A stretch of 64,000 nt of DNA from an uncultured Acidimicrobiaceae bacterium (GTDB lineage Bacteria; Actinomycetota; Acidimicrobiia; Acidimicrobiales; RAAP-2). Both the position numbers and the translations under genes were made by a program. This document shows, piece after piece, positions 1-64,000 of this stretch. Numbering within the stretch: the stretch's first letter is position 1; each line of letters begins with the position of its first letter. Below the pieces are notes generated by a model, which did no database searches, had not been told where the DNA came from, and worked only from the letters and a program-made list of their open reading frames with translations. The stretch covers positions 146,586 through 210,585 of the forward strand of contig CAVYQL010000002.1 of the NCBI GenBank assembly GCA_963770645.1, in the 5' to 3' direction.

Positions 1-73
1 CCGAATTTGTGACGATCAGCACTTACGACTCCGCGGCGTTCGATGGTAGAGAGGTGCCAGCGGGTGTCGGCCC

Positions 74-712
74 GTGCGTTTGCCGGCGATGGAGCAGAGG
101 AGGGGCCCGGTGCCATCAGCTCAGGCGCATCTGCCGGACGACGAAGCGGGCCACCGGGAAGCCGGGGCTGCGCCGGACGAGGAGCACCCGATCCTCCTCG
201 AAGAGGTGGACGCCGCCCTGAACGAGTCCGCCGATGCCACCGACGCACGTGGGTCTCCATCGATCCGAGACTGGCGCGACCGCCTCACACGGGTCCTCGA
301 GACCCTGACCTACGCACGCGGCGTGCTCACGGACGACGTGAGCATCCTTCGCCATCGCCTGGCGACCGCCACACCCAGCAGCAAGGAGATGGTTGACGAC
401 CTGCCTGGCGCGTTGACCGCCCGCTCGTGGGGCGAGGGCTGGTCGGCCTCCGACGCTGCATCCGATGCGGCGGAGCTGGACCCTGGCATCTTCGTCCGAT
501 CGGATGACTTGCTCGCCGTCCACGCAGAGATGGCCAGCGTCGACCTGACATCCGTCGAGGATGTCAAGCGTGTCCTCGGCGTCCTCGAAGAGCAGGTGGC
601 CGCGCTCACGACGCGACAAGTGGCCGTCGAGGCCCGCCTGCAAGAGATCAGAGCGGCCATCGTGCGTCAGTACGAGGAGGGGGCGATCCCCACGCCGAAC
701 CGGCCGGGCTGA
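74..712 (+). CDS. hypothetical helical/coiled-coil protein
   Basis: 212-aa ORF with protein-like composition and two long predicted helices (LETLTYARGVLTDDVSIL; LEEQVAALTTRQVAVEARLQEIR). No family recognised with confidence. GTG start uncertain. Confidence 0.4.
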   Translation: MRLPAMEQRRGPVPSAQAHLPDDEAGHREAGAAPDEEHPILLEEVDAALNESADATDARGSPSIRDWRDRLTRVLETLTYARGVLTDDVSILRHRLATATPSSKEMVDDLPGALTARSWGEGWSASDAASDAAELDPGIFVRSDDLLAVHAEMASVDLTSVEDVKRVLGVLEEQVAALTTRQVAVEARLQEIRAAIVRQYEEGAIPTPNRPG

Positions 713-832
713 GGAGCCGGCGCCGGCGCTGGTCTCGGGGGTACGGCGGACGCACGCACGGATAAGCTGACGGGTCGTCAGATTCGCTGCCTACGCCGCC
801 GTGGCGGCGTTGGGCATGCTCCCGGAGGTCCC

Positions 833-2563
833 ATGCTCGACTACGTCATCCGATCCGGCACGCTCGTCGACGGGACTGGATCTCCCGCCCGTCAGGCCGA
901 TATCGGGATCCGGGACGGCCGCATCGTCGCCGTCGGCCAGGTGGACGAGCCGGCCACGACCGAGTTCGACGCCACGGGGCTCACCGTCATGCCCGGTGTC
1001 ATCGACCCGCACACGCACTACGACGCGCAGCTCTTCTGGGACCCGACCGCCTCCCCTTCCAATGTGCACGGGGTCACGACGGTCGTCGGCGGGAACTGCG
1101 GGTTCACACTCGCGCCCATCAACGCGGAGGACGCCGACTACATCCGGCGCATGATGGCCAAGGTCGAGGGCATGCCTCTGGCCGCGCTCGAACAGGGGGT
1201 CCCGTGGACCTGGTCCACCTTTGGGGAGTACCTCGACTCGCTGGACGGGCGCCTGGGCGTCAACGCCGGATTCCTGGTCGGGCACTGCGCGCTCCGGCGC
1301 AAGGTGATGGGAGCCGAGCGCGGCGACGAGGTGGCGTCGGACGAGGAGATCGCGGCGATGCGGGCGCTGTTGTCCGAGTCACTCGAGGCCGGGGGGCTCG
1401 GCTTCTCGTCGTCCCAGTCTCGCACGCACTCCGACGGTGAAGGACGACCCATCAGTTCCCGGCACGCGGACCGGCGTGAGATGTTGGCGTTCTGCGAGGA
1501 GGTCGCGTGCCACGAGGGGACGACGCTCGAATACATCACCAACGGTTGCCTCGATTCGTTCAGTCCCGAGGAGATCGACCTGATGACGACGATGAGCGTC
1601 ACCGCACAGCGTCCCTTGAACTGGAATGTGCTCACCGTCGACGCCCGCTCGGCCGAGCGCATCGAGCACCAACTGTCGGCTTCGTCCGCCGCGGCGGCAG
1701 CCGGCGGGCGCATCGTTGCGCTCACCATGCCGACGTTGGTCCCCATGAACATGAGCTTCCGCACACACTGTGCGCTCTTCCTCATCCCCGGCTGGGCTGA
1801 CGTGATGGGTCTGCCCGAAGACGAACGCAAGCAGCAGCTGGCCGACCCCGACGTCCGCGCTCAGCTCGATGAGCGAGCGCGCAGCAAGGAGGCCGGGGTC
1901 TTCCGCGGGCTGTCGCACTGGGGCACCTACGTCATCGGCGACACCTATACGCCGGCCAACGAGGGCTGTGCCTTCCGGAGCGTGGCCGACATCGCGGCCG
2001 AGCGCGGCACCGCGCCCTTCGACACCTTGTTGGACATCGTGTTGGCCGACGACCTCCGGACGGTGCTCTGGCCCAACACCGACGACGGCACCGACGCCAC
2101 CTGGGCCATGCGGGCCGCCATCTGGAGCGACCCACGGGCCATGGTCGGCGGGTCCGACGCCGGCGCGCACCTCGACCGCATGTGCGGCTCGAGCTACCCC
2201 ACCGCCTTCCTGGCCGATTGCCTGCGCGGCCGCCAGCTCGTGCCGGTGGAACAGGCGGTGCAGATGATGACCTCGCAACCGGCGGCACTGTTCGGGATCC
2301 GTGAGCGCGGTGTGGTGCGCGAAGGGTTCGCCGCCGACCTCTTCGTCTTCGACCCGGCCACCGTGGATTCGGAACCGGCCCGCCTGGTGCACGACCTGCC
2401 CGGCGGCGAGACCCCCCGCCTCTACGCCGGTTCCCACGGGGTCGTCCGGGTGCTGGTGAACGGCGTGGAGACGGTTCGTGACGGGGAGGCGACCGGGTCC
2501 TTGCCCGGCACCCTGTTGCGCTCCGGCCGGGACACCGCCTCGGTGATCCCCGTGCCGGCCTGA
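833..2563 (+). CDS. D-aminoacylase (N-acyl-D-amino-acid deacylase) family amidohydrolase
   Basis: 576-aa ORF. N-terminus MLDYVIRSGTLVDGTG..IGIRDGRIVAVG..VMPGVIDPHTHYD carries the HxH metal site typical of this family. Overlapping antisense ORFs are Arg/Pro/Gly-rich artefacts. Confidence 0.8.
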   Translation: MLDYVIRSGTLVDGTGSPARQADIGIRDGRIVAVGQVDEPATTEFDATGLTVMPGVIDPHTHYDAQLFWDPTASPSNVHGVTTVVGGNCGFTLAPINAEDADYIRRMMAKVEGMPLAALEQGVPWTWSTFGEYLDSLDGRLGVNAGFLVGHCALRRKVMGAERGDEVASDEEIAAMRALLSESLEAGGLGFSSSQSRTHSDGEGRPISSRHADRREMLAFCEEVACHEGTTLEYITNGCLDSFSPEEIDLMTTMSVTAQRPLNWNVLTVDARSAERIEHQLSASSAAAAAGGRIVALTMPTLVPMNMSFRTHCALFLIPGWADVMGLPEDERKQQLADPDVRAQLDERARSKEAGVFRGLSHWGTYVIGDTYTPANEGCAFRSVADIAAERGTAPFDTLLDIVLADDLRTVLWPNTDDGTDATWAMRAAIWSDPRAMVGGSDAGAHLDRMCGSSYPTAFLADCLRGRQLVPVEQAVQMMTSQPAALFGIRERGVVREGFAADLFVFDPATVDSEPARLVHDLPGGETPRLYAGSHGVVRVLVNGVETVRDGEATGSLPGTLLRSGRDTASVIPVPA

Positions 2564-2600
2564 GCCCCCGGCCACCGCATCGCCGTCTAGCCTGCCTCCG

Positions 2601-3320
2601 GTGACGCCCGAACCCAACGACCCGGCGGTCGCCGTGGAGGAGCCGCTGCCGGGCGCCCCACTCAGTGCCGCGCCTCCCGCTGGCCCCCACGGGCCCAATG
2701 GATCAGGCGGCCAGGACGGGACCGAAGGGCCGTCAGGTGCCCCCGAAACGGCGCCACGGTCGAACACTCGCTGGATCCGCGAGGGCGTCATCGTGGTCGT
2801 CATCGCCGTCTTGGTCGCGGTCCTGCTGCGTGCCTTCGTCGTCCAGACCTTCTTCATCCCGTCGGGTTCCATGGAGCCCACCCTCCAGATCGGCGACCGC
2901 ATCCTCGTCAACAAGCTCAGCTACGACCTTCATGGCGTCGACCGCGGCGACATCGTGGTCTTCTCGCGGCCGCCCGCCGAGAATTGCGGTGGGCCAGAGG
3001 TGAACGACCTCGTGAAGAGGGTCATCGGGCTCCCTGGGGAGACGATCTCACTCGCCAGCGGCTACGTCTACATCGACGGGAAGCGCCTCAACGAGTCCTA
3101 CCTCCCCGCACAGGAACAGGGGATCACCACCCCAGGCCCCGGAGGCCCTCCCTACAGCCTCGCGCACCCCTTCCACATCCCGGCCAACGACTACTTCGTC
3201 ATGGGCGACAACCGGGCCGATTCCTGTGACAGCCGTTACTGGGGTCCGATCCCCAAGTCACTCATCGTGGGAAAGGTCGATCTGCGGGTCTGGCCGCTCT
3301 CGTCGATCCACTTCTTCTAG
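2601..3320 (+). CDS. lepB: signal peptidase I
   Basis: GSMEPTL (catalytic Ser box), VKRVIGLPGE and GDNRADSCDSRYWGPIP boxes. N-terminal TM segment after a Pro-rich leader. Confidence 0.9.
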   Translation: MTPEPNDPAVAVEEPLPGAPLSAAPPAGPHGPNGSGGQDGTEGPSGAPETAPRSNTRWIREGVIVVVIAVLVAVLLRAFVVQTFFIPSGSMEPTLQIGDRILVNKLSYDLHGVDRGDIVVFSRPPAENCGGPEVNDLVKRVIGLPGETISLASGYVYIDGKRLNESYLPAQEQGITTPGPGGPPYSLAHPFHIPANDYFVMGDNRADSCDSRYWGPIPKSLIVGKVDLRVWPLSSIHFF

Positions 3321-3344
3321 TTCGGGCCACTTCTGGCCTGTAGC

Positions 3345-5857
3345 TCAGCCCTCGTCGGCCTCCGCCGCCACCGGCGCCACCGCCGCCACGGACTGGCCTT
3401 CGTCGAGGTTCATGACCCGGACCCCCGTCGCGTCCCGGCCCTGCGAGGCGATCTCGCGCACCACCGTCCTGATGACCACCCCACCCGAGGACACCAGCAG
3501 GATCTCTTCGTCGAGGGCCACCATGAACGCGCTGACCACGGTGCCGCGGGTACCCGTCAGCCGGATGCCGCGTACGCCCTGCCCGCCACGGGTCTGGCGG
3601 TTGAAACGCTCGAGCTTGGTCCGTTTGCCGTAGCCGGCGTCGGTGACGATGAGGATGTCGGTGTCGTCCGCCGCCACGTCCAACGACACCACGACGTCGC
3701 CCTGGCGAAGACGGATGCCGCGTACGCCGGCGGCATCGCGGCCCATCGGCCGCACGTCCTCCTCGTTGAAGCGGATGGTCATGCCGTTGCGTGTCACCTC
3801 GAAGAGGTCGTCGTGCCCCGACGTCGCCACGACGCGGACCAGCTCGTCGCCGTCGCGCAGGTTGATGGCGATGAAGCCCTCCCGCCGCGACTTGTCGTAC
3901 TCGCTCATGGCGGTCTTCTTCACCTGCCCGTGCGCCGTGGCGAAGACCAGGTACTGGTCAGGCGAGAACTCGCGCGTCGCGATGATGGCCGTGATCGACT
4001 CGTTCGGCGCCAGCGGGACCAGGTTGACGGCCGCCGTCCCGCGGCGGTGCGGTCCTTCATGGGGATCTCGTGCCCCCGCAGCCGGTAGACCTTGCCCTGG
4101 TTCGAGAAGAGCAACAGGTAGGCGTGGGCCGAGGTCTGCACCACCTGGCTCACTAGGTCCTCTTCCTTCAGGCGGGCACCCTGGACGCCGCGCCCGCCAC
4201 GGCCCTGAGTGCGGAAGGCCGCCGCCGCCACCGATTTGATGTAGCCGGCCCTGGTCATGGTCACGACGATCTCCTCGTCGTCGATCAGGTCCTCCACGCC
4301 CATCTCCCCGGGGTCGTGAGTGATGACGCTCCGGCGGGGGTTGGCGTACTTGTCGCGGATCGCGGTCATCTCGGTCTCGATGACGCCGCGCAGCTTGCCG
4401 TCGTCGGACAGGATCGCCTCGAGCTCGGCGATGGTGGCGCGCAGCTCTTCCATCTCGGCTTCCAACTCGGAGCGACCCAGCCGGGTCAGCCGGCCGAGGG
4501 TCATGTCGAGAATGTGGGTGGCTTGCACCTCGGTGAACGAGAAGGGCTCCGCCATCAACGACGTGCGGGCCTCGGGGCGGTCGGCTGACGCCCGGATCGT
4601 GGCGATGACCGCGTCGAGCATGTCGATCGCCCTGAGCAGGCCCTCGACGATGTGCGCGCGGTTGCGCGCCTTCTCCAGCCGGTATTCGGACCGACGCTGA
4701 ATGACCTCAATCTGGTGATCGATGTAGTACGAGAGTGCCTGCGCGAGGTTGAGCGTGCGTGGCACGCCGTCCACCAGGGCCAGCATGTTGACGCCGAAGC
4801 TGGTCTGGAGCGGCGTCTGCTTGTACAGGTTGTTCAAGACGACATTGGCGTTCGCGTCACGCTTGAGGTCGATGACCAGTCTCGGCTGCTGGTTGGCCGA
4901 GGCGTTGCGCATCCCGCTGATCCCGTCGAGATCGCCGGCCCGCACCAACTCGGTGATCTTCTGCTCGATCACCTCGACGGAGGTCTGATACGGGAGCTCG
5001 GAGACGACGATGTGGTCGCCGGTGCGGCCCTCCTCTATTTCGGCCACGGCGCGCATCTTGATGGAGCCGCGACCGGTCCGGTAGGCGTCGAGGATGCCCT
5101 GCCGGCCGAGGATCTGCGCGCCCGTCGGGAAGTCGGGGCCCTTGACGAACTCCATGAGCTCGTCGGGCGTCGCCTCGGGGTGGTGCAGCACGTGGATGGC
5201 TGCGTCGATCACCTCACCCATGTTGTGCGGCGGGACGTTGGTCGCCATGCCAACGGCGATGCCCTGTGACCCGTTGACCAAGAGGTTGGGGAAGCGCCCC
5301 GGCAGCACGACGGGCTCGAGGGCCGAGCCGTCGTAGTTGGCCACCATGTCGACGGTCTCTTCGTCGATGTCGGCCATCAGTTCGAGCGCGAGTGGGGCCA
5401 GGCGGCACTCGGTGTAGCGCATGGCCGCGGCGCCGTCGTCGGGACCCCGGCCGCCGAAGCTGCCGTGCCCGTCGATCAGCGGGTGGCGGAGCGAGAACTC
5501 CTGGACCATGCGGGCCAGCGCCTCGTAGATCGCCGAGTCGCCGTGGGGGTGATATGTCCCCATGACCTCTCCGACGACCTTGGCGCACTTGCTGTGGGGC
5601 CGGTCGGGACGTTGCCCGTTGTCGAACATGGAGTAGAGGATCCGGCGGTGCACCGGCTTGAGGCCGTCGCGCACGTCAGGGAGGGCGCGGGCGACGATGA
5701 CGGACATGGAGTACTCGAGGAACGAGCGCTCCATCTCCTCTTGGATCTCAATGGGCTCGATGGAGCCGCTGACCGGCTCGTCGCTCTCGGGGGGGCCCTC
5801 GCCGTCCCCGCCCGAGCCCGCTCCCCCGCGGCCCGAGCCGCGTGTCGATTGTGGCAT
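3345..5857 (-). CDS. gyrA: DNA gyrase subunit A, frame interrupted by an apparent 1-nt indel near 4041-4047
   Basis: The N-terminal ORF (3920..5857) has [24 protein letters not shown] and the full GyrA core. After [11 protein letters not shown] it turns to junk. The adjacent frame continues [20 protein letters not shown]... into ORF 3345..3923 (beta-pinwheel repeats). Confidence 0.9.
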
Positions 5858-5883
5858 GTGCTCCCTACTCCTAATCCGCTTGC

Positions 5884-7860
<1,977 letters not shown>

Positions 7861-8047
7861 TCAAAAACGACGGTCTCACGGTACGAATCGAATCCCCGAA
7901 CAGTGCACGTCCGGCCTTTCGATGCGACACACCATTCTACCCGACCGACGTGACAATTCGGCACTCCTGAACGGTCTGTGGCAGGCCTCTCACCAGGACC
8001 CTCACAATCACGACAGAGCCGAATCAAAGACCGGCGCGCGGACCGCG

Positions 8048-8356
8048 TCAGGGCCGCTCGACGACGACCTCCAGACGCTCGATCGCGTTGCCTTCGACAC
8101 CCCTGATCCGGCCGAGAATTTGCGCCGACTCCATGCGCGCGCGGGTACCCCAAGCCGGATGGTCGACCGCCACGACGAGCGTCGTGCCGTCGAGGCGCAA
8201 CGGGCGCGCGTGGTCGGCCAGCTCACGGCCTACGACCGATTCCCACCGGCCGAAGACGGCCTCCATCGTGGCCGGCGACACCGGCACACCGAGCCGGCTC
8301 AACAGGCGTGGCACCGAGTCCCCGACGCGCCGCGGCCCCCCACCGGCCCTCGTCAT
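8048..8356 (-). CDS. DUF721 / DciA-like protein
   Basis: 102-aa ORF between recF and gyrB, the position of Rv0004-type DUF721 proteins. Sequence pattern ...LLSRLG...W..VVG..LA.H..P..L..G.L.V.V....W...L is typical of the family. Confidence 0.7.
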   Translation of the reverse strand: MTRAGGGPRRVGDSVPRLLSRLGVPVSPATMEAVFGRWESVVGRELADHARPLRLDGTTLVVAVDHPAWGTRARMESAQILGRIRGVEGNAIERLEVVVERP

Positions 8357-9431
8357 GCGGCCGCGAGTGCCTGCACCGGGAGGACCCGCGCCACCGTGAT
8401 GCCTTCGGGCAAGGGCGCCGCCGTGGTGAGGATCGCCTGCCCCTCGGGGAGCTCCGCCACCAGGGCGCGGCTGCGGTCCGGGTCGAGCTCGGAGAACACG
8501 TCGTCGAGCAGCAGGGTCGGCACCAGGGCGGTCCGGGCCCGGATCAGTCCGTGCACGCCCAGGCGCAGTGCCAGGGCGAGACAGCGTTGCTCGCCCTGGG
8601 AGGCGTGGGTGCGGGCCTCACGATCCTCGATCGCCAGGGCGAGGTCGTCGCGGTGCGGGCCGACGGTGTTGACGCCGCGCCGCAGGTCGTCTCGTCGGCT
8701 TGTCTCGAGAGCCGCCAGGAGGTCGCCGTCCCAACTGCGGCGGTACTGCTGGCGCACGAGGGTGCGTCCTCCCGCGCCGGCGAGCCGGCTGTAGGCCGCA
8801 CCCACCAGAGGCTCGAGGTCCGCCGCCAGGCGTTCGCGCGCCGCGACGAGAACCTTGCCGGCGTCGGCCAGCCGCTGGTCCCATACGTCGAGGGAGCTGT
8901 TCACGTCAGGACCGGCCCGCCCGCCCGACTGGCGCAACAGCGCGGCGCGCTGGCGCAGCACACGCTCCGTCTCGTCAACCGCGCGCGCCCCTCGGGATCG
9001 AGCAGAGCCAGCGCGTCGTCGAGCAGGTCGCGACGCCCCTTGGGGCCGCCGCTGATCAGCGTGAGGTCTTCGGGTGAGAAGACCGTGCACGGAACGGCGG
9101 CCCCGAGGTCCTTGCGCGTGGACACAGCCTTACGGTTGACCCTCGTCCGGCTCGACGCGCCCGGTGCCAACTCCGCCTCGACCAACGCCGGGCTGTCGGG
9201 ACGATCGACGTCCGCACGCAAGATCGCGCTGCTCGCGCCCGTCCGCACCAGCGCTTCGGGCGGGGCCCCCCGGAAGGACCGGCGCGTGCCGAGATACGCA
9301 ACCGCCTCGAGCACACTCGTCTTCCCCGTGCCGTTCGGGCCCGTGATCACCGTTGTGCCTTCGGTCTCGGGCTCGACCAGCGCGTGCGTGAAGATGCGAA
9401 AGTCGATCAGCTCCAGCCGGCGGAGGCTCAC
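8353..9431 (-). CDS. recF: DNA replication/repair protein RecF, frame interrupted by an apparent 1-nt indel near 8994-8996
   Basis: The N-terminal part (GTG at 9431: VSLRRLELIDFRIF...ITGPNGTGKTSVLEA) and the C-terminal part (ERVLRQRAALL...GEQRCLALALRLG...LLLDDVFSELD) lie in frames offset by one. The junction is at LLDP / RGARAVDE. Confidence 0.85.
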
Positions 9432-9447
9432 CGTTGCGCGCCAACAC

Positions 9448-10566
9448 TCAGGAGACACGCACCGGCATGAGGAGGTACCGGAACTTGTCATCCTCGGCGC
9501 CGCGCACCGTCGCCGCGCGCGACGCGTCGGCTGTCTCGACGATTACCTCGTCACCGATCACGGCTTCCACGCCGTCGATGAGGTACGAGGGGTTGAACGC
9601 GATAATGAGCTCTTCGCCGCTGTAGTCGCCGTCCACCGTCTCCGCCGCGTCGCCCACGTCCTGGCTCTGCACCGTGAGGTCCACTCCCCCACCTCGCATC
9701 GAGAGCCGCACCGGGGTCGTGTTGTCCCGGACGAGGAGCTGCACCCGGCGCAAGGCGGCCAGGAAATTCTCCTTCCCGAGGTGCAGCCGGTTCGGGTACT
9801 GGTCGGGAATCAGTTGTTTGTAGTCCGGGTAGCGGCCCTCGAGCAGGCGCGTGCTGATCTGGACGTTGCCCTGCCAGAAGGTGATCTCGTTCGCACTCGC
9901 GGCGACTCCGACCCGGTCGGTTTCGGCCCCTTCGGTAATGGTCCGCGCCGGCAGGCGCTGGAGCTCCGAGAGGGCCCGGGCCGGCACCAACAGATCCTCT
10001 TCGCCCGGGATGGTGTTGGCCTCGGGCAGGTCCCGCATGGCCATGCGGTACGAGTCGGTCGCCACCATGCGGAGTAACCCGTCGACCCGCGAGACCAAGA
10101 CACCGGTGAGCAGCGGCCGGCCGTCATCGTGCGATGCCGCGCGCACCACCTGGCGCACCGCTTCGGCGAGCCCGGCCTCCGACAGCTGCGTCATGGGCTC
10201 GCTGGTCTTGGCGACTTGGGGGAACTCCACCACCGGATAGGTCTGCAACTTGAACGTCGAGCGGGCGGCGGAAATGGTGATGTGATCCCCCTCGTCGGCC
10301 AACGTCACCGCGCCGGGCTCGAGCCGGCGCACGATGTCGGTCGAGAGCCGCGCCGGAATGACACAACTCCCGTCGTCGATCCCGATCACCTCGTCGGTCA
10401 CCTGGATCGTCAAGTCGAGGTCCGTTCCCGTCACGCGCAGGGTGTTTCCCTCACACTGCAACAAGAGACCCAAGAGCACGGGCGACGAGCCGCCACGGCC
10501 ACCGACGGCACGGCTTGCCGTGGCGAGCATCTCGACGAGCGAGTCTCGCTCGGATCTGAACTTCAC
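9448..10566 (-). CDS. dnaN: DNA polymerase III beta sliding clamp
   Basis: VKFRSERDSLVEMLATASRAV... start (GTG at 10566, GAAAGGA about 9 nt upstream). The 81 aa upstream in the 453-aa track ORF are low-complexity and fall in the oriC spacer. Confidence 0.9.
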   Translation of the reverse strand: MKFRSERDSLVEMLATASRAVGGRGGSSPVLLGLLLQCEGNTLRVTGTDLDLTIQVTDEVIGIDDGSCVIPARLSTDIVRRLEPGAVTLADEGDHITISAARSTFKLQTYPVVEFPQVAKTSEPMTQLSEAGLAEAVRQVVRAASHDDGRPLLTGVLVSRVDGLLRMVATDSYRMAMRDLPEANTIPGEEDLLVPARALSELQRLPARTITEGAETDRVGVAASANEITFWQGNVQISTRLLEGRYPDYKQLIPDQYPNRLHLGKENFLAALRRVQLLVRDNTTPVRLSMRGGGVDLTVQSQDVGDAAETVDGDYSGEELIIAFNPSYLIDGVEAVIGDEVIVETADASRAATVRGAEDDKFRYLLMPVRVS

Positions 10567-10865
10567 CGATGTCGGTCCTTTCGGATGGGGCCCTGCTGTT
10601 TCTTCGTGGAGGGAAGAGTATGTGAAGTTGGTAAAGGTAGTAAGGGGTGTGGATTGTGGAGGACATGGTCGCTCCCCTGCTGAAGACGCCACGTGGTATC
10701 CCCATGGCTGTGTGGTTCGCGGGAGGCGGCGCAGCCCACCGGCCGAGGGGCTGGGGGTGGGTGGGGACAAGAGGGGGAACGGTCCACAGAGGCGGCCGCG
10801 CCTGTCCACAACCTTTTCCTCTTGTGACTCACAAGACGTCGGGGTAGGCGGCGAAGGGGGGAGCC
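10567..10865. promoter_or_regulatory. candidate oriC (dnaA-dnaN spacer with DnaA-box-like 9-mers)
   Basis: CTGTCCACA at 10802-10810, GGTCCACAG at 10781-10789, TGTGGATTG at 10648-10656 and TGTGGAGGA at 10655-10663 (reverse-orientation boxes). A relatively A/T-richer stretch lies at 10611-10660. Palindrome CTTGTGAcTCACAAG at 10821-10835. Confidence 0.6.
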
Positions 10866-12287
10866 TCAGTCCGAGCCCGCACGGACCTTTTGGCTCAGCT
10901 CGGTGACCTGCTCGTAGATCTGGCGTCGTTCTGCCATTTGCCCGGTGATCTTGTCGACGGCGTGGATGACGGTCGTGTGGTCCCGGTTGCCGAAGACCCG
11001 GCCGATGGCCGGATAGCTGTAGTCGGTGAGCTCTCGGGTCAGGTACATGGCCACCTGGCGGGCGGTGACCAGTGGCCTGGTGCGGCTGGGGCCGATGATG
11101 GATTCGACTGAGAACCCGTAGCTGGCGGCCACGGTGTCGAGGATCATCTGGGGTGAGACCCGCCGGGGTTCGCCCGCCTCGACCAGGTCGGCGAGGACCT
11201 TTTCGGCCTGTTCGTGCGAGATGGGCCTCTTGTTCAGTTTGGCGAAGGCGCAGATGCGGGTGAGCGCGCCCTCGAGCTCACGGATGTTGTCCTTCACATG
11301 CGCAGCGATGAATTCGAGCACGTCGTCGGGGACGTCGTAGTGCTCGCTCAGGGACTTGGAGCGCAAGATGGCGAGGCGCGTCTCGAGGTCGGGCGGGTCG
11401 ATCTCGGTGATGAGTCCGGAGAGAAAGCGGCTACGCAGGCGGTCCTCGAGCGTCTCGATCGACTTGGGGGCGCGGTCCGAGGTGAGGACGATCTGCTTGG
11501 AGGCGCCCTTGAGGTCGTTGTAGGTGTGGAAGAACTCCTCTTGGAGTCCCTCTTTGCGTTCCATGAACTGGACATCGTCGATGAGGAGGACGTCACAGTC
11601 GCGGTAGCGACGCTTGAAGGCCAGGGTGGTCGAGCTGCGGAGGGCGTCGACGAAGTCGTTCATGAACGTCTCGGTGGTGACGTAGAGGACCTTGCGCCGG
11701 GGGTAGTTCTCGGTGACGTAGTTGGCGATGGCGTGGAGCAGATGCGTCTTGCCGAGCCCCGAATCGCCGTAGATGAACAGCGGGTTGTACGAGCGGCCGG
11801 GTGTCTCGGCGACGGCCTGGGCCGCCGCGTGGGCGAGGCGGTTGGACGAGGCGGCCACGAAGGTCTCAAAGGTGAATTTCGTATCGAGCTGGACCGCGGG
11901 CGACTCACGGCCGGAAGCGGCCGCAGACGAGCCCTCACGAGCGAACGTCGGCTCTACCAGGGGATCTTCTCCGAGCAGGCCGTTCGTGACATGAGGTCGG
12001 CCGGGCGCATCCACCGGACTCGGCGTGGCGGCCGGAGCCGGCTCGCGCACGGAGAGCCGCACCCGTACGGGGTCGCCCACCTCGTTGGCCAGGGTGTCTT
12101 CGATCATCAGCAGGTAGCGCGACTCGACCCGCTCCCGGATGAAGGGGCTGGGCACCGACAGCGTGAACACGCCGTCGGCCAAGCCCACCGGCTCGATCCC
12201 GGCCAGCCAGAGTTGCCACGTGCTCTCGGAGACCTGGTCGCGCAGGGACTTCGAGCACCTCGTCCAGAGTTCTATCGCCTGCGTCAC
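10866..12287 (-). CDS. dnaA: chromosomal replication initiator DnaA
   Basis: AAA+ core (NPLFIYGDSGLGKTHLLHAI, LLIDDVQF) and C-terminal DNA-binding helix (RQVAMYLTRELT..S...IG..FG.RDHTTVIHA). Start chosen at GTG 12287 (VTQAIELWTRC...). The upstream 142 aa of the track ORF look non-coding. Confidence 0.9.
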   Translation of the reverse strand: MTQAIELWTRCSKSLRDQVSESTWQLWLAGIEPVGLADGVFTLSVPSPFIRERVESRYLLMIEDTLANEVGDPVRVRLSVREPAPAATPSPVDAPGRPHVTNGLLGEDPLVEPTFAREGSSAAASGRESPAVQLDTKFTFETFVAASSNRLAHAAAQAVAETPGRSYNPLFIYGDSGLGKTHLLHAIANYVTENYPRRKVLYVTTETFMNDFVDALRSSTTLAFKRRYRDCDVLLIDDVQFMERKEGLQEEFFHTYNDLKGASKQIVLTSDRAPKSIETLEDRLRSRFLSGLITEIDPPDLETRLAILRSKSLSEHYDVPDDVLEFIAAHVKDNIRELEGALTRICAFAKLNKRPISHEQAEKVLADLVEAGEPRRVSPQMILDTVAASYGFSVESIIGPSRTRPLVTARQVAMYLTRELTDYSYPAIGRVFGNRDHTTVIHAVDKITGQMAERRQIYEQVTELSQKVRAGSD

Positions 12288-12542
12288 AGGTTCAGCCGAG
12301 CGCCCCTTCTCCCCCCTCGGCGTCCAGCCCGGTTCGGCGCGGTCCTCGGTGCGGGTAATTGGATGAAGGTACACCGCGCCGGGCGGTGCGACTAGAGGCC
12401 ATCTGCAAATGCGCCTAACATGGGAGGACTCGCCGCTGGCGGCCGGATTCGACTGGACGGCCGAGGCGTGGACCCCGCGAGGTGCCGGTCCCGACATAGT
12501 TCCGGCGTCGCGAGAGATTGCATCGCGAAAGGCTGACTTGAC

Positions 12543-12677
12543 GTGAAGCGCACCTACCAACCCAACACCCGGAAACGGGCCCGCACCCACGGGTTCCGCA
12601 AGCGCATGTCCACCCGGGCGGGGCGGGCCATCTTGAAGTCGCGGCGGCTCAAGGGGCGCCACCGTCTCACCGTCTGA
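12543..12677 (+). CDS. rpmH: 50S ribosomal protein L34
   Basis: Not in the ORF track (44 aa). Read directly: GTG AAG CGC ACC TAC CAA... = [44 protein letters not shown], stop TGA at 12675-12677. GAAAGG lies upstream. Confidence 0.9.
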
Positions 12678-12711
12678 GGTTCTCGCCTTGCCTCCCCGGA
12701 CGGTCGGACGC

Positions 12712-13047
12712 ATGACGAGCCGCGCGGCCTTCGCCGACCTGCAGCGGGCCCGAGCCCGGGGCGCGTGCGGGCCGATCCGGGTGGCCTTCGTCCCTGTGGA
12801 TGACGGCGTCCCCGGTGTATTTCCCCAGGTCGGCTACGCAATTGGCCGCCGTTGTGGCAGCGCAGTCACCCGGAACCGGTTGCGGCGACGGGCCCGCGAG
12901 GTGGTGCGGGCAGAGGCCGGAACGTTGCCCCGAGGGACCTACCTGGTCCGCCTCGACCCCGGTGCAAGCGGGCTCGACCCCGCCCAGTTCCGCATCGACG
13001 TGGCGCGGGCCCTCCGGCGAGCTGCCCAGGCAAAGGTGACTGCGTGA
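12712..13047 (+). CDS. rnpA: ribonuclease P protein component
   Basis: Follows rpmH. Contains [16 protein letters not shown] motif. Start may be TTG 12688 or ATG 12712. Confidence 0.8.
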
Positions 13048-13343
13048 GCGCCGCGGCGGGGTCAAAGGAACGGCTGAGCCCGCCGGTCCGCGTGGCCGTC
13101 GCCCTGCTCAAGGCCTATCAAGGCGCGGCGTCAGGCCGGGTCTCGCCGTGTCGCTTCTATCCGAGTTGTTCGAACTATGCCGTCGAGGCCTTCAGCGTCC
13201 ATGGCTTCTGGCGCGGGCTGGCGCTGGCGGCCCGGCGCCTGGTGCGTTGCCGCCCCTTCGGGCCCCACGGAGTCGACCTGGTGCCCGCCCGGGTCCACGC
13301 CCATAGCGGCGCGCAGCTGCGCGACGGAGGTCACCCATGCTGA
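13044..13343 (+). CDS. yidD: membrane protein insertion efficiency factor YidD
   Basis: GTGA overlap with the rnpA stop. LLKAYQ...[16 protein letters not shown]....G is the YidD signature. Only the C-terminal 99 codons of the 163-aa track ORF are real. Confidence 0.8.
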
Positions 13344-14530
13344 TCCACCCGGTTCTGGCCGAGAATTCCCTGTTCAAGCTCATCGGCGAGATCTTCCACC
13401 CGCTCTTCGAGCTCTTCGGCCTCGTCCTGGCCGGCCTCTACGCCATCTGGCCCAACTACGGCTTCGCCATCACCGGGCTGACGATCATCATCATGCTCGC
13501 CCTCACTCCGGTGACGGTGAAGAGCACCAAGTCGATGCTGGCGATGCAACGGCTGCAGCCCGAGATGAAGAAACTCCAGGCCAAGTACAAGGGCCCGGAG
13601 AACCGGGAAATGCTCAACCAGGAGATGATGCGGCTCTACAAGGAGAACGGGACCAGCCCGTTCGGAGCCTGCCTGCCCAGCCTGCTGCAGATGCCATTCC
13701 TGATCGTCTTGTATTCGTTGATCCGTGGCCTTTCGTATGTCGTGGCCAAGGGTTCAACGTATACGAACGCTGCCGGACAGACGGTGAAGTGCATGGCCCA
13801 TGCCGGATGTGCTTCCCCGCGTTACATCCCGACTGAATCGCAAATGCACCAAGCATTGGTTGCCAGTAATGGCCAAATGCACTGGTGGTTCGGCATGGAC
13901 CTGTCGTCGCTTCCTTTCTCGAGTCACACCGCGCCGGGAAGCGCTGGCCAAGGACTTCTTGTCATCCCGTATCTCGTGCTCATTGTGGCTGCAATGTTCC
14001 TGCAGTATTACCAAATGAAGCAGATGAATAGCCGTAATCCGCAGGCTGCTGCAGCGAATCCACAGATGCAAACAATGCAGAAGTTTTTCCCTATTATTTT
14101 CGGAGTCATTTACCTTAGAGTGCCCGCGGGAGCAACCATTTACATGGTCGTTTCTTCAGCCATGCGGATCGGGACGCAAGAGGCGATGTTCCGGAGCGGC
14201 TATGTGGCACCAGTCACGGCCGAGCGGGAAATCGGCTCGGCGAAGAAGCAGGAGGCGTTGGAAAAGGCGAAACCGGAAAAGGTGAAGCCGGAGCCCCCGG
14301 CGCCACCCCCCAAGACCAAGTCCACGGCCACCGACGGCACGGCGCTGGCCAAGGGCACCGTGCCACCGGCCAGGACCGGTTCGAACGGCAACGGACGGGG
14401 GAATGGGCGCAAGCCGGCGGGCAGCAGCGGGAAGCGAACGACGAACGGTAAGGCGGAGAGCAAGGACGAGGAGCCGGCGCCCAAGGCGCATCCGAGGTCA
14501 CGCTCCAAGCGCACCAGAAAGGCTCGGTAG
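13337..14530 (+). CDS. yidC: membrane protein insertase YidC
   Basis: 397 aa. [43 protein letters not shown], multiple TM segments, basic/Pro-rich C-terminal tail. Confidence 0.9.
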
Positions 14531-14534
14531 ACGG

Positions 14535-15653
14535 GTGGAGTGGGTCGAAGTGGCGGGGAAGACAGTCGACGAGGCGACCGATCGCGCCCTCGACCAGCTC
14601 GGCGTGGCGCTGACCGATGCCGAGGTGATCGTGGTGAGTGAACCCAAGACGGGCCTCTTCGGCCGCATGCGGGTCGAGGCCCGGGTGAGGGCGCGGGTGC
14701 GCCCCGTCGGCGCCCGTCCACGCCGGGAGCGTTCCCGCCGCCCCGCCCGGTCGGGCCAAGGATCCCGCCAGGAGGGATCCCGCCAGGAGGGATCCCGGCA
14801 GGGCAGCCAGCGCTCGGCCACTGGCTCGGGCGGTAACCGGAGTGGCGCCAGTGCCAACGGCTCGGGACGCGACCGCGGTTCGGATCGTGGCGGTTCCGAG
14901 CGAGCGGGTGGCGCGACGGCGACGAGGACGGGCGAGACCAGGACTGGCGAGACCAGGACGGGTGAGACAGGGACGGGGACAGGCACGAGTCGCTCCGCCC
15001 GTCGCCGCCGCAACCGCCGCAACGCGGTAGCCGGGTCGGCCAGCGGTGTGGGCGGCGCGGAGACGGCCAGCCTCGACGTCTCGGTGGGGGAACGCGAAAG
15101 TTCGAACGGCTCCGTGCGGGACTCGGCATCTGGGAGGGCTCCGCAGCGGAGCATGGAATCGAAGGAGACAGCAGACATGGCCGAAGGAATGACGCTCGAG
15201 GAGCAGGGCGAGGTCGGTCGTGCGTTCCTGGCCGGTCTCTTGGGAGAGCTCGACATGGACGGTTCGGTGGAATGCCGGATCCTCGATGAGGAGACGGTGG
15301 AGATCGCCGCTGTGGGTGAGGACTTGGGCATGCTGGTGGGACCCCGCGGGTCGACCCTCAGCGCCGTGCAGGACCTGACGAGGGCAGTGGTCCAGCGCCA
15401 GTGCCCGTCGAGGACCGACCGCATCCTGGTGGACGTCGCCGGCTACCGCGAGCGTCGCTCGGCGGCGCTGAAGCGCTTCAGCGTCCAGATCGCCGAGGAA
15501 GTCCTCGCCTCTGGCCAGGAGAAGGCGCTCGAGGCCATGAGTCCGGCCGACCGGAAGTCCGTCCACGACGCCGTGAACGAGATGCCCGGCGTCGTGACCC
15601 GCTCGGAGGGCGAGGACCCCAACCGGCACATCGTCATCGCGCCCGGCGACTGA
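14535..15653 (+). CDS. jag: Jag/KhpB-type R3H RNA-binding protein with low-complexity insertion
   Basis: GTG at 14535 (VEWVEVAGKTVDEATDRALDQLGV = Jag_N). C-terminal KH/R3H part (LVGPRGSTLSAVQDL..., MSPADRKSVHDAV). The central ~150 aa are Arg/Gly/Ser/Thr-rich repeats. Confidence 0.8.
   Translation: MEWVEVAGKTVDEATDRALDQLGVALTDAEVIVVSEPKTGLFGRMRVEARVRARVRPVGARPRRERSRRPARSGQGSRQEGSRQEGSRQGSQRSATGSGGNRSGASANGSGRDRGSDRGGSERAGGATATRTGETRTGETRTGETGTGTGTSRSARRRRNRRNAVAGSASGVGGAETASLDVSVGERESSNGSVRDSASGRAPQRSMESKETADMAEGMTLEEQGEVGRAFLAGLLGELDMDGSVECRILDEETVEIAAVGEDLGMLVGPRGSTLSAVQDLTRAVVQRQCPSRTDRILVDVAGYRERRSAALKRFSVQIAEEVLASGQEKALEAMSPADRKSVHDAVNEMPGVVTRSEGEDPNRHIVIAPGD
14760..14804 (+). repeat. 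3 x 15-bp in-frame tandem repeat (GSRQE units) inside jag
   Basis: ggatcccgccaggag / ggatcccgccaggag / ggatcccggcagggc read directly. Confidence 0.9.
14928..14984 (+). repeat. about 3.5 x 15-bp in-frame tandem repeat (TGETR units) inside jag
   Basis: acgggcgagaccagg / actggcgagaccagg / acgggtgagacaggg / acggggacaggc. Confidence 0.9.
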
Positions 15654-15663
15654 CGCTGCGCCG

Positions 15664-16368
15664 GTGTCCGGCGCTCCCTTCGACGGGGAAGACCACTCCC
15701 CCACCATCCCCACGCCCGCCACGTTGGGCGATGTGCTCGCCGACGCCCGCAGGGCAGGGTTCCTCGGTCCCGGTCCTCTCGAGCCCCAGCTGCGACACGC
15801 GGAGGGCTTCGCCACGGTGATTCGCCGCCTGGTCGTCCAGGCCGGCCTCACGCAACCGCTCCTGGTCGATCTGGGCTCGGGTGGCGGTCTGCCCGGACTG
15901 GCAGTGGCCTCCGCCTGGCCGGACGCCCACCTGGTGCTCCTGGAGGCCAACGGACGCCGGGCGAGATTCCTTCAATTGGCGCTGGAGCGCTTGCAGCTCC
16001 AGGACCGGGCCAGGGTTCTTCACCAGCGGGCTGAGGAGGCTGGCCGCCGGGAGGAATGGCGCGGCGTCTTTGACGGCCTCCTGGCCCGCTCATTCGGTCC
16101 TCCCGCCGTGGTGGCCGAGTGTGGCGCCCCCTTCCTGCGGGTGGGCGCCTGGATGGTCGTCTCCGAACCGCCGCCGGAGGTCGGCTCCGCGGAGGAAGCG
16201 GCGGATCCGGGCGGGCGCTGGCCGGGTGACCGACTGGCCCAGTTCGGCCTCGAGCCGGTCGGAGCCGTCCGGGAGGGTTTCGAATACCAGGTGCTCCAGC
16301 AAGCGAGGCCGTGTCCGGAGCGCTTTCCGCGGCGTGACGGGGTGCCGGCCAAGCGGCCGCTGTTCTGA
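15664..16368 (+). CDS. rsmG: 16S rRNA (guanine527-N7)-methyltransferase RsmG
   Basis: LVDLGSGGGLPGLAVA SAM motif. Canonical position between jag and parA. Confidence 0.85.
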   Translation: MSGAPFDGEDHSPTIPTPATLGDVLADARRAGFLGPGPLEPQLRHAEGFATVIRRLVVQAGLTQPLLVDLGSGGGLPGLAVASAWPDAHLVLLEANGRRARFLQLALERLQLQDRARVLHQRAEEAGRREEWRGVFDGLLARSFGPPAVVAECGAPFLRVGAWMVVSEPPPEVGSAEEAADPGGRWPGDRLAQFGLEPVGAVREGFEYQVLQQARPCPERFPRRDGVPAKRPLF

Positions 16369-16526
16369 AGGCCCGAGGTAGGGCGGAAAGCTCCGCTCTG
16401 CCGCCACGGGAACTCGACGGCCGCCCGCAGGTGGCTGGCGGACCGGGCCGAACACACCTCGGGCCCACCTTGCTGGTCAGCCCGGCCGGGGGCGACGTGG
16501 GCGCGAAGGCGTCCCTCTACCCTGGT

Positions 16527-16542
16527 TGTTTCACGTGAAACG
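16527..16542. promoter_or_regulatory. parS centromere-like site
   Basis: TGTTTCACGTGAAACg matches the consensus TGTTTCACGTGAAACA at 15/16. Lies upstream of parA. Confidence 0.8.
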
Positions 16543-16584
16543 TCAGTGAACTCCTGGTGAACCGAATCACAACGTCAGCACAAC

Positions 16585-16600
16585 GGTTTCACGTGGAACA
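16585..16600. promoter_or_regulatory. parS-like site (degenerate)
   Basis: gGTTTCACGTGgAACA, 14/16 to the parS consensus, 58 bp from the first site. Confidence 0.6.
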
Positions 16601-16654
16601 ATCTCAAGTCTTGACCTAGCTGCGGATGCAGGCCAGGATAGGCGACGTGCCGCG

Positions 16655-18109
16655 GTGTCTCGGAGGGCCTGCTTGATGCGCATCAGGCGCAAGGACAGGG
16701 AGACAAGCGAGGAAAAGGCAGAGGGCACCCATCAGCGCGGGCCCTTCGACCAGGAACTGTCGTCGTCCGACAAGGGTGGGCCGACATCCGCTGACCCCGT
16801 CAAGAGCGTCACCTCGGATGCAGCCGGCGCTCCCCTATTGAGGGCGACCGAGACGCCTGCGGAGATTGTTCCACCCGCTGCCGTGGACCAAACCGCGGCG
16901 ACGGGGTCCCCCGCTGCTGCTGTTCACGAGGTGCCGGCCGAGCCCACCGAGGCCGCCGAACCCGCTGTGTCGGAGGCCCTTCCCCAGCCCGTACCAGAGG
17001 CCCCTTCCGCGCCCGTTTCCCCGCCCGCCCCCGAGCCCGTGGCGTCCACTGATCCGCCCCCTGGGTCGGAGACGCCGAACCCTGCGTACGAGGGGCCAGT
17101 GCCAGCGGCCGACAACGCCCCCCCTGGCATCGACGGGGTGTCGGAGCCCGAGCTCGCCCCAGAGCCGGTCACTCCTCCGGTGGCTCCTGCAGATCCCGCG
17201 CCCGCTGCGGCGCAGGTTCCCGCCGCGCCGGCGCCCGTCGCCAAGAGCGCCGCCCAGCCGGTCATGCGAGCACCGTCCATCTCCGACGACGCCGCCGAGC
17301 TCTTGAACGGGGCCAAGGCGACCTTCCGGGAACTCCCCCGGGTCATCGCCGTGGCCAACCAGAAAGGTGGTGTGGGCAAGACCACCACAACGGTGAACCT
17401 TGGTGCGGCGCTCGCCGAGCAGGGCTACCGCGTCCTGGTCGTCGACCTTGACCCTCAGGGCAACGCCACCACCGGGCTCGGGGTCGAGGCCCGCAATTTC
17501 GAGCTGTCGATGTACGACGTGATCATGCGGGACCAGCCGCTTGAGGACTGCATCGAGCCGACCAGCGTGAAGAATCTCTTCGTCGCTCCGGCCACCATCG
17601 ACCTGGCCGGCGTGGAGATCGAGCTCGTCCCCGCATTCAGCCGTGAGCTCAAGCTGAAGCGAGCCATCGACACGGTCGTCGACGATTTCGACTTCGTCCT
17701 GATCGACTGCCCCCCGTCTCTCGGCCTGATCACCGTCAACGGCCTGGCCGCGGCCCACGAGGTGCTGGTGCCGATCCAGTGCGAGTACTACGCCCTGGAG
17801 GGGCTCAGCCAGCTCCTGCGCAACGTGAACCTGGTCTCGACCAACCTCAACGAGACCCTCGAGGTCTCGACCATCGTGCTGACGATGTACGACGCTCGAA
17901 CCCGGCTTTCGGTCGACGTGGCCAACGAGGTCAGGGAGCACTTTTCCGAGCGGGTCTGCAAGGTGGTGATTCCGCGCACGGTGCGTTTGTCCGAGGCTCC
18001 GTCGTTCGGACAGCCGATCACGGTTTTCGATCCAGTGTCGCGGGGCGCCGTCGCCTACCGCGAGCTAGCAAAGGAGGTGAGCAATGGCGCGCCGCAGCGG
18101 ACTGGGTAA
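16655..18109 (+). CDS. parA: chromosome partitioning ATPase ParA/Soj with long Pro/Ala-rich N-terminal region
   Basis: Core from about 17330: RVIAVANQKGGVGKTTTTVNLGAALA...VVDLDPQGNAT. The in-frame upstream ~220 aa are PAPE-rich. An alternative ATG at 17264 gives a conventional-length protein. Confidence 0.85.
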   Translation: MSRRACLMRIRRKDRETSEEKAEGTHQRGPFDQELSSSDKGGPTSADPVKSVTSDAAGAPLLRATETPAEIVPPAAVDQTAATGSPAAAVHEVPAEPTEAAEPAVSEALPQPVPEAPSAPVSPPAPEPVASTDPPPGSETPNPAYEGPVPAADNAPPGIDGVSEPELAPEPVTPPVAPADPAPAAAQVPAAPAPVAKSAAQPVMRAPSISDDAAELLNGAKATFRELPRVIAVANQKGGVGKTTTTVNLGAALAEQGYRVLVVDLDPQGNATTGLGVEARNFELSMYDVIMRDQPLEDCIEPTSVKNLFVAPATIDLAGVEIELVPAFSRELKLKRAIDTVVDDFDFVLIDCPPSLGLITVNGLAAAHEVLVPIQCEYYALEGLSQLLRNVNLVSTNLNETLEVSTIVLTMYDARTRLSVDVANEVREHFSERVCKVVIPRTVRLSEAPSFGQPITVFDPVSRGAVAYRELAKEVSNGAPQRTG

Positions 18110-19034
18110 GGGGCTGAGCGCCCTCATTCCGGGCGATGTGGTGGGGGAGCAGGACTCCGCCCTCAGGGTGGTCCCGATCTCGCACATCCGGCCGAACGCC
18201 TACCAGCCCCGCAGCCACTTCGACGAGGAGTCCATGGCGTCGCTGGCGGCCTCCATCAGGGCCGTGGGCTTGCTCCAGCCCGTCCTGGTGCGCGAGCTCC
18301 AGAACGAAACCGAGAGCTACGAGCTGATCGCGGGGGAGCGGCGCTGGCGGGCAGCCCGCCGGGCCGGCCTCCAGACGATCCCCGTCTTGGTCCAGGTGGC
18401 CGACGACGTGGGCAGCCTCGAGCAGGCGCTGGTCGAGAACCTGCACCGGGTGGACCTCAATGCCCTCGAGGAGGCGGCGGCCTATCAGCAGCTGATCGAC
18501 GAATTCGGCCTCACCCACGAGCAGGTAGCCAGCCGGATGGGCAAGGGCCGTGCCACCGTGACCAACACGCTGCGGTTGCTGCAGCTGCCGGCCGGGGCCC
18601 AGCAGGCGCTCGCAGAGGGGTCGATCTCGGCCGGACACGCCCGGGCTCTGCTCGGGAGCCCGGACCGAGCACTCCAAGAGAAGATGGTCGAGCGCATCGT
18701 GCAGGAGGGGTTGACAGTGCGGGCCGTCGAGGTATTGGTGCGGAACGGCGGGACCGAGCTGCGGGTCGTCCCCGATGAGCCCCCGCCCACCGAGGTGCCC
18801 GTGCCGGCGAGCGAAATCACGGTGTCGGCCGACAATGCGGTCCGACGCCCGGCGGCGCGCAAGCTCCCCGAACCCGGTGTGATCGAGCTCGAGGATCTGC
18901 TCTCGACCTATCTGAACACCAGAGTCAAGGTCGATATCCAGAACCGCCGCGGCCGCCTCGTCGTCGAGTTCGCCACGCTCGAGGACCTCGAGCGGATCTA
19001 CCGAGCCATGGTCGGTGACGGAGTCGTCACGTAG
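18084..19034 (+). CDS. parB: chromosome partitioning protein ParB
   Basis: RSGLGKGLSALIP, IRPNAYQPR, ELIAGERRWRAARRAGL (ParB box/CTPase motif), HTH region. Confidence 0.92.
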   Translation: MARRSGLGKGLSALIPGDVVGEQDSALRVVPISHIRPNAYQPRSHFDEESMASLAASIRAVGLLQPVLVRELQNETESYELIAGERRWRAARRAGLQTIPVLVQVADDVGSLEQALVENLHRVDLNALEEAAAYQQLIDEFGLTHEQVASRMGKGRATVTNTLRLLQLPAGAQQALAEGSISAGHARALLGSPDRALQEKMVERIVQEGLTVRAVEVLVRNGGTELRVVPDEPPPTEVPVPASEITVSADNAVRRPAARKLPEPGVIELEDLLSTYLNTRVKVDIQNRRGRLVVEFATLEDLERIYRAMVGDGVVT

Positions 19035-19064
19035 TTCACAGAACCGTCAAGGGTCCGTACAGCT

Positions 19065-19095
19065 TCATCCACAACCTGTGCATGACATTGTGGAT
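19065..19095. promoter_or_regulatory. 8-bp perfect inverted repeat formed by two DnaA-box-like motifs (function unknown)
   Basis: tcATCCACAA-13 nt-TTGTGGAT, in the convergent parB/cwlM spacer. Confidence 0.35.
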
Positions 19096-19271
19096 TGTCA
19101 CTTCGTTCACCTGCGGGCAGCTTTGATCGCGTAACCGTCGCTCACATCGCAGCGATGCCAGACGCAGGGTTCTTGGCGTGTCGACCAGCGACAGAACATC
19201 CCCAACCCTAAACGATTACCGGTAATTACAGATCCGTCTGATCGTTCGTTGTGCGTCCGTTGAGAAACTGA

Positions 19272-20231
19272 TCAATCCCAAGAGGCGTCGGCCCAGTGCC
19301 CGAGGGCCACGGCCAGGGCGGCCGCAAGCGTGGTGGCGCGCTCGACCACGGTGCTGGCCGGACCGACCTCGACCACCACGGCCGGCATGCGGGTCTCGCG
19401 CAGGATGGGCAGGGACATGCCGTGTACGCCGGCGTCGTCGACGCCCAGCGCGGCGGGGACCGCCGACTGCACCAGCTCGGCCAGGCGCCGGCCACCGGGC
19501 GATTCGTCGTGGGTGCCGGCCCAGTAGGCGGTGCTGCACGAGGAGAGGGAGGGGTTGAGGCGGAGCCCGACGAAGACGTCGACGTCGAGCTCGTTGGCGT
19601 CCTTGGCCTGCACGGCGTCGTCGGGGTGGTGCAGCTCGCTGACCCGGATCCCCGCCAGCGTCAGGCGGCGCCGCAGCGCGCCGGCCACGCTGCCGAGCCC
19701 GCCGCCCTCGCCGACCGCGATGTGACGACCGCGCAGGCTGCGCGGCGTGTCGCGCAGCGCCGCCCGGGCCCGCACCGCGGAGACGAGCTCGGACTCGTGG
19801 TGGCGGCTCCCGAGGCGCAGCAGTTCGTGCAGGGTGGCGCCGCCCACGATGCCGTCGACGGGCAGGCCGGCATTGCGCTGGAACTCGCCGAGCGCGCGCA
19901 CCGTGGCGTCACCGAAGATGCCGTCCACCCGCTCGGTGTCGAAGCCGAGGCTGCACAGGCGCTGCTGCAGTTCGGCGACATCGTCACCCCGCAGCATGGG
20001 GGTCCGGTGGTACAAGAAGCGGTCGCCTAACCGGAAACCGGCCTCGACCAGGGTGTTCCACGTCTGCAGGCCGCAGACGCCGTCCACGCGCAGCCCGCGC
20101 AGGCGCTGGAAGGCTTCGACCGCGGCCCGGGTGGCGGGCCCGAAGAGGCCATCGACCGCGACGGGGGTTCCGAGAACGGCCCCCAGCCGGCCCTGGACGT
20201 CGGCGACCGCGGGACCGCGATCCCAGATCAC
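19272..20231 (-). CDS. cwlM: CwlM-like N-acetylmuramoyl-L-alanine amidase family protein (2 x PG-binding + Amidase_3)
   Basis: Two PG_binding_1-like repeats (VADVQGRL...DGLFGPATRAAVEAFQ; VAELQQRL...DGIFGDATVRALGEFQ) followed by an amidase_3-like C-terminus (..FVGLRLN.., MPAVVVEVG). Synteny with trxA/trxB as in mycobacteria. Start (GTG 20231) uncertain. Confidence 0.72.
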   Translation of the reverse strand: MIWDRGPAVADVQGRLGAVLGTPVAVDGLFGPATRAAVEAFQRLRGLRVDGVCGLQTWNTLVEAGFRLGDRFLYHRTPMLRGDDVAELQQRLCSLGFDTERVDGIFGDATVRALGEFQRNAGLPVDGIVGGATLHELLRLGSRHHESELVSAVRARAALRDTPRSLRGRHIAVGEGGGLGSVAGALRRRLTLAGIRVSELHHPDDAVQAKDANELDVDVFVGLRLNPSLSSCSTAYWAGTHDESPGGRRLAELVQSAVPAALGVDDAGVHGMSLPILRETRMPAVVVEVGPASTVVERATTLAAALAVALGHWADASWD

Positions 20232-20242
20232 CAGGGGGAGGC

Positions 20243-20569
20243 CTATAGGTAGGCCGAGATCTCCTCGATCAGCTGGGCCTTGGGCTTGGCCCCGATCAGG
20301 CGAACCTGGGGCTCGCCGTCCTTGAACAGGATCAGCGTCGGGATGCTCATCACGTCGAAGCGGCGCGTCACGTCGAGGTTGTCGTCGATGTTCAGCTTGC
20401 CGATCCGGATCTTGCCCGCCTGCTCCTGCGCGATCTCCTCCAGCACCGGGGCGATCATTTTGCAGGGGCCGCACCACTCGGCCCAAAAGTCTACCAACAC
20501 GGGCACGTCTGACCCCTTGACCTGTTCGTCAAATGTCGCGTCGGTAAGGGTCTCGATGTTCTCGCTCAT
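20243..20569 (-). CDS. trxA: thioredoxin
   Basis: 108 aa, WAEWCGPCKMIAP active site. Confidence 0.95.
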   Translation of the reverse strand: MSENIETLTDATFDEQVKGSDVPVLVDFWAEWCGPCKMIAPVLEEIAQEQAGKIRIGKLNIDDNLDVTRRFDVMSIPTLILFKDGEPQVRLIGAKPKAQLIEEISAYL

Positions 20570-20633
20570 GGCATCTCCTTGTCAGCGGGTGTAACGCCGT
20601 GCCACCCGGTTCTGTTCCCTACTCACCCTTGCC

Positions 20634-21596
20634 TCATTCACCCATGGCCTCGAGCCAGCGCTCGGCGTCGATGGCGGCCATGCAGCCCGAGCCGGCCGAA
20701 GTCACCGCCTGGCGGTAGTAGTCGTCCTGCACGTCGCCGCAGGCGAAGACCCCGTCCACGCTGGTCCTGGTCGTCCGGTCGAACGTCCGCACGTAGCCGT
20801 TCTCCTCGAGCTCGACCTGGCCCTTGAGCAGGGAGGAGTTGGGCTCGTGGCCGATGGCGACGAAGAGGCCCGTCGCATCGAGCTCGGATTCCTCGCCGGT
20901 GACGGTGTCGCGCAGGCGGAGCCCGGAGACCTTGGTATCGCCTTCGATGTCGGTGATGACCGAGTTCCACTTGAACTCGATCTTCTCGTTGGCAAAGGCG
21001 CGCTCTCGCATGATCACCGAGGCGCGCAGCTCGTCACGCCGGTGGATCACCGTCACCTTCGAACCGAACCGGGCCAAGAAGATGGCCTCCTCCATGGCCG
21101 AGTCGCCGCCGCCCGCCACCGCAATGTGCTGGTCGCGGAAGAAGAAGCCGTCGCAGGTCGCGCAGGTCGACACCCCGTAGCCGAGGAGGCGGCCCTCGTT
21201 GGGGACGCCGAGCATGAGGGAACGTGCCCCGGTCGCCACGATGAGGGTGTCTGCGACCACGGTCGGTTCCGCGGTATCGGGGTCGCCGACCCAGACCTCG
21301 AAGGGCCACGGCGCGACGTCGATACGGCTGACCTTGGCCGTGCGCAGCTCGGCGTCGAAACGCAGCGCCTGGGCGCGCATCATGCCCATGAGCTCGGGCC
21401 CCAAGACGCCGTCGACGAAGCCCGGGTAGTTCTCGACGTCGGTCGTCAGCATGAGCTGGCCACCGGGCTGGTCGCTGGTGGAGGACGGCTCTCCCTCGAT
21501 GACCAGCGGGTTCAGCTGCGCGCGCGCGGTGTACAGGGCGGCCGTGAGGCCGGCCGGCCCGCTCCCGATGATGACGACCTTGCGCCGCTCAGGCAT
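20634..21596 (-). CDS. trxB: thioredoxin-disulfide reductase
   Basis: [17 protein letters not shown] motif, CATCDGFFF redox centre, [15 protein letters not shown] motif. Confidence 0.95.
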
Positions 21597-21891
21597 CGGG
21601 CGGGATGCCGCGGCGGGAGTAGAGCACCGCCCCGATGACGCTGAAGATGAGGCCGAGCACGATGTAGGACGCCCAGATGCGGTGCCCGGCGATGGTGGTC
21701 AGGCGGATGAAGCCGACGCAGAAGAGCACGAGGGTGGTGATGCCGATGACGGCGATGATCACGCCGAAGACGATGCCGCGGGCGGCCACGATGGCCGGGC
21801 GGATCGCCTTATCGTTGACCGAGGCGACGACCGAATCGATCGCGTCGAGGGCACGCTCGGACAGCGCATCGGAGATGTCGTTCTCAGCCAC
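21589..21891 (-). CDS. small two-TM membrane protein, unknown function
   Basis: 100-aa ORF with two hydrophobic segments. Its 3' end overlaps the trxB start by 8 nt. GTG start. Confidence 0.5.
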
Positions 21892-21900
21892 GGGGGCAGA

Positions 21901-22761
21901 CTACCCGGCGCCGTTACCGGTCCTGGCAGGGACGATGTAGCACACACCCACCGTGTTGGGCCCGGCATGGGTGCCGACGACCGGCCCGAGGTCCACCGCC
22001 AGCAGCGGGTGTTCGGTGGCGATGTCGCTCAGCGAGGCCCGCACGTCGGCGAAGTCGTCGCAGGCGCCGTCGGCCACGGCGATGCGCTCGAGGGGCGCGT
22101 CGGCCTTCACCTTGTCGATCAGGTAGGCGAGCGCGCGAGCGCGCGTGCGCTGTTTGGACTCTTCGGCGACCTCACCGTCCTTCAGCTGGATCACGGGCTT
22201 GATGTTGAGCAGGGATCCGACCAGCGCCCGTGCCCCGCCGATGCGACCGCCGCGCTGGAGGTGCTCGAGCCCGCCGATGACGCCGTAGATCCGGGTGCGC
22301 GGGATCCGGTCCTCACTGGCTGCGACCAGCGCGTCGATCCCGGCGCCGGCGGCCGCCTCCTCGGCGGCCGCGATCACCAGCAGGCCCTGACCCATGGTGA
22401 GGCTGAAGGTGTCGAGCACCTTGACGGGGATGCCCGAGAACGAACCCGCTGCGGTGACCGCCGAGCCGTAGGTGCCCGAAACCTTCGAGGAGATGGTGAG
22501 GCACAGCACGGCCTCGGCCCCCTCGTCGGCCGCCTGAGCGAACGCTGCCTGGAAGGCGCCGGGGGAGGGTGCCGCCGTCTGCGGCAGGTCGCCCTTGCCG
22601 CGGCAACGGTCCCAGAACTCCGCTGGGCTGAGCTGGCGGCGGTCCTCGTACTCCTCGGTCCCGAAGCGGATGGTGAGGGGCACGACGACGACGTTGTGCT
22701 CTTTGACCAGCTGCTCGGTCAGGTCGCAGGCGCTGTCGGTCACGATGTGGACGCCGGGCAT
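21901..22761 (-). CDS. DegV family fatty-acid-binding protein
   Basis: MPGVHIVTDSACDL..., TAAPSPGAF, SSKVSGTY motifs. Only the last 286 codons of the 690-aa track ORF are real. Confidence 0.85.
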   Translation of the reverse strand: MPGVHIVTDSACDLTEQLVKEHNVVVVPLTIRFGTEEYEDRRQLSPAEFWDRCRGKGDLPQTAAPSPGAFQAAFAQAADEGAEAVLCLTISSKVSGTYGSAVTAAGSFSGIPVKVLDTFSLTMGQGLLVIAAAEEAAAGAGIDALVAASEDRIPRTRIYGVIGGLEHLQRGGRIGGARALVGSLLNIKPVIQLKDGEVAEESKQRTRARALAYLIDKVKADAPLERIAVADGACDDFADVRASLSDIATEHPLLAVDLGPVVGTHAGPNTVGVCYIVPARTGNGAG

Positions 22762-22823
22762 CTTGCGAGTCTGCCACGCACCGGCGTCAGCTGGACGGAC
22801 GCGGAAGCCGGGGAGCGAGTCGG

Positions 22824-24533
22824 TCAGGCGCCCCGGGGCGCGCCGAGTGGACCGACCCGCCGGACCGCGGGGACCAATGGCCCCGACGGTGGTTGTGGTT
22901 CGGGGGGAGCAGGTGGTGTGGGCGGAGGTCGGCGGGCGTCGTGGCGCCGGCCCAAGAGGACGACGACCGCGCCGAAGACGAGCCCGCCCGCCACCACCGC
23001 GCCCACGACGCGCGCCGCGAGAGCCAAGGTGGTGGTGGACCCCGAGAGATTGGAGACCACGAGCACGACGACGGCCATCGGGACGCTGGCGATGACGACA
23101 CGCCACAACGGTGCCCACGTGGCAGGGTCGGCCAGCCGCCCGAACCACTGATGGAAGACCGCGAGGGCCAAGAACGCAGCGACGGTGTACGCGATGGAGA
23201 GGCTGAGCGCCAGGCCGCGGACTCCGAGCGGGCGCACCAGCGCCAGAGCCAGGACGACGTTGAGCGCGTTCTCGACGAGGTACAAGAAGAAGGCCACCTT
23301 GGTGCGTTGCATCGACTGCAGGACGCGCACGAAGTAGAGATACGCGCAGAAGCCGGGCAGCCCGAGGGCGAACATGGCGAGCGCGGCGCCGGTGGTCGCC
23401 GTCCCCGCCGGAGTGCTGTGACCGATGCCGAGTAACAGGGCGACGGCCGGCTTGGCCAACAGCAGCATCCCGACGGCCGAGGGGATGATCAGCGCCAGGA
23501 CCGCGCGCAGGCCGCCCGCCATCCGGTGGAGGAAGGCCGTCTGCTGCCCGGTGGACCACTTCTCCGAGAGGTCGGGTGTCACCACCGACATGACGGTCAC
23601 GGCGACGACGCCGTAGGGGAGCTGGAAGAAGGCGTAGGCGTACGTGTACGAGGACACCGGATCGGAGCCCGCCACGCTGCCCGCCAAGATCGTGACGACG
23701 AAGAGGGCGGCCTGGTTGGCCAGGACGAATCCGAAGGTCCAGCCGCCGAGCCGCGTCACGGCGCGCAACGCGTCGTCGCGGGGATTCCAGTGCCAGCGCA
23801 CCAGCCGCAGGTCGGCGCTGCGCAGGCTGGGGATCAGCGCCACCCCCTGGAGGACGACGCCGAGCGAGGTGCCGAGTCCCAAGAGGACCAGCTGGGAGCG
23901 GTGCGCCTCGACGCTGGCGAGTGAGGCGCCGTGCCCGGCCCAGAGGCCGAACCAGATGAGGATGCCGATGCACACCAGGTTGTTGACGATCGGTGCCCAG
24001 GCGACGGCCACGAAGCGGCGGCGCGTGTTGAGCAGCGCAGCGGCGAGGGCGAAGAGCCCGTAGGCAGCGATCTGGATCACGAACCAGCGCAAGAAGGTGG
24101 TGGCCACGTGCCGCTCGAGGTCGACTTGCTGGAGTTGGCCCGCGTGCGCGTGCGCGTCGAGCGCGGTCAGCGCGTCGACGAGATAGGGCGCGGCGACGAG
24201 TGCCGCCAGCGTCGTCGTGAACAAGACGACGACCGACACGGTGATGACGGCGGAGATCGACTCGAAGGCCTCGCGCTCGTCCTTGTGCGCCAGCCGGTCG
24301 ACGAAGACGGGGATGAACGTGGCGGAGAGCACGCCGCCCAAGACGACGTCGTAGAGCATGTTGGGCGTGGTGTTGGCCAGGTTGTAGGAGTCGGCGAGCA
24401 GTGTCGGCCCGAGGGCCCAGGCCAGCGCCACGAAACGAAGCAGCCCGGTGACGCGCGAGGCAGTCGTGCCGGCGGCGACGTAGACGGCTGAGGTGCGTAG
24501 GGGGAGGCTCCGGGCCCGGCGCGCTCGGGCCAC
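22824..24533 (-). CDS. murJ: lipid II flippase MurJ (MviN) with Pro-rich C-terminal tail
   Basis: GTTASRVTGLLRFVALAWALG..., multi-TM throughout. Start taken at GTG 24533, 2 nt after the upstream stop. The track start 24590 would overlap the upstream gene by 55 nt. Confidence 0.85.
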   Translation of the reverse strand: MARARRARSLPLRTSAVYVAAGTTASRVTGLLRFVALAWALGPTLLADSYNLANTTPNMLYDVVLGGVLSATFIPVFVDRLAHKDEREAFESISAVITVSVVVLFTTTLAALVAAPYLVDALTALDAHAHAGQLQQVDLERHVATTFLRWFVIQIAAYGLFALAAALLNTRRRFVAVAWAPIVNNLVCIGILIWFGLWAGHGASLASVEAHRSQLVLLGLGTSLGVVLQGVALIPSLRSADLRLVRWHWNPRDDALRAVTRLGGWTFGFVLANQAALFVVTILAGSVAGSDPVSSYTYAYAFFQLPYGVVAVTVMSVVTPDLSEKWSTGQQTAFLHRMAGGLRAVLALIIPSAVGMLLLAKPAVALLLGIGHSTPAGTATTGAALAMFALGLPGFCAYLYFVRVLQSMQRTKVAFFLYLVENALNVVLALALVRPLGVRGLALSLSIAYTVAAFLALAVFHQWFGRLADPATWAPLWRVVIASVPMAVVVLVVSNLSGSTTTLALAARVVGAVVAGGLVFGAVVVLLGRRHDARRPPPTPPAPPEPQPPSGPLVPAVRRVGPLGAPRGA

Positions 24534-24535
24534 GG

Positions 24536-26626
24536 TCAGTGCTGGGCCCTCGGCCGCTGGCGCCGCGACCGGCGCCAGGTCCGTATCCACCAGACCAAGA
24601 GGACGGCTCCGGCCAGCACGGTCAGTGCGACGCCGGCGAATGAGATGGCGGTCGAATGCACGGTGAGGACGGTGTGAGCCAGTGTGAGCTGGCCGTTCGG
24701 GGTTTGCAGGGTCACCTCGATCGGCAGGTGGTCGCCCGAGGTGCGGGCCTGGGCGGTGACGCGCACCGAGGTGGTCGGGCGGTTGAGCAGCAGCTGGCGG
24801 GTGTTGCCGTTGGGAAAGGTGAACTTGTCACTGGCCAAGGTCACGACGACGGTCACCGGGTAGGGCGCGGCGGACAGCACCGTGACGGGGATGGCGGCGC
24901 GTTGCGCGGTGAAGGTGACGGTGCGCTCAGTGGCGAGGGTGATCTTGTCCGTCTCGCTCGTGAAGGACTTGTCGTACGCGTCGAGCGCGGCGGAGCGCCC
25001 GTTCGCCGAGAGCCCGCGCGCTTCGGTCGCAAGGAGGGCGTCGCCGAGCGCCACCATTTCGGGTGGGTGCCCACTGACCGCGCTGGTGAACGAGGCGAGC
25101 TGCTGGCGCGCCGTCGCGATCTTGTCGGCGGCGTTGTGTGTGATGCCCTGCCCGGCCGGACCGGACTGCAGCCGGCGCACGGATGGCTCGCCGTTGCCGC
25201 CCACGGGTACTTGCCCGAAGAACTCGCTCAGCGTCACGGCACTGAGCGACGGGTTGTTCTGTAGGCCGCCCAGGAGCGCGTCCATGAAGCTTGCCGAGGG
25301 TTGCCAGTTCGCCGGCGGGACGATGACGACGCCGCGGTGCTCCGTCACGAACGCGTTCTCGAAGTGGACGAAGGAGAGCCAGGCCAGCAGCTGCTCTGCG
25401 GCCAGGATCGGGTCGCCCGGGTCCTGGGTGAAGTGAGCGCTGAGCGAAGAGTCGACCGCGGCCGCCGGGATGCTCGACCCGTGGCCGAGGTCGAGGTTGA
25501 ACGGCTGGGCGAAGGTGAGGTTGCTCACCCCAGCGCTGGCGAGGTCACCGTCGCTCAGTACCAGCTCCGCCGCACCGGCCACCTGGAGCCCGCTCGCCAG
25601 GTCCGCCGCGTCACCCTGGGAGAACGAGGAGGTGGCGTCGACCCACGGCCCGCTGTCCGGCTTGAAGCCCGCGACACGCAAGAGGTCGTCGCCCCGGCTG
25701 ACCTGGGCACCGATTTCTCCGGTGAGACCCGCCTCGGTGAGCGCGGCCACGTTGATGGGCACGTAGGGCGACCCGAGCACCTCGTCGCCCGTCAGCGCGT
25801 CGAGCCCGTCTTGGACGCGGAGCTGTGCGTGTTCGTGCGTCTGTCCTGCGCCGGCCACCGCCACCGGGCTGACAGCGAGCGTGGTCGCGACGTCACGGTG
25901 GGTCGCCAGCGCACTGGTGATGGTGGACGCGCCGGCGCCCGCAGGGACCGGCACCACGAGCCCGACGCGCAAGGGACCGGTGGCGCCGGTCGGGCCTGCC
26001 GGCTCGTCGTAGGTGACGAACGTCGTGAAGCGGGCCAGGGAGTTCGACGAACCCGGCCGCAAGAGCGAGACGGTCACCGGGTAGACGTCAGGACACGTCC
26101 CGTTCATCGGTGTGCAGCCCAAGACGAGCGTGGGCGCGCCGGCGGGGCACGCCCCGACTCCGCCCGGGGGTGCGGATGCGCTGTCGAGGGGGAGCACGGT
26201 GACGCACGCCGCGGCGGTCAGGCCGCCCGGAGCCGCGGCGACGGGGATGTCGTCGTCGTGGAGCGCCGCGCTGGTCGTCGGCGAGCCGTTCACCGCCTGC
26301 TGCAGATCCGACGTGTTGTCCAGATGGCCGCCGTAGAAGGTCATGTTCACGTGCAGCCCACTGGCGCCGGCGATCGACGTGGACACGCCGACGGTGATGT
26401 TGAACCAGGGCTGGGTGGGCGTGACCCAGGGCGTCTGGGACTCGAGCGTCAGCGGGGCGCCGCTCTGCCGGGCCTGGATCGCGGATCGGGACGCCTGGTG
26501 CGCCTGGTGCGGGCGCGCCTGCACCTCGCGCGCCTGTGCCTGGCCACCCGCGGCGAGACTGCCGGCAAGGGCGGCGGTGGTCACGGCGAGCGTGCAAAGG
26601 GCGGTCTGAGCCCAGCGCGTCGACAC
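24536..26626 (-). CDS. secreted protein with C-terminal TM anchor, probably DUF6049 (Rv3909-like)
   Basis: 696 aa. N-terminal signal-like segment (LCTLAVTTAALAGSLAAGGQAQA), C-terminal TM plus basic tail (VLAGAVLLVWWIRTWRRSRRQR). Lies immediately upstream of murJ as in mycobacteria. Family assignment rests on position and architecture only. Confidence 0.5.
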   Translation of the reverse strand: MSTRWAQTALCTLAVTTAALAGSLAAGGQAQAREVQARPHQAHQASRSAIQARQSGAPLTLESQTPWVTPTQPWFNITVGVSTSIAGASGLHVNMTFYGGHLDNTSDLQQAVNGSPTTSAALHDDDIPVAAAPGGLTAAACVTVLPLDSASAPPGGVGACPAGAPTLVLGCTPMNGTCPDVYPVTVSLLRPGSSNSLARFTTFVTYDEPAGPTGATGPLRVGLVVPVPAGAGASTITSALATHRDVATTLAVSPVAVAGAGQTHEHAQLRVQDGLDALTGDEVLGSPYVPINVAALTEAGLTGEIGAQVSRGDDLLRVAGFKPDSGPWVDATSSFSQGDAADLASGLQVAGAAELVLSDGDLASAGVSNLTFAQPFNLDLGHGSSIPAAAVDSSLSAHFTQDPGDPILAAEQLLAWLSFVHFENAFVTEHRGVVIVPPANWQPSASFMDALLGGLQNNPSLSAVTLSEFFGQVPVGGNGEPSVRRLQSGPAGQGITHNAADKIATARQQLASFTSAVSGHPPEMVALGDALLATEARGLSANGRSAALDAYDKSFTSETDKITLATERTVTFTAQRAAIPVTVLSAAPYPVTVVVTLASDKFTFPNGNTRQLLLNRPTTSVRVTAQARTSGDHLPIEVTLQTPNGQLTLAHTVLTVHSTAISFAGVALTVLAGAVLLVWWIRTWRRSRRQRPRAQH

Positions 26627-26660
26627 AGGGAGAGGCTAGAGGGCGCACTACCGTGGGCGG

Positions 26661-28049
26661 GTGCAGTCCACCTCGGTGCCCGAGCGGTTCCGCCCCTACG
26701 TGCATGCCACCGAGGACCTCGCGCGTCGCTTCGCGGCCGCGGGGCGCACGCTGTACTTGGTCGGGGGTTCGGTCCGTGATGCGCTGTTCCCCGGCGAGGC
26801 GGGTGGCGGGAGCGACCTCGATCTCACCACCGACGCCCGCCCCGACGAGACGGAGCGTCTGGTCCGGGGCTGGGCTGACGAGGTGTGGACCCAAGGTGCG
26901 CGCTTCGGAACGATCGGCTTTCGCAAGGACGGCCAGGTGTACGAGATCACGACCCACCGGGCCGAGGTCTACGTCCCCGAGTCGCGCAAGCCCGAGGTGA
27001 CCTTCGGCGACGACATCGTCGTGGACCTGTCGCGCCGCGACTTCACGATCAACGCGCTGGCCCTCCGCCTGCCCGACATGGAGCTCATCGACCCCTTCGA
27101 CGGTCTCGGTGACCTGGCGGCGGGTCGCCTGCGCACTCCACTGGACCCCGAGATCTCCTTCGGGGACGACCCGCTGCGCATGTTGCGCGCCGCCCGCTTC
27201 GCGGCCCGCTTCAACCTGGAACCGGACCCCGCGCTCGTGGCGGCAATAGAGCGCATGCACGGCCGGCTCTCCATTGTCTCGGCCGAGCGCATCCGCGACG
27301 AGCTGGACAAGATGCTGATGCTCGACGCGCCATCGGGTGCGCTGTGGTTCGTCGTACGCACCGGCCTCGCCCAAGAATTCTTTTCCGAGCTGCCCGACCT
27401 CGCGCTGGAACAGGATCCGATTCACCGACACAAAGACGTCCTCGCCCACACGTTCGCCGTGGTGGACAAGACGTCGCGCAACCGGCTGCTGCGCCTCGCG
27501 GCGCTCTTCCACGACGTCGGTAAGCCGCGCACGCGCGCCATCACAGACGGCGGCGTGACGTTCCATCACCACGAAGTGGTCGGCGCGCGCATGACGCGCA
27601 CGCGCATGGAGGCGCTGCACTACTCGTCGGCCGACATCGACACCGTGGTGCGTCTGGTCGAGCTGCACCTGCGCTTCCACACCTACAAGCTGGGCTGGAC
27701 CGACAAGGCGGTGCGCCGCTACGTGCGGGACGCCGGTCCCTACCTCGATTTGCTCAACGAGCTGACTCGCTGTGACTGCACGACCCGCAACGCCGCCAAG
27801 GCCCGCGCGCTGGCCCGGCGCATGGACGAGCTGGAGGCCCGCATCGCAGAGCTGCGCGAGCAGGAGGAGCTCGACCGGCTCCGCCCCGACCTCGACGGGA
27901 ACCAGGTCATGGCCATCCTCGGGATCGGCCCGGGCCGCGCGGTGGGACAGGCGCTGACCTTCTTGATGGAGCTTCGCCTCGACGAGGGCCCGCTCGGCGA
28001 AGAGGAGGCGACCGCCCGGCTCAAGGAGTGGTGGGCCGCCACGGGCTGA
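26661..28049 (+). CDS. cca: CCA tRNA nucleotidyltransferase / poly(A) polymerase family protein with HD domain
   Basis: LVGGSVRDAL, DLDLTTDARPDE, RRDFTINALA head-domain motifs. HD region (FHDVGKP). Confidence 0.85.
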   Translation: MQSTSVPERFRPYVHATEDLARRFAAAGRTLYLVGGSVRDALFPGEAGGGSDLDLTTDARPDETERLVRGWADEVWTQGARFGTIGFRKDGQVYEITTHRAEVYVPESRKPEVTFGDDIVVDLSRRDFTINALALRLPDMELIDPFDGLGDLAAGRLRTPLDPEISFGDDPLRMLRAARFAARFNLEPDPALVAAIERMHGRLSIVSAERIRDELDKMLMLDAPSGALWFVVRTGLAQEFFSELPDLALEQDPIHRHKDVLAHTFAVVDKTSRNRLLRLAALFHDVGKPRTRAITDGGVTFHHHEVVGARMTRTRMEALHYSSADIDTVVRLVELHLRFHTYKLGWTDKAVRRYVRDAGPYLDLLNELTRCDCTTRNAAKARALARRMDELEARIAELREQEELDRLRPDLDGNQVMAILGIGPGRAVGQALTFLMELRLDEGPLGEEEATARLKEWWAATG

Positions 28050-28093
28050 ACGGCGGGAGCCGGCTCGGCGTGCCCGGGAGTACCCTCGTGCGC

Positions 28094-28579
28094 ATGACCA
28101 GGATCACAGCACCGGAGAGCGGGATGGGCGAGCACATCGATTGGGCGCTGCTGCGCCCGAAGATGGCCGGCGGCATGGGGAAGCTGTCCGAGGCGGTCTA
28201 CGGCAACTCGCAGCTTTCGGTGCGCGAGCGCGAGGCGGCCCGCTGGACCATCGCGTTGATCAACGACTGCGCGGTGTGCCGTGACACGCGCGCCCGTGAC
28301 GGCGAGGCAGTCGGCGCGGGCGAACCCTTCTACGCGGAGGTGTCGGACTGGCGTAACGCAGGCGGCCTGAGCGACCGCGAGCGGCTGGCGGCCGAGTTCG
28401 CTGAGCGCTTCGCGCTGGACCATCTCGCCATGGACGACGAACTGTGGGACCGCCTGCACGCGGCATACGGGGACGACGAGCTGGCCGACCTGACGATCTG
28501 CTGCGGCACGTTCCTCGGCATGGGGCGGACCTTGGCCGTGGTCGGGGTGCGTGCCCCGGCCGAACGCATCTTGGTTTGA
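28094..28579 (+). CDS. carboxymuconolactone decarboxylase (AhpD-like) family protein
   Basis: SVREREAARWTIALINDCAVCRD resembles the CMD/AhpD CxxC helix. Start ATG 28094 preferred over GTG 28028. Confidence 0.65.
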   Translation: MTRITAPESGMGEHIDWALLRPKMAGGMGKLSEAVYGNSQLSVREREAARWTIALINDCAVCRDTRARDGEAVGAGEPFYAEVSDWRNAGGLSDRERLAAEFAERFALDHLAMDDELWDRLHAAYGDDELADLTICCGTFLGMGRTLAVVGVRAPAERILV

Positions 28580-28588
28580 GCACGCCGC

Positions 28589-29689
<1,101 letters not shown>

Positions 29690-29727
29690 GGGCTGTCTCC
29701 TTCGGTGTCGGTGCTGTAAATGGTTCG

Positions 29728-30348
29728 TCAGGTCACCGGCTCGGAGCCGGCAATGGCGAGGTCGGCGCGTTCGGATGCGATGAGGGTGTCGAGCCAGCTG
29801 ATGTCGCGGGCGACGCCGTCGGCCGTGTGCTGGACCACGGACCGGGCGTAGACGTCGAGGTCGGTGCGGGCGGCCTCGACCTCGGCCAGGCGCTGGACGA
29901 GCTGGGCCCGCCGCCGTTCCAACAGGGCGAGGCGGGCCTGGGGTGCGAGGTGGCGGGCGAAGGCCAGGCGCAGTCCGAAGCTGCGGGCGTCGTCGGGCGA
30001 GCCGCCACCCTCGAGCAGCTCTGCGAAGAGCTGCCGGCCCGCGTCGGTGATCCGGTAGACCTTGCGGCCCCGGCGGGCACGGGTGGGGGAGTGGCGCCGG
30101 GTGCGCAGCGCGGCCAGCTCGCCGGTCAAGGATCCGGTCGGCGGGGCGGGGGCCGGCGGGACGGCTCCGGCCGGCTCACCCTCGGTGGCCATGACCGCCC
30201 CTGCCTTCTCGAGGCGGGTCAGCGCCGGGTAGATGGAGCCGAACGAGACGTTGGCCAGGAGGCCGAGGTGCTCGCGCAAGCGGCGTCGGATCTCGTAGCC
30301 GTGGAGGTCGCCCTCCTCGAGGAGGCCCAAGATGGCCAGATCCAACAT
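29728..30348 (-). CDS. PadR family transcriptional regulator
   Basis: [21 protein letters not shown]......[16 protein letters not shown] winged-helix signature. Start ATG 30348 preferred. Confidence 0.8.
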
Positions 30349-30473
30349 CGCGAAGGAGTATATCGATTCGATATAGCGGTCGACCGGCAATCCGTCACCG
30401 GCCCGTCGCGTTCGTGCCTGATTTGCCACCCAATTGGTCGTGGTTTCCGGGCCGGAGGGGTAGCCTGGCGCCC

Positions 30474-30911
30474 GTGTCAGTCACCTCGGAGCCGAGGTCA
30501 CCCTCCCGTGCGGTGAGCCCCGACGTCACGGCCCAGGTGGAGTACCGGATCGTGCGCAACGGTCTGGTGCGCGAGGTGGAGCGGGGCCGGGTCCTCAAGG
30601 ACGACGTGTGCGATGCGCACCCCGAGCTGCTGCGGGCGGCCCGCAACGTGGGCCGGCCCACCAAGGAGGTCTGCCCGATCTGCGACGACGGGCGCCTCGT
30701 CACCGTCACGTTCGTCTTCGGGGCCAAGCTGCCGCCGGGCGGGCGCTGCCCGGGAAGCGCCGCCGAGCTCAAGGCCTTGTGCCGCCGGCCCGAGCCGGTG
30801 CTCTGCTACGAGGTCGAGGTCTGCCCTGCCTGCGCCTGGCACCACCTGATGCGCAAGTACCCCGGCGGCGGGGGGAAGTCCCGTGCCAAGAAGGCGGCAC
30901 CGGCGCGGTGA
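30474..30911 (+). CDS. DUF5318-like Cys-containing protein
   Basis: Divergent from padR. CPICDDG ... CPACAWHH paired-Cys motifs. Conserved partner of ino1/padR loci in Actinomycetota (recalled). Start uncertain (30414 or 30474). Confidence 0.55.
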   Translation: MSVTSEPRSPSRAVSPDVTAQVEYRIVRNGLVREVERGRVLKDDVCDAHPELLRAARNVGRPTKEVCPICDDGRLVTVTFVFGAKLPPGGRCPGSAAELKALCRRPEPVLCYEVEVCPACAWHHLMRKYPGGGGKSRAKKAAPAR

Positions 30912-30920
30912 GGCCGCGGC

Positions 30921-31790
30921 GTGTCAGCCGTTGAGCCGGGCCCGGTGAGCGAGGCCCGCGTGCCGGTGACCGTGCCCACCTTGCGGGAGCGCAAGCGGCG
31001 CAACGGCGCGACGCCGATCGTGATGGTCACGGCCTACGACGAGCCCGGTGCGCGCATCGTGTCCGACGCGGGCGCCGACATCATCTTGGTCGGGGACTCG
31101 GTGGCGAACACGGTGCTGGGTTACCGCGACACGCTGCACGTCGACATTGAGGTGATGGCGCATCACACCGCCGCCGTCGCGCGCGCCGAGCCGCGTTGTC
31201 TGGTCCTGGGCGACATGCCGTGGATGAGTTACCACCTCTCGCCCGAGGACGCCGTGCGCAACGCGGCCACGCTGATCCGCGCCGGCGCCCACGCGGTCAA
31301 GCTCGAGGGCGGGCGGGCCCGCCTGCCGGTCGTCGAGGCGATCATCAAGGCGGAGATCCCGGTGATGGGACATCTCGGCCTCACCCCCCAGTCCGTGCTG
31401 GCGATGGGCGGCTTCCGGGTCCAGGGCAAGAGCGCCGACGCAGCCGGCGCCTTGTTGGACGCCGCCAAGGCCCTGGCCGCGGCCGGCTGCTTCGCCTTCG
31501 TCATTGAGGGCGTGCCCGACGTGGTGGGTGCCGCGGTCACCGAAGCCATCGACGTCCCCACCATCGGCATCGGCGCCGGCCCGGGGACCGACGGCCAGGT
31601 CCTCGTCTTCCACGACCTGCTCGGTCTCGGGAAGGGGAAGCCGCCCAAATTCGTCCGTCAGTACGCGGACGTGGGGCGCATCGCCACCGAGGCCATCGCG
31701 GCCTTTGCCGCCGACGTGCGCAGCGGGACCTTCCCGAACGACGCCGAGAGCTACCACGGCCCGCCGGGGCTGGGCGACGCCCTGACCTGA
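30921..31790 (+). CDS. panB: 3-methyl-2-oxobutanoate hydroxymethyltransferase
   Basis: IVMVTAYD, ILVGDSVANTVLGY, KLEGG, GHLGLTPQS motifs. Confidence 0.9.
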   Translation: MSAVEPGPVSEARVPVTVPTLRERKRRNGATPIVMVTAYDEPGARIVSDAGADIILVGDSVANTVLGYRDTLHVDIEVMAHHTAAVARAEPRCLVLGDMPWMSYHLSPEDAVRNAATLIRAGAHAVKLEGGRARLPVVEAIIKAEIPVMGHLGLTPQSVLAMGGFRVQGKSADAAGALLDAAKALAAAGCFAFVIEGVPDVVGAAVTEAIDVPTIGIGAGPGTDGQVLVFHDLLGLGKGKPPKFVRQYADVGRIATEAIAAFAADVRSGTFPNDAESYHGPPGLGDALT

Positions 31791-31879
31791 CGGCGGCTAC
31801 CATGGCCGTCCGCAACACACCCTGCTCCTGACCGCCAGGAGCCCGGGCGAGGCCCGGTCCAGAGGGAGGTACGCCGCAC

Positions 31880-32209
31880 ATGCGGCCCTACGAAGTCATG
31901 GCCATCTTCGAGGCCAGCACCGAACCGACCGTGATTCAGGGCGTGCTCGACCGCGCCCTCGAGACGATCCGGGGCGCCGGCGGCACCCCCGGCGCCATCG
32001 ACCGCTGGGGGCGCCGGGCCTTCGCCTATGAGGTGAACCACAAGCGCGAGGGTTACTACGTCGTGGTGGACTTCACCGGCGAGCCCGAGACCGTGGCCGC
32101 CCTGGACCGCATGCTCGGCCTGGCCGATGAGGTGGTGCGCCACAAGGTGGTGCGTCTCCCCGACCACAAGGCGCCCGCAGGTGCCGGCGCCGCGCCGGCA
32201 GCCGGCTGA
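31880..32209 (+). CDS. rpsF: 30S ribosomal protein S6
   Basis: MRPYEVMAIF...WGRRAFAYEVNHKREGYYVVVDF. Confidence 0.95.
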   Translation: MRPYEVMAIFEASTEPTVIQGVLDRALETIRGAGGTPGAIDRWGRRAFAYEVNHKREGYYVVVDFTGEPETVAALDRMLGLADEVVRHKVVRLPDHKAPAGAGAAPAAG

Positions 32210-32260
32210 CCGGCTGGATTTCACGGTCGGCTCGAGGGATCGGCGAGAGGAGCAGAGAAG

Positions 32261-32758
32261 ATGCCGTCAGACAACAGCGTGACGCTGGTCGGGAACGTGA
32301 CCCGTGACCCCGAGCTGCGCTTCACCAACACCGGACAGGCCAACGTGACGTTCGGCCTGGCGGTCAACCGCCGCTGGCAGAACCGCCAGACCCAGGAGTG
32401 GGAGGAGGCCACCTCCTTCTTCGACGTGGTGTGCTGGCGCGAGATGGCCGAGAACGTCAGCGAGTCCATCACCAGGGGCGCCCGCGTGATGGTGGCCGGC
32501 CGCCTCGAGCAGCGCAGTTGGGAGACCCAAGAGGGCGATCGCCGGTCCAAGGTCGAGGTCGTGGCCGACGAGATCGGGCCATCACTGCGCTGGGCCACGG
32601 CCCAGATCACCAAGAACGACCGCCGAGGCCCGAGCGACGGCTCCGGGCGCGGCGGTGGCGGCGGTGGTGGGCGCCAGTCAGCGCCTGCGCCGGCGCCGAC
32701 ACCACAGCCCCAGCCGGCGAACGAAGCCGGCTATGGATTCGACGAGGAGCCTTTCTGA
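32261..32758 (+). CDS. ssb: single-stranded DNA-binding protein
   Basis: OB-fold N-terminus ([16 protein letters not shown]), Gly-rich linker, acidic tip DEEPF. Confidence 0.95.
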
Positions 32759-33372
32759 TGGCACGCAGCAACCAACGCGGGGGGACGACGTCTCGGCGCG
32801 CCCCCAAGGATCTCGGGCGCCGGATCAAGAAGAAGCCCTGCGCCCTGTGCCGCGACAAGGTCGAGTGGGTCGACTACAAGGACATCCCGATGCTGCGCAA
32901 GTACATGAGCGACCGCGGCAAGATCCGCTCGCGCCGGGTGACGGGCAACTGTGCGCAGCACCAGCGGGCGCTCGCCATGGCCATCAAGACGGCGCGTGAG
33001 CTCGTCCTGCTCCCGTACACGCAGCGCACCGTGACCGAGCGTCCGGGCGGCCGCGGCCGCGACCGCGACCGTGGAGAGCGGACGCTCGGCGACGTCACAC
33101 CAGGGGATCGTGGGGACCGCGGCGACCGCGGGGATCGCGGCGATCGCGGTGCCCGGCCACCGCGGAGTGAGGCCATCGCGGTCGAAGTGATCGACAACAC
33201 AGACGCCCTGGGCGACACCGAGACCGAGAATGCCGTGGCCGCGGAGGTCGGCGAGTTGGTCGAGGAGATGGTCGAGGACGCCGTGGCGAGTGAGGCCACG
33301 AACGGTGCCGAGGCAACCGGCGCCGCTGCGGGCGTCGCCGGTGCTGGCGGGGACGAAGGCGGGGCCGCATGA
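32758..33372 (+). CDS. rpsR: 30S ribosomal protein S18 with ~120-aa C-terminal extension
   Basis: ATG overlaps the ssb stop (TGATG). Core [52 protein letters not shown]. Followed by a (GDR)n repeat and an acidic tail up to the ATGA overlap with rplI. Confidence 0.85.
33103..33150 (+). repeat. 5 x 9-bp in-frame tandem repeat (GDR units) in the rpsR extension
   Basis: ggggatcgt ggggaccgc ggcgaccgc ggggatcgc ggcgatcgc ggt. Confidence 0.9.
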
Positions 33373-33818
33373 AGGTGCTCTTGCGCGACGACGTGGCGGG
33401 CGTGGGCCGGCGCGGTGACATCGTCAAGGTCGCCGGCGGCTTCGCGCGCAACTTCTTGTTGCCTGAGGGCCGCGCCATCGTGGCGGGCGACGGCGTCGAG
33501 GGTCAGGCCGGGCAGATGCGCCGCCGGCGCGACCTACGCGAGGCCCAGGACCGCAGCGCGGCGGAGGCGCAGGCTGCGCTGCTGGCCGGCGCGGTGATCC
33601 CCATCAAGGCGCGGGCGGCCGGCGGGGGCCGTCTCTTCGGCTCGGTGGGTTCGGCCGAGGTGGCCGATGCCATCAGAGCGTCCAAGGGCGTCGAGGTGGA
33701 CCGCAGGCACGTGGTGCTGCCCGAGCAGATCAAGGAGACGGGCAGCTTCGAGGTGACCGTCGAGTTGTTCAGCGACGTATCGGTCGTCCTCACGGTAGAG
33801 GTCAGCCCCGTCAGCTGA
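33369..33818 (+). CDS. rplI: 50S ribosomal protein L9
   Basis: [32 protein letters not shown]. Confidence 0.95.
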
Positions 33819-33990
33819 GCGGACCGGTGTCCAGGTGGGAGAGGGTGTCGCCTGGGTGGCCCGCTCGATCATCGTGGGTTCGGCGCGTTGGGAACCCCGG
33901 TACGGGTGTGACAGCGCAGTGCTCATGATGTCGGGGTGACGGCGAAGGCGCTCCTCGGCGGGCTTGGGGGCCCGACCATTCGTTCACGGG

Positions 33991-34053
33991 TTATCCACAC
34001 CGCTGGCGTGCTTACACCCACAGTTACCCACATGACGAACGACCTTTCCCACA
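33991..34053 (+). promoter_or_regulatory. array of same-orientation DnaA-box-like motifs upstream of dnaB
   Basis: TTATCCACA (33991-33999, perfect E. coli-type consensus), TTACACCCACA (34012-34022), TTACCCACA (34024-34032), TTTCCCACA (34045-34053). Confidence 0.45.
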
Positions 34054-34104
34054 GCAAGTTCTTTCTTACGTTCCCCAGCTCCGTGCCGTCAGAGTAGGGG
34101 GGCC

Positions 34105-35496
34105 GTGGTCCAAGCCTTCGACGACACCCGCCCCCGTGCCCTCCGGCCGGCTTCTTCCTCCGCTGGCGCGGGCCCGCGGGTGCCTCCGCACGACCTCGAG
34201 GCCGAGCAGTCGCTCCTCGGGGCCATGCTGCTGTCCAACGACGCGGCGTCGGTGGGGATCGAGACCTGCTCGAGCGGTGACTTCTACAAACCGACGCACG
34301 GCCACATCTTCTCGGCTATCCGGGCCCTAATGGAGCGCGGCGAGGCTATCGACGCCGTCACGGTCACTGACGAGTTGAAGCGCTCGGGACTGCTCGAGCA
34401 GGTCGGTGACCCCTCCATCTTCATCTCGCTCCAGGCCAACACGCCCTCGATCGCCAACGCGCGGCACTACGCGCAGATCGTCGAGGAGCACTCCCTCCTG
34501 CGACGGCTGATCGGCGTGGCCGGCGACATCGCCGACATCGGCTACTCGGTTCCAGAGGACGTCAAGGGGGCGGTCGACGAGGCCGAGAAGCTCGTCTTCG
34601 ACGTGGGCGAGCGACGGACGGCCGACACCATGCGCCCGCTGCGCGAGCTGCTGGGCGCGGGACTCGACCGGATCGAGGAGCTGGGCCAGCGGGGCTCGCA
34701 CATCACGGGCGTGGCCACCGGCTACCACGAACTGGACAAGATCCTGCTCGGCTTCCAGCCGTCGTCGCTCAACATCGTGGGTGCTCGTCCCGGCATGGGA
34801 AAGACGAGCTTCGCGCTCGGCGTCCTGGCCAACGTGGGGCTCAACGTCGGACGGCCCGCGCTGTTGTTCTCTCTCGAGATGGGCCACCTCGAGCTCACCC
34901 AGCGGTTGCTCGCGTCCGAAGCCGAGGTCAACGGGCAGAGCCTGCAGACGGGGCGGATCCGCACACAGGACTGGAGCAAGATCGGAATGGCCGTCACCCG
35001 CCTCTCGGGCGCGCCGATCTTCATCGACGACAACCCCAACGTGACCGTGATGGACATCAGGGCCCGGGCGCGGCGGTTGAAGAAGTCCGAGGGAGATCTC
35101 GGGCTGGTGGTGGTCGACTACCTCCAGCTCATGACCGGGCGGGGGCGGGCCGAGAACCGCCAGACCGAGGTGGCCGAGATCAGCCGGGGCCTCAAGATCC
35201 TGGCCCGGGAACTCGAGGTTCCCGTCGTCGCCCTCTCTCAGCTGTCCCGTAACCTCGAGTCGCGTTCGGACAAGACGCCACAACTCTCGGACCTGCGCGA
35301 GTCAGGGTCACTCGAGCAGGACGCCGACGTCGTTCTCTTCATCTACCGCGAGTCGGAGTACAACGACGAGGTACCGATCGACCGCGCGGACGACGCGCTG
35401 GTCGAAGTGGCCAAACACCGAAACGGACCGACCGGCAAGGCCAATCTGCTCTTCCTCAAGCAGTACGCGCGTTTCGAGAACCACCGAGGGGTCTAG
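34105..35496 (+). CDS. dnaB: replicative DNA helicase DnaB
   Basis: PPHDLEAEQSLLGAML, GARPGMGKTSFAL Walker A, VVDYLQLM, RecA-like C-terminus. Normal length, no intein. Confidence 0.95.
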   Translation: MVQAFDDTRPRALRPASSSAGAGPRVPPHDLEAEQSLLGAMLLSNDAASVGIETCSSGDFYKPTHGHIFSAIRALMERGEAIDAVTVTDELKRSGLLEQVGDPSIFISLQANTPSIANARHYAQIVEEHSLLRRLIGVAGDIADIGYSVPEDVKGAVDEAEKLVFDVGERRTADTMRPLRELLGAGLDRIEELGQRGSHITGVATGYHELDKILLGFQPSSLNIVGARPGMGKTSFALGVLANVGLNVGRPALLFSLEMGHLELTQRLLASEAEVNGQSLQTGRIRTQDWSKIGMAVTRLSGAPIFIDDNPNVTVMDIRARARRLKKSEGDLGLVVVDYLQLMTGRGRAENRQTEVAEISRGLKILARELEVPVVALSQLSRNLESRSDKTPQLSDLRESGSLEQDADVVLFIYRESEYNDEVPIDRADDALVEVAKHRNGPTGKANLLFLKQYARFENHRGV

Positions 35497-36290
35497 GCAC
35501 CGGCGGCCGCCGGGAGCACGAAGCGATCGACGGCGTTGGCGAAACCTTCGTCCTCGTTGCTGGTGGTGACGCGTCGGGCGGCCCGCTTGACCTGGGGGTC
35601 GGCGTTGCCCATGGCGATGCACAGTCCTGAGTGGGCGAACATCAAGATGTCATTGGGCATGTCGCCGATGGTGGCGATCTCGGCCGGGTCGAGCTCGTAG
35701 CGTGCCGCGAGGAACTGGGCCACCGAGCCCTTGTTCGCCTCCGGGTGCGTCACGTCGAGGTAGTAGGGCTGTGAGGCGGCCGCGGTCACGTGGTCGCCGA
35801 AGTGCTCCGACGCGGCGAGGGCGGCCCGCTGCACCGCGTCGTGGTCGTCGCTCACCCCGACCAGCTTCGCCACGCCGTCGGTGAGACCGTCGAGACTGGT
35901 CATGACCTTGGGCTCGAATTTCACCGTCCATGCCTCCCGGTCGACATGGGGACCCTTGGGGTCGGGCACGTACCAGTCGGCGCCGCGGTAGAGCCAGACG
36001 ACCAGCTTGAACGAGTGCATCAGGTCGACCACCGGCTGCACGAGGTCCTCGGGCAGTACGTGCTGTTCGATGACCTTCATGTCCCGGTCGACCAGCAGGC
36101 CGCCGTTGAAGGCGGCGATCGGCGTCTGGAGGTCCAGGGGGTCGATGAGCATCTGCATGCCGCGGGGCGGGCGGCCGCTGGTGATGGCGAAGAGGACGCC
36201 GGCGTTGCGCAGACGGCCGACTGCCGCGATCGCGTCGTCGGTCAGCACCTTGTCGTTGGTGACCAGCGTGCCGTCGACGTCGGCCAGCAT
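35493..36290 (-). CDS. Cof-type HAD-IIB phosphatase
   Basis: LMLADVDGTLV (DxD motif), ITSGRP, GDMPNDILMF. The true start may lie slightly upstream with a non-ATG/GTG codon. Confidence 0.8.
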   Translation of the reverse strand: MLADVDGTLVTNDKVLTDDAIAAVGRLRNAGVLFAITSGRPPRGMQMLIDPLDLQTPIAAFNGGLLVDRDMKVIEQHVLPEDLVQPVVDLMHSFKLVVWLYRGADWYVPDPKGPHVDREAWTVKFEPKVMTSLDGLTDGVAKLVGVSDDHDAVQRAALAASEHFGDHVTAAASQPYYLDVTHPEANKGSVAQFLAARYELDPAEIATIGDMPNDILMFAHSGLCIAMGNADPQVKRAARRVTTSNEDEGFANAVDRFVLPAAAGA

Positions 36291-36446
36291 GAGTCGGATC
36301 GGGAGGGGCGGCGGCGTCGGCGATCCAGCGGGCGCGGGTGCGATGCGGTGATGGTAGCGGCGGCTTGGGGGCCCAGCTTCGGGTGATCGCAGAGGTGAGA
36401 TGCGTCCGCCGAGACCGGCTCGGGGCAGGGAGGGAGCTCGCCGACT

Positions 36447-36538
36447 CTATATGCGGCCTTCGTTAACTGGGGGTGTTTACGGAAGGATATCGGGATATCT
36501 TTCGTTAATGGGGGGGGGTTTCGGAAGGCTGCATATAC
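36447..36538. repeat. composite ~92-bp element: 11-bp outer inverted repeat enclosing two ~30-bp direct repeats, each able to form a hairpin
   Basis: cTATATGCgGCC ... GGCtGCATATAc. DR1 ccTTCGTTAAcTGGGGGtGTTTaCGGAAGG (36457-36486), DR2 ctTTCGTTAAtGGGGGGGGGTTT-CGGAAGG (36499-36528). Run of 9 G at 36510-36518. GATATC x2 lies between the repeats. Confidence 0.6.
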
Positions 36539-36632
36539 GGGCGCAATGACGATCCCGGAGATTCGGCCGATGAGGGACGACGCCGACGGTTTCCGTGCGC
36601 TTGGTCTCTCCAACCCCGGGTATACCGCCTGC

Positions 36633-37034
36633 ATGGCCCACGACACCGTTCCCGCCAGCCACCGTGACCTCCTCGACGGTCGCTTCGCCACCTTGGCGAC
36701 CGTGGGTGAGGACGGCTACCCGCAAGTCTCGGAGGTGTGGTTCCTCGCCGAGGGCGACCGGATCGGCATCTCGCTGAGCACGGCTCGGCAGAAGACACGG
36801 AACCTCCTCGGCGAGCCCGCCTGCACGGTCTTTCTGCTCGACCTGGCCAACCCCTTTCGGTACCTCGAGATCCGCGGCAACGCGGAGGTCACACCCGACG
36901 AGGATGGAGCGTTTGCCGAGAAGGTCGGCGCGAAATACGACTCCGACCTGAGCCAGTACGACCGCCCAGGAGACGAGCGAGTCATCGTTCGCATCGTGCC
37001 GGTGCGGGTCAACGCGGTCGACATGAGCGGCTAG
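36633..37034 (+). CDS. PPOX-class (pyridoxamine 5'-phosphate oxidase-like) probable F420-dependent enzyme
   Basis: ASHRDLLDGRFATLATVGEDGYPQVSEVWF...LEIRGNAEV pattern. Start ATG 36633 preferred over ATG 36546. Confidence 0.7.
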   Translation: MAHDTVPASHRDLLDGRFATLATVGEDGYPQVSEVWFLAEGDRIGISLSTARQKTRNLLGEPACTVFLLDLANPFRYLEIRGNAEVTPDEDGAFAEKVGAKYDSDLSQYDRPGDERVIVRIVPVRVNAVDMSG

Positions 37035-37043
37035 CGAGCGCCC

Positions 37044-37850
37044 TCACGAGCGCGTCGCAGGCAGGTCCACGATGTCGGCCAGCCCCGGTGCGCCCGCGCG
37101 GCGGGCGCGGCGGCGGACCAGCCGCCACCCGAGGACACAGCCACCGGCCAGCGCGACCAGAGCGCCGGCCCACGGCGAGACGAGGTAGCCGAAGAGCACC
37201 GCCGCTGCGTACTCGGTGGCGATCACGACGGTGAGCACGACCGGTCCGAGGCTGGTGAAGCGGCGGTGGAACGCGGCCAGCGTGGCCGGGCTCGTGATGG
37301 GACGCCCGAGGAAGACGGCAAGGCCGCGCACCAAGCCGAACAGCGCGCCGAGCACCACCGCGGCCCACCATGAGCCGGTCAACACAGACAGGACCGCCAG
37401 CAGGTACACGCCGGCGGTCCTGATGTAGGTCACGAACCCCGTGCCGATCTGCCAACCGAAGCCGGCGCCGTAGACCCACGGCCGGAACTGGTCGAGCCAG
37501 CGCTCATTGACCTGGCGATGGTGCACCGGGAGCGCGAGCCCGCCGACCTGCGCGTCCGAGGCTGCGCTGACCACTGACGCGGCGCAAGCCAGCAGCGCCA
37601 AGGTCACGGGCGAGAGCCCCGCCGCGCCCACGCCCAGCGCGACAACCCCCAGCGCCAGCCCGAGTGTCACCCCGCCCGCCACGGAACCGGCGACGAACCA
37701 CAGTGCGGTCGCGCGGTAGCGATGGCCCCGCCCGGCTTCGGCCAGCGGCGTGATCGTTGCCAGCATCGAGACCCCGCACGGCGACCAGGTGGAGCGGGCG
37801 GCCGCGACGACAGCCACCACGGCGGCGGAGACACCGGGCACGATGGTCAT
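37044..37850 (-). CDS. polytopic membrane protein, DsbD/CcdA-like (SPC motif), last gene of the mau-like operon
   Basis: ATG 37850 with AGGAA upstream. About 6 hydrophobic segments. STWSPCGVSML resembles the conserved Cys-containing first TM of DsbD-family electron transporters. Only the last 268 codons of the 684-aa track ORF are real. Confidence 0.5.
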   Translation of the reverse strand: MTIVPGVSAAVVAVVAAARSTWSPCGVSMLATITPLAEAGRGHRYRATALWFVAGSVAGGVTLGLALGVVALGVGAAGLSPVTLALLACAASVVSAASDAQVGGLALPVHHRQVNERWLDQFRPWVYGAGFGWQIGTGFVTYIRTAGVYLLAVLSVLTGSWWAAVVLGALFGLVRGLAVFLGRPITSPATLAAFHRRFTSLGPVVLTVVIATEYAAAVLFGYLVSPWAGALVALAGGCVLGWRLVRRRARRAGAPGLADIVDLPATRS

Positions 37851-37881
37851 GGCAATTCCTTTCGTCGATCTCGAGGGCAGT

Positions 37882-39282
37882 TCATGCCGGCGACCCCAAG
37901 AAGGGCGCCGTGCCGAAGGCGAAGATCCCGCCGTCCGCCGCGACGAGCCAGTAGCCCGCGTCGTCACCGAAGGGGGCCATCCCGACGACGGGCATGGCGA
38001 GCTTGAGCGAACCGGTCGACCCGTCGAACGCCGCGTCGCCGTAGGCGAATATCCCGCCGTCCGCCGCGACGAGCCAGTAGCCGCGCCCCGAGGGCGTGGC
38101 GGCCATGCCCACCACCGGCGCGTTGAGCGGCCGGCCCCCCATGGACCCGAGGAAGGGCGCGTCGCCGTAGGCGAAGATCCCGCCGTCCGCCGCCACCAGC
38201 CAGTAGCCGCTCCCCGAGGGCGTCGCGGCCATGCCCACCACCGGCGCGTTGAGCGGCCGGCCCCCCATGGACCCGAGGAAGGGCGCGTCGCCGTAGTCGA
38301 AGATGCCGCCGTCGGCCGCGACGAGCCAGTAGCCCGATCCGGTCGCGGCGCCCGCCATGCCGACCACGGGCGCGTTGAGCGCTTGGCCCCCCATGGACCC
38401 GAGGAACGGCGCCCCGCCGTAGTCGAAGATGCCGCCGTCGGCCGCGGCGAGCCAGTAGCCGCCGGTGAAGCAGGCGGCGCCCCCCACGACCGGCGCATCG
38501 AGGTGGAGCCCGGACGCGTCGCCCGCATTCGTGAAGTCGCCGTAACCGAGCAGCAGCCCGAAGGAGGTGAGGACCGCGTAGCCGCCTCCGTCGACGCTCG
38601 GCACCATCCCGACCACCTGGCAGTTCGTGGTCGGCGAGTCGCACGGGGGCATCGGCGGCGCGGGCGTCCAGCAGGACTCGTTCTGCTCGGCCGTCGAGTT
38701 GTCGACCGCCACCGCGGTCGTGCACGTGGGGTCGACCTGCCAGGGTGGCACGCAGGCGACGACGCGGCACACGATGCGTCCCAGGCACTCGACGTCCTGG
38801 TTGCACTGGCCGTACCGGAACTGCAGGCAGCCGGTGAGAAAGGAGTTGCACCCCTGGGACCCACAGCCGCAATTGGTCCCGTCGCACTCGGTCTCACAGA
38901 ACGGAAAGCCGCCGCTGCACCCGGCCGCGCAACTACAGGTCGAGTTGCAGTCCATGTAATAGCGCGGCCCGTTGCAGTAGGAGGAGCCCTCCGCGACCCA
39001 CCAGCCACCCATGATGGTGTTCTCGGGGCAGTAGTTGTACCCGCTGACCGCGCAGCAGAACTCCGAGAAGCCCGAGCAGCACGTGCTCCCGCAGTCACAG
39101 CCGGCGTTCCCGCATTCGCAGATCTGGCCGTACGCGGTGCCCGGTCGCAGCGCGAGGTCGAGCCCGGACCCGATGGCGACCGCGCTGCCGACGAACGCGG
39201 AACGGTTGATCAGGTTGCGGCGCGACAACCGACTCTCGAGCGCGCGCGCCGTGCGCGTCACGAGCGCGGTGGACAGACTCAC
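37882..39282 (-). CDS. Tat-signal protein: MauA-like (methylamine dehydrogenase light-chain-like) Cys-rich domain fused to ~6 x 42-aa propeller-like repeats
   Basis: GTG 39282 in a GTGA overlap with the upstream stop. SRRNLINRSAFVGSAVAIGSG twin-arginine leader. About 28 Cys in ~170 aa, including GCDCG...NYCPENTIMGGWWVAEGSSYCNGPRYYMDC, which parallels MauA ICDCSG...NCPPGTKLATASWVASCYNPTDGQSYLIAYRDCC (recalled). Then repeats GYWLVAADGGIFxYGDAPFLGSMGGxxLNAPVVGMAxxxxGx. Confidence 0.6.
   Translation of the reverse strand: MSLSTALVTRTARALESRLSRRNLINRSAFVGSAVAIGSGLDLALRPGTAYGQICECGNAGCDCGSTCCSGFSEFCCAVSGYNYCPENTIMGGWWVAEGSSYCNGPRYYMDCNSTCSCAAGCSGGFPFCETECDGTNCGCGSQGCNSFLTGCLQFRYGQCNQDVECLGRIVCRVVACVPPWQVDPTCTTAVAVDNSTAEQNESCWTPAPPMPPCDSPTTNCQVVGMVPSVDGGGYAVLTSFGLLLGYGDFTNAGDASGLHLDAPVVGGAACFTGGYWLAAADGGIFDYGGAPFLGSMGGQALNAPVVGMAGAATGSGYWLVAADGGIFDYGDAPFLGSMGGRPLNAPVVGMAATPSGSGYWLVAADGGIFAYGDAPFLGSMGGRPLNAPVVGMAATPSGRGYWLVAADGGIFAYGDAAFDGSTGSLKLAMPVVGMAPFGDDAGYWLVAADGGIFAFGTAPFLGSPA
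37885..38586 (-). repeat. 126-bp (42-codon) tandem repeats, about 5.5 copies; the central copies are nearly identical
   Basis: Units starting at 38041 and 38167 differ at only a handful of positions over 126 bp. The outer copies are progressively more diverged. Confidence 0.9.
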
Positions 39283-39860
39283 GACCCGACCATCCCCTTG
39301 GCCGGCGTCGGCCGGACCAGGCGGCGCGCGCCTTCGAGTGCGGCGAGCGACGAGAGCGCCAGCAGGCTCAGCCAGAGCCCGACCACGCTCACGAACAGCA
39401 GGGGGACCCCGGCCCAAGGCTGATGAGCGAGCTCGTCGAGGAGCGTCCCGTGCGACGGGGCGGTGGCGGCGACGACGGCCGCGGCGACGGCGAGGGTCAG
39501 GTCGAGCAGCAGGTGGACGCTCGTCGGCGGCGTGTCCGGCCGTCCGAAGCAGCCGCAAGTCGCGAGTGGGCCGCCGCGCCAGCGTGCGTAGGTGACGACG
39601 GCGCCGAAGGCCGCGTAGGAGAGCGCGACGAGGGCCGCCGTGAGCGGCCGGGGCAGCACCAGCGCGGCGATCCCAAGAACAGCTTCTGCCGACGCGCCGG
39701 CACGTACGAGCCGCCGTGTCGAGCCGAGCGAGGGTGCGGCACGGCCCCGAGTGGCGAGGGCGCCGAGGGCGCGCGCCGTGTCGTCGGGGTGGAGTGCCTT
39801 GGCCACGCCGGCGACCACGAGCAGCCCCGCCGCGACGAGGTAGAGACCGATCAGCTCCAC
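39279..39860 (-). CDS. MauE/DoxX-family redox-associated membrane protein
   Basis: GTG 39860 (VELIGLYLVAAGLLVVAGVAKAL). Four hydrophobic segments with CGCFG between them, as in MauE-family proteins (recalled). Confidence 0.65.
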   Translation of the reverse strand: MELIGLYLVAAGLLVVAGVAKALHPDDTARALGALATRGRAAPSLGSTRRLVRAGASAEAVLGIAALVLPRPLTAALVALSYAAFGAVVTYARWRGGPLATCGCFGRPDTPPTSVHLLLDLTLAVAAAVVAATAPSHGTLLDELAHQPWAGVPLLFVSVVGLWLSLLALSSLAALEGARRLVRPTPAKGMVGS

Positions 39861-40339
39861 CCGGGCCCCGCGGGCGCGTCGACGGGCGCGGCCGGGCTCA
39901 CGCCCAGCGCTTTGAGGAGCGCGTTGACGCGCGGGACGAGGGTGGTGCGGCGCGCGTGGCTGCCCAGTACCGCGTAGAAGGAGAACGGCCGGCCCGCTTC
40001 GGTGAAGAACCACTGGGTGCCCGACTGACCGGGGATACCGCGTCGAAGCACGGTGGGGGAGAAGTCCGCCGCCGAGAGCCCGGCGGGCCGGCCCTGGTGC
40101 GCGAACAAGGCGGTGCCGAGGCTCTCGGGCCCGTACTCGAACAGCGTGGCGAACACGTCGGCGGGTCCCATGATGGACACCGCACCGCTCCCGAAGTCGC
40201 CGGTGTCATCGGGCAGCGGGAACGTGGAGAACTGCGCCACCGGGTAGCTCGAGCCGACGAAGGTCGGCCGCACGATGATCCGGCCCTCGAAGCCTTCGGG
40301 GAGCCGGGCCGAGATGCCGTGCGCGCCGATGGTGGCCAT
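39851..40339 (-). CDS. hypothetical protein (no signal peptide, no recognised domain) inside the mau-like operon
   Basis: 162-aa ORF with balanced composition. Its ATG lies 3 nt after the upstream stop, and its 3' end overlaps the next start by 10 nt. Confidence 0.5.
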   Translation of the reverse strand: MATIGAHGISARLPEGFEGRIIVRPTFVGSSYPVAQFSTFPLPDDTGDFGSGAVSIMGPADVFATLFEYGPESLGTALFAHQGRPAGLSAADFSPTVLRRGIPGQSGTQWFFTEAGRPFSFYAVLGSHARRTTLVPRVNALLKALGVSPAAPVDAPAGPGWS

Positions 40340-40342
40340 GGC

Positions 40343-41254
40343 TCAGCGCCGCACCGGCCGTCCGCGCTCGAGCGGCCCTGGCGTCTGCGGCGGGGACGTG
40401 CCGAAGGGGAACACGTCATCGAGGGTGCGCGGGTACAGACTCGGGTCGCCGGGTTTGATGCCGGCCGCCCGCAGCACCTCGTCGGCGGCCGCTTCGCGGG
40501 CTGGGCCATCGAGGCCGCCGGCACCGACGGCGCCATCAGTGCCGTCAGAGCGGTCAGGGCGGTCAGGGCGGTCAGGGTGGTCAGGGCGGTCAGGGTGACG
40601 GCCCGGGCCCGAAGCGGCGCGGTCGTGCTCGGCGCGTCGGATGAGCTCGGCCAGCTGGCCCACGTGATTGGCCACGCCCTGCCCGACTTTGCTGCCCGTC
40701 GACCCGTCGACGAGGACGAAGAAGGGAGAGCCGGGGACCTGGTAGTCGACCCAGGCCTCGGTCGACATGACGACAGGGATACGCCCGCTGGCCTGCGCCC
40801 GCACCTCGGAGGGGACTTCGCGGTCGGGTCCCTTGGTGACGATGACGGCGCGGCTGTGCCCGGGCAGATCGAGCACGCCGGGTTGCTGGAGCGCGTGCCA
40901 GAAGCCCGCGCACGAGGCGCAGCCCGAGGAGAGGAAGGCCAAGAGCGTGAGGCCGTCGCTGTTGGTGACCGAGATGGCCCGGGCGTCCCCGGTCGGGGTC
41001 ACGCCGGCCACCGTCGGCGCGGGGCCGAGCGGCGGGCTGCCCGCCGGTGGGACCAGCGAGACCGGTGGCGCCACCGCGACCGCCGCGGCCCGGCTGGCCG
41101 TGGCGACCGTCCCCTCGTCCAGGGCGGGGTCGCCCACACCCGCGCCCAGCTCGTGCAGCGAACGGAGGATGTCGGCGTGGGACCGCAAGAGCCCGGCCAC
41201 CAGGATCCCGAGGACCAGCACCACGAACGTCGAGACCACGACCAGAGCAATCAC
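40343..41254 (-). CDS. membrane-anchored thioredoxin-fold protein, MauD/TlpA-like (CxxC)
   Basis: GTG 41254 preceded by AAGGAGG. N-terminal TM (VIALVVVSTFVVLVLGILVAGLL). Trx-like core with LAFLSSGCASCAGFW. Pro/Asp-rich repeat linker and C-terminal tail. Confidence 0.62.
   Translation of the reverse strand: MIALVVVSTFVVLVLGILVAGLLRSHADILRSLHELGAGVGDPALDEGTVATASRAAAVAVAPPVSLVPPAGSPPLGPAPTVAGVTPTGDARAISVTNSDGLTLLAFLSSGCASCAGFWHALQQPGVLDLPGHSRAVIVTKGPDREVPSEVRAQASGRIPVVMSTEAWVDYQVPGSPFFVLVDGSTGSKVGQGVANHVGQLAELIRRAEHDRAASGPGRHPDRPDHPDRPDRPDRSDGTDGAVGAGGLDGPAREAAADEVLRAAGIKPGDPSLYPRTLDDVFPFGTSPPQTPGPLERGRPVRR
40544..40597 (-). repeat. 6 x 9-bp in-frame tandem repeat (PDR/HPD units) in the MauD-like gene
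   Basis: gtcagagcg gtcagggcg gtcagggcg gtcagggtg gtcagggcg gtcagggtg on the plus strand. Confidence 0.9.
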
Positions 41255-41369
41255 GCCGCCTCCTTTACCCCGTTTGGGTCCAGTATCCACCCGCGTGGTG
41301 GCTGCCGCGCAACGCCCGAAGACGAGGCACGGTCGGCGCGCCCGTCGATCCTCGGGCATACTCCGGAGC

Positions 41370-42557
41370 GTGGTGGTAGCTGAAGATCTCTTCCTCCCCG
41401 ACCCCGAGCCCCGGTCGGTGCGCTACACGGTGATCTCGGTGGACGACCACGTCGTGGAGCCGGCCCACACCTTCGAGGGGCGCCTCCCGGCCTCCCTCGC
41501 ACCGAGGGCGCCGCGCATCGTCGAGACCGACCTCGGGCACCAGGTCTGGGAGTTCGAGGGTGAGCGGTACACCCAGGTCGGGATGAACGCCGTGGCCGGC
41601 CGGCGGCCCGAGACCTACGGCCTCGAGCCCTTCCGTTTCGACCAGATGCGGCCCGGCTGCTACGACGTCGAGGCCCGGGTGCGTGACATGGACATCAACG
41701 GCGTCTGGGCGTCGGTCAACTTCCCGTCGCAGATCACCGGCTTCTGCGGTCGTGTCTTCTTCTCGAGCCCTGACCGCGACCTGGGTCTGGCCTGCGTGCG
41801 CGCCTGGAACGACTGGCTCTTCGAAGAGTGGTACACCCGCTACCCCGAGCGGATCGTGCCGCTCGGGATCACCTATCTGGCCGAACCCGAACTGGCGGTG
41901 GCGGAGATCGAGCGCAACGCCGCCCGCGGCTTCACCTCGGTCACCTTCCCCGAGCGCCCGCACGCCATCGGACTCCCCTCGTTGTGGGACCGTTCGCACT
42001 GGGACCCGATCATGGACGCCGTCGTCGCGACCGACAGCGTCGTCTCGCTCCACGTCGGCAGCTCGGGCATGGAGATCGGGCCGCCCGACGGCGCGCCGCT
42101 CCAGATCGGCGCCACCCTGTTCGGCCAACTGTCGCTCACCGCGTGCGCGGAGTGGCTGTGGTCCGAGCACGCCGTGCGCCGCCCTTCGTTGAAGGTGGCC
42201 ATGAGCGAGGGCGGCATCGGGTGGGTGGCCATGCTGCTCGACCGCCTCGAAAACATGGTGGACCGCTCGGGCTACGGGAAGGGGTGGGCGATGCGGCCGG
42301 CCGACGTCTTGAAGCGCAATTTCTGGTTCTGCACGCTCGACGATCCCTCGACCATCGACACCCGTCATGCCATCGGCGTCGAGAACATCATGGTCGAGGT
42401 CGACTATCCCCACGGTGACGGGACGTGGCCCGACACCCAGCAGGTGATCGAGGAGTGCTGGGGTCACATCCCCGACGACGAGTTGCGCGCCATGTGCTGT
42501 GAGAACGCGGCGGCGCTGTACCGTCACCCCCTGCCCGACCAGGTGCTACCCCGCTGA
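41370..42557 (+). CDS. amidohydrolase_2 (ACMSD-like) family metal-dependent hydrolase
   Basis: YTVISVDDHVVEP..., DMDINGVWASVNFPS, WNDWLFEEW, EVDYPHGDGTWP are typical of this family. GTG 41370. Upstream part of the track ORF is artefactual. Confidence 0.72.
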   Translation: MVVAEDLFLPDPEPRSVRYTVISVDDHVVEPAHTFEGRLPASLAPRAPRIVETDLGHQVWEFEGERYTQVGMNAVAGRRPETYGLEPFRFDQMRPGCYDVEARVRDMDINGVWASVNFPSQITGFCGRVFFSSPDRDLGLACVRAWNDWLFEEWYTRYPERIVPLGITYLAEPELAVAEIERNAARGFTSVTFPERPHAIGLPSLWDRSHWDPIMDAVVATDSVVSLHVGSSGMEIGPPDGAPLQIGATLFGQLSLTACAEWLWSEHAVRRPSLKVAMSEGGIGWVAMLLDRLENMVDRSGYGKGWAMRPADVLKRNFWFCTLDDPSTIDTRHAIGVENIMVEVDYPHGDGTWPDTQQVIEECWGHIPDDELRAMCCENAAALYRHPLPDQVLPR

Positions 42558-42596
42558 CCCGCTGATCCGCTGACCGACTCGAGAGGAGGACCGCGC

Positions 42597-43331
42597 ATGT
42601 TCACGCCGACGGCGGACAAGCTGATCCCCGACTTGACGCCGCGTGAGGAACTGGTCGTCCTCGCCCGCGCCCTGTGGCGCGAGGGCTACAACGACCACCT
42701 GGCCGGCCACATCACCGTGAACCAGGGCGACGGCACGCTGCTCTGTAACCCGTGGCTCCTGACCTGGGCCGAGCTGAGGCCCTCCCAGGTGCTGCGCATC
42801 GATCTCGAGGGCCGCGTGGTCGAGGGCGACTGGCCCGTCCCGCTGGGCATTCCGCTCCACCTCGAGCTGCACAAGATGCGCCACGACGTGAAGTGGGCGA
42901 TGCACAACCACCCGCTCTTCGGCACCGTGTGGGCCGACATCGCCGAACTGCCGCCGATCCTCGACCAGAGCTCGGCGCTGGGTGGCGGGACGCTCGCGCT
43001 GGTCGACGAGTACGAGGGCCCCGTCAACGACGCCGGCAGCGCCCGGCGCGCCGTGGAGCAGATGGGCGACGCGTCGATGGCGCTCTTGGCGGGCCACGGC
43101 GTGTTCGTGCTCGGCGGTTCGGCCCGGGCGGTCCATCAGCGCGCCGTGGCCCTCGAGCAACGGTGCCAGCACGCCTGGTACGCGCGCGCCGTCGGCGGCT
43201 CGGCAGTCTCACGGGTCCCCCAAACATTCATCGACCTCGTCTCGCGGGGGAACGGCGAGGGTTTCATCGGATTCTGGGAGGCAGCGGTCCGAAACGAGCT
43301 GGCCGCCGACCCCGACTTGCTCCAGCCCTAG
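42597..43331 (+). CDS. class II aldolase/adducin family protein
   Basis: GHITVN..., HLELHKMR.DV.WAMHNHP, LLAGHGVFVLG motifs. Confidence 0.8.
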   Translation: MFTPTADKLIPDLTPREELVVLARALWREGYNDHLAGHITVNQGDGTLLCNPWLLTWAELRPSQVLRIDLEGRVVEGDWPVPLGIPLHLELHKMRHDVKWAMHNHPLFGTVWADIAELPPILDQSSALGGGTLALVDEYEGPVNDAGSARRAVEQMGDASMALLAGHGVFVLGGSARAVHQRAVALEQRCQHAWYARAVGGSAVSRVPQTFIDLVSRGNGEGFIGFWEAAVRNELAADPDLLQP

Positions 43332-44404
43332 CGGCTGGCGGCGCCCGTCCCGAAGACCTCGCTCAGCTCGAACGGGACGGGCGTCTGGAGCTGGGCGTAG
43401 GTGCACGATGGCGGGTCGCGGTCGGGCCGCCAGCGCACGAACGAGGTGGCGTGGCGGAAGCGGTCGTGCTGGAGGTGGTCGTAGGAGACCTCGCACACCG
43501 CCTCGGGCCGGACCGCCTCCCAGGTCATGTCCTTGCCCGCGTTCCAGCGATTGGTGGCACCGGGCGCGCGGCCCTCGGCCTGTGCCTCTGCCCAGCCCGC
43601 CCACGGGTGTCCCTTCAGGGCATTCGTGCGATAGGGCGCGAGCTCGTCGGTGAGCTCGCGCCGCCGGGCCACACTGAACCCCGACGCCACTCCGACATGG
43701 TGCAGGGTCCCTGAGGAGTCAAAGAGGCCGAGCAGCAAGGAACCGACGCCGGCACCGTCTTTGTGCGTGCGGAAGCCGGCCACCACACAGTCGGCCGTGC
43801 GCTGGTGCTTGACCTTGAGCATGGCGCGCTTGTCGGGCAGGTAGGCGAGGTCGGCCCCCTTGGCCACCACGCCGTCGAGGCCGGCGCCCTCGAAGCGGGC
43901 GAACCAGTCGGCTGCCACGTCGGGGTCCCGGGTCGCCGGGGTGAGGTGCACCGGCGCGCGCACCTTCTTGAGAAGCTTCTCGAGCGTGGCGCGGCGCCGG
44001 GCGTACGGGGTCTCGAGGAACGAGGTGTCGTCGTGCGCCAGCAGGTCGAAGGCCACGAAGGATGCCGGGGTCGACTCGGCCAGCTGGCGGATGCGCGTCG
44101 CCGCCGGATGGATGCGCTGGGAGAGGGCGTCGAAGTCGAGCCCGTTGGGGCCGGCGACCACGATCTCGCCGTCGAGCACGCAGCGGGCCGGGAGCTCGCG
44201 CACCAGGGCGGCAACGAGCTCGGGGAAGTAGCGCGTGAGCGGCTTCTCGTTGCGGCTCCCGAGCTCGACGTCGTCGCCGTCGCGGAAGACGATGCAGCGG
44301 AAGCCGTCCCACTTGGGCTCGTAGAAGAGCCCGTCGTCGCGCGGCAGGTCGCGGGTGAGCTTGGCCAGCATGGGCGCCACCGGCGGGCGGACGGGCAGGT
44401 TCAT
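43328..44404 (-). CDS. ligC: ATP-dependent DNA ligase (LigC-type, adenylation + OB domains only)
   Basis: MLAKL...YEPKWDGFRCIVF (KxDG adenylation Lys), LDGEIVV, DGVVAK, LKVKH. ATGA overlap with the upstream PHP gene. Confidence 0.85.
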   Translation of the reverse strand: MNLPVRPPVAPMLAKLTRDLPRDDGLFYEPKWDGFRCIVFRDGDDVELGSRNEKPLTRYFPELVAALVRELPARCVLDGEIVVAGPNGLDFDALSQRIHPAATRIRQLAESTPASFVAFDLLAHDDTSFLETPYARRRATLEKLLKKVRAPVHLTPATRDPDVAADWFARFEGAGLDGVVAKGADLAYLPDKRAMLKVKHQRTADCVVAGFRTHKDGAGVGSLLLGLFDSSGTLHHVGVASGFSVARRRELTDELAPYRTNALKGHPWAGWAEAQAEGRAPGATNRWNAGKDMTWEAVRPEAVCEVSYDHLQHDRFRHATSFVRWRPDRDPPSCTYAQLQTPVPFELSEVFGTGAASR

Positions 44405-45426
44405 GACGACGCCCCGTGCTCGCCGGCCCAGGCCACGAGCTCGTCGGCTGTGCCGCGGTTGACCACACGCTCGGAGGGGACGCCCGCGGCAACGGCATTG
44501 CGGCAGCCGCGGCCGAGCCATTCGAGCTGTCCGGGGGCGTGCGCGTCGGTGTCGATGGCGAAGGAGCAGCCGAGCTCGACGGCCTGGCGCAGGAGGTCTT
44601 CGGGGGGATCCTGGCGTTCGGGGCGCGAGTTGATCTCGACAGCCGTGCCGGTACGCGCACAGGCCGTGAACACCGCGTCGGCGTCGAAGGACGACTGCGG
44701 ACGGCCCCGGCCGGTGATCAGGCGGCCCGTGCAGTGGCCGAGGATGTCGCTGTGCGGGCTCTCGATGGCGGCCAGCATGCGCGCCGTCATCTGGGGCTCG
44801 TCCATGCGCAGCTTGGAGTGCACGCTGGCGACCACCACGTCGAGCTCTCCCAAGAGCTCGGGGTCGAGGTCGAGCGAGCCATCTTCCAAGATGTCGACTT
44901 CCATTCCGGTGAGGATGCGGAACGGGCCCAGTTGCGCGTTCAGCCCGCGAACCACGTCGAGCTGTTCGCGCATCCGCTCCTCGTTCAGACCGTGGGCCAC
45001 GGTGAGGCGCGCGCTGTGATCGGTCAGCACCAGGTACTCGCGGCCGAGGCCGCGGGCGGCTTCGGCCATCTCGAGGATGGGGCTCCCCCCGTCGGACCAG
45101 TCCGAGTGTGAGTGGCAGTCGCCGCGTAAGGACTCGAGGAGCGCCGCAGCCGGACCCTCGAGGACGAGGTCCTCGGGTTCCTCGTCCAGCTTGACCAGGT
45201 AGGCGGGGGTGTCACCGCGCAGGGCCTCGACAATCACCTGCGCCGTGGACTTGCCCACGCCCTCGATGCTCTGGAGCCGGCCCGCCGCGGCGAGCGACTC
45301 CAACTCCTCCCGCGGCACCGCTGCGATGGCACGGGCAGCATGGCGGAAGGCCCGCACCTTGTAGGTGTCGGCGCCACCGCGCTCCAGGCGGAACGCAACC
45401 TCGTTGAGCGCGTCGAGCGGTTCCAT
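44401..45426 (-). CDS. PolX-like HhH + PHP domain protein lacking a polymerase palm
   Basis: N-terminus YKVRAFRHAARAI...LQSIEGVGKSTAQVI (HhH). PHP motifs GDCHSHSDWSDG, VLTDHS, SVHS, GHCTGR, DTDAH. Confidence 0.8.
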   Translation of the reverse strand: MEPLDALNEVAFRLERGGADTYKVRAFRHAARAIAAVPREELESLAAAGRLQSIEGVGKSTAQVIVEALRGDTPAYLVKLDEEPEDLVLEGPAAALLESLRGDCHSHSDWSDGGSPILEMAEAARGLGREYLVLTDHSARLTVAHGLNEERMREQLDVVRGLNAQLGPFRILTGMEVDILEDGSLDLDPELLGELDVVVASVHSKLRMDEPQMTARMLAAIESPHSDILGHCTGRLITGRGRPQSSFDADAVFTACARTGTAVEINSRPERQDPPEDLLRQAVELGCSFAIDTDAHAPGQLEWLGRGCRNAVAAGVPSERVVNRGTADELVAWAGEHGASS

Positions 45427-45440
45427 CCCCACCCCGCGCA

Positions 45441-46451
45441 CTAGTCCTTCTTGGCGCGACTGGGTGCCACGCGGGTCGGCTCGTCGGGCATCTTGGGGTA
45501 CTGGGGTGGCCACGGCGCATCGTGCAGGCCGGCCTCGCGGTCCCGTGCCGCCAGCTCGAGCAGGGGCTCGAGTGACTGTGGCCGGGCCGCGATGTCGGCC
45601 CACGGGTCGCCCCGCCGCCGTACCAGTTCGGGCACCGTCGAGATGGTGAGATCGTCGGGGACGACGGACTCCACCTCGTCCCACGACAGCGGGGTCGAAA
45701 CCTGGCCGCCGGTGCGGGGCCGCGCGAACCAGGCACCGAAGACCGTCTTGTGCGGCGCGTTCTGGTTGAAGTCGACGAAGACCCTGCTCCCGCGCTCCTC
45801 CTTCCACCAGTTGGCCGTGACGTCGTCGGGAAACCGGCGCTCGAGCTCGCGGGCCAGCGCCAGCGCGCCGGCGCGGACCTGCACCGAGTCCCAGCGCGGT
45901 TCCAGCCGGAGATAGACGTGCAAGCCGTGGCTGCCCGTGGTCTTGGGGTAACCCCTGAGGCCGAGCTCTTCGAGGAAGTCACGACACCGCAGCGCGGCGA
46001 CGCGCACCTCGTCGAAGCCGATGCCCTTCGTCGGGTCCAGGTCGATGCGCAGCTCGTCGGCGTGCGCAGGGTCGGCGGCCAGGTACGGCCAGAGGTGGAG
46101 CCCGAGGCAGCCGACGTTCACCGCCCAGATGACGTGCGCAAGGTCGGCGACGACGAGCGCGTTGGAGGTCGTGCCGTTGGGCGTCGACACGATGGTGGAC
46201 TGCAGCCAGTCGGGTGCACCGGCCGGGATGCGCTTTTGGTAGAAGGACTTGCCTGTCGCGCCGTCGGGGAAGCGCTGCAACAGGGCAGGACGCCCGCCGG
46301 CGGTGTTGAGCAGGTGGTCGCCGATCTCGAGGTAATAGGAGACGAGGTCGGACTTGGTCGCGCCGAGGCCGGGGAAGTACACCTTGTCGGGCCGGGAGAT
46401 ACGGAGCTCGTGGCCGTCGACCTCCACCAAGCGTTCGTCGTCCCCTGGCAC
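45441..46451 (-). CDS. LigD-type primase-polymerase domain protein (PolDom / Prim-PolC-like)
   Basis: ISRPDKVYFP, LQRFPDG..GKSFYQK, RIDLDP, PKTTGSHGLHVY, VFVDFNQN motifs of the archaeo-eukaryotic primase fold. Start GTG 46451 uncertain. Confidence 0.8.
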   Translation of the reverse strand: MPGDDERLVEVDGHELRISRPDKVYFPGLGATKSDLVSYYLEIGDHLLNTAGGRPALLQRFPDGATGKSFYQKRIPAGAPDWLQSTIVSTPNGTTSNALVVADLAHVIWAVNVGCLGLHLWPYLAADPAHADELRIDLDPTKGIGFDEVRVAALRCRDFLEELGLRGYPKTTGSHGLHVYLRLEPRWDSVQVRAGALALARELERRFPDDVTANWWKEERGSRVFVDFNQNAPHKTVFGAWFARPRTGGQVSTPLSWDEVESVVPDDLTISTVPELVRRRGDPWADIAARPQSLEPLLELAARDREAGLHDAPWPPQYPKMPDEPTRVAPSRAKKD

Positions 46452-46494
46452 CGCCTGGACTCTAGTGACGGCCGCCTTCGCGGGCGCCGTCCGC

Positions 46495-46845
46495 TCAGGC
46501 GGGCTGGGTCTCCGCCTGGGTCCCGAGTGCGCGAGTCGGCGGTGCCACGACGCCGCGCTCGGCGAGCTCGCGCTCGAGCCGGGCCCGCTCGTGCACGGGG
46601 TTGGCGAACCGGTCCGGCGTCGCCGGGACCTCGAGGGCTTCACAGAGCCTGATGAGCGCCCCGTCGTAAGAAAGCTCCCGGGCCAGGGCTTCTGCGACAG
46701 GGGTTGCCCCGTTCGTCGCACCAAGCCTGGCCCGGGAGTGTACGAGGTCGGCCATCAACAGGTCGTGTGACCTGCGCCCTTCCTCACCTTTGCCAAGGGC
46801 CCGCGTCAGGAGGTCTATGTACATGACCACCTTGCGATCCTGCAC
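46495..46845 (-). CDS. hypothetical protein upstream of PolDom
   Basis: 116-aa ATG ORF with protein-like composition (K/D/E/Y/M present). Co-directional, 43 nt from the PolDom start. No family recognised. Confidence 0.4.
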   Translation of the reverse strand: MQDRKVVMYIDLLTRALGKGEEGRRSHDLLMADLVHSRARLGATNGATPVAEALARELSYDGALIRLCEALEVPATPDRFANPVHERARLERELAERGVVAPPTRALGTQAETQPA

Positions 46846-46939
46846 CTCGGTTGGCCGGGTCGCTAGGGCTGAACGACCCGTCTTGTGGGAAAAGGCCCAG
46901 CTGGCTGGGCCAGACCTCCAACCGATCCCGCAGGAGCGC

Positions 46940-47710
46940 TCAGACGAGCTCGCTCAGGCCCTCCCATCCGCGTGGCGGTGGGGCCAGACGCCAGAACTGC
47001 TCGGGCACACGACCCTCCAGGCGCGCCGTCAACGCGTGGTCGCGCTCGAGCGGGGGAATCTGTGACGTGTAGCACCAGATGGCCCGGCGCTTCCGGTCCT
47101 CGTCGGGTAGGTGCGGGACGATGGCGGGAGTGGGCCAAGGCTGGGAGCGCAGCAGCTTCGCCACGCGCCACGCCAGCATGCCGGGCAGGTGCTTGTACCC
47201 GTGGTCCTCGTAGCAGAACCACGTGCGCTCCGGCTGCGCCGACATGACCAGCAGGCACGCGTCGTGGACCATGACGTGGTCGGGGTTGGCCAGGCCCATG
47301 GGAAAGAACACCGCCGTCGGATTGAGCCGGGCGATGGTCTCGGCCAAGACAGGCGCGACCTCGCTCGGCTTCGGGCGGTCCTTCGGAGCCAGGTACTGGT
47401 GGTCGGAGAAGTCGAGCCATTCGTATGCCGAGTCCAAGACCGCCATGGCGGCGACATCCTCCTCGCGCCGCACCGCCACGACGTCGTCGCCGGCCTTGAA
47501 GCCGCCGAGCGCATCCCACTCCGACGGCTCGGCGGGATACGCCGGTGGCCGCCCGGCAAGCACCGTGACGACGGCCGTGTCGTCGTAGCTGGCGAGCAGG
47601 TGTCCGGCTCCCATGGCGGCGTCGTCGAAGTGCGGGGAGACGACGACGATTCGGGCGAAGGCGTCCGGCGCGACCTCACCCCAGGTCGGCTCTTCAAAGG
47701 TGTCAGGCAC
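46940..47710 (-). CDS. PIG-L (LmbE-like) family deacetylase
   Basis: VVVSPHFDDAAMGAGHLL (PHxDD motif), ..RREEDVAAM... GTG 47710, 8 nt after the MFS stop. Confidence 0.7.
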   Translation of the reverse strand: MPDTFEEPTWGEVAPDAFARIVVVSPHFDDAAMGAGHLLASYDDTAVVTVLAGRPPAYPAEPSEWDALGGFKAGDDVVAVRREEDVAAMAVLDSAYEWLDFSDHQYLAPKDRPKPSEVAPVLAETIARLNPTAVFFPMGLANPDHVMVHDACLLVMSAQPERTWFCYEDHGYKHLPGMLAWRVAKLLRSQPWPTPAIVPHLPDEDRKRRAIWCYTSQIPPLERDHALTARLEGRVPEQFWRLAPPPRGWEGLSELV

Positions 47711-47717
47711 GCACGGA

Positions 47718-48962
47718 TCATACGGGGACGTCGTCGATCTCACCGGCGACGTGGTGGCGGAAGGCGGGCAAGAGGGCAGCGATGACGGCGGCGCCCACGA
47801 TACAGGCAAGACCACCGGAGACCACGGAGAACTCCACGCTGGTCAACGTGGCCACGGTGCCCGACTCCATGTCACCGAGGCGCGGGCCACCCTGCACCAC
47901 CGCCATCTGGATGGACGACATCCTGCTCCGGAAGCGCTCGGGGATGGAGGTCTGCAGCATCGTGTTGCGCAGGACCGCCGAGATCACATCGGCCCACCCC
48001 GCGACGGCCAAGAGGACGAGGGCGACCCACAGGGTGTCGACCAGCCCGAAAAAGGCGATAGCGACCCCCCACACCGAGACCGCGAGAATGACGGCCCAGC
48101 CCTGGCGCCGCAGGTTGGCCACCCACCCGGTCGTTACGGCGCCGATGAGCGCGCCCACGCCCGGCGCGGCGTAGAGGAAGCCGAGCGTGATGGTCCCGCC
48201 GCCGAACACGGACTCCGCCATGGCGGGGAAGAGGGCGCGGGGCATGCCGAACACCATGGCGTTGACGTCGATCAGATAGACGCCCTGCAGGGCCTGGCGC
48301 GAGCGCACGTAACGCAAGCCCTCCAACGTGGACTGCCATGGTGAGAGCCTGTCGGCATGCTCGGAGGGCGGGATCGGCTTCAGCATGGCGGAGGCGACCA
48401 AGGCCACGACGAAGGAGCATGCATCGAGGGAATAGACAAGCGGGAGCCCGATGCCGAGCAGGACACCCGAGAGCGCCGGCCCGACCACGACGCCGACCTG
48501 GAAGATGACCTGGGTCATGGCGAGGGCGGCCGTGAGGTGCCGCCGCTCGACCATGCCCGGGACCGACGCCATGCGGGCGGTGTTGGAGAACCCCATCAAT
48601 CCGGCCGCCAGCGCGCTGACGATGTAGAGCGCGACCAAAGAGGGATGTGCGGCGGCCGCGTTGACTGCCATGGCGCCGCTGGTCAGCGTCAGCGCCACCG
48701 ACGTCCAGACCATGACGCGGCGACGGTCCGTCGAGTCGCCGATGGGGCCCGCCCACAGCGCACCGGCGACGAAGGGAATGAGCTGCGCCAGACTGATGGC
48801 GCCGACCTGCAGCGACGACCGGGTCATGGAGTAGACCTGGAAGGGGATGGCCACCACGGTCAGTTGATTCCCGAGAGTGGAGATGAGCTGGCCCACGAAG
48901 AGAAGCCGGAACTCGCGACTCTCGCGCAGCACGGCGGTGTCCACGAGGATCCGGCCGGGCAT
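47718..48962 (-). CDS. MFS transporter (EntS/MFS_3-like)
   Basis: 414 aa, 12 hydrophobic segments. FRLLFVGQLISTLGNQLTVVAIPFQVY N-terminus is typical of this subfamily. Confidence 0.8.
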   Translation of the reverse strand: MPGRILVDTAVLRESREFRLLFVGQLISTLGNQLTVVAIPFQVYSMTRSSLQVGAISLAQLIPFVAGALWAGPIGDSTDRRRVMVWTSVALTLTSGAMAVNAAAAHPSLVALYIVSALAAGLMGFSNTARMASVPGMVERRHLTAALAMTQVIFQVGVVVGPALSGVLLGIGLPLVYSLDACSFVVALVASAMLKPIPPSEHADRLSPWQSTLEGLRYVRSRQALQGVYLIDVNAMVFGMPRALFPAMAESVFGGGTITLGFLYAAPGVGALIGAVTTGWVANLRRQGWAVILAVSVWGVAIAFFGLVDTLWVALVLLAVAGWADVISAVLRNTMLQTSIPERFRSRMSSIQMAVVQGGPRLGDMESGTVATLTSVEFSVVSGGLACIVGAAVIAALLPAFRHHVAGEIDDVPV

Positions 48963-49012
48963 GGCAGCAGCCTACGGTTGACGCCGAGGGCCAGCCTCCT
49001 GCGGCAGGCCGT

Positions 49013-49834
49013 TCAGGAGAGCTGATCGCCCAGATCGCGCACGGAGATGTCCCATGCCGCGGGCCAATCGCGCGTCCGCAACAACGCGTCGCTCCCCCCG
49101 TCACAGAACACCACCGAGCCGCAGAAGAACGCGGCATCGGGACCCAGCAGGAACGCCACCAGCGCGGCGATCTCTTCGGGCCGGCCCGGCCGCCCGACGG
49201 GGATGGGCAGCATGTCGAGCAACGGAGCCGTCTCTGCGTCGGCGCGCATGCCCGCGACCATCGGCGTGTCGATCATGCCGGGGGCAATGGCGTTGAGGCG
49301 TAGTCCCGAGCCCGCCCATGCCGGGCCCGTCGCGTTGCGGCGCACCCAGTGCGCCACCGCCAGCTTGGTTGCCGGATAGGCCACGAGCGAGCCCCGCGCG
49401 TCGGCGATCTCGCCGCTGCGCACAGCGTCGTGGTCGAGACAGGCCTCGACGAGGTCGGCCGGGATGGCCGGTTGCACGGTGGTCGAGTTCGAGCTGATCG
49501 CGACCGCTGCGCCGCCCTGGGTGAGCAGCGGCCGCAGGCTCTCGAGCACCTCGACGGTGCCGAAGTAGTTCACGGCTGCCAGCAACGATCCGGCCCGGTT
49601 GGGTGCTCCGGCCAGGCCGGCGCAGGTCACGATGCCGGCCAGTGACCCGCCACAGCGTTCGGTTGCCTCGGCCACGGCACGGTGCCGGCCCTCGGGGGTG
49701 GCCAAGTCCGCCACCACGTCGGTCTCGTCCTTGTCGACGCCGACGACGTGCCAGCCCGACGCCGCGAGACGCACAGCGGTGGCGGCGCCGATGCCCGACG
49801 CGGCCCCGGTGATGACGACGGTGCGCTCAGGCAG
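49013..49834 (-). CDS. SDR family oxidoreductase (start codon unresolved)
   Basis: TVVITGAASGIGAATA Rossmann motif lies upstream of the track's GTG start (49774). In frame only a CTG (49834) follows the preceding stop. Confidence 0.7.
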   Translation of the reverse strand: MPERTVVITGAASGIGAATAVRLAASGWHVVGVDKDETDVVADLATPEGRHRAVAEATERCGGSLAGIVTCAGLAGAPNRAGSLLAAVNYFGTVEVLESLRPLLTQGGAAVAISSNSTTVQPAIPADLVEACLDHDAVRSGEIADARGSLVAYPATKLAVAHWVRRNATGPAWAGSGLRLNAIAPGMIDTPMVAGMRADAETAPLLDMLPIPVGRPGRPEEIAALVAFLLGPDAAFFCGSVVFCDGGSDALLRTRDWPAAWDISVRDLGDQLS

Positions 49835-50285
49835 CGCGCCGCGCCTTCAAGAGGGCGAGCGCCTTGTCCGCATGGGAGCCCATGGAGAACTCGCTGTGGA
49901 TCACGTCGAGGAGCGTGCGGTCGGTGTCGATCACGAACGTCATCCGCCTGTTCGGCAAGAAGCTCGCGGCGCGCTTGGCGCCGAGCTGCGTCGCCACGAC
50001 GCGATCGGGGTCCGACAGCAGGGGGAACCCGAGCGACTCCTTCTCGTCGAACTGCTTCTGCTTCTCGACCGCGTCGGCACTGATGCCGACGGGCTGGGCG
50101 CCCACCGCGGCGAACTCGGCCGCCAGGTCCCGGAAGTGGCAGCTCTCCTTGGTGCAGCCGTAGGTCATTGCCGCCGGGTAGAAGAACAGCACGGCCGGCC
50201 CGTTGGCCAGGAAGCTGCTGAGGGTACGAGGCGTGCCGGTCTGGTCGGGCAGCTCGAAATCGGGGACGACGTCGCCTGTGCGCAT
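49827..50285 (-). CDS. bcp: peroxiredoxin (Bcp/AhpC-TSA family)
   Basis: VPDFELPDQTG....LS......VLFFYPAAMTYGCTKESC active site. ATG 50285. Confidence 0.85.
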   Translation of the reverse strand: MRTGDVVPDFELPDQTGTPRTLSSFLANGPAVLFFYPAAMTYGCTKESCHFRDLAAEFAAVGAQPVGISADAVEKQKQFDEKESLGFPLLSDPDRVVATQLGAKRAASFLPNRRMTFVIDTDRTLLDVIHSEFSMGSHADKALALLKARRAA

Positions 50286-50323
50286 CCGCTCAATGTAGAG
50301 CGGGAACGGGCGTTCGTGCTCGG

Positions 50324-51076
50324 CTACGCCTCGAAGCGGAATCCGACCCCTCGCACGGTGACCAGGTGGCGGGGGTTGGCCGGATCGGGTTCGACCTTGC
50401 GACGCAGGCGCTTGATGTGCGTGTCGAGGGTCCGCGTGTCGGTGAGCTCCTGGTCCCACCACAACCGGTCGATGCACCAGTCACGCGTCACCACCTGGCC
50501 GCTGTGCGACATCAACAGGGCGAGGAGGTCGAACTCCTTGCGGGACAGGTCGACGGGGTTCTCGTTGACCATCACCTCGCGGCGACCCGCGTCGAGGCGG
50601 ACCGGTCCCACGGAGAGGACCTCTTCGTGGTGCTCCGCGACGGCCACCCCGCGCCGCAGCACGGCTCGCATGCGCGCAACCAGCTCGCGCAAACGGAAGG
50701 GCTTGGCCACGTAGTCGCTCGCGCCGAGCTCGAGTCCGAGGACGATGTCCACTTCGGAGTCGCGCGCCGTCACCATGATGATCGGTACCGGCTTCAGGCT
50801 GCGCATCTGCTGGCAGATCTCGATCCCGGACTGGTCGGGCAGCATGACGTCGAGCAACACGAGGTCGGGGTGCACGCGATGGAAGAGGCGTAGCGCCTCG
50901 TGGCCGTCGCCTGCAGCCTCGACCGTGAAGCCCTCACGCGTGAGCCCCGAGGCCAACGCCTGACGGTAGGACTCCTCGTCGTCGACGACGAGCACGAGGG
51001 GACGGTTGTCGCGTGGCGGACCGGCGAGCGGCGGCCGGCCCGCGGCGGGCTGTGCATTGGCGATCGCCACGTTCAT
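50324..51076 (-). CDS. OmpR/PhoB-family response regulator, no adjacent kinase
   Basis: LVVDDEES...DLVLLDVMLPD..G receiver. Winged-helix C-terminus (LSRKEFDLLALLM....VV.R..........D.RTLDTHIKRLRRKVE....P..L.TVRGVGFRFE). Confidence 0.85.
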   Translation of the reverse strand: MNVAIANAQPAAGRPPLAGPPRDNRPLVLVVDDEESYRQALASGLTREGFTVEAAGDGHEALRLFHRVHPDLVLLDVMLPDQSGIEICQQMRSLKPVPIIMVTARDSEVDIVLGLELGASDYVAKPFRLRELVARMRAVLRRGVAVAEHHEEVLSVGPVRLDAGRREVMVNENPVDLSRKEFDLLALLMSHSGQVVTRDWCIDRLWWDQELTDTRTLDTHIKRLRRKVEPDPANPRHLVTVRGVGFRFEA

Positions 51077-51501
51077 TTCCCCCTCAGGCAGCGTCGTGGG
51101 GAAACCGAGGATGAAGGACGCACAGAGAGGCAGGCGACGACGGCGGACGGGGGGCTGTGCGCGCCGGCGTCGCCTGGATACGCGGGGAGGCGAACACCCG
51201 CGCGACGGTCACCAACGATCCGAGGAGCCCGGGGCGGTGTGAGCGCTCCGGTCGGATCATGATGACATCGGCCAGGGCGTCCTGGCCGCGATGGCGATTG
51301 GCAATGGGGCTGGAACGAGGGCCCCGACCGCCGTGACCCGTGTGCTGATCAGCGCTCGCCATCGCGCCTCACGCTACGGAGTTGAGGTAAACGTGCTGTG
51401 AAAGCGCTGTAACCAACAAGTGTTCTGAAGATGAACTCTTACTGCTGTCTTATCCGCCCGCAGCAGTACGCTGCCGTCGCACAGGAAATGGGAGGTGCCC
51501 A

Positions 51502-52002
51502 ATGACCGAGGCGATGGGCCACGGCGTGAATCAACGCAGGGCTATTCAGATGACCCCCGAGGAGATCGAGTCGTTCCTCGCCGAGCGTCGTGCAATGACT
51601 ATGTGCTCCATCTCGGCCGACGGGTCGATTCACGCCGTTGCCATGTGGTACGGCTTTCTCGACGGCCGTGTCACGGTCGAGACCAAGGCAAAGTCGCAAA
51701 AGGTGCAGAACCTGCGCCGCGACCCTCGGCTGACATTGCTCTTCGAGGCCGGCGACTACTACGAGGAGCTCCGTGGAGTGGAGCTGGTGGGGAGGGCCGA
51801 GATCGTGGAGGATCCCGACAGGCTGTGGAACCTCGGTGTCAGCGTGTTCGAGCGGTACTACGCGCCGTACACCGAAGAGCTCAAGCCCTTCATTGAGACG
51901 ATGCTGCACAAGCGCGTCGGGGTCAAGCTCCACGTTGAGCGCACCGTCACCTGGGACCACCGCAAGCTCGGCCTGCCGTCGACACGCCCTGCCTCTGAGT
52001 GA
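51502..52002 (+). CDS. PPOX-class probable F420-dependent enzyme
   Basis: MTPEEIESFLAERRAMTMCSISADGSIHAVAMWY.....V.VETKAKSQKVQNLRRDPR. GGGAGG SD before ATG 51502. Confidence 0.72.
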   Translation: MTEAMGHGVNQRRAIQMTPEEIESFLAERRAMTMCSISADGSIHAVAMWYGFLDGRVTVETKAKSQKVQNLRRDPRLTLLFEAGDYYEELRGVELVGRAEIVEDPDRLWNLGVSVFERYYAPYTEELKPFIETMLHKRVGVKLHVERTVTWDHRKLGLPSTRPASE

Positions 52003-52014
52003 AGGGCTACACGA

Positions 52015-53421
52015 TCATCCGGGCTGATCACACGCCTTGAGCAGCTGTGTCATGCCGTCTTCGATGCCACTGGCGAGCACGTCGATGTCGGGCGTCGAGT
52101 CGTAGTCACCCGTGATGCCGAAGTTGACCTCGCCGTCGTAGGAGAAGATGGCGACGCCAAGGCGCATCTGGCCACCGAGCGGGACATAGGGAAACGCGCG
52201 GATCATCCGCCGGCCGGCCGCGAAGAGCGGGAATTGTGGACCGGGCACGTTCGTCGTGACTGTGTTCACGTTGCGCTGGCCGGCTCGCGTGGCCAGGCGC
52301 ATGCCGAGCGCCAGCAGCATCGGTGGCGCGAAGCCCGACATGGAGGTGAGCGCGCCGCCGGCAAGCGCCTGCTTCGAGTCCTTGAGGTCCTTCATCTGCT
52401 CGGCGATCGTGTGAAGCCGCAACACGGGGTCGTCGAGGTCGACGGGGAGCTCGGCGAACATCGCGGAGACCTTGTTCTCGAAGGTTCCGTCCCCAACGGC
52501 CTTCCCGTCGGCATCGCGCGGACGGATCGACACGGGTACCAACGTGCGTACGACACGCTCAACGTTCTCGTCGCGGGCCAAGAGCAGTTCGCGGAACCCG
52601 TTGGTGATGCACGCCAGCACCACGTCGTTGAACGTCCCGCCCAGCGCCTTGCGGACTCGCTTGATGTCGTCGACCGACGTCGACGCCCAGGCGTAGCGCC
52701 GGTGCGGGCCGAGTGGCCCGTTCAGGCTTGACAGCGGCATGGGACGGACGAGCCCACTGAGCGAGAACAGTCCGCTGGCGACCTCGATGGCGTACCCCGC
52801 CAGGCGGCGGATGGCGCGGGTCTGCGCCCGGGCCGCTCGCACCTGCTCGTAGGGCGAGAGCACGAAGTTCTCGAGTGCCTCGAGCACCAGCTGCAGGTCC
52901 GAGGGCTCAGGATGAGGAACCCAGGTCGAGGCCGGCGGACGGATGGCATCGGCACTGAGGTCCATCAGCACCGCGAGGAGGTCCGTCCCCGAGACGCCGT
53001 CCACCAGCGCGTGGTGCGTCTTGGCCAGGATCGCCCAGCGACCGTCCTCGAGGCCCTCCACCACCCAGATCTCCCACAGGGGTTTCGAGCGGTCGAGTTG
53101 TTGCGCCATCACGCGCCCGACCAGCTTTCGTAGCTCGCTCTCCCCGCCGGGCGCAGGGAGCGCGGTGTGCCGGACGTGGTAATCGATGTTGAAGTGAGTG
53201 TCATCGACCCAGACGGGCCGTCCGAGCTCGAAGGGAACCGCCTTGACCTTCTGGCGGTAACGGGGGACGAGGTCGAGCTTCGCGTCGATCATGTCGACAA
53301 TGTCCGCGAACGCCGGCGGCGGGCCTTCGAAGATCGTGACCGACGCGATGTGCATGTGCGACACGTGGTCCTCGATATGGAGGAACGAGGTGTCCAAGGG
53401 GCTCAGGCGGTCAGGACACAT
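52015..53421 (-). CDS. wax ester synthase/diacylglycerol acyltransferase (WS/DGAT)
   Basis: LSPLDTSFLHIED..., HHALVDGVSG catalytic motif, 468 aa. Confidence 0.85.
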   Translation of the reverse strand: MCPDRLSPLDTSFLHIEDHVSHMHIASVTIFEGPPPAFADIVDMIDAKLDLVPRYRQKVKAVPFELGRPVWVDDTHFNIDYHVRHTALPAPGGESELRKLVGRVMAQQLDRSKPLWEIWVVEGLEDGRWAILAKTHHALVDGVSGTDLLAVLMDLSADAIRPPASTWVPHPEPSDLQLVLEALENFVLSPYEQVRAARAQTRAIRRLAGYAIEVASGLFSLSGLVRPMPLSSLNGPLGPHRRYAWASTSVDDIKRVRKALGGTFNDVVLACITNGFRELLLARDENVERVVRTLVPVSIRPRDADGKAVGDGTFENKVSAMFAELPVDLDDPVLRLHTIAEQMKDLKDSKQALAGGALTSMSGFAPPMLLALGMRLATRAGQRNVNTVTTNVPGPQFPLFAAGRRMIRAFPYVPLGGQMRLGVAIFSYDGEVNFGITGDYDSTPDIDVLASGIEDGMTQLLKACDQPG

Positions 53422-53483
53422 CCACCCTCCCTTCGCGGTCGGCTGGGGTCAGGCTACTACCGGACGTCGCCCGCTTCTCGGGG

Positions 53484-54503
53484 TCAGCCGGCTGTCGCAG
53501 CGGCCAGGGGCCCACCCAGCGACGCCAGGAACGGAGTGGCGCGGACCCGTCGGCGGGTCTCCTCGTACGCGGCCTCGATGACAGCGGGGCCCCGGTCCTC
53601 GTCCATGGCGCGCAGGCCCATAATTCGCCTGGCAGCGGAGCCGGGCTCGAGGCTGATCACCGCCGTTCCGGCTGCCTCGAGGCGCGCGATCTCGCGCTCC
53701 ATCCGCCGGTGCACGGTTCGCCGCAACCATCCGTCGGCTCCGTTCGCCGTGCCGTGCGCGGCGGACATGGAGGAGACCACCACCACGAGGTCCAGTCCCT
53801 CGGCCTTGAGCACGTCTGCATTGGTCGCCGAATGCACACCACCGTCGACGTACTCGGTGCCGTCGATGGTCACCGGCGTGAAGTATCCCGGTATGGCACA
53901 GGACGCGAGCACGGCCGGCGCCAGGCGCGTCGGCGGGGCACCGGGCCGACCGAAGACGACCCGGCCGCCGTCGGTGCGGCGGACGGCACAGATGCGCAAG
54001 CCATCGGGCCAACGAGCGCCGATGTGCGTGTCGAGGCCGTGGGCTCGGTCGGAGATGTCGATCTGCCCTCGTGGCATGAGCGTCATCGCCGCCACGTCCG
54101 GGCGGAAGGCGAGAGGTCGCCGGACGGCGCGCACGATCAACGCCGGCGACGGCAGGCCCCAGGGTCGGAGCAGCGAGAGGACCGACGGCGTCGGGAGCCG
54201 CCCGGCGTCGTCGGGCAGGATCCGGCGCAGGATGGCCCCACCGCGCCGCGAGGTCGGCGCGCCGTACAGCGATGCCGCAAGGTCGGTGGCGGGGACGCCG
54301 AGACGGAGCGCAGCCCCGGTGATCGAGCCGGCGGACGTGCCGACGACGATGGAGGCGTCACGCGGGTCCCAGCCGGTCTCGCGGGCAAGGGCAGCCAGGA
54401 CGCCGGCCTGGTACGCCTGCCCGACGACGCCGCCGGCACCGAGCACGAGCCCGATCCGGGGCGCCTTGCGGCTCGCCAGCCCTCCACGGATGACCTTCAT
54501 CAC
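53484..54503 (-). CDS. patatin-like phospholipase family protein
   Basis: GLVLGAGGVVGQAYQAG (oxyanion Gly-rich loop), GTSAGS (GxSxG), DGGV... (catalytic Asp). Confidence 0.8.
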   Translation of the reverse strand: MMKVIRGGLASRKAPRIGLVLGAGGVVGQAYQAGVLAALARETGWDPRDASIVVGTSAGSITGAALRLGVPATDLAASLYGAPTSRRGGAILRRILPDDAGRLPTPSVLSLLRPWGLPSPALIVRAVRRPLAFRPDVAAMTLMPRGQIDISDRAHGLDTHIGARWPDGLRICAVRRTDGGRVVFGRPGAPPTRLAPAVLASCAIPGYFTPVTIDGTEYVDGGVHSATNADVLKAEGLDLVVVVSSMSAAHGTANGADGWLRRTVHRRMEREIARLEAAGTAVISLEPGSAARRIMGLRAMDEDRGPAVIEAAYEETRRRVRATPFLASLGGPLAAATAG

Positions 54504-54627
54504 CCCCTTGTTCTATCCGCCAGTCCGCATCCCCGGCGAGCAGTTCCCATCGGCGGCCGACACCCCTGTGTGACGTTCGGCGGCATGGCGGGGGGCGTGG
54601 CACCTGCCGTTACTCTCCTGGGCTGAC

Positions 54628-55311
54628 ATGGGCACGACCCTCACCGACCTGCACCGGATCGCGGCGCACGTGCTCGGTCGCCGGCGCTTCGAGGTGAGTG
54701 GACACTTCGGGCTGCGAGCCAGTCCGGGTGGTCTGGCCACACCGGCGTTCGGGCCCGAGCCCGAGGTACTTCGTCTCGCCGGCGCCAGCCTCGTCCGCGA
54801 GATCGGCGCCGACGCCCGCTCGGTGCCGCTCGAGGCCGCGACGATGGCCGAGTTGGCCGCGTTCGCCGGAACCGATGTGGCGGCTGCGTTCTCGGCCGGT
54901 CCCAACACCCCGCCAGTCGGCCCGGTCGATCAGCCACTCCACGTGTCCGCGAGCGAGCTCGACACGTACTACGACCGGTACGAGCTCGGCTCGCGGGTGC
55001 TCGACCTGGCGTTGAGCGCGCACAGCGCGCCGGGGACCAGCTCGACGGTGCAGCTGTGGCCCGAGCACTTCGACGTGGCGACGGCACTGGAGCTGGCGCC
55101 GGGAGCCGGAGTCAACCTCGGCTTCTCCCCGGGCGACTCCTTTTGTTCCGATCCCTACGTCTACGTCGGGCCGTGGGGCAGTGAGCGACCCGGAGCCTCC
55201 GGTTACTGGAACGCTCCCTTCGGTGCGTTCGTGCCGCGCGCCCAAGCCCCCGATGCCGCCGCCTGCCTCGAATTCCTGCAGCAGGGCCTGGACGCGCTCG
55301 TCACGCGATAG
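54628..55311 (+). CDS. hypothetical protein
   Basis: 227-aa ATG ORF, protein-like composition, divergent from the patatin gene. No family recognised. Confidence 0.45.
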   Translation: MGTTLTDLHRIAAHVLGRRRFEVSGHFGLRASPGGLATPAFGPEPEVLRLAGASLVREIGADARSVPLEAATMAELAAFAGTDVAAAFSAGPNTPPVGPVDQPLHVSASELDTYYDRYELGSRVLDLALSAHSAPGTSSTVQLWPEHFDVATALELAPGAGVNLGFSPGDSFCSDPYVYVGPWGSERPGASGYWNAPFGAFVPRAQAPDAAACLEFLQQGLDALVTR

Positions 55312-55332
55312 CGCAGCCGGCGTCTCCCGACG

Positions 55333-55992
55333 TCAGGACTCGAGGAACCGGAGCACGGCCAAGACCCGGCGGTGATCGTGCTGAGATACCGGAAGATCGA
55401 GCTTGGTGAAGATGTTGGCGACGTGCTTCTCGACGGCACCTTCACTGACAACGAGTGATTTGGCGATGGCGGCGTTGGACCGACCCTCCGCCATGAGGGC
55501 GAGGACCTCGCGCTCACGCGTTGTCAACACGGCGAGCGAATCGGTGCGGCGTGTCGCGCCGAGGAGCTGGGTGACGACTTCAGGATCCAATGCGGTACCT
55601 CCCACGGCAACGCGTTCGAGTGCTTCGACGAAGTCGGCGACGTCGGCGACACGGTCCTTCAGGAGATAGCCGATGCCCGATGCGTCGTCAGCCAGCAGAT
55701 CGGCCGCGTAGCGCGTCTCGATGTACTGGGAGAACAAGAGGATGCCGAGACCTTCGTAGCGGGCGCGGAGCTCGAGCGCGAGCCGCAGACCTTCGTCGGT
55801 GAAGGTGGGTGGCATACGGATGTCGATGACGGCGACGTCGGGTGGGTTCTGCGCGACCGAACTCCGAAGGGCGTCGGGGTCGCCGACGGCGCCGGTGATG
55901 GAGAAGCCTCTGTCGACCAGGAGCTGGACCAGCCCGTCGCGCAAGATGGCCGAGTCCTCGGCGATGGCGACGCGCAGCGCGGCGGGTGTCAC
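55333..55992 (-). CDS. LuxR/NarL-family response regulator
   Basis: GTG 55992 in a GTGA overlap with the kinase stop. LRVAIAEDSAILRDGL...DVAVIDIRMPP receiver. REREVLALMAEGRSNAAIA..L.VSEGAVEKHV HTH. Confidence 0.88.
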   Translation of the reverse strand: MTPAALRVAIAEDSAILRDGLVQLLVDRGFSITGAVGDPDALRSSVAQNPPDVAVIDIRMPPTFTDEGLRLALELRARYEGLGILLFSQYIETRYAADLLADDASGIGYLLKDRVADVADFVEALERVAVGGTALDPEVVTQLLGATRRTDSLAVLTTREREVLALMAEGRSNAAIAKSLVVSEGAVEKHVANIFTKLDLPVSQHDHRRVLAVLRFLES

Positions 55993-57387
55993 GGCGCCAA
56001 GGGGAGGTCGACGGTCACGACCGTGGGGCCGCCGGGAGGGCTCACCAGGGTCAGGCGCCCGTCGACCGCGCTCACGCGGTCGTTCAGGCCGGCGAGCCCA
56101 CTCGACGACGAACCGAGGGTGGTGAGCTGGGCGCCGCCCCGCCCGTCGTCGCGCACCACGAGCCGGAGCCACGTGCCCTGCTGTGCGCACGACACCGACG
56201 CACGCGAGGCCTGGGCGTGTTGGGCGACGTTCGCCAAGAGCTCCGCCACGCAGAAGTAGGCAATGGCCTCGATGGCCGGCGTCGGACGCAGCGAAAGACC
56301 GACGGACACCTCCGTGGGAACCGCGCTCCGAGCCGCCAAGGTGGCCAGCGCGCCCTCCAGGCCAGTGTCGAGTGCGGGAGGGTGGATGCCCCGGGCTATG
56401 TCCCGCAGCTCGGCGATGGCCTCCTTCGCGCCCCGATGTGCAGCATCCACCAGCTCGCGCACACGTTCGACGTCGACGTGATCGGGGTCCTCCAACTTCT
56501 CCTTTGCCATACCCAGCCGCATGGCGAGCGCAACCAATTGCGCCTGGGTCCCGTCGTGCAGGTCGCGTTCGATCCGGCGGAGCGTGGCGGCCGACGCGTC
56601 GACGGTCTGGGTCCTCGCTTGTTCGAGCGAACGGACGCGTGTCGCGATCGGGTCGGGCCCGAGCAGCGCCCGGATAAGCATGCGGTCGACGTTGACGAAG
56701 CCGCGCATGACCCACGGTGCGGCGAAGAAGAACACGGCGCCGGTAATGACGATGGCCACCCAATGCAAGAAGCCGGTCGCGTTGAGCGAGAAGTAGCCCG
56801 GCGGGAACAGGTTGCGCACGAGACCGAACACGGCGGGGCTGTTCGAAATTGCCGGGCGCGAGAACGGCATGGGCGAAGCAGGCCAGCGCGTCCCACCACA
56901 GGCTGAAGGCGACGTAGAACCCGAGGATCGTCCACGGAAGCTTCACCGCCAGATAGGCGATGGACCGCCAGCCCACCCGGTCGCGCAGCGCGGACTGCAG
57001 CCAGCCCAGGAAGCCGGGACGGCTGACGTAGGGCTCGGGATCGCCGACGTGCTCGCCGAGCATGGAGCGTGCGAGCCCCCTCGTCCAGGTTCCGATGCCG
57101 CGGGCCGAGCGGACGGAGAGGGCGAGCACCGCCAGGCCGACGAACGTGATGGCCAGGACAATGCCGGTCGCCATGGTGGCGCCGACGAACGCCAGGCCGA
57201 CGCCGGCCAAGCCGCCACTCACCAGGTAGAAGGCCAGCTCGCGCCAGGGTCGACTCGTGAAGGGCTCGCGCACGATGTGCCGGGCGACGCGCTTGGCGGT
57301 CTCGACCTGCTCTTCAGTGATCGCGACCGACATCTCCCTGCCCCGTACGCGCACGCGCACGCCGTCCTCGCCCTGCTCCACCATCAT
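55989..57387 (-). CDS. NarL-partner sensor histidine kinase (HisKA_3 type), frame interrupted by an apparent indel near 56871-56873
   Basis: The N-terminal sensor/TM part is in the frame of the 684-aa track ORF (to ...SLWWDALACFA). It continues in ORF 55989..56870 (PFSRPAISN...TM...; RIERDLHDGTQAQL H-box; ATPase part DDGRGGA...GLAGLNDRV). Confidence 0.8.
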
Positions 57388-58181
57388 GCATCACGCCGTG
57401 CCAGGAGGTAGCCGCCCAGCGCGAGCGCCACTGCGGCATAGCCGGCCATGAGGAGGAAACCCGTCGTGCTCGAGAGCGCACCGCCCGTGGGCGCGACCTC
57501 GGCTACCGAGTTGGCGTAGATCGAGCCGGGGGTGAACCGCACCACGTTGCCCGGCACGCCGTGCAACAGGAGGGGCAACAACAGGGTGCAGCCGACGAAC
57601 GCGGCGATCGCGCCCGCGCTGTGCCGGATGATGGCGCCCAGGCCGATGGCGAAGAGCGCGAGGAGTGCCAGGTATGCCCCGGATTCCACGAGGACGCGCA
57701 GGACCCCGGGATCGCCCAGCGTCGCCGTGGGTGCACCACCGGAAAGTTCGGCCTGGCCGACGAAGAACGACAGAAAGCTCATCGCCATCCCGACGACGAG
57801 GGCACCGGCGCCGAACACGATCACTTTGGCGGCGAAAAACACGGAGCGCCGCGGCGTTGCCGCGAGCGACGACCGTATCGTCCCGCTCCCGTACTCGCCG
57901 GTCATGGACAAGACGGCCAGCACCCCGACGACGAGCGAGCCCAGCGCGAGTCCTGCGAGCGCCGCGTTCGTCGGGTCGAAGCCCTGGAAGAAACCGGCCG
58001 GCGCGTGGGGGTGGCGGGCGCCACGCGTGGAGAGGAAGCTGACGAGCGTCGTGCCAGCCAGTGTGATGAGGAGCGCCCACGCCGTGGAGCGCAGCGAAAC
58101 GAGCTTGGTCCGCTCCGCTCGTACGGCCTGACCGAGCCCGGCCCGTGTACGCGGTGCTTCAAGTGTGACTGCGTAGGTCAT
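57384..58181 (-). CDS. ABC-2 type exporter permease
   Basis: About 6 TM segments. ATG 58181 with GAGAGGA upstream. Its stop overlaps the kinase start (ATGA). Confidence 0.75.
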   Translation of the reverse strand: MTYAVTLEAPRTRAGLGQAVRAERTKLVSLRSTAWALLITLAGTTLVSFLSTRGARHPHAPAGFFQGFDPTNAALAGLALGSLVVGVLAVLSMTGEYGSGTIRSSLAATPRRSVFFAAKVIVFGAGALVVGMAMSFLSFFVGQAELSGGAPTATLGDPGVLRVLVESGAYLALLALFAIGLGAIIRHSAGAIAAFVGCTLLLPLLLHGVPGNVVRFTPGSIYANSVAEVAPTGGALSSTTGFLLMAGYAAVALALGGYLLARRDA

Positions 58182-58192
58182 GTCGTGTCCTC

Positions 58193-59134
58193 TCAATGGG
58201 TCGGAACAGGTACAGGTGCCATGCGGCCGATTGGAGCGGAATGGAAGTCCACCGCGTTCCCGGTCAACTCCATGAACGCATCCTCGAGCGAGGCCCGCAC
58301 CGGGGTCAGCTCGTGCACCGTCATGGACGTCCGTGCGGCGAGCTCCCCGATGTCGGCGGCGCGCATGCCGCGCACGGTGATGGCGCCGTCGTCGTTGACG
58401 TTCGGGCGTGCACCGGCCTCGGAGAGCGCGCGGACGAAGCGTTGCGGGGTCGGCGTGACGATGCGGACAGAGTCACCTTGGCTACGGGCCGTGAACTCGT
58501 CAACGCTGGTCTCGGCGATCAACGTGCCCCGGCCGATGACGACGAGCCGCTGGGCCGTGAGCGCCATTTCGTTGATGAGATGGCTCGAGACGAGCACAGT
58601 GCGTCCTTGCGCGGCGAGGTCGCGCAACAGGTGGCGGATCCAACGGATGCCCTCGGGATCGAGACCGTTGACGGGCTCGTCGAACAACAGGACACCGGGA
58701 TCCCCCAGCAGGGCGCCGGCGACGCCCAAGCGCTGGCCCATCCCGAGTGAGAATTTGCCGGCGCGGCGGTCGGCGACAGAAGTGAGCCCCACGAGGTCGA
58801 GCACCTCGTCCACCCGCCGGCTGTCGATGTCGTTGGTCTGGGCCAGCCAGCGCAGATGGTTGCGGGCTGTCCGGCCGGGGTGAAACGCCTTCGCGTCGAG
58901 CAGCGCACCCACCTCGCGCAAGGGCCAGCGCAGCGCGGCAAAGGGCACTCCGTTGACCGTCGCCGATCCGGCGTCCGGCAGATCCAAGCCGACGATCATC
59001 CGCATGGTGGTTGACTTCCCCGATCCGTTCGGGCCGAGAAAGCCGGTCACGACCCCGGGTGTCACGGTGAAGCTGAGGTCGTCCACCGCCAGCGTCTTGC
59101 CATAGCGCTTTGTCAGTCCCTGCGTCGCGATCAT
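58193..59134 (-). CDS. ABC transporter ATP-binding protein
   Basis: GFLGPNGSGKSTTMRM Walker A, FSLGMGQRLGVA signature, LLFDEPVNGLDP Walker B. ATG 59134 preceded by AGGAG. Confidence 0.9.
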   Translation of the reverse strand: MIATQGLTKRYGKTLAVDDLSFTVTPGVVTGFLGPNGSGKSTTMRMIVGLDLPDAGSATVNGVPFAALRWPLREVGALLDAKAFHPGRTARNHLRWLAQTNDIDSRRVDEVLDLVGLTSVADRRAGKFSLGMGQRLGVAGALLGDPGVLLFDEPVNGLDPEGIRWIRHLLRDLAAQGRTVLVSSHLINEMALTAQRLVVIGRGTLIAETSVDEFTARSQGDSVRIVTPTPQRFVRALSEAGARPNVNDDGAITVRGMRAADIGELAARTSMTVHELTPVRASLEDAFMELTGNAVDFHSAPIGRMAPVPVPTH

Positions 59135-59317
59135 GGGCTCTCCTCTCAGGTCCACGTTCGGCTCTTGGACGTCCCTTCAGCATGAGTGGTCGGCGTCGCC
59201 GGCGAAATGCCGCTACCGGGCGTCTAATCCTGGTGCTAGCCCCCCTCTCGCGGGCGGTGCGAGGCCGGCGGGCCTGTGGGCGGCCGGCTCCGAGAACAGA
59301 GAGAAACGCTCGGTGGG

Positions 59318-61069
59318 TCAGCCGGCTCGCGCCGCCGGCGACCCGGGCCAGGACGGGTAGGACGGCGCGGCGTCGGGAGGCGAGGCGTAGCTCGTGACCG
59401 ATCCCGGCACCGAGAACATCGGGACCGGTCCGGACGGGACGACCCCAGCCTTGTAGCGCGTGCCGCCGCTGACGTAGCGCATCAGCCCCGTCCCGTTGAC
59501 GCCCTCCTCGTCGGGCCCCTTGGCCGTGGCGTCGTACCAAAGAAAGGTGTAGTCGGCGGGGGAGGAGTAGCTGGGCAGCGGTGGTGCGCCCTGGTCACCA
59601 TAGGCGTCCAGGGACGTGGTGGGCCCGCCGCCGGCCGGTGGCGCGCGGAAGAGCCCGGTCGTGAACGCGCTCGGGGTCAGATCGGCCCCTGCGAGCTGCA
59701 CACCCTCGAAGAACTGCTGGATCGGTGGGATGAGGGCCGACACCGCCAACGAGGCCGGTGTGGCTCTCGGGCCGTACCACCATTGGTAGAGGCGGTAGGC
59801 GTCACCGGCGGTGACCGGTACCGGAACGGCGAGGCTGGTCACCCCGAACGCGTGCGCCCACTCGGACTGGTCGTAGTAGCGCGCCAGCGTCGACGTGTCC
59901 GTGAGCGCAATACCGGTGATGATCCACTCCGGGTAATAGCCGATGCTGGCGCAGGCTCGGGTGAGGTAGATGGGCATGATCGGATCGCCTGCGAACACCA
60001 CGCTGGTGGCGCCGGAGCTCTTCAGCTTTTCCGCGAGGATCGCCGCCTGCGTGGGCAGGGTGGTCAGGTTCAGGTTGTAGGTGAGCGCGTTCAGTGAAGC
60101 CATGTTCACGTGTCCGGCCTTGAGACTCTTGGTCAGTGACGCAGTGAGTTCGGCGAAACCCGGCGACGGCGGCACCGACGTCTCACTGACCACGATGAAA
60201 GAACGCTTGCGTGTGTGCAGCGACGGATCCCCCGCCCAGATGGCGTCCTTGCCGTTCAGTTTGGCCACCACGTAGTCGACGGCTTCGGCGAGCGACGTGT
60301 CGGCCGCCGGCAGATTGGCCCACTGATACGGAGCGTTGAGCTTGATCTGGCCGTACAGGGACGAGTCGCCGCACCCCATGCACAGCACATGCAGGCGGGC
60401 CAACTCGTCCTCGTAGGCGGTCGTCTCGGCCGGTCCGCCTATAGAGGCGAATGCGTGGTCCTGCTGGGCCACTGTCACCGCGTCGGCGTGGGCGGCGACG
60501 GGATCACTATCTTGCCCAGTCGCCTGGAAGGGAATCAGGTTCACGTGACGGCCGTAGAGCTCGAAGATGTGGTTGAACATCTCGACGTAGGCCTGGATCG
60601 TCGCGAGAGCCTGGGCCGGCGTGCCGGCAGCGCTCTGGACCGCTGAGGTCAGCCCACCAGGTTCGGGCTGGTAGTCGACGAGGTTGATCGTGGAACCGCT
60701 GACGCCAGCGGCAGTCTCGCCTCCGTTGGCCGCCCGGGCCGAGGGAATGGGGACGCAGGGCGGTGCGTAGACGCTCGGGACCTTGAGCCGACCGGTCTTG
60801 TGGTCACACTCGGATCCCCAGTCGTAGTCCGCAGCCCTCCCCATCTTGGCCGCCGCTGCATACGTGAGCGGGACGCTCGACGAGGACGGCTGCGATGCCG
60901 CGCCCGTGCTCGGCACGGTGGATGTCGTGGTGCCCCGGTTTTCGCTGACCGTCGCCGAGACGCCCGCGGCGATCAGCGCCGCCACGATGAGTACCACCGG
61001 ACCGGCAATTCTGAACCTCGACACGCGCGGCCACGGCCGGACGTCGCGCGTCGGTTCGGTTTCGCTCAC
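59318..61069 (-). CDS. extracellular solute-binding protein, probably the ABC (Liv-type / Peripla_BP_6-like) substrate-binding component
   Basis: N-terminal TM/signal anchor (IAGPVVLIVAALIAAGVSA) followed by a Ser/Thr-rich linker. Large alpha/beta-like body. GTGA overlap with the upstream LivF/LivG-containing gene. Family call is tentative. Confidence 0.55.
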   Translation of the reverse strand: MSETEPTRDVRPWPRVSRFRIAGPVVLIVAALIAAGVSATVSENRGTTTSTVPSTGAASQPSSSSVPLTYAAAAKMGRAADYDWGSECDHKTGRLKVPSVYAPPCVPIPSARAANGGETAAGVSGSTINLVDYQPEPGGLTSAVQSAAGTPAQALATIQAYVEMFNHIFELYGRHVNLIPFQATGQDSDPVAAHADAVTVAQQDHAFASIGGPAETTAYEDELARLHVLCMGCGDSSLYGQIKLNAPYQWANLPAADTSLAEAVDYVVAKLNGKDAIWAGDPSLHTRKRSFIVVSETSVPPSPGFAELTASLTKSLKAGHVNMASLNALTYNLNLTTLPTQAAILAEKLKSSGATSVVFAGDPIMPIYLTRACASIGYYPEWIITGIALTDTSTLARYYDQSEWAHAFGVTSLAVPVPVTAGDAYRLYQWWYGPRATPASLAVSALIPPIQQFFEGVQLAGADLTPSAFTTGLFRAPPAGGGPTTSLDAYGDQGAPPLPSYSSPADYTFLWYDATAKGPDEEGVNGTGLMRYVSGGTRYKAGVVPSGPVPMFSVPGSVTSYASPPDAAPSYPSWPGSPAARAG

Positions 61070-64000
61070 GCGGGGTCGACCTCCGCGGGTGTGGCCGACG
61101 GTGCGGACACGACACCGGGGCCAGCCGGTCCCGAGCGGGAGAGGGCAAGGGGATCGGAGCCGAGGAAGGACTCTCCGACCTCACGGGAGCCGAGCACGGC
61201 CCGTGGATCGCCGCTGGTGAGCACGGTGCCGCGATCCATCGCCACAAGACGATCGGCGAGTTCGGCAATGAACGCAATGTCGTGCTCGACGACGAGCATG
61301 GTCGCGTCCAGCCGCCTCCGCACGTTGTGCAAGAGACTCACCATGGCCTCGACCTCGCGCTGGGCGATACCGGACGAGGGCTCGTCGAGCAGGATCACCG
61401 ACGGTTGGATCGCAACGACGGCCGCCAGGTCGACCAGCCGTCGGGATCCGGTCGACAGCTCGCTGACCAGGCTGTCGGCGAAGCGCTCCAGCCCGAAGAG
61501 CTCCATCAGCTCCTCAACCCGGTGCATTACCGCCGCCTCGGTGCGGACTTGCATCGGGAGCCGCAAGATGGCGTTGAACGGGTCCCCGACATCGGTGAAG
61601 CGCTCCAATGACACGGCCAGTGCCTCCCGCACCGTCAACGCAGAGAAGAGGCGCGAGTCCTGGAACGACCGGCCGAGCCCGAGCCGCGCGCGCGTCGAGG
61701 CCGAGCGGTCGGTGACGTCGACGCCGGCCATCCGGACCCAACCCGAGTCAGGACGGAGGAAGCCCGAGACCACGTCGAAGAGTGTCGTCTTCCCGGCGCC
61801 GTTGGGCCCGATGATGCCGACGATCTCCCCGTGACCGGCATGGAGGGAGACGTCATAGAGCGCGGCGTTGCCCCCGAACGTCACCGAGACGCCTCCCACT
61901 TCGAGCTCGGTTCGGCTGCTGCTCGCCGCAGGGCCCGTCGGTCCGTCCCCGCCACCGGCGCCCATGGACTCGGAGGCCTTTTGCAGGTAGATCGACCACA
62001 ACAGCTCGGGATGCGACGCGAGGTCGCCGGCGCTGCCCGAGAACCTGACGACGCCGGTCTCCATGACATACACCCGGTCCGCCACCGCGACGGCGACGTT
62101 CATCGACTGCTCGACGAGCAAGATCGCCGTCCCCGCCCGCCGCATGGCTTCGATGGCGCCCAGCAGCTGCTCGACCACGATCGGTGACAGTCCCAACGAG
62201 AGCTCATCGATGAGGAACAACTTGGGACGGGTGATGGTCGCCATGGCGAGGGCAAGCATCTGTTGTTGTCCCCCGGACAGGTTGCCTGCCCGCTCGCTGC
62301 GGCGCGAGGCCAGGGTCGGAAAGGCAGCGAGCGCTTCGGCGATCATGTCCTCGTCACGCTCGCCACGACGGCGGCCCTGCCAGGCGGCGGCGCGGAGGTT
62401 CTCCTCGACACGCAAGTTGGGGAAGATGCCCTCCCCTCCCGGCACCTGCGCAACGCCGAGGCGCGCGATCTCGTCTGGAGGGAGGTGCGTGATGTCACGC
62501 CCGTCGAAGACGACGGCGCCGTGATCTGCCTCAACGACCCCACCGATCGCTCGCAACAAGGTGGACTTGCCGGCGCCGTTGGTGCCGAGGAGGGCGACGA
62601 TCTCGCCCTCGGCGACCTCGATGGCCACGTCACCGAGCACTTCGACACCGTCATAGCCGACGCGAAGGTCTCGGACAGCGAGCAGGGGAAGACGTCCCGC
62701 CTGACGGTCCAGGAGCATCTGGGAGCGGGTGTGCATGGAGGTCCACACATCGCGGACGTCTTGCGCGATCAGCCCTCCCGCGCTGGCCACGATCAGCCCT
62801 CCAATCGTGAAGATGGGGACAAGGATGAGGAGCCCGTAGCGGAAGCCCAACGCGTCACCCAGCGCGCCGACGATAGGAAGGACCAAGAATCCGGGGAGCA
62901 CGAAGAGCGCGCCGATGGAGAAGCCGACGGAGCGCACGCGCGAAGGGATGGCGAGGGACAACGACGCGAGGACCCCAGGGCCCACGATGGCGAGTGAGGC
63001 GTCGATGCCCGCATTGCCGATGAAGGCGACGGGCACGGAGGGCGCCAGCGCGAACAGGACTGCGAACCCGCCGGCCGCCACGGACGCGATTGCGAGCATG
63101 CGAAACACCAGGCCGACGTCGCGGGCGGCCAGCCGGGTGGCAATGAGAGCTCCAGCGGCGAGGCCCAGGAGGTCGAAGACCTGGATCGGGGCAATGAGGT
63201 AGGCACGCTCGAGGGCGTCGAGGTGGAACGTCTCCTGATACTGCAGTGACGCGAGGGAGGTGAAGCCCGCAATCGACGCCGCCAGGAACGGCAGTGCGTA
63301 GAAGATTCTGCGGAGCACTCCGATCTTCCAGACCGTCCGCCATGCTTCGCCGAGGGACGGCGGCGTTTCGACGGGCGCCTCGAGGCCTGTCGCCGCAGCC
63401 GCTGTGGGCGCCGCCGGGGCGTCGGCCAGAGGGACCGGCTCGCCCCGCTCGGAGGCGATCATCTGCTCCGTCAGCTCGAGCTGCTCGTGGCGTCCGCGTG
63501 GAGGCTCGTGGAGACGAAGCCCGACGATGACCACCACCGCGATGGGGATGGGGAAGAAGTAGAAAGGCGCACGCCAGGACCAGATGGCGGCGAGCCCCGC
63601 CCCGAGCAAGACGCCGATGATCGCGCCGAGGCTGATCCCAGACCGGTGTGCCGAATAGATGCGAGGCCGGGCCGGCACCGAGTAGTAGTCAGCCAACAGT
63701 GAGTTATGGGTGGGAAAGATGACCGCTTGGCCCATGGAGACGCCCGCCAACATGACCGCCGCCACCACGATCGTCGGGGCGGCCCCGAGGCCGATGGAGA
63801 ACGCCGCGCCCACGATGGCGCCGATCAGCGCAATGCGCACCCGGTTGGTGCGGTCGGCCAAGACCGCGACGGGCAGGGTGAATGCGAGCGCGGCCGCCCC
63901 GGCGATCGCCACGATGAGCAGGATCCCGGCATTGGTCAGATGGAACGCATCGCGCACATTCGGTATGAGCACGTTGAAGGCGCTCTGCGTGGCCTGGTCG
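61066..64000 (-). CDS. MFS-domain / LivF-like ATPase / LivG-like ATPase fusion protein (5' end beyond the window)
   Basis: A single uninterrupted frame to the window edge. MFS part (LADRTNRVRIALIG..., 10+ TM). First NBD GEIVALLGTNGAGKSTLL...LSGGQQQMLA...FLIDELSLGLSP (LivF-like). Second NBD GEIVGIIGPNGAGKTTLF...LSTGSRRLVDLA...ILLDEPSSG (LivG-like). Confidence 0.7.
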   Translation of the reverse strand, partial: DQATQSAFNVLIPNVRDAFHLTNAGILLIVAIAGAAALAFTLPVAVLADRTNRVRIALIGAIVGAAFSIGLGAAPTIVVAAVMLAGVSMGQAVIFPTHNSLLADYYSVPARPRIYSAHRSGISLGAIIGVLLGAGLAAIWSWRAPFYFFPIPIAVVVIVGLRLHEPPRGRHEQLELTEQMIASERGEPVPLADAPAAPTAAAATGLEAPVETPPSLGEAWRTVWKIGVLRRIFYALPFLAASIAGFTSLASLQYQETFHLDALERAYLIAPIQVFDLLGLAAGALIATRLAARDVGLVFRMLAIASVAAGGFAVLFALAPSVPVAFIGNAGIDASLAIVGPGVLASLSLAIPSRVRSVGFSIGALFVLPGFLVLPIVGALGDALGFRYGLLILVPIFTIGGLIVASAGGLIAQDVRDVWTSMHTRSQMLLDRQAGRLPLLAVRDLRVGYDGVEVLGDVAIEVAEGEIVALLGTNGAGKSTLLRAIGGVVEADHGAVVFDGRDITHLPPDEIARLGVAQVPGGEGIFPNLRVEENLRAAAWQGRRRGERDEDMIAEALAAFPTLASRRSERAGNLSGGQQQMLALAMATITRPKLFLIDELSLGLSPIVVEQLLGAIEAMRRAGTAILLVEQSMNVAVAVADRVYVMETGVVRFSGSAGDLASHPELLWSIYLQKASESMGAGGGDGPTGPAASSSRTELEVGGVSVTFGGNAALYDVSLHAGHGEIVGIIGPNGAGKTTLFDVVSGFLRPDSGWVRMAGVDVTDRSASTRARLGLGRSFQDSRLFSALTVREALAVSLERFTDVGDPFNAILRLPMQVRTEAAVMHRVEELMELFGLERFADSLVSELSTGSRRLVDLAAVVAIQPSVILLDEPSSGIAQREVEAMVSLLHNVRRRLDATMLVVEHDIAFIAELADRLVAMDRGTVLTSGDPRAVLGSREVGESFLGSDPLALSRSGPAGPGVVSAPSATPAEVDPA

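Follow-up and report, generated by a model that had tools for sequence, protein, structure and literature searches.

The closest described relatives of the locus are the accessory genes mauF, mauE and mauD in the methylamine and aromatic amine dehydrogenase clusters of Pseudomonadota. The mauRFBEDACJGMN cluster of P. denitrificans encodes MauF, MauE and MauD beside a twin-arginine, cysteine-rich client, and in the older genetics, mutants in mauF, mauE or mauD lost the small subunit. Recent work has characterised MauE as a replacement for DsbB in E. coli, with an essential CXC motif, and has defined it by a CXC–Phe-Gly motif in the loop linking helices 3 and 4, together with a Lys in helix 1 and a Glu in helix 2; it argues that MauE is a generalist oxidase whose frequency only DsbB exceeds, and MauA was present in only 10% of MauE species (bioRxiv 10.64898/2026.03.05.709764).

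The window, a stretch of 64,000 nucleotides from an uncultured Acidimicrobiaceae bacterium, contains a cassette of five genes on the minus strand (37044–41254; all features below lie on this strand), here called g1 to g5 in transcription order. Coordinates and junctions agreed with the tight coupling reported in the preliminary description: going from g1 to g5, the genes are joined by a 3-nt gap, a 10-nt overlap, a 4-nt overlap (GTGA) and a 31-nt gap. The GTG start of g1 lies 8 nt past AAAGGAGG, and the cassette lies between an upstream amidohydrolase-type gene, which is divergent, and a downstream gene in convergent orientation. Like the P. denitrificans cluster, it combines MauF, MauE and MauD homologues with a twin-arginine, cysteine-rich client, but it lacks MauB, MauA (PF02975), amicyanin, MauG, MauJ and MauM/N. 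Moreover, the client domain is another one, larger and with 28 cysteines, the MauD-like protein bears a long C-terminal extension, g2 is an extra cytoplasmic gene, and the host belongs to the Acidimicrobiales. With the MauE, MauD and MauF homology and the gene linkage described below, the best reading is still that of a self-contained system maturing an exported cysteine-rich protein, and we consider it probable that the five genes form one operon, which encodes a client and a system dedicated to its extracytoplasmic thiol-disulfide maturation.

The g3 product (39279..39860, 193 aa) matched PF07291 with 52.7 bits (E=7.1e-14; gathering cut-off 27) and carries the active-site motif C102-G-C104-F-G (39543–39557), as well as Lys21 and Glu59 in its first two helices. 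The CGCFG motif and the Lys/Glu pair are kept in g3 orthologs and in divergent cassettes, and the score above the gathering cut-off bears out the MauE-like assignment made earlier; profile match and motifs together show g3, at the level of sequence, to be a bona fide MauE. The CGC-F-G between helices 3 and 4, the Lys/Glu pair and a thioredoxin-fold partner gene are all shared with the recently characterised MauE, whereas the latter is a generalist acting through DsbA and the MauE of the cassette is locked to one client gene, in the company of MauF-like and g2 proteins, neither of which is discussed in that work (bioRxiv 10.64898/2026.03.05.709764). By analogy, g3 would be a DsbB-like disulfide-generating membrane protein.

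The thioredoxin-type protein encoded by g1 (40343..41254, 303 aa) has an N-terminal membrane helix, a Pro/Asp-rich linker, a CxxC (C112-A-S-C115, 40910–40921) and a conserved C-terminal motif, 'AAGIxPGDPSLYP'. When the g1 ortholog profile was compared with P. denitrificans MauD by hhalign, 103 columns including the CxxC and cis-Pro region were aligned with a probability of 94.4% (E=8.4e-8). In Novosphingobium and Burkholderia, tblastn matches (E about 1e-5) were located within mauD genes or next to them, and DsbC (4fyb) was matched in the PDB at E=0.023. The MauD equivalog TIGR02661 was missed, with 15.3 bits against a cut-off of 188.6 (E=0.01), and no thioredoxin-like Pfam model was matched by 30 g1 members at E≤1, unlike authentic MauD, which matches AhpC-TSA and Thioredoxin_2. 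The alignments show g1 to be a distant MauD homologue; the earlier label MauD/TlpA-like holds in this sense, while g1 fails the cut-off for MauD proper.

For g5 (37044..37850, 268 aa), a polytopic membrane protein, hhalign gave a probability of 98.5% to P. denitrificans MauF (E=3e-15, 186 columns, with a common STWSPCG motif), and tblastn to MauF yielded 31% identity over 168 aa (E=3e-6). These alignments show g5 to be a MauF homologue, which makes the cassette more mau-like than was supposed when g5 was described as DsbD/CcdA-like. The DsbD/CcdA label applies by transitivity only: PF13386 (DsbD_2) was matched by 3 of 10 truncated and 5 of 8 full-length g5 relatives of the UGA type described below, with two UGA-type relatives exceeding the cut-off of 24.9 bits, while g5 of the window and 55 Cys-type relatives matched neither PF13386 nor PF02683. 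The DsbD/CcdA conduits of these two families, which have ResA, TlpA or DsbC as partners, are polytopic like g5, carry an 'SPC' in the first helix as g5 does, and are likewise encoded beside a membrane-anchored CxxC protein. They rely, however, on a cysteine pair in helices 1 and 4, whereas g5 has a single conserved Cys/Sec position, its sole invariant cysteine being Cys25 (codon 37776–37778) in 'RSTWSPCG'. The g5 family also has an invariant 'HxRQVNExWL' loop, which is not known to be a feature of DsbD.

While g5 of the window is itself the Cys form, the contigs of over 120 relatives, as well as Thermomicrobium roseum, have an in-frame UGA at the invariant Cys position, and the frame ahead of it is conserved. 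Just downstream of the UGA lie two hairpins with an apical-loop G, and helix 2 contains five covarying pairs. Out of 500 shuffles, none reached the observed hairpin values on four of five measures, and one did so on the fifth. In the UGA-type hairpin 95% of the cells were paired, compared to 33–50% with the partners slid, and only 63% were paired in Cys-type g5 genes on the same columns; judged from these columns, the covarying hairpin is absent from the Cys-type genes. The exchange of UGA and Cys, together with the covarying hairpin, indicates that selenocysteine replaces the g5 cysteine in many relatives and that the position is a selenocysteine/cysteine redox-active site. In the literature, T. 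roseum and members of the Acidimicrobiia, Ilumatobacter among them, are recorded as having Sec machinery; no tRNA-Sec was seen near the UGA-type g5 loci, which lie on short metagenomic contigs.

The cytoplasmic, cysteine-free g2 product (39851..40339) agreed with its preliminary description as a 162-aa protein with neither signal peptide nor recognised family, as no match was found in Pfam, NCBIfam or PDB sequences, and no similarity to MauJ was detected. Its 1011 relatives are all about 160 aa long, and none has a name. The AlphaFold model (pLDDT 82.6) weakly matched the fold of Tsi3, PsbP, MTC28 and LpqN (Foldseek E 0.015–0.08, probability ≤0.95), and the predicted fold may be called weakly PsbP/Mog1-like. 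On the basis of these searches, g2 is a new cytoplasmic protein family that is always associated with the cassette.

The putative client, g4 (37882–39282, 466 aa), starts with a signal peptide (LSRRNLINRSAF ... AYG; 39130..39282) whose twin-arginine motif, 'SRRNLINRSAF', is conserved in all relatives, one fragment of which is named 'twin-arginine translocation signal domain-containing protein' by NCBI. All 28 cysteines fall between residues 55 and 221, within a domain spanning residues 52–221 (38620..39129), and among 39 diverse members 20 of the domain cysteines are invariant and four near-invariant, as well as the invariant GWW, RYYxDC, FRYGQCNQ and GRIxCR. No Pfam match was obtained for g4, the PDB gave none by sequence or profile, and nothing significant was retrieved by Foldseek with the AlphaFold model (pLDDT 62; best E=3.6). 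Going by these comparisons, the cysteine-rich domain of about 170 residues is a new family. The C-terminal part consists of 5.5 repeats of 42 aa (37885..38583; consensus GYWLVAADGGIFxYGDAPFLGSMGGxxLNAPVVGMAATPSG), which possibly form a beta-propeller. Repeats of this type are also fused to SpoIID/LytB, YkuD and FN3 proteins; they had no PDB sequence match and no relation to MauB. Short cargo variants without the repeats keep the cysteine-rich domain, and the repeats are dispensable, since other cassettes carry other C-terminal domains.

The Tat signal and the extreme cysteine-richness noted earlier for g4 were confirmed, in contrast to its proposed likeness to MauA. PF02975 was not matched by any of the 39 cargo members at E≤10, and hhalign against MauA profiles gave probabilities of 0.7% and 6.3% over 17 and 30 columns; taken together, the Pfam, PDB, Foldseek and hhalign results rule out the cargo as a detectable MauA/PF02975 member. 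The block in common is about 30 residues long, "CPxxT..W..YxDC", around the TTQ tryptophan. Within this weak hhalign match the invariant cargo Trp aligns with MauA Trp57, and the aligned region has no counterpart of Trp108.

A possible but unlikely explanation makes the cargo a quinoprotein of the MauA type that has diverged very far and has a Trp-derived cofactor at GWW, matured by the MauF, MauE and MauD homologues and with the repeats replacing the heavy chain. All three mau accessory homologues are indeed present, the cargo has a twin-arginine leader as MauA does, and its 'CPxxT..GWW..RYYxDC' aligned with 'CPPGT..SW57..YRDCC' of MauA, the hairpin of the TTQ quinone tryptophan. In addition, the AADH light chain was among the weak Foldseek matches, and an active site is suggested by the many polar and aromatic residues that are invariant. 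Besides the failed family searches, the low hhalign probability, the lack of a match to the second TTQ tryptophan in the aligned region and the dispensable, MauB-unrelated repeats, this explanation is opposed by the absence of MauG, a flavoprotein and a radical-SAM maturase in or near the cassette. The dehydrogenase genes are absent nearby, as the preliminary description had stated: no ORF of the window has two CxxCH motifs (MauG-like), tblastn found neither amicyanin nor MauA, and no MauB, MauG or amicyanin Pfam family occurred within ±10 kb in two relatives (L207 and L001).

A cluster on the T. roseum megaplasmid (NC_011961) resembles the cassette in having MauE, MauD-like and UGA-bearing MauF-like genes, adjoined by small Tat-type cysteine-rich proteins with 'GGAWWAC'. 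Unlike g4, these proteins are short and annotated as methylamine dehydrogenase light chains; the MauE is fused to a domain of about 400 aa that is present also in three neighbouring genes, and no g2 homologue is found. The light-chain-like proteins have an intermediate 'CPSGTQEGGAWWAC..RYLDCC', which speaks for a quinoprotein. It is unlikely, too, that the MauF/E/D trio is a portable maturation machine, older and broader in use than methylamine dehydrogenase, with MauF as its selenium- or sulfur-based transmembrane redox component, and that in Acidimicrobiales its client g4 would be a cysteine-knotted extracellular enzyme of MauA stock with a MauG-free, cross-linked or quinone-type Trp cofactor.

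The cysteine-rich domain might instead bind a metal or metal-sulfur cluster loaded before Tat export, with the MauD- and MauF-like proteins acting reductively and the thiols being kept reduced outside. Tat cargo is usually folded and cofactor-loaded, and some g5 relatives fall in DsbD_2, a family whose superfamily delivers reductant. The N-terminal CxC/CC cluster, 'CxCxxxxCxCxxxCC......CC', is metallothionein-like and could be a metal binder; it is also the stretch that AlphaFold modelled with low confidence (pLDDT about 40). However, MauA, itself a Tat substrate, finishes with six disulfides. Furthermore, the 39 members show neither a conserved His nor a canonical Fe-S motif, and their conserved cysteines, 20 invariant and four near-invariant, are even in number. 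MauE, for its part, was an oxidant generator in the only experiments available (bioRxiv 10.64898/2026.03.05.709764). Metal binding is therefore improbable in our view, and the g4 cysteines would rather be engaged in disulfides.

In the preferred reading, disulfide maturation of g4, the client would be exported via Tat with its approximately 28 cysteines reduced. MauE would make disulfides and pass the electrons to the membrane quinone in a DsbB-like manner, and the membrane-anchored g1 would carry or reshuffle the disulfides of the client. A second membrane redox component would be provided by g5, which most likely holds g1 in the redox state for disulfide isomerisation, and g2 is probably a cytoplasmic-side adaptor of g5. 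Since MauE has been argued to be a generalist oxidase, it is the linkage alone that points to g4 as the specific client.

This linkage is strict. Wherever the contig was long enough, all five genes were colinear (81 loci from different Acidimicrobiales genomes), and at least 587 loci were found among GTDB species representatives in a scan that took the cargo rather than MauE as its seed. The cassette is a conserved five-gene operon in soil Acidimicrobiales, without a dehydrogenase. Divergent lineages displayed at least five further gene orders, and each examined locus that was long enough had retained all five components, in line with the co-occurrence expected earlier. It is very unlikely that the MauE-, MauD- and MauF-like genes are the host's general disulfide machinery and the cysteine-rich protein a mere neighbour, as the proposed generalist role of MauE and the 10% of MauE species with MauA might suggest (bioRxiv 10.64898/2026.03.05.709764), because in these cargo-seeded loci the cargo domain accompanied the machinery throughout several rearranged orders, with MauE–cargo start/stop overlaps and occasional fusions. 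The overlap of MauE stop and cargo start was seen in the three divergent cassettes with coordinates read (L082, L084 and L085), and in three relatives MauE and cargo lie in a single reading frame. Across the rearranged cassettes, the order g1, g5, g2 was kept nearly always.

The cassette occupies positions 37044–41254 of the window, and its five minus-strand genes, originally proposed from the sequence, were confirmed by the ORF table. With starts picked from ribosome-binding sites and ortholog alignment, these are, in order, g1 (40343–41254, 303 aa), a MauD-like CxxC protein; g2 (39851–40339, 162 aa), a cytoplasmic protein; g3 (39279–39860, 193 aa), MauE; g4 (37882–39282, 466 aa), the cargo; and g5 (37044–37850, 268 aa), a MauF-like membrane protein. 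Gaps of 3 nt and 31 nt separate g1 from g2 and g4 from g5, g2 and g3 overlap by 10 nt, and g3 and g4 by 4 nt (GTGA). The cassette forms a discrete unit, since it is flanked by a divergently oriented amidohydrolase-type gene and, on the other side, by a convergent one. A listed 684-aa ORF at 37044–39098 on the minus strand was discarded as a high-GC artefact, the frame of g5 remaining open through g4; artefacts of this kind are frequent in the window. The flanks (34105–36290 and 41400–45800) encode DnaB, a HAD-type hydrolase, the amidohydrolase-type protein, a class II aldolase-like protein, an ATP-dependent DNA ligase and a PHP-domain polymerase X-like protein, and their synteny is matched in a close relative (L207).

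When the five proteins were scanned against Pfam and NCBIfam, g3 alone was recognised, as MauE (PF07291, E=7e-14, above the Pfam cut-off), while g2, g4 and g5 had no match in either collection. The active site of the window protein, C102-G-C104-F-G, together with K21 and E59, is kept among the g3 orthologs and in divergent cassettes. MauE has been described as a quinone-linked disulfide generator which works via a thioredoxin-fold partner and can replace E. coli DsbB; function depends on a CXC motif, with Phe-Gly after it, that lies between helices 3 and 4, a conserved Lys and Glu in helices 1 and 2 lie close to a docked quinone, and MauA is present in only 10% of MauE-bearing species (2026 preprint, 10.64898/2026.03.05.709764). 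The match of g1 to the NCBIfam MauD model TIGR02661 was sub-threshold (E=0.01, 15 bits against a cut-off of 188.6), and its profile aligned by hhalign with MauD of Paracoccus denitrificans at 94.4% probability (E=8e-8); with E. coli thioredoxin only the cis-Pro loop aligned, without significance. Past its redox domain, the C-terminus of g1 (40343–40500) carries a conserved motif, DxxLxAAGIxPGDPSLYP, which is retained in cassettes down to ~40% identity, is missing from authentic MauD and is possibly a docking peptide. In the g1 linker, which is poorly conserved among orthologs, HPDRPD-type hexapeptides are coded by a tandem DNA repeat (40548–40610).

The mau cluster used for comparison was that of P. 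denitrificans plasmid 1 (mauR-F-B-E-D-A-amicyanin-J-G). The g5 family profile matched MauF over 186 columns with 98.5% probability (hhalign, E=3e-15), the motif STWSPCG being identical in both, and a search of g5 against the PDB gave chance GAPDH matches only. Several relatives of g5 that carry an in-frame UGA at the position of Cys25 match Pfam DsbD_2, two of them above the cut-off, and through these MauF and g5 appear remotely tied to the DsbD/CcdA superfamily. The DsbD/CcdA-like label of the preliminary description would stand at most as a remote superfamily link, but MauF-like is the better name in view of the hhalign match and since g5 and MauF have one redox residue, whereas DsbD/CcdA proteins have two. 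The cassette therefore resembles a mau cluster in holding homologues of MauF, MauE and MauD, the accessory proteins that canonically adjoin mauA.

No counterpart of the dehydrogenase itself was found in or near the cassette. In the 64-kb window, amicyanin and MauA gave no tblastn match and no ORF with two CxxCH motifs was present, and no MauB, MauG or cupredoxin family member was found within ±10 kb of the cassette in either the close syntenic relative L207 or the 4.2-Mb contig L001. The lack of MauB, MauG and amicyanin remarked on earlier hence holds for the window and for these two neighbourhoods.

Scanning a single genome per species for cargo loci yielded at least 587, all in Acidimicrobiales. 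Across the 81 loci fetched, g1–g5 were colinear wherever the contig allowed, and the flanking genes varied. Divergent cargo relatives (~50% identity) were accompanied by all five genes in other orders, either Trx-g5-g2-MauE-cargo or MauE-cargo-Trx-g5-g2. Of 53 metagenomic loci spanning 3.5 kb or more, 49 had the g1>g5>g2 block intact, the exceptions being one locus with g2 apart and three with only g5 or g5 and g2 on the contig; the MauE>cargo pair lay on either side of this block and was split in a few loci. Because the linkage persists through rearrangement, it provides strong evidence for a joint function of the five genes, bearing out the expectation that they would co-occur, and the rearrangement pattern suggests two sub-modules. 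The stop codon of MauE overlaps the start of the cargo gene in the window, as it does in each of the three divergent cassettes for which gene coordinates were read. Three relatives (P0020, P0109 and P0114) carry MauE and cargo in one open reading frame (e.g. 652 aa), which reflects either genuine fusion of the two genes or an error of sequencing or reading frame where they overlap by 4 nt.

The cargo begins with a twin-arginine motif, with cleavage probably after AYG, followed by a domain of 170 residues containing 28 cysteines and, at the C-terminus, 5.5 repeats of 42 residues. Among 39 diverse relatives, 20 cysteines are invariant and 4 nearly so; the motifs GWW, RYYxDC, FRYGQCNQ and GRIxCR are invariant too. 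The family is large, confined to Acidimicrobiales/Acidimicrobiia assemblies and annotated as hypothetical in every member. Some variants retain the Cys-rich domain with unrelated C-terminal domains, and the repeat of g4 is also borne by SpoIID/LytB, YkuD and FN3 proteins, so it is the Cys-rich domain that is tied to the cassette. The repeat is a mobile extracellular module without a Pfam model, and its fusion partners suggest a role in cell-envelope binding; in Acidimicrobiia, the form GYWLVASDGGIFSFGDAxFYGS was seen fused to SpoIID/LytB, YkuD L,D-transpeptidase and FN3 domains (P0055, P0074 and P0112). A profile search of the repeats against the PDB was empty. A MauB-like heavy chain was ruled out for the repeats, which are unrelated to MauB.

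The proposal that the cargo is MauA-like could not be demonstrated, and membership of the MauA family was rejected, as Pfam, PDB, fold and profile comparisons all failed. PF02975 had no match in the window cargo, nor in 39 relatives even at E<=10, and sequence and profile searches of the PDB, which holds many light chains of methylamine and aromatic amine dehydrogenases, were likewise negative. The AlphaFold model of the cargo was moderate (pLDDT 62), and Foldseek returned nothing significant, with an aromatic amine dehydrogenase light chain at rank 18 (E=7). Aligned by hhalign with a six-member light-chain alignment, the cargo gave a single 30-column block at 6% probability, and with a single MauA a short block only. 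In that block, CPxxT..GWW..RYYxDC of the cargo faces CPPGT..SW..YRDCC of MauA, the hairpin on which the TTQ quinone tryptophan sits. In Thermomicrobium roseum, light-chain-like proteins appear intermediate between the two (CPSGTQEGGAWWAC..RYLDCC). A distant common ancestry of cargo and MauA may be considered as a lead, though not a demonstration.

Some 1000 members of the g2 family were detected, constant in length and all unannotated, and the window protein has neither cysteine nor signal peptide. Its structural model was good (pLDDT 82.6) and showed a weak likeness to the fold of Tsi3, PsbP, MTC28 and LpqN (E 0.015–0.08, TM 0.4–0.5), a fold typical among binding or adaptor proteins; a profile search of the PDB gave a single marginal match, DUF4365 (E=0.076). 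An adaptor or chaperone role may be envisaged for g2. MauJ was excluded as an identity, P. denitrificans MauJ being unrelated.

In three divergent cassettes (L082, L084 and L085), the gene call for g5 left out 28 codons; the omitted stretch is present and reads RSTWSP-TGA-GESML, with the TGA exactly where the window protein has its invariant Cys25. The in-frame TGA (RSTWSP-U-GESML) lies at L082:1380–1440, L084:4454–4520, L085:4699–4760 and L206:100–160, and occurs in L086–L205. A pattern search found the arrangement in at least 120 metagenomic contigs, and all 105 distinct TGA-type sequences encode a conserved hydrophobic helix 5' of the TGA. L206 is an independent case from outside the pattern search, and cultured T. 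roseum provides a second (ALWSP-TGA-GYSM). Among the 150 best cluster representatives, 34 start at the next Met, which fits truncated gene calls; TGA-type genes are cut by gene callers to ~198 aa.

The UGA is followed by two hairpins, one of them covarying. The invariant first hairpin is GAUGCU-N4-AGCAUC, whose 5' arm was imposed by the search pattern and whose 3' arm was free. In the second, an 8-bp stem is capped by a GGN loop ~36 nt past the UGA, and five pairs show double changes. In shuffles, the observed values were reached in 0/500 for four of five measures and in 1/500 for the fifth, the number of pairs with changes on both sides. The fraction of paired cells was 95%, compared to 33–50% with slid partners, and only 63% in the same columns of Cys-type genes. 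Published tables list SelD/SelA/SelB and several selenoproteins for T. roseum and for Ilumatobacter (Acidimicrobiia), and Actinomarina, also Acidimicrobiia, has Sec machinery; no tRNA-Sec was found near the UGA-type loci. We take the cysteine and UGA forms as a predicted Cys/Sec pair, an exchange that argues for a redox-active residue at Cys25, and the UGA-type relatives are probably an undescribed selenoprotein family; literature searches turned up no MauF/DsbD_2 selenoprotein.

The initial reading, a mau-like accessory module that serves a Cys-rich Tat protein and lacks a dehydrogenase, was largely right, and a model can be built on the identified families, their genomic linkage, the signature of the redox site and the lack of dehydrogenase genes nearby. 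The g4 protein would be the client, its cysteines finishing as disulfides, with g1 acting as disulfide carrier or isomerase, g5 setting the redox state of g1, and g2 serving as cytoplasmic adaptor for g5. A different wiring, also compatible with the g1>g5>g2 adjacency, would place g5 and g1 on a reductive or isomerase arm and have MauE oxidise the client more directly.

To our knowledge, MauE is the only member of the MauF/MauE/MauD trio with a biochemical role, recently assigned. These three proteins can occur apart from the dehydrogenase: in the cassette their homologues are tied, in another phylum, to a wholly different Cys-rich Tat substrate, and therefore point to a general client-specific maturation module. 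The cassette offers a second client for taking this module apart, and experimental leverage on the functions of all three proteins. The predicted Cys/Sec exchange, which affects the only cysteine that is invariant across the MauF family, gives direct evidence from sequence for MauF as a redox protein. Both the cargo domain and g2 represent large unannotated families widespread among soil Acidimicrobiales, and no description of the cassette, the cargo family, g2 or selenocysteine in MauF was found in the literature.

A mau-like cluster was also observed in a cultured non-proteobacterium, on the T. roseum megaplasmid (L209, NC_011961, 700–9350), with no MauB annotated in that interval. Its products include a pair of small Cys-rich proteins resembling light chains, of which one is unannotated, three paralogous proteins of 400–456 aa, and a MauE to which a domain of that same kind is fused. 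A MauD-like protein is encoded as well, and a MauF-like gene there has TGA in place of the Cys codon (around 8743).

Follow-up and report, generated by a model that had tools for sequence, protein, structure and literature searches.

A probable Mau-type export and oxidative-folding cassette for a wall-tethered, disulfide-rich protein in Acidimicrobiales

Introduction

The 64,000-nucleotide stretch of DNA analysed here (the window), from an uncultured bacterium of the order Acidimicrobiales, encodes on its minus strand a protein in which a very Cys-rich region is followed by a repetitive C-terminus. An earlier note on this DNA had proposed that the Cys-rich region resembles MauA and that the whole protein could be a single-chain analogue of the light and heavy chains of methylamine dehydrogenase (MADH), carrying TTQ. 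The locus raises the question of whether the protein is such a quinoprotein, or a client of another kind that is matured by Mau-type machinery.

That the MADH small subunit requires MauF, MauE and MauD has been established since the 1990s. We know of no explanation that has been given for the role of MauF, or for the unusually long leader of MauA. Only a recent preprint has identified MauE as a DsbB-like oxidase, one that substitutes for DsbB in E. coli via its CXC site; in the same work MauD was proposed as its DsbA-like partner, and MauE, found in many phyla without MauA, was argued to be a generalist oxidase (bioRxiv 10.64898/2026.03.05.709764).

Results

The client gene and its product

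The open reading frame of the protein, here called the client, lies at 37882-39282 on the minus strand, exactly where the earlier note had placed it. It encodes 466 amino acids, its homologues are equal in length, and its GTG start codon overlaps the stop codon of the upstream MauE gene (GTGA); overlapping start and stop codons in an operon suggest coupled translation. The product comprises a leader, a Cys-rich head and a propeller. It contains 29 Cys in total, 28 of them in residues 55-221, in line with the earlier description of a leader followed by about 28 Cys in some 170 residues. Searches of the whole protein against Pfam, NCBIfam and the PDB, with phmmer and with a profile, returned nothing relevant, the sole marginal matches (E about 1) being T6SS sheath proteins and Ole e 6. 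The PF01246 (ribosomal L24e) labels carried by some homologues are false positives over the Cys-rich region, and no description of the family was found in literature searches.

The operon encodes homologues of MauF, MauE and MauD

The client gene belongs to a five-gene operon (37044-41254, minus strand). When the cassette proteins were compared with the Mau proteins by hhalign, the matrix showed a clean diagonal, with all off-diagonal E values above 0.01, and on these profile comparisons the operon encodes homologues of MauF, MauE and MauD. The MauD-like protein (40343-41254, minus strand; 303 aa) has an N-terminal hydrophobic helix, which would serve as a membrane anchor, and a predicted thioredoxin fold with the active-site motif FLSSGCASCAGFW (CASC); its GTG start codon is preceded by the Shine-Dalgarno sequence AAAGGAGG. 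It matched MauD in hhalign with a probability of 96.6% (E 6.6e-10, 172 columns), and its sole NCBIfam match, far below the cut-off, was TIGR02661 MauD (E 0.013; E 0.012 for a second family member). The MauE homologue (39279-39860, minus strand), a putative DsbB-like membrane thiol oxidase, matched PF07291 with an E value of 1.3e-13 and MauE in hhalign with 7.9e-6, and contains the CGCFG motif. The MauF homologue (37044-37850, minus strand), a 268-aa polytopic membrane protein, is 32% identical to Methylobacterium MauF in blastp (E 2e-4) and aligned with MauF in hhalign over 186 columns (probability 99.1%, E 6.6e-19). The motifs STWSPCG and ..RQV....R.W..G..G...G...TY..T are common to cassette MauF and three canonical MauF proteins, and STWSPCG is at least 90% conserved across 77 cassette copies.

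The remaining gene (39851-40339, minus strand) encodes a cassette-specific 162-aa protein that has no signal peptide and is probably cytoplasmic. Neither the single sequence nor a profile matched anything in Pfam, NCBIfam or the PDB, no similarity to Mau proteins, including MauJ and MauL, was found, and every one of its 1011 homologues is named hypothetical.

The client carries a MauA-type leader

Residues 1-52 of the client (39127-39282, minus strand) form a twin-arginine leader, which contains SRRNLINRSAFVGSAVAIGSG. A conserved helical region lies ahead of the RR motif (LV.RAS..L..R.SRR); the leader further has a core of low hydrophobicity and is probably cleaved after TAYG/TAYA. In hhalign, the leader matched MauA leaders with a probability of 97% (E 9.4e-11, z about 19 against column shuffles). 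The region before SRR, aligned alone to its MauA counterpart, gave an ungapped alignment with P 5.6e-6, a score reached by none of 150 shuffles. By these comparisons the client leader is homologous to that of MauA, the part before RR included.

The client has the motif SRRNLI, in which RR is invariant among relatives, and we infer that it is exported by the Tat pathway. Generic Tat models recognise the relatives poorly: PF10518 matched 3 of 69, and TIGR01409 gave an E value of 0.02 for one relative. The usual cargo of Tat is folded proteins, which fits poorly with a head that needs extracytoplasmic disulfides, and MauA poses the same paradox.

The five genes form a conserved set

The order MauD-like gene, 162-aa gene, MauE, client, MauF-like gene was found in all 67 loci with full flanks in Acidimicrobiales species-representative genomes, and the MauD-like gene and the 162-aa gene are each present in 80 of 80 related loci. 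All of these closest 80 loci belong to Acidimicrobiales or unclassified Actinomycetota. Species-representative genomes as a whole contain at least 590 loci with the head domain. The genes flanking the cassette vary between loci. Beside clients fused to LGFP or CWB2 domains, all four accessory genes adjoin the client gene in a different order.

These data bear on the explanation that MauE and the MauD-like protein are general disulfide machinery that happens to be encoded beside an abundant Cys-rich protein with an ordinary Tat leader. The published argument that MauE is a generalist across many phyla without MauA speaks for it: a dedicated client would then not be required, and this counts against the explanation that we favour, a cassette dedicated to the client. 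Adjacency without specificity does not account, however, for five genes that remain linked in all 67 loci and accompany clients with differing C-termini in differing flanks, nor for the overlapping codons with the coupled translation that they suggest. The leader, moreover, matches that of MauA before RR, outside the generic Tat motif. The MauF homologue also belongs to the set, and to our knowledge MauF homologues are otherwise known only from mau clusters. We therefore consider this explanation unlikely.

The C-terminal propeller is an interchangeable module

Residues 222-466 (37885-38619, minus strand) consist of six 42-aa units, of which five contain GYW (at residues 275, 317, 359, 401 and 443); a degenerate unit lies at residue 234, and the last unit is truncated. 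Identity among units 2-6 ranges from 55 to 88%, and the underlying DNA is a 126-bp tandem repeat of 4.5 copies with 83% matches. The AlphaFold model (pLDDT about 90) shows six repeated three-strand units, that is, six blades, and Foldseek returned more than 1300 PDB propeller matches at E<=0.001 (best 7e-9), of a generic WD40-like type. The six repeat units of the earlier note, the last of them truncated, were confirmed, and AlphaFold models them as a six-bladed propeller.

The propeller has no Pfam match, and the 42-aa repeat is without a Pfam model. The same repeat is fused to the peptidoglycan enzymes SpoIID and YkuD and to fn3 proteins, and relatives of the client carry LGFP, CWB2, SLH, ricin (lectin) or FG-GAP domains where the client has the propeller. 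Judged from these architectures, the propeller is an interchangeable module; it is probably a cell-envelope-binding one, with the wall as the putative target. It was also compared with the MADH heavy chain: hhalign gave a probability of 0.09% against MauB, and there are six blades as opposed to the seven of MauB (PF06433). On sequence comparison, the propeller is unrelated to MauB.

The head is a predicted disulfide-knotted domain

The Cys-rich head (residues 53-221; 38620-39126, minus strand) contains the motifs GWW, RYY.DC, FRYGQC and CR, invariant among relatives, and clustering at 50% identity gives at least 516 clusters with this module. An AlphaFold model built from a diverse alignment reached pLDDT 88-96 over residues 61-200; in a run on 82 close homologues, the pLDDT of the head was only 30-50, and the docking of head and propeller is not readable from that model. 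Foldseek, a method that is weak on small irregular disulfide-rich folds, found no match of the head model in the PDB at E<=0.001, and it found none in BFVD. We read the head as a compact disulfide-knotted domain of apparently new fold.

The number of Cys in the head is even in 97 of 112 diverse relatives, and the variable Cys co-vary in pairs (57-69, r=1.0; 55-64, r=0.91; 129-133, r=0.91; 136-151, r=0.88). Even counts and the paired gain and loss of variable Cys fit disulfides, and the best reading of the pattern is that the head carries 13-14 of them. Our best guess is that the head offers a surface for ligand binding or enzymatic activity around the invariant WW, RYY.D and FRYGQ.

Two other functions for so Cys-rich a domain were weighed. 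If the head were loaded with an Fe-S cluster, Cu or Zn in the cytoplasm, the use of Tat would be explained, cofactor-loaded proteins being common Tat cargo; a head of 170 residues that has 28 Cys and contains CxC and CC motifs would also suit such a role, and the cytoplasmic 162-aa protein could, speculatively, be a loading chaperone. The even number of Cys and their gain and loss in pairs argue against a metal site, as does the company of disulfide-forming enzymes. The head lacks the ferredoxin-type pattern CxxCxxCxxxCP and any Pfam Fe-S or metallothionein match, and MauA, with the same leader type, contains disulfides only. We regard metal or cluster binding as very improbable.

Alternatively, the client could be a secreted toxin, bacteriocin or RiPP-like product with a leader that guides its modification. 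The leader-plus-core layout fits, and there is a precedent in Streptomyces, where MauE and MauD homologues adjoin Cys-rich candidate RiPP precursors (PMC7794033). Against it stand the length of the protein (466 aa), its C-terminus of wall-binding type, its conservation at one kind of locus, counted at least 590 times in species-representative genomes, and a conserved set without immunity, ABC-export or peptidase genes; this explanation has hardly any probability in our estimate. Both the Fe-S or metal domain and the bacteriocin or RiPP were rejected on Cys parity and co-variation, the partner genes and the modular C-termini.

The head is not recognisable as MauA

The MauA-like reading of the earlier note stands for the surroundings of the head, the leader and MauF, MauE and MauD being homologous to their Mau counterparts, but fails for the mature head, which has neither HMM nor Foldseek support. 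PF02975 and TIGR02659 gave no match to the client at E<=1, and PF02975 none to 69 diverse relatives at E<=0.01. The client family profile found no MauA chain in the PDB at E<=10, and in reciprocal searches with hmmsearch --max mature MauA and the mature head matched no better than reversed or shuffled decoys. Alignment with PF02975 and comparison of the predicted fold with MADH had both been suggested as checks. The former gave no HMM match for the head; in the latter, the 29 Foldseek PDB matches of the head model at E<=10 included no MADH or AADH chain.

The local line-up from which the resemblance had been deduced, N.CP..T....WWVA against MauA TNCPPGTKLATASWVA, reappeared in hhalign with its register unchanged and W95 facing MauA Trp57, but the alignment of the mature domains is barely above chance. 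Its score of 22.3, compared with 13.7 +/- 3.1 for column shuffles, was reached by 3 of 150 shuffles; on the mature domains alone hhalign gave P 0.007, and the signal is weak overall (p about 0.01-0.02). Both W94 and W95 are retained by all 112 diverse relatives. The earlier note had seen no obvious counterpart of the second TTQ Trp, and the relatives bear this out: among the same 112, W181 is kept in 86 and replaced by Y in 24, W205 is replaced by L in 82, and the column opposite MauA Trp108 in the hhalign alignment is variable.

The genes expected of a TTQ enzyme were sought in the surroundings. By tblastn, MauB, MauG and MauC (amicyanin) were found neither in the 80 related loci (E<=1e-5) nor in the window (E<=0.01), where the best MauG matches are short pieces with E values of 0.026 and above and no open reading frame has two CxxCH motifs. 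Among the called genes of four related loci (L001, L002, L005 and L006), no PF06433 or PF03150 was recorded, and no radical-SAM (QhpD) or flavoprotein (QhpG/LodB) Pfam families were found in the neighbourhoods examined. A CTQ-type cofactor, as in the QHNDH gamma subunit or LodA/GoxA, was rejected on the even number of Cys, the partner genes and the modular C-termini.

The proposed single-chain analogue of MADH, with the head as a divergent MauA bearing TTQ or another Trp quinone and the propeller as the heavy chain, thus retains the homologous leader and MauF/MauE/MauD context and the invariant W95 opposite Trp57 within N.CPPGT....W.A, next to an equally invariant W94; the first hydroxylation of MauA Trp57, moreover, is MauG-independent. 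Against it stand the mature domain, with scores like those of shuffled decoys, the variable counterpart of Trp108, the lack of MauG, MauB, amicyanin, flavoprotein or radical-SAM genes in the window or the 80 related loci, the even Cys count, which argues against a Cys-Trp thioether, and a propeller that is unrelated to MauB and swapped for other modules in relatives. We consider the analogue with TTQ very unlikely, and in the best reading the head is not a TTQ quinoprotein. The evidence agrees better with the alternative offered in the earlier note, namely a binding propeller that bears a structural disulfide knot. The weak mature-domain signal, the position of W95 and the fully conserved WW leave some room for a cofactor. 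There is a small chance that the head is a very divergent descendant of MauA that makes a Trp-derived redox cofactor at W94-W95 without MauG, for instance a Trp in mono-hydroxylated or quinone form, or a novel cross-link. Wall-anchored quinoproteins consisting of a single polypeptide would then form a new class, one that is widespread among the Acidimicrobiia.

Discussion

A probable dedicated maturation cassette

Taken together, the data make it fairly probable that the operon is a dedicated Mau-type, leader-linked cassette for the export and oxidative folding of a wall-tethered, disulfide-knotted head. The client would be made with its 52-aa MauA-type twin-arginine leader and then exported. 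MauE, as a quinone-linked DsbB-like oxidase with a CGC site, would re-oxidise the membrane-anchored MauD-like thioredoxin (CxxC), which in turn would introduce the 13-14 disulfides into residues 53-221; this direction of redox flow, from MauE to the MauD-like protein to the client, we infer from the published work on MauE and MauD. The MauF homologue, with its invariant Cys in STWSPCG, and the cytoplasmic 162-aa protein would assist, and handling of the leader or a thiol relay are our guesses at their roles. The leader would be cut after TAYG, and the finished head would be tethered at the cell envelope by the C-terminal propeller or, in relatives, by an LGFP, CWB2, SLH or lectin module.

Of the mau system, the cassette has retained precisely MauF, MauE, MauD and the MauA-type leader and has dropped the parts concerned with TTQ and methylamine, which indicates that these four work as a unit and can be separated from quinone biosynthesis. 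A general leader-guided maturation pathway, of which the MADH small subunit is one specialised client, is in our view more likely than the reading of the head as a divergent MauA. The cassette supplies hundreds of natural variants in which this unit can be compared. It also indicates that Pfam and InterPro censuses, in which most species with MauE are without MauA, miss cryptic clients bearing a MauA-type leader, and it brings to light an unannotated head domain with a confident model, an apparently new fold and 13-14 predicted disulfides.

Comparison with known systems

The closest counterpart of the cassette is the mauFBEDACJGMN cluster of methylotrophs. Both have MauF with STWSPCG, MauE with CGCFG, a membrane-anchored MauD with CxxC and a predicted thioredoxin fold, and a Cys-rich client with a long twin-arginine leader, encoded just downstream of MauE. 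In contrast to the mau cluster, the cassette (80 loci and the window) is without MauB, MauC, MauG, MauJ, MauL, MauM and MauN; it adds the 162-aa gene and the C-terminal anchoring module on the client, and the second TTQ Trp is missing. MauA has 125 aa and 12 Cys, whereas the mature head has about 170 aa and 26-28 Cys, and HMM and fold searches detected no relation between them. The hosts differ as well, being proteobacterial methylotrophs for the mau cluster and an actinobacterium (Acidimicrobiales) for the cassette.

The propeller takes the same position in the client as the Gram-positive wall-targeting modules LGFP, SLH and CWB2 in its relatives, but differs from them in that Pfam has no model for its 42-aa repeat and in that wall binding is putative in its case. 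In its presumed logic, a membrane quinone-linked oxidase passing oxidising equivalents via a thioredoxin-fold carrier to an exported substrate, the cassette resembles the DsbB-DsbA and VKOR-DsbA systems; its membrane component, however, belongs to an unrelated family and is encoded with the substrate, together with the MauF-like and 162-aa proteins. With the generalist MauE (bioRxiv 10.64898/2026.03.05.709764), the cassette enzyme shares the Pfam family, the CXC-FG motif and a thioredoxin-fold partner, but it is locked in an operon with one client, a MauF homologue and a MauA-type leader, which points to a specialised system.

The client gene and its operon

The client gene (37882-39282, minus strand) encodes a protein of 466 amino acids, a length shared by its homologues; the stop codon of the gene upstream runs into its GTG start codon (GTGA). 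The leader, formed by the 52 N-terminal residues, carries the twin-arginine motif SRRNLI and ends in TAYG. Of the 29 Cys residues, 28 lie between residues 55 and 221, and the C-terminal half is built of six units of 42 aa, of which four are complete, one is degenerate and the last is truncated; they are encoded by a 126-bp tandem repeat of 4.5 copies with 83% matches. The gene bounds, the Cys-dense segment after the leader and the six units with the last one truncated, as described in the earlier note, were confirmed in every particular.

The client gene lies fourth in a compact run of five genes on the minus strand. Adjacent genes either overlap or are separated by 3 nt, except for a 31-nt spacer ahead of the last gene. 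Small profiles of each cassette protein were compared with each Mau protein from four canonical mau clusters. The first gene (40343-41254) encodes a membrane-anchored protein with a thioredoxin fold and a CASC motif, which matched MauD (hhalign probability 96.6%, E 6.6e-10); the third (39279-39860), with CGCFG, matched MauE (83.8%, E 7.9e-6) and the PF07291 model (E 1.3e-13); and the fifth (37044-37850), encoding a polytopic membrane protein, matched MauF (99.1%, E 6.6e-19). The diagonal of this matrix was clean, with every off-diagonal comparison at E > 0.01. The second gene (39851-40339) encodes a probably cytoplasmic 162-aa protein with no known relatives, which matched none of the Mau proteins of the four clusters. 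The five-gene order was identical in 67 of 67 related loci with full flanks, and the flanking genes varied from locus to locus. Clients fused to LGFP or CWB2 domains were accompanied by the same four accessory genes in a different order. Neither the related loci nor the 64-kb window contained MauB, MauG, amicyanin, MauJ, MauL, MauM or MauN, and the window had no di-haem ORF either.

MauF and the cassette protein have in common STWSPCG and a second block, RQV....R.W..G..G...G...TY..T. The first motif, with its single conserved Cys, forms residues 20-26 of the MauF-like protein (37773-37793, minus strand) and is identical in the canonical MauF proteins of three compared loci (L004, 4598-5455; L007, 2653-3477; L008, 2615-3463). 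STWSPCG with its conserved Cys is reminiscent of the xPC motifs found in thiol transporters of the CcdA/DsbD type, an analogy which suggests that MauF may be redox-active. The C-terminal tail of the MauD-like protein, after the thioredoxin domain (about 40540-40605, minus strand), contains a low-complexity repeat, HPDRPDHPDRPDRPDRSD, the opposite strand of which reads AVRAVRAVRAVRV; the homologues in loci L001 and L002 are 20-30 residues shorter. In some assemblies MauE (PF07291) and the Cys-rich client are called as a single protein of 518-661 aa (homologues P0020, P0109 and P0114); as the two genes overlap by 4 nt in the window, such calls may be genuine fusions or may result from a frameshift or from an error of gene calling.

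Elsewhere in the window, the ribosomal protein S18 gene (about 32785-33372, plus strand; protein beginning MARSNQRGG), located in the rpsF-ssb-rpsR-rplI-dnaB cluster (31880-35496), appears to be extended at its C-terminal end by about 110 aa, which include repeats and an acidic tail, and overlaps the start of rplI by 4 nt. A DNA-end-repair cluster (43328-46724, minus strand) encodes an ATP-dependent DNA ligase, a PHP/PolX-like protein and a LigD-type polymerase domain, in overlapping called ORFs.

Similarity of the client to MauA

We compared the client with the exact MauA sequence from 2BBK chain L and with 117 MauA/AADH precursors. The whole precursor matched with an hhalign probability of 96.9% (E 1.3e-10). 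Splitting the alignment into parts showed that the score resides in the leader, which alone gave E 9.4e-11 and a score of 48.5 (column-shuffle null 9.6 ± 2.0). The mature domain alone scored 22.3 (P 0.007; null 13.7 ± 3.1), a value reached by 3 of 150 shuffles. The stretch before SRR aligned ungapped and flush with RR (P 5.6e-6; reached by none of 150 shuffles), with the client consensus lv.ras..l..rt opposite fD.l.E.ltRrvA.rt, each directly preceding SRR. Because neither the generic Tat motif nor the hydrophobic core falls within this region, the leader match is specific to MauA and amounts to more than a Tat signal.

In profile-to-sequence searches with the mature parts, scores in both directions were no better than those of shuffled decoys, and no HMM hit related the mature head to MauA (PF02975). 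The N.CPPGT....W.A line-up of the earlier note, with W95 opposite the first TTQ tryptophan (Trp57), was recovered by hhalign, though it cannot be called significant. No obvious second TTQ tryptophan had been seen, and the alignment column facing Trp108 does vary. Neither of the two candidates named in the note is conserved: among the relatives, position 181 holds W in 86 and Y in 24, and position 205 mostly holds L. The MauA link is real and resides in the leader and in the helper genes, but not demonstrably in the catalytic core.

The Cys-rich head

The head module is widespread and unannotated. An exhaustive profile search found it in proteins of 230-900 aa that form 516 clusters at 50% identity, 205 of which reached E ≤ 1e-30. 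With the pattern CxxFRYGQC[NH], at least 590 loci were confirmed in species-representative genomes; the best 80 all belong to Acidimicrobiales, Acidimicrobiaceae or unclassified Actinomycetota MAGs; the loci closest to the cassette come from soil and peat MAGs. Database names are 'hypothetical' or taken from the C-terminal domain. Some members (P0053 and P0058) bear the JGI name 'ribosomal protein L24E'; PF01246 matched weakly in 2 of 69 head relatives (best E 9e-5), and we rejected this identity as a spurious match of a zinc-ribbon-like model to the Cys-rich head.

Invariant in the diverse set are the leader RR pair, ten Cys, N83, P86, G93, W94, W95, D111, F155, R156, Y157, G158, R173 and T197. 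The conserved WW, RYY.D and FRYGQ elements suggest a binding or catalytic surface. The number of head Cys is even in 97 of 112 relatives, and the variable ones covary (57-69, r=1.0; 55-64, r=0.91; 129-133, r=0.91; 136-151, r=0.88). Even counts with paired gain and loss are the signature of structural disulfides; for the client in the window this predicts about 13 within the head plus another in the linker (C214-C221). AlphaFold, run with the diverse alignment, modeled residues 61-200 with pLDDT 88-96, and a Foldseek search of PDB and BFVD with this model returned nothing at E ≤ 0.001, MauA-type folds included. The head fold is apparently new.

The C-terminal propeller

AlphaFold, run with 82 homologues, modeled residues 222-466 as a sixfold repeat of strand triplets (pLDDT about 90), and Foldseek gave more than 1300 propeller matches in the PDB (best E 7e-9); together these predict a six-bladed propeller. 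The repeat matched no Pfam model, and hhalign did not relate it to the MADH heavy chain (probability 0.09%). LGFP repeats take its position in 14 of 69 diverse relatives of the head, and CWB2, SLH, ricin-type lectin, FG-GAP, DUF4214 or tectonin domains do so in others; the propeller repeat itself is also fused to a SpoIID domain, a YkuD L,D-transpeptidase or an fn3 domain in other proteins. The propeller is thus one of several interchangeable modules of a cell-envelope-binding kind, not a conserved partner of the head, and it may bind the wall.

The proposal of a single-chain MADH with TTQ, in which the propeller was the heavy-chain counterpart, fails most of the tests suggested with it: neither an HMM hit nor a fold match was obtained, the module is unrelated to MauB and is swapped in relatives, and there is neither a conserved second Trp nor MauG. 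It seems very improbable to us that the invariant WW pair carries a Trp-derived cofactor made independently of MauG. The evidence agrees better with the fallback of the earlier note, a disulfide knot on a binding propeller.

Proposed function and relation to known systems

According to a 2026 preprint, MauE replaces DsbB in E. coli via its CXC site, and MauD is proposed there as a DsbA-like carrier (10.64898/2026.03.05.709764); according to earlier genetics cited there, both are required for MADH maturation. Putting the homologies, the gene order and this literature together, we consider it fairly likely that the operon encodes a Mau-type system for export and oxidative folding, along with that system's own client. 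The precursor bearing the leader would be exported in a Tat-dependent manner, and the MauD-like protein, re-oxidised by MauE, would install 13-14 disulfides in the head. The cytoplasmic 162-aa protein and MauF, which has an invariant Cys, might assist in some way. The leader would then be removed and the head held at the envelope by the C-terminal module.

The machinery of the cassette is of the Mau type and already known. What appears new is the client family, its fold, the 162-aa component and the actinobacterial, non-methylotrophic setting, for which we found no description in the family libraries and papers searched. The nearest published hint of Mau-type helpers for other Cys-rich clients is provided by candidate RiPP clusters of Streptomyces, which contain MauE and MauD (PMC7794033).
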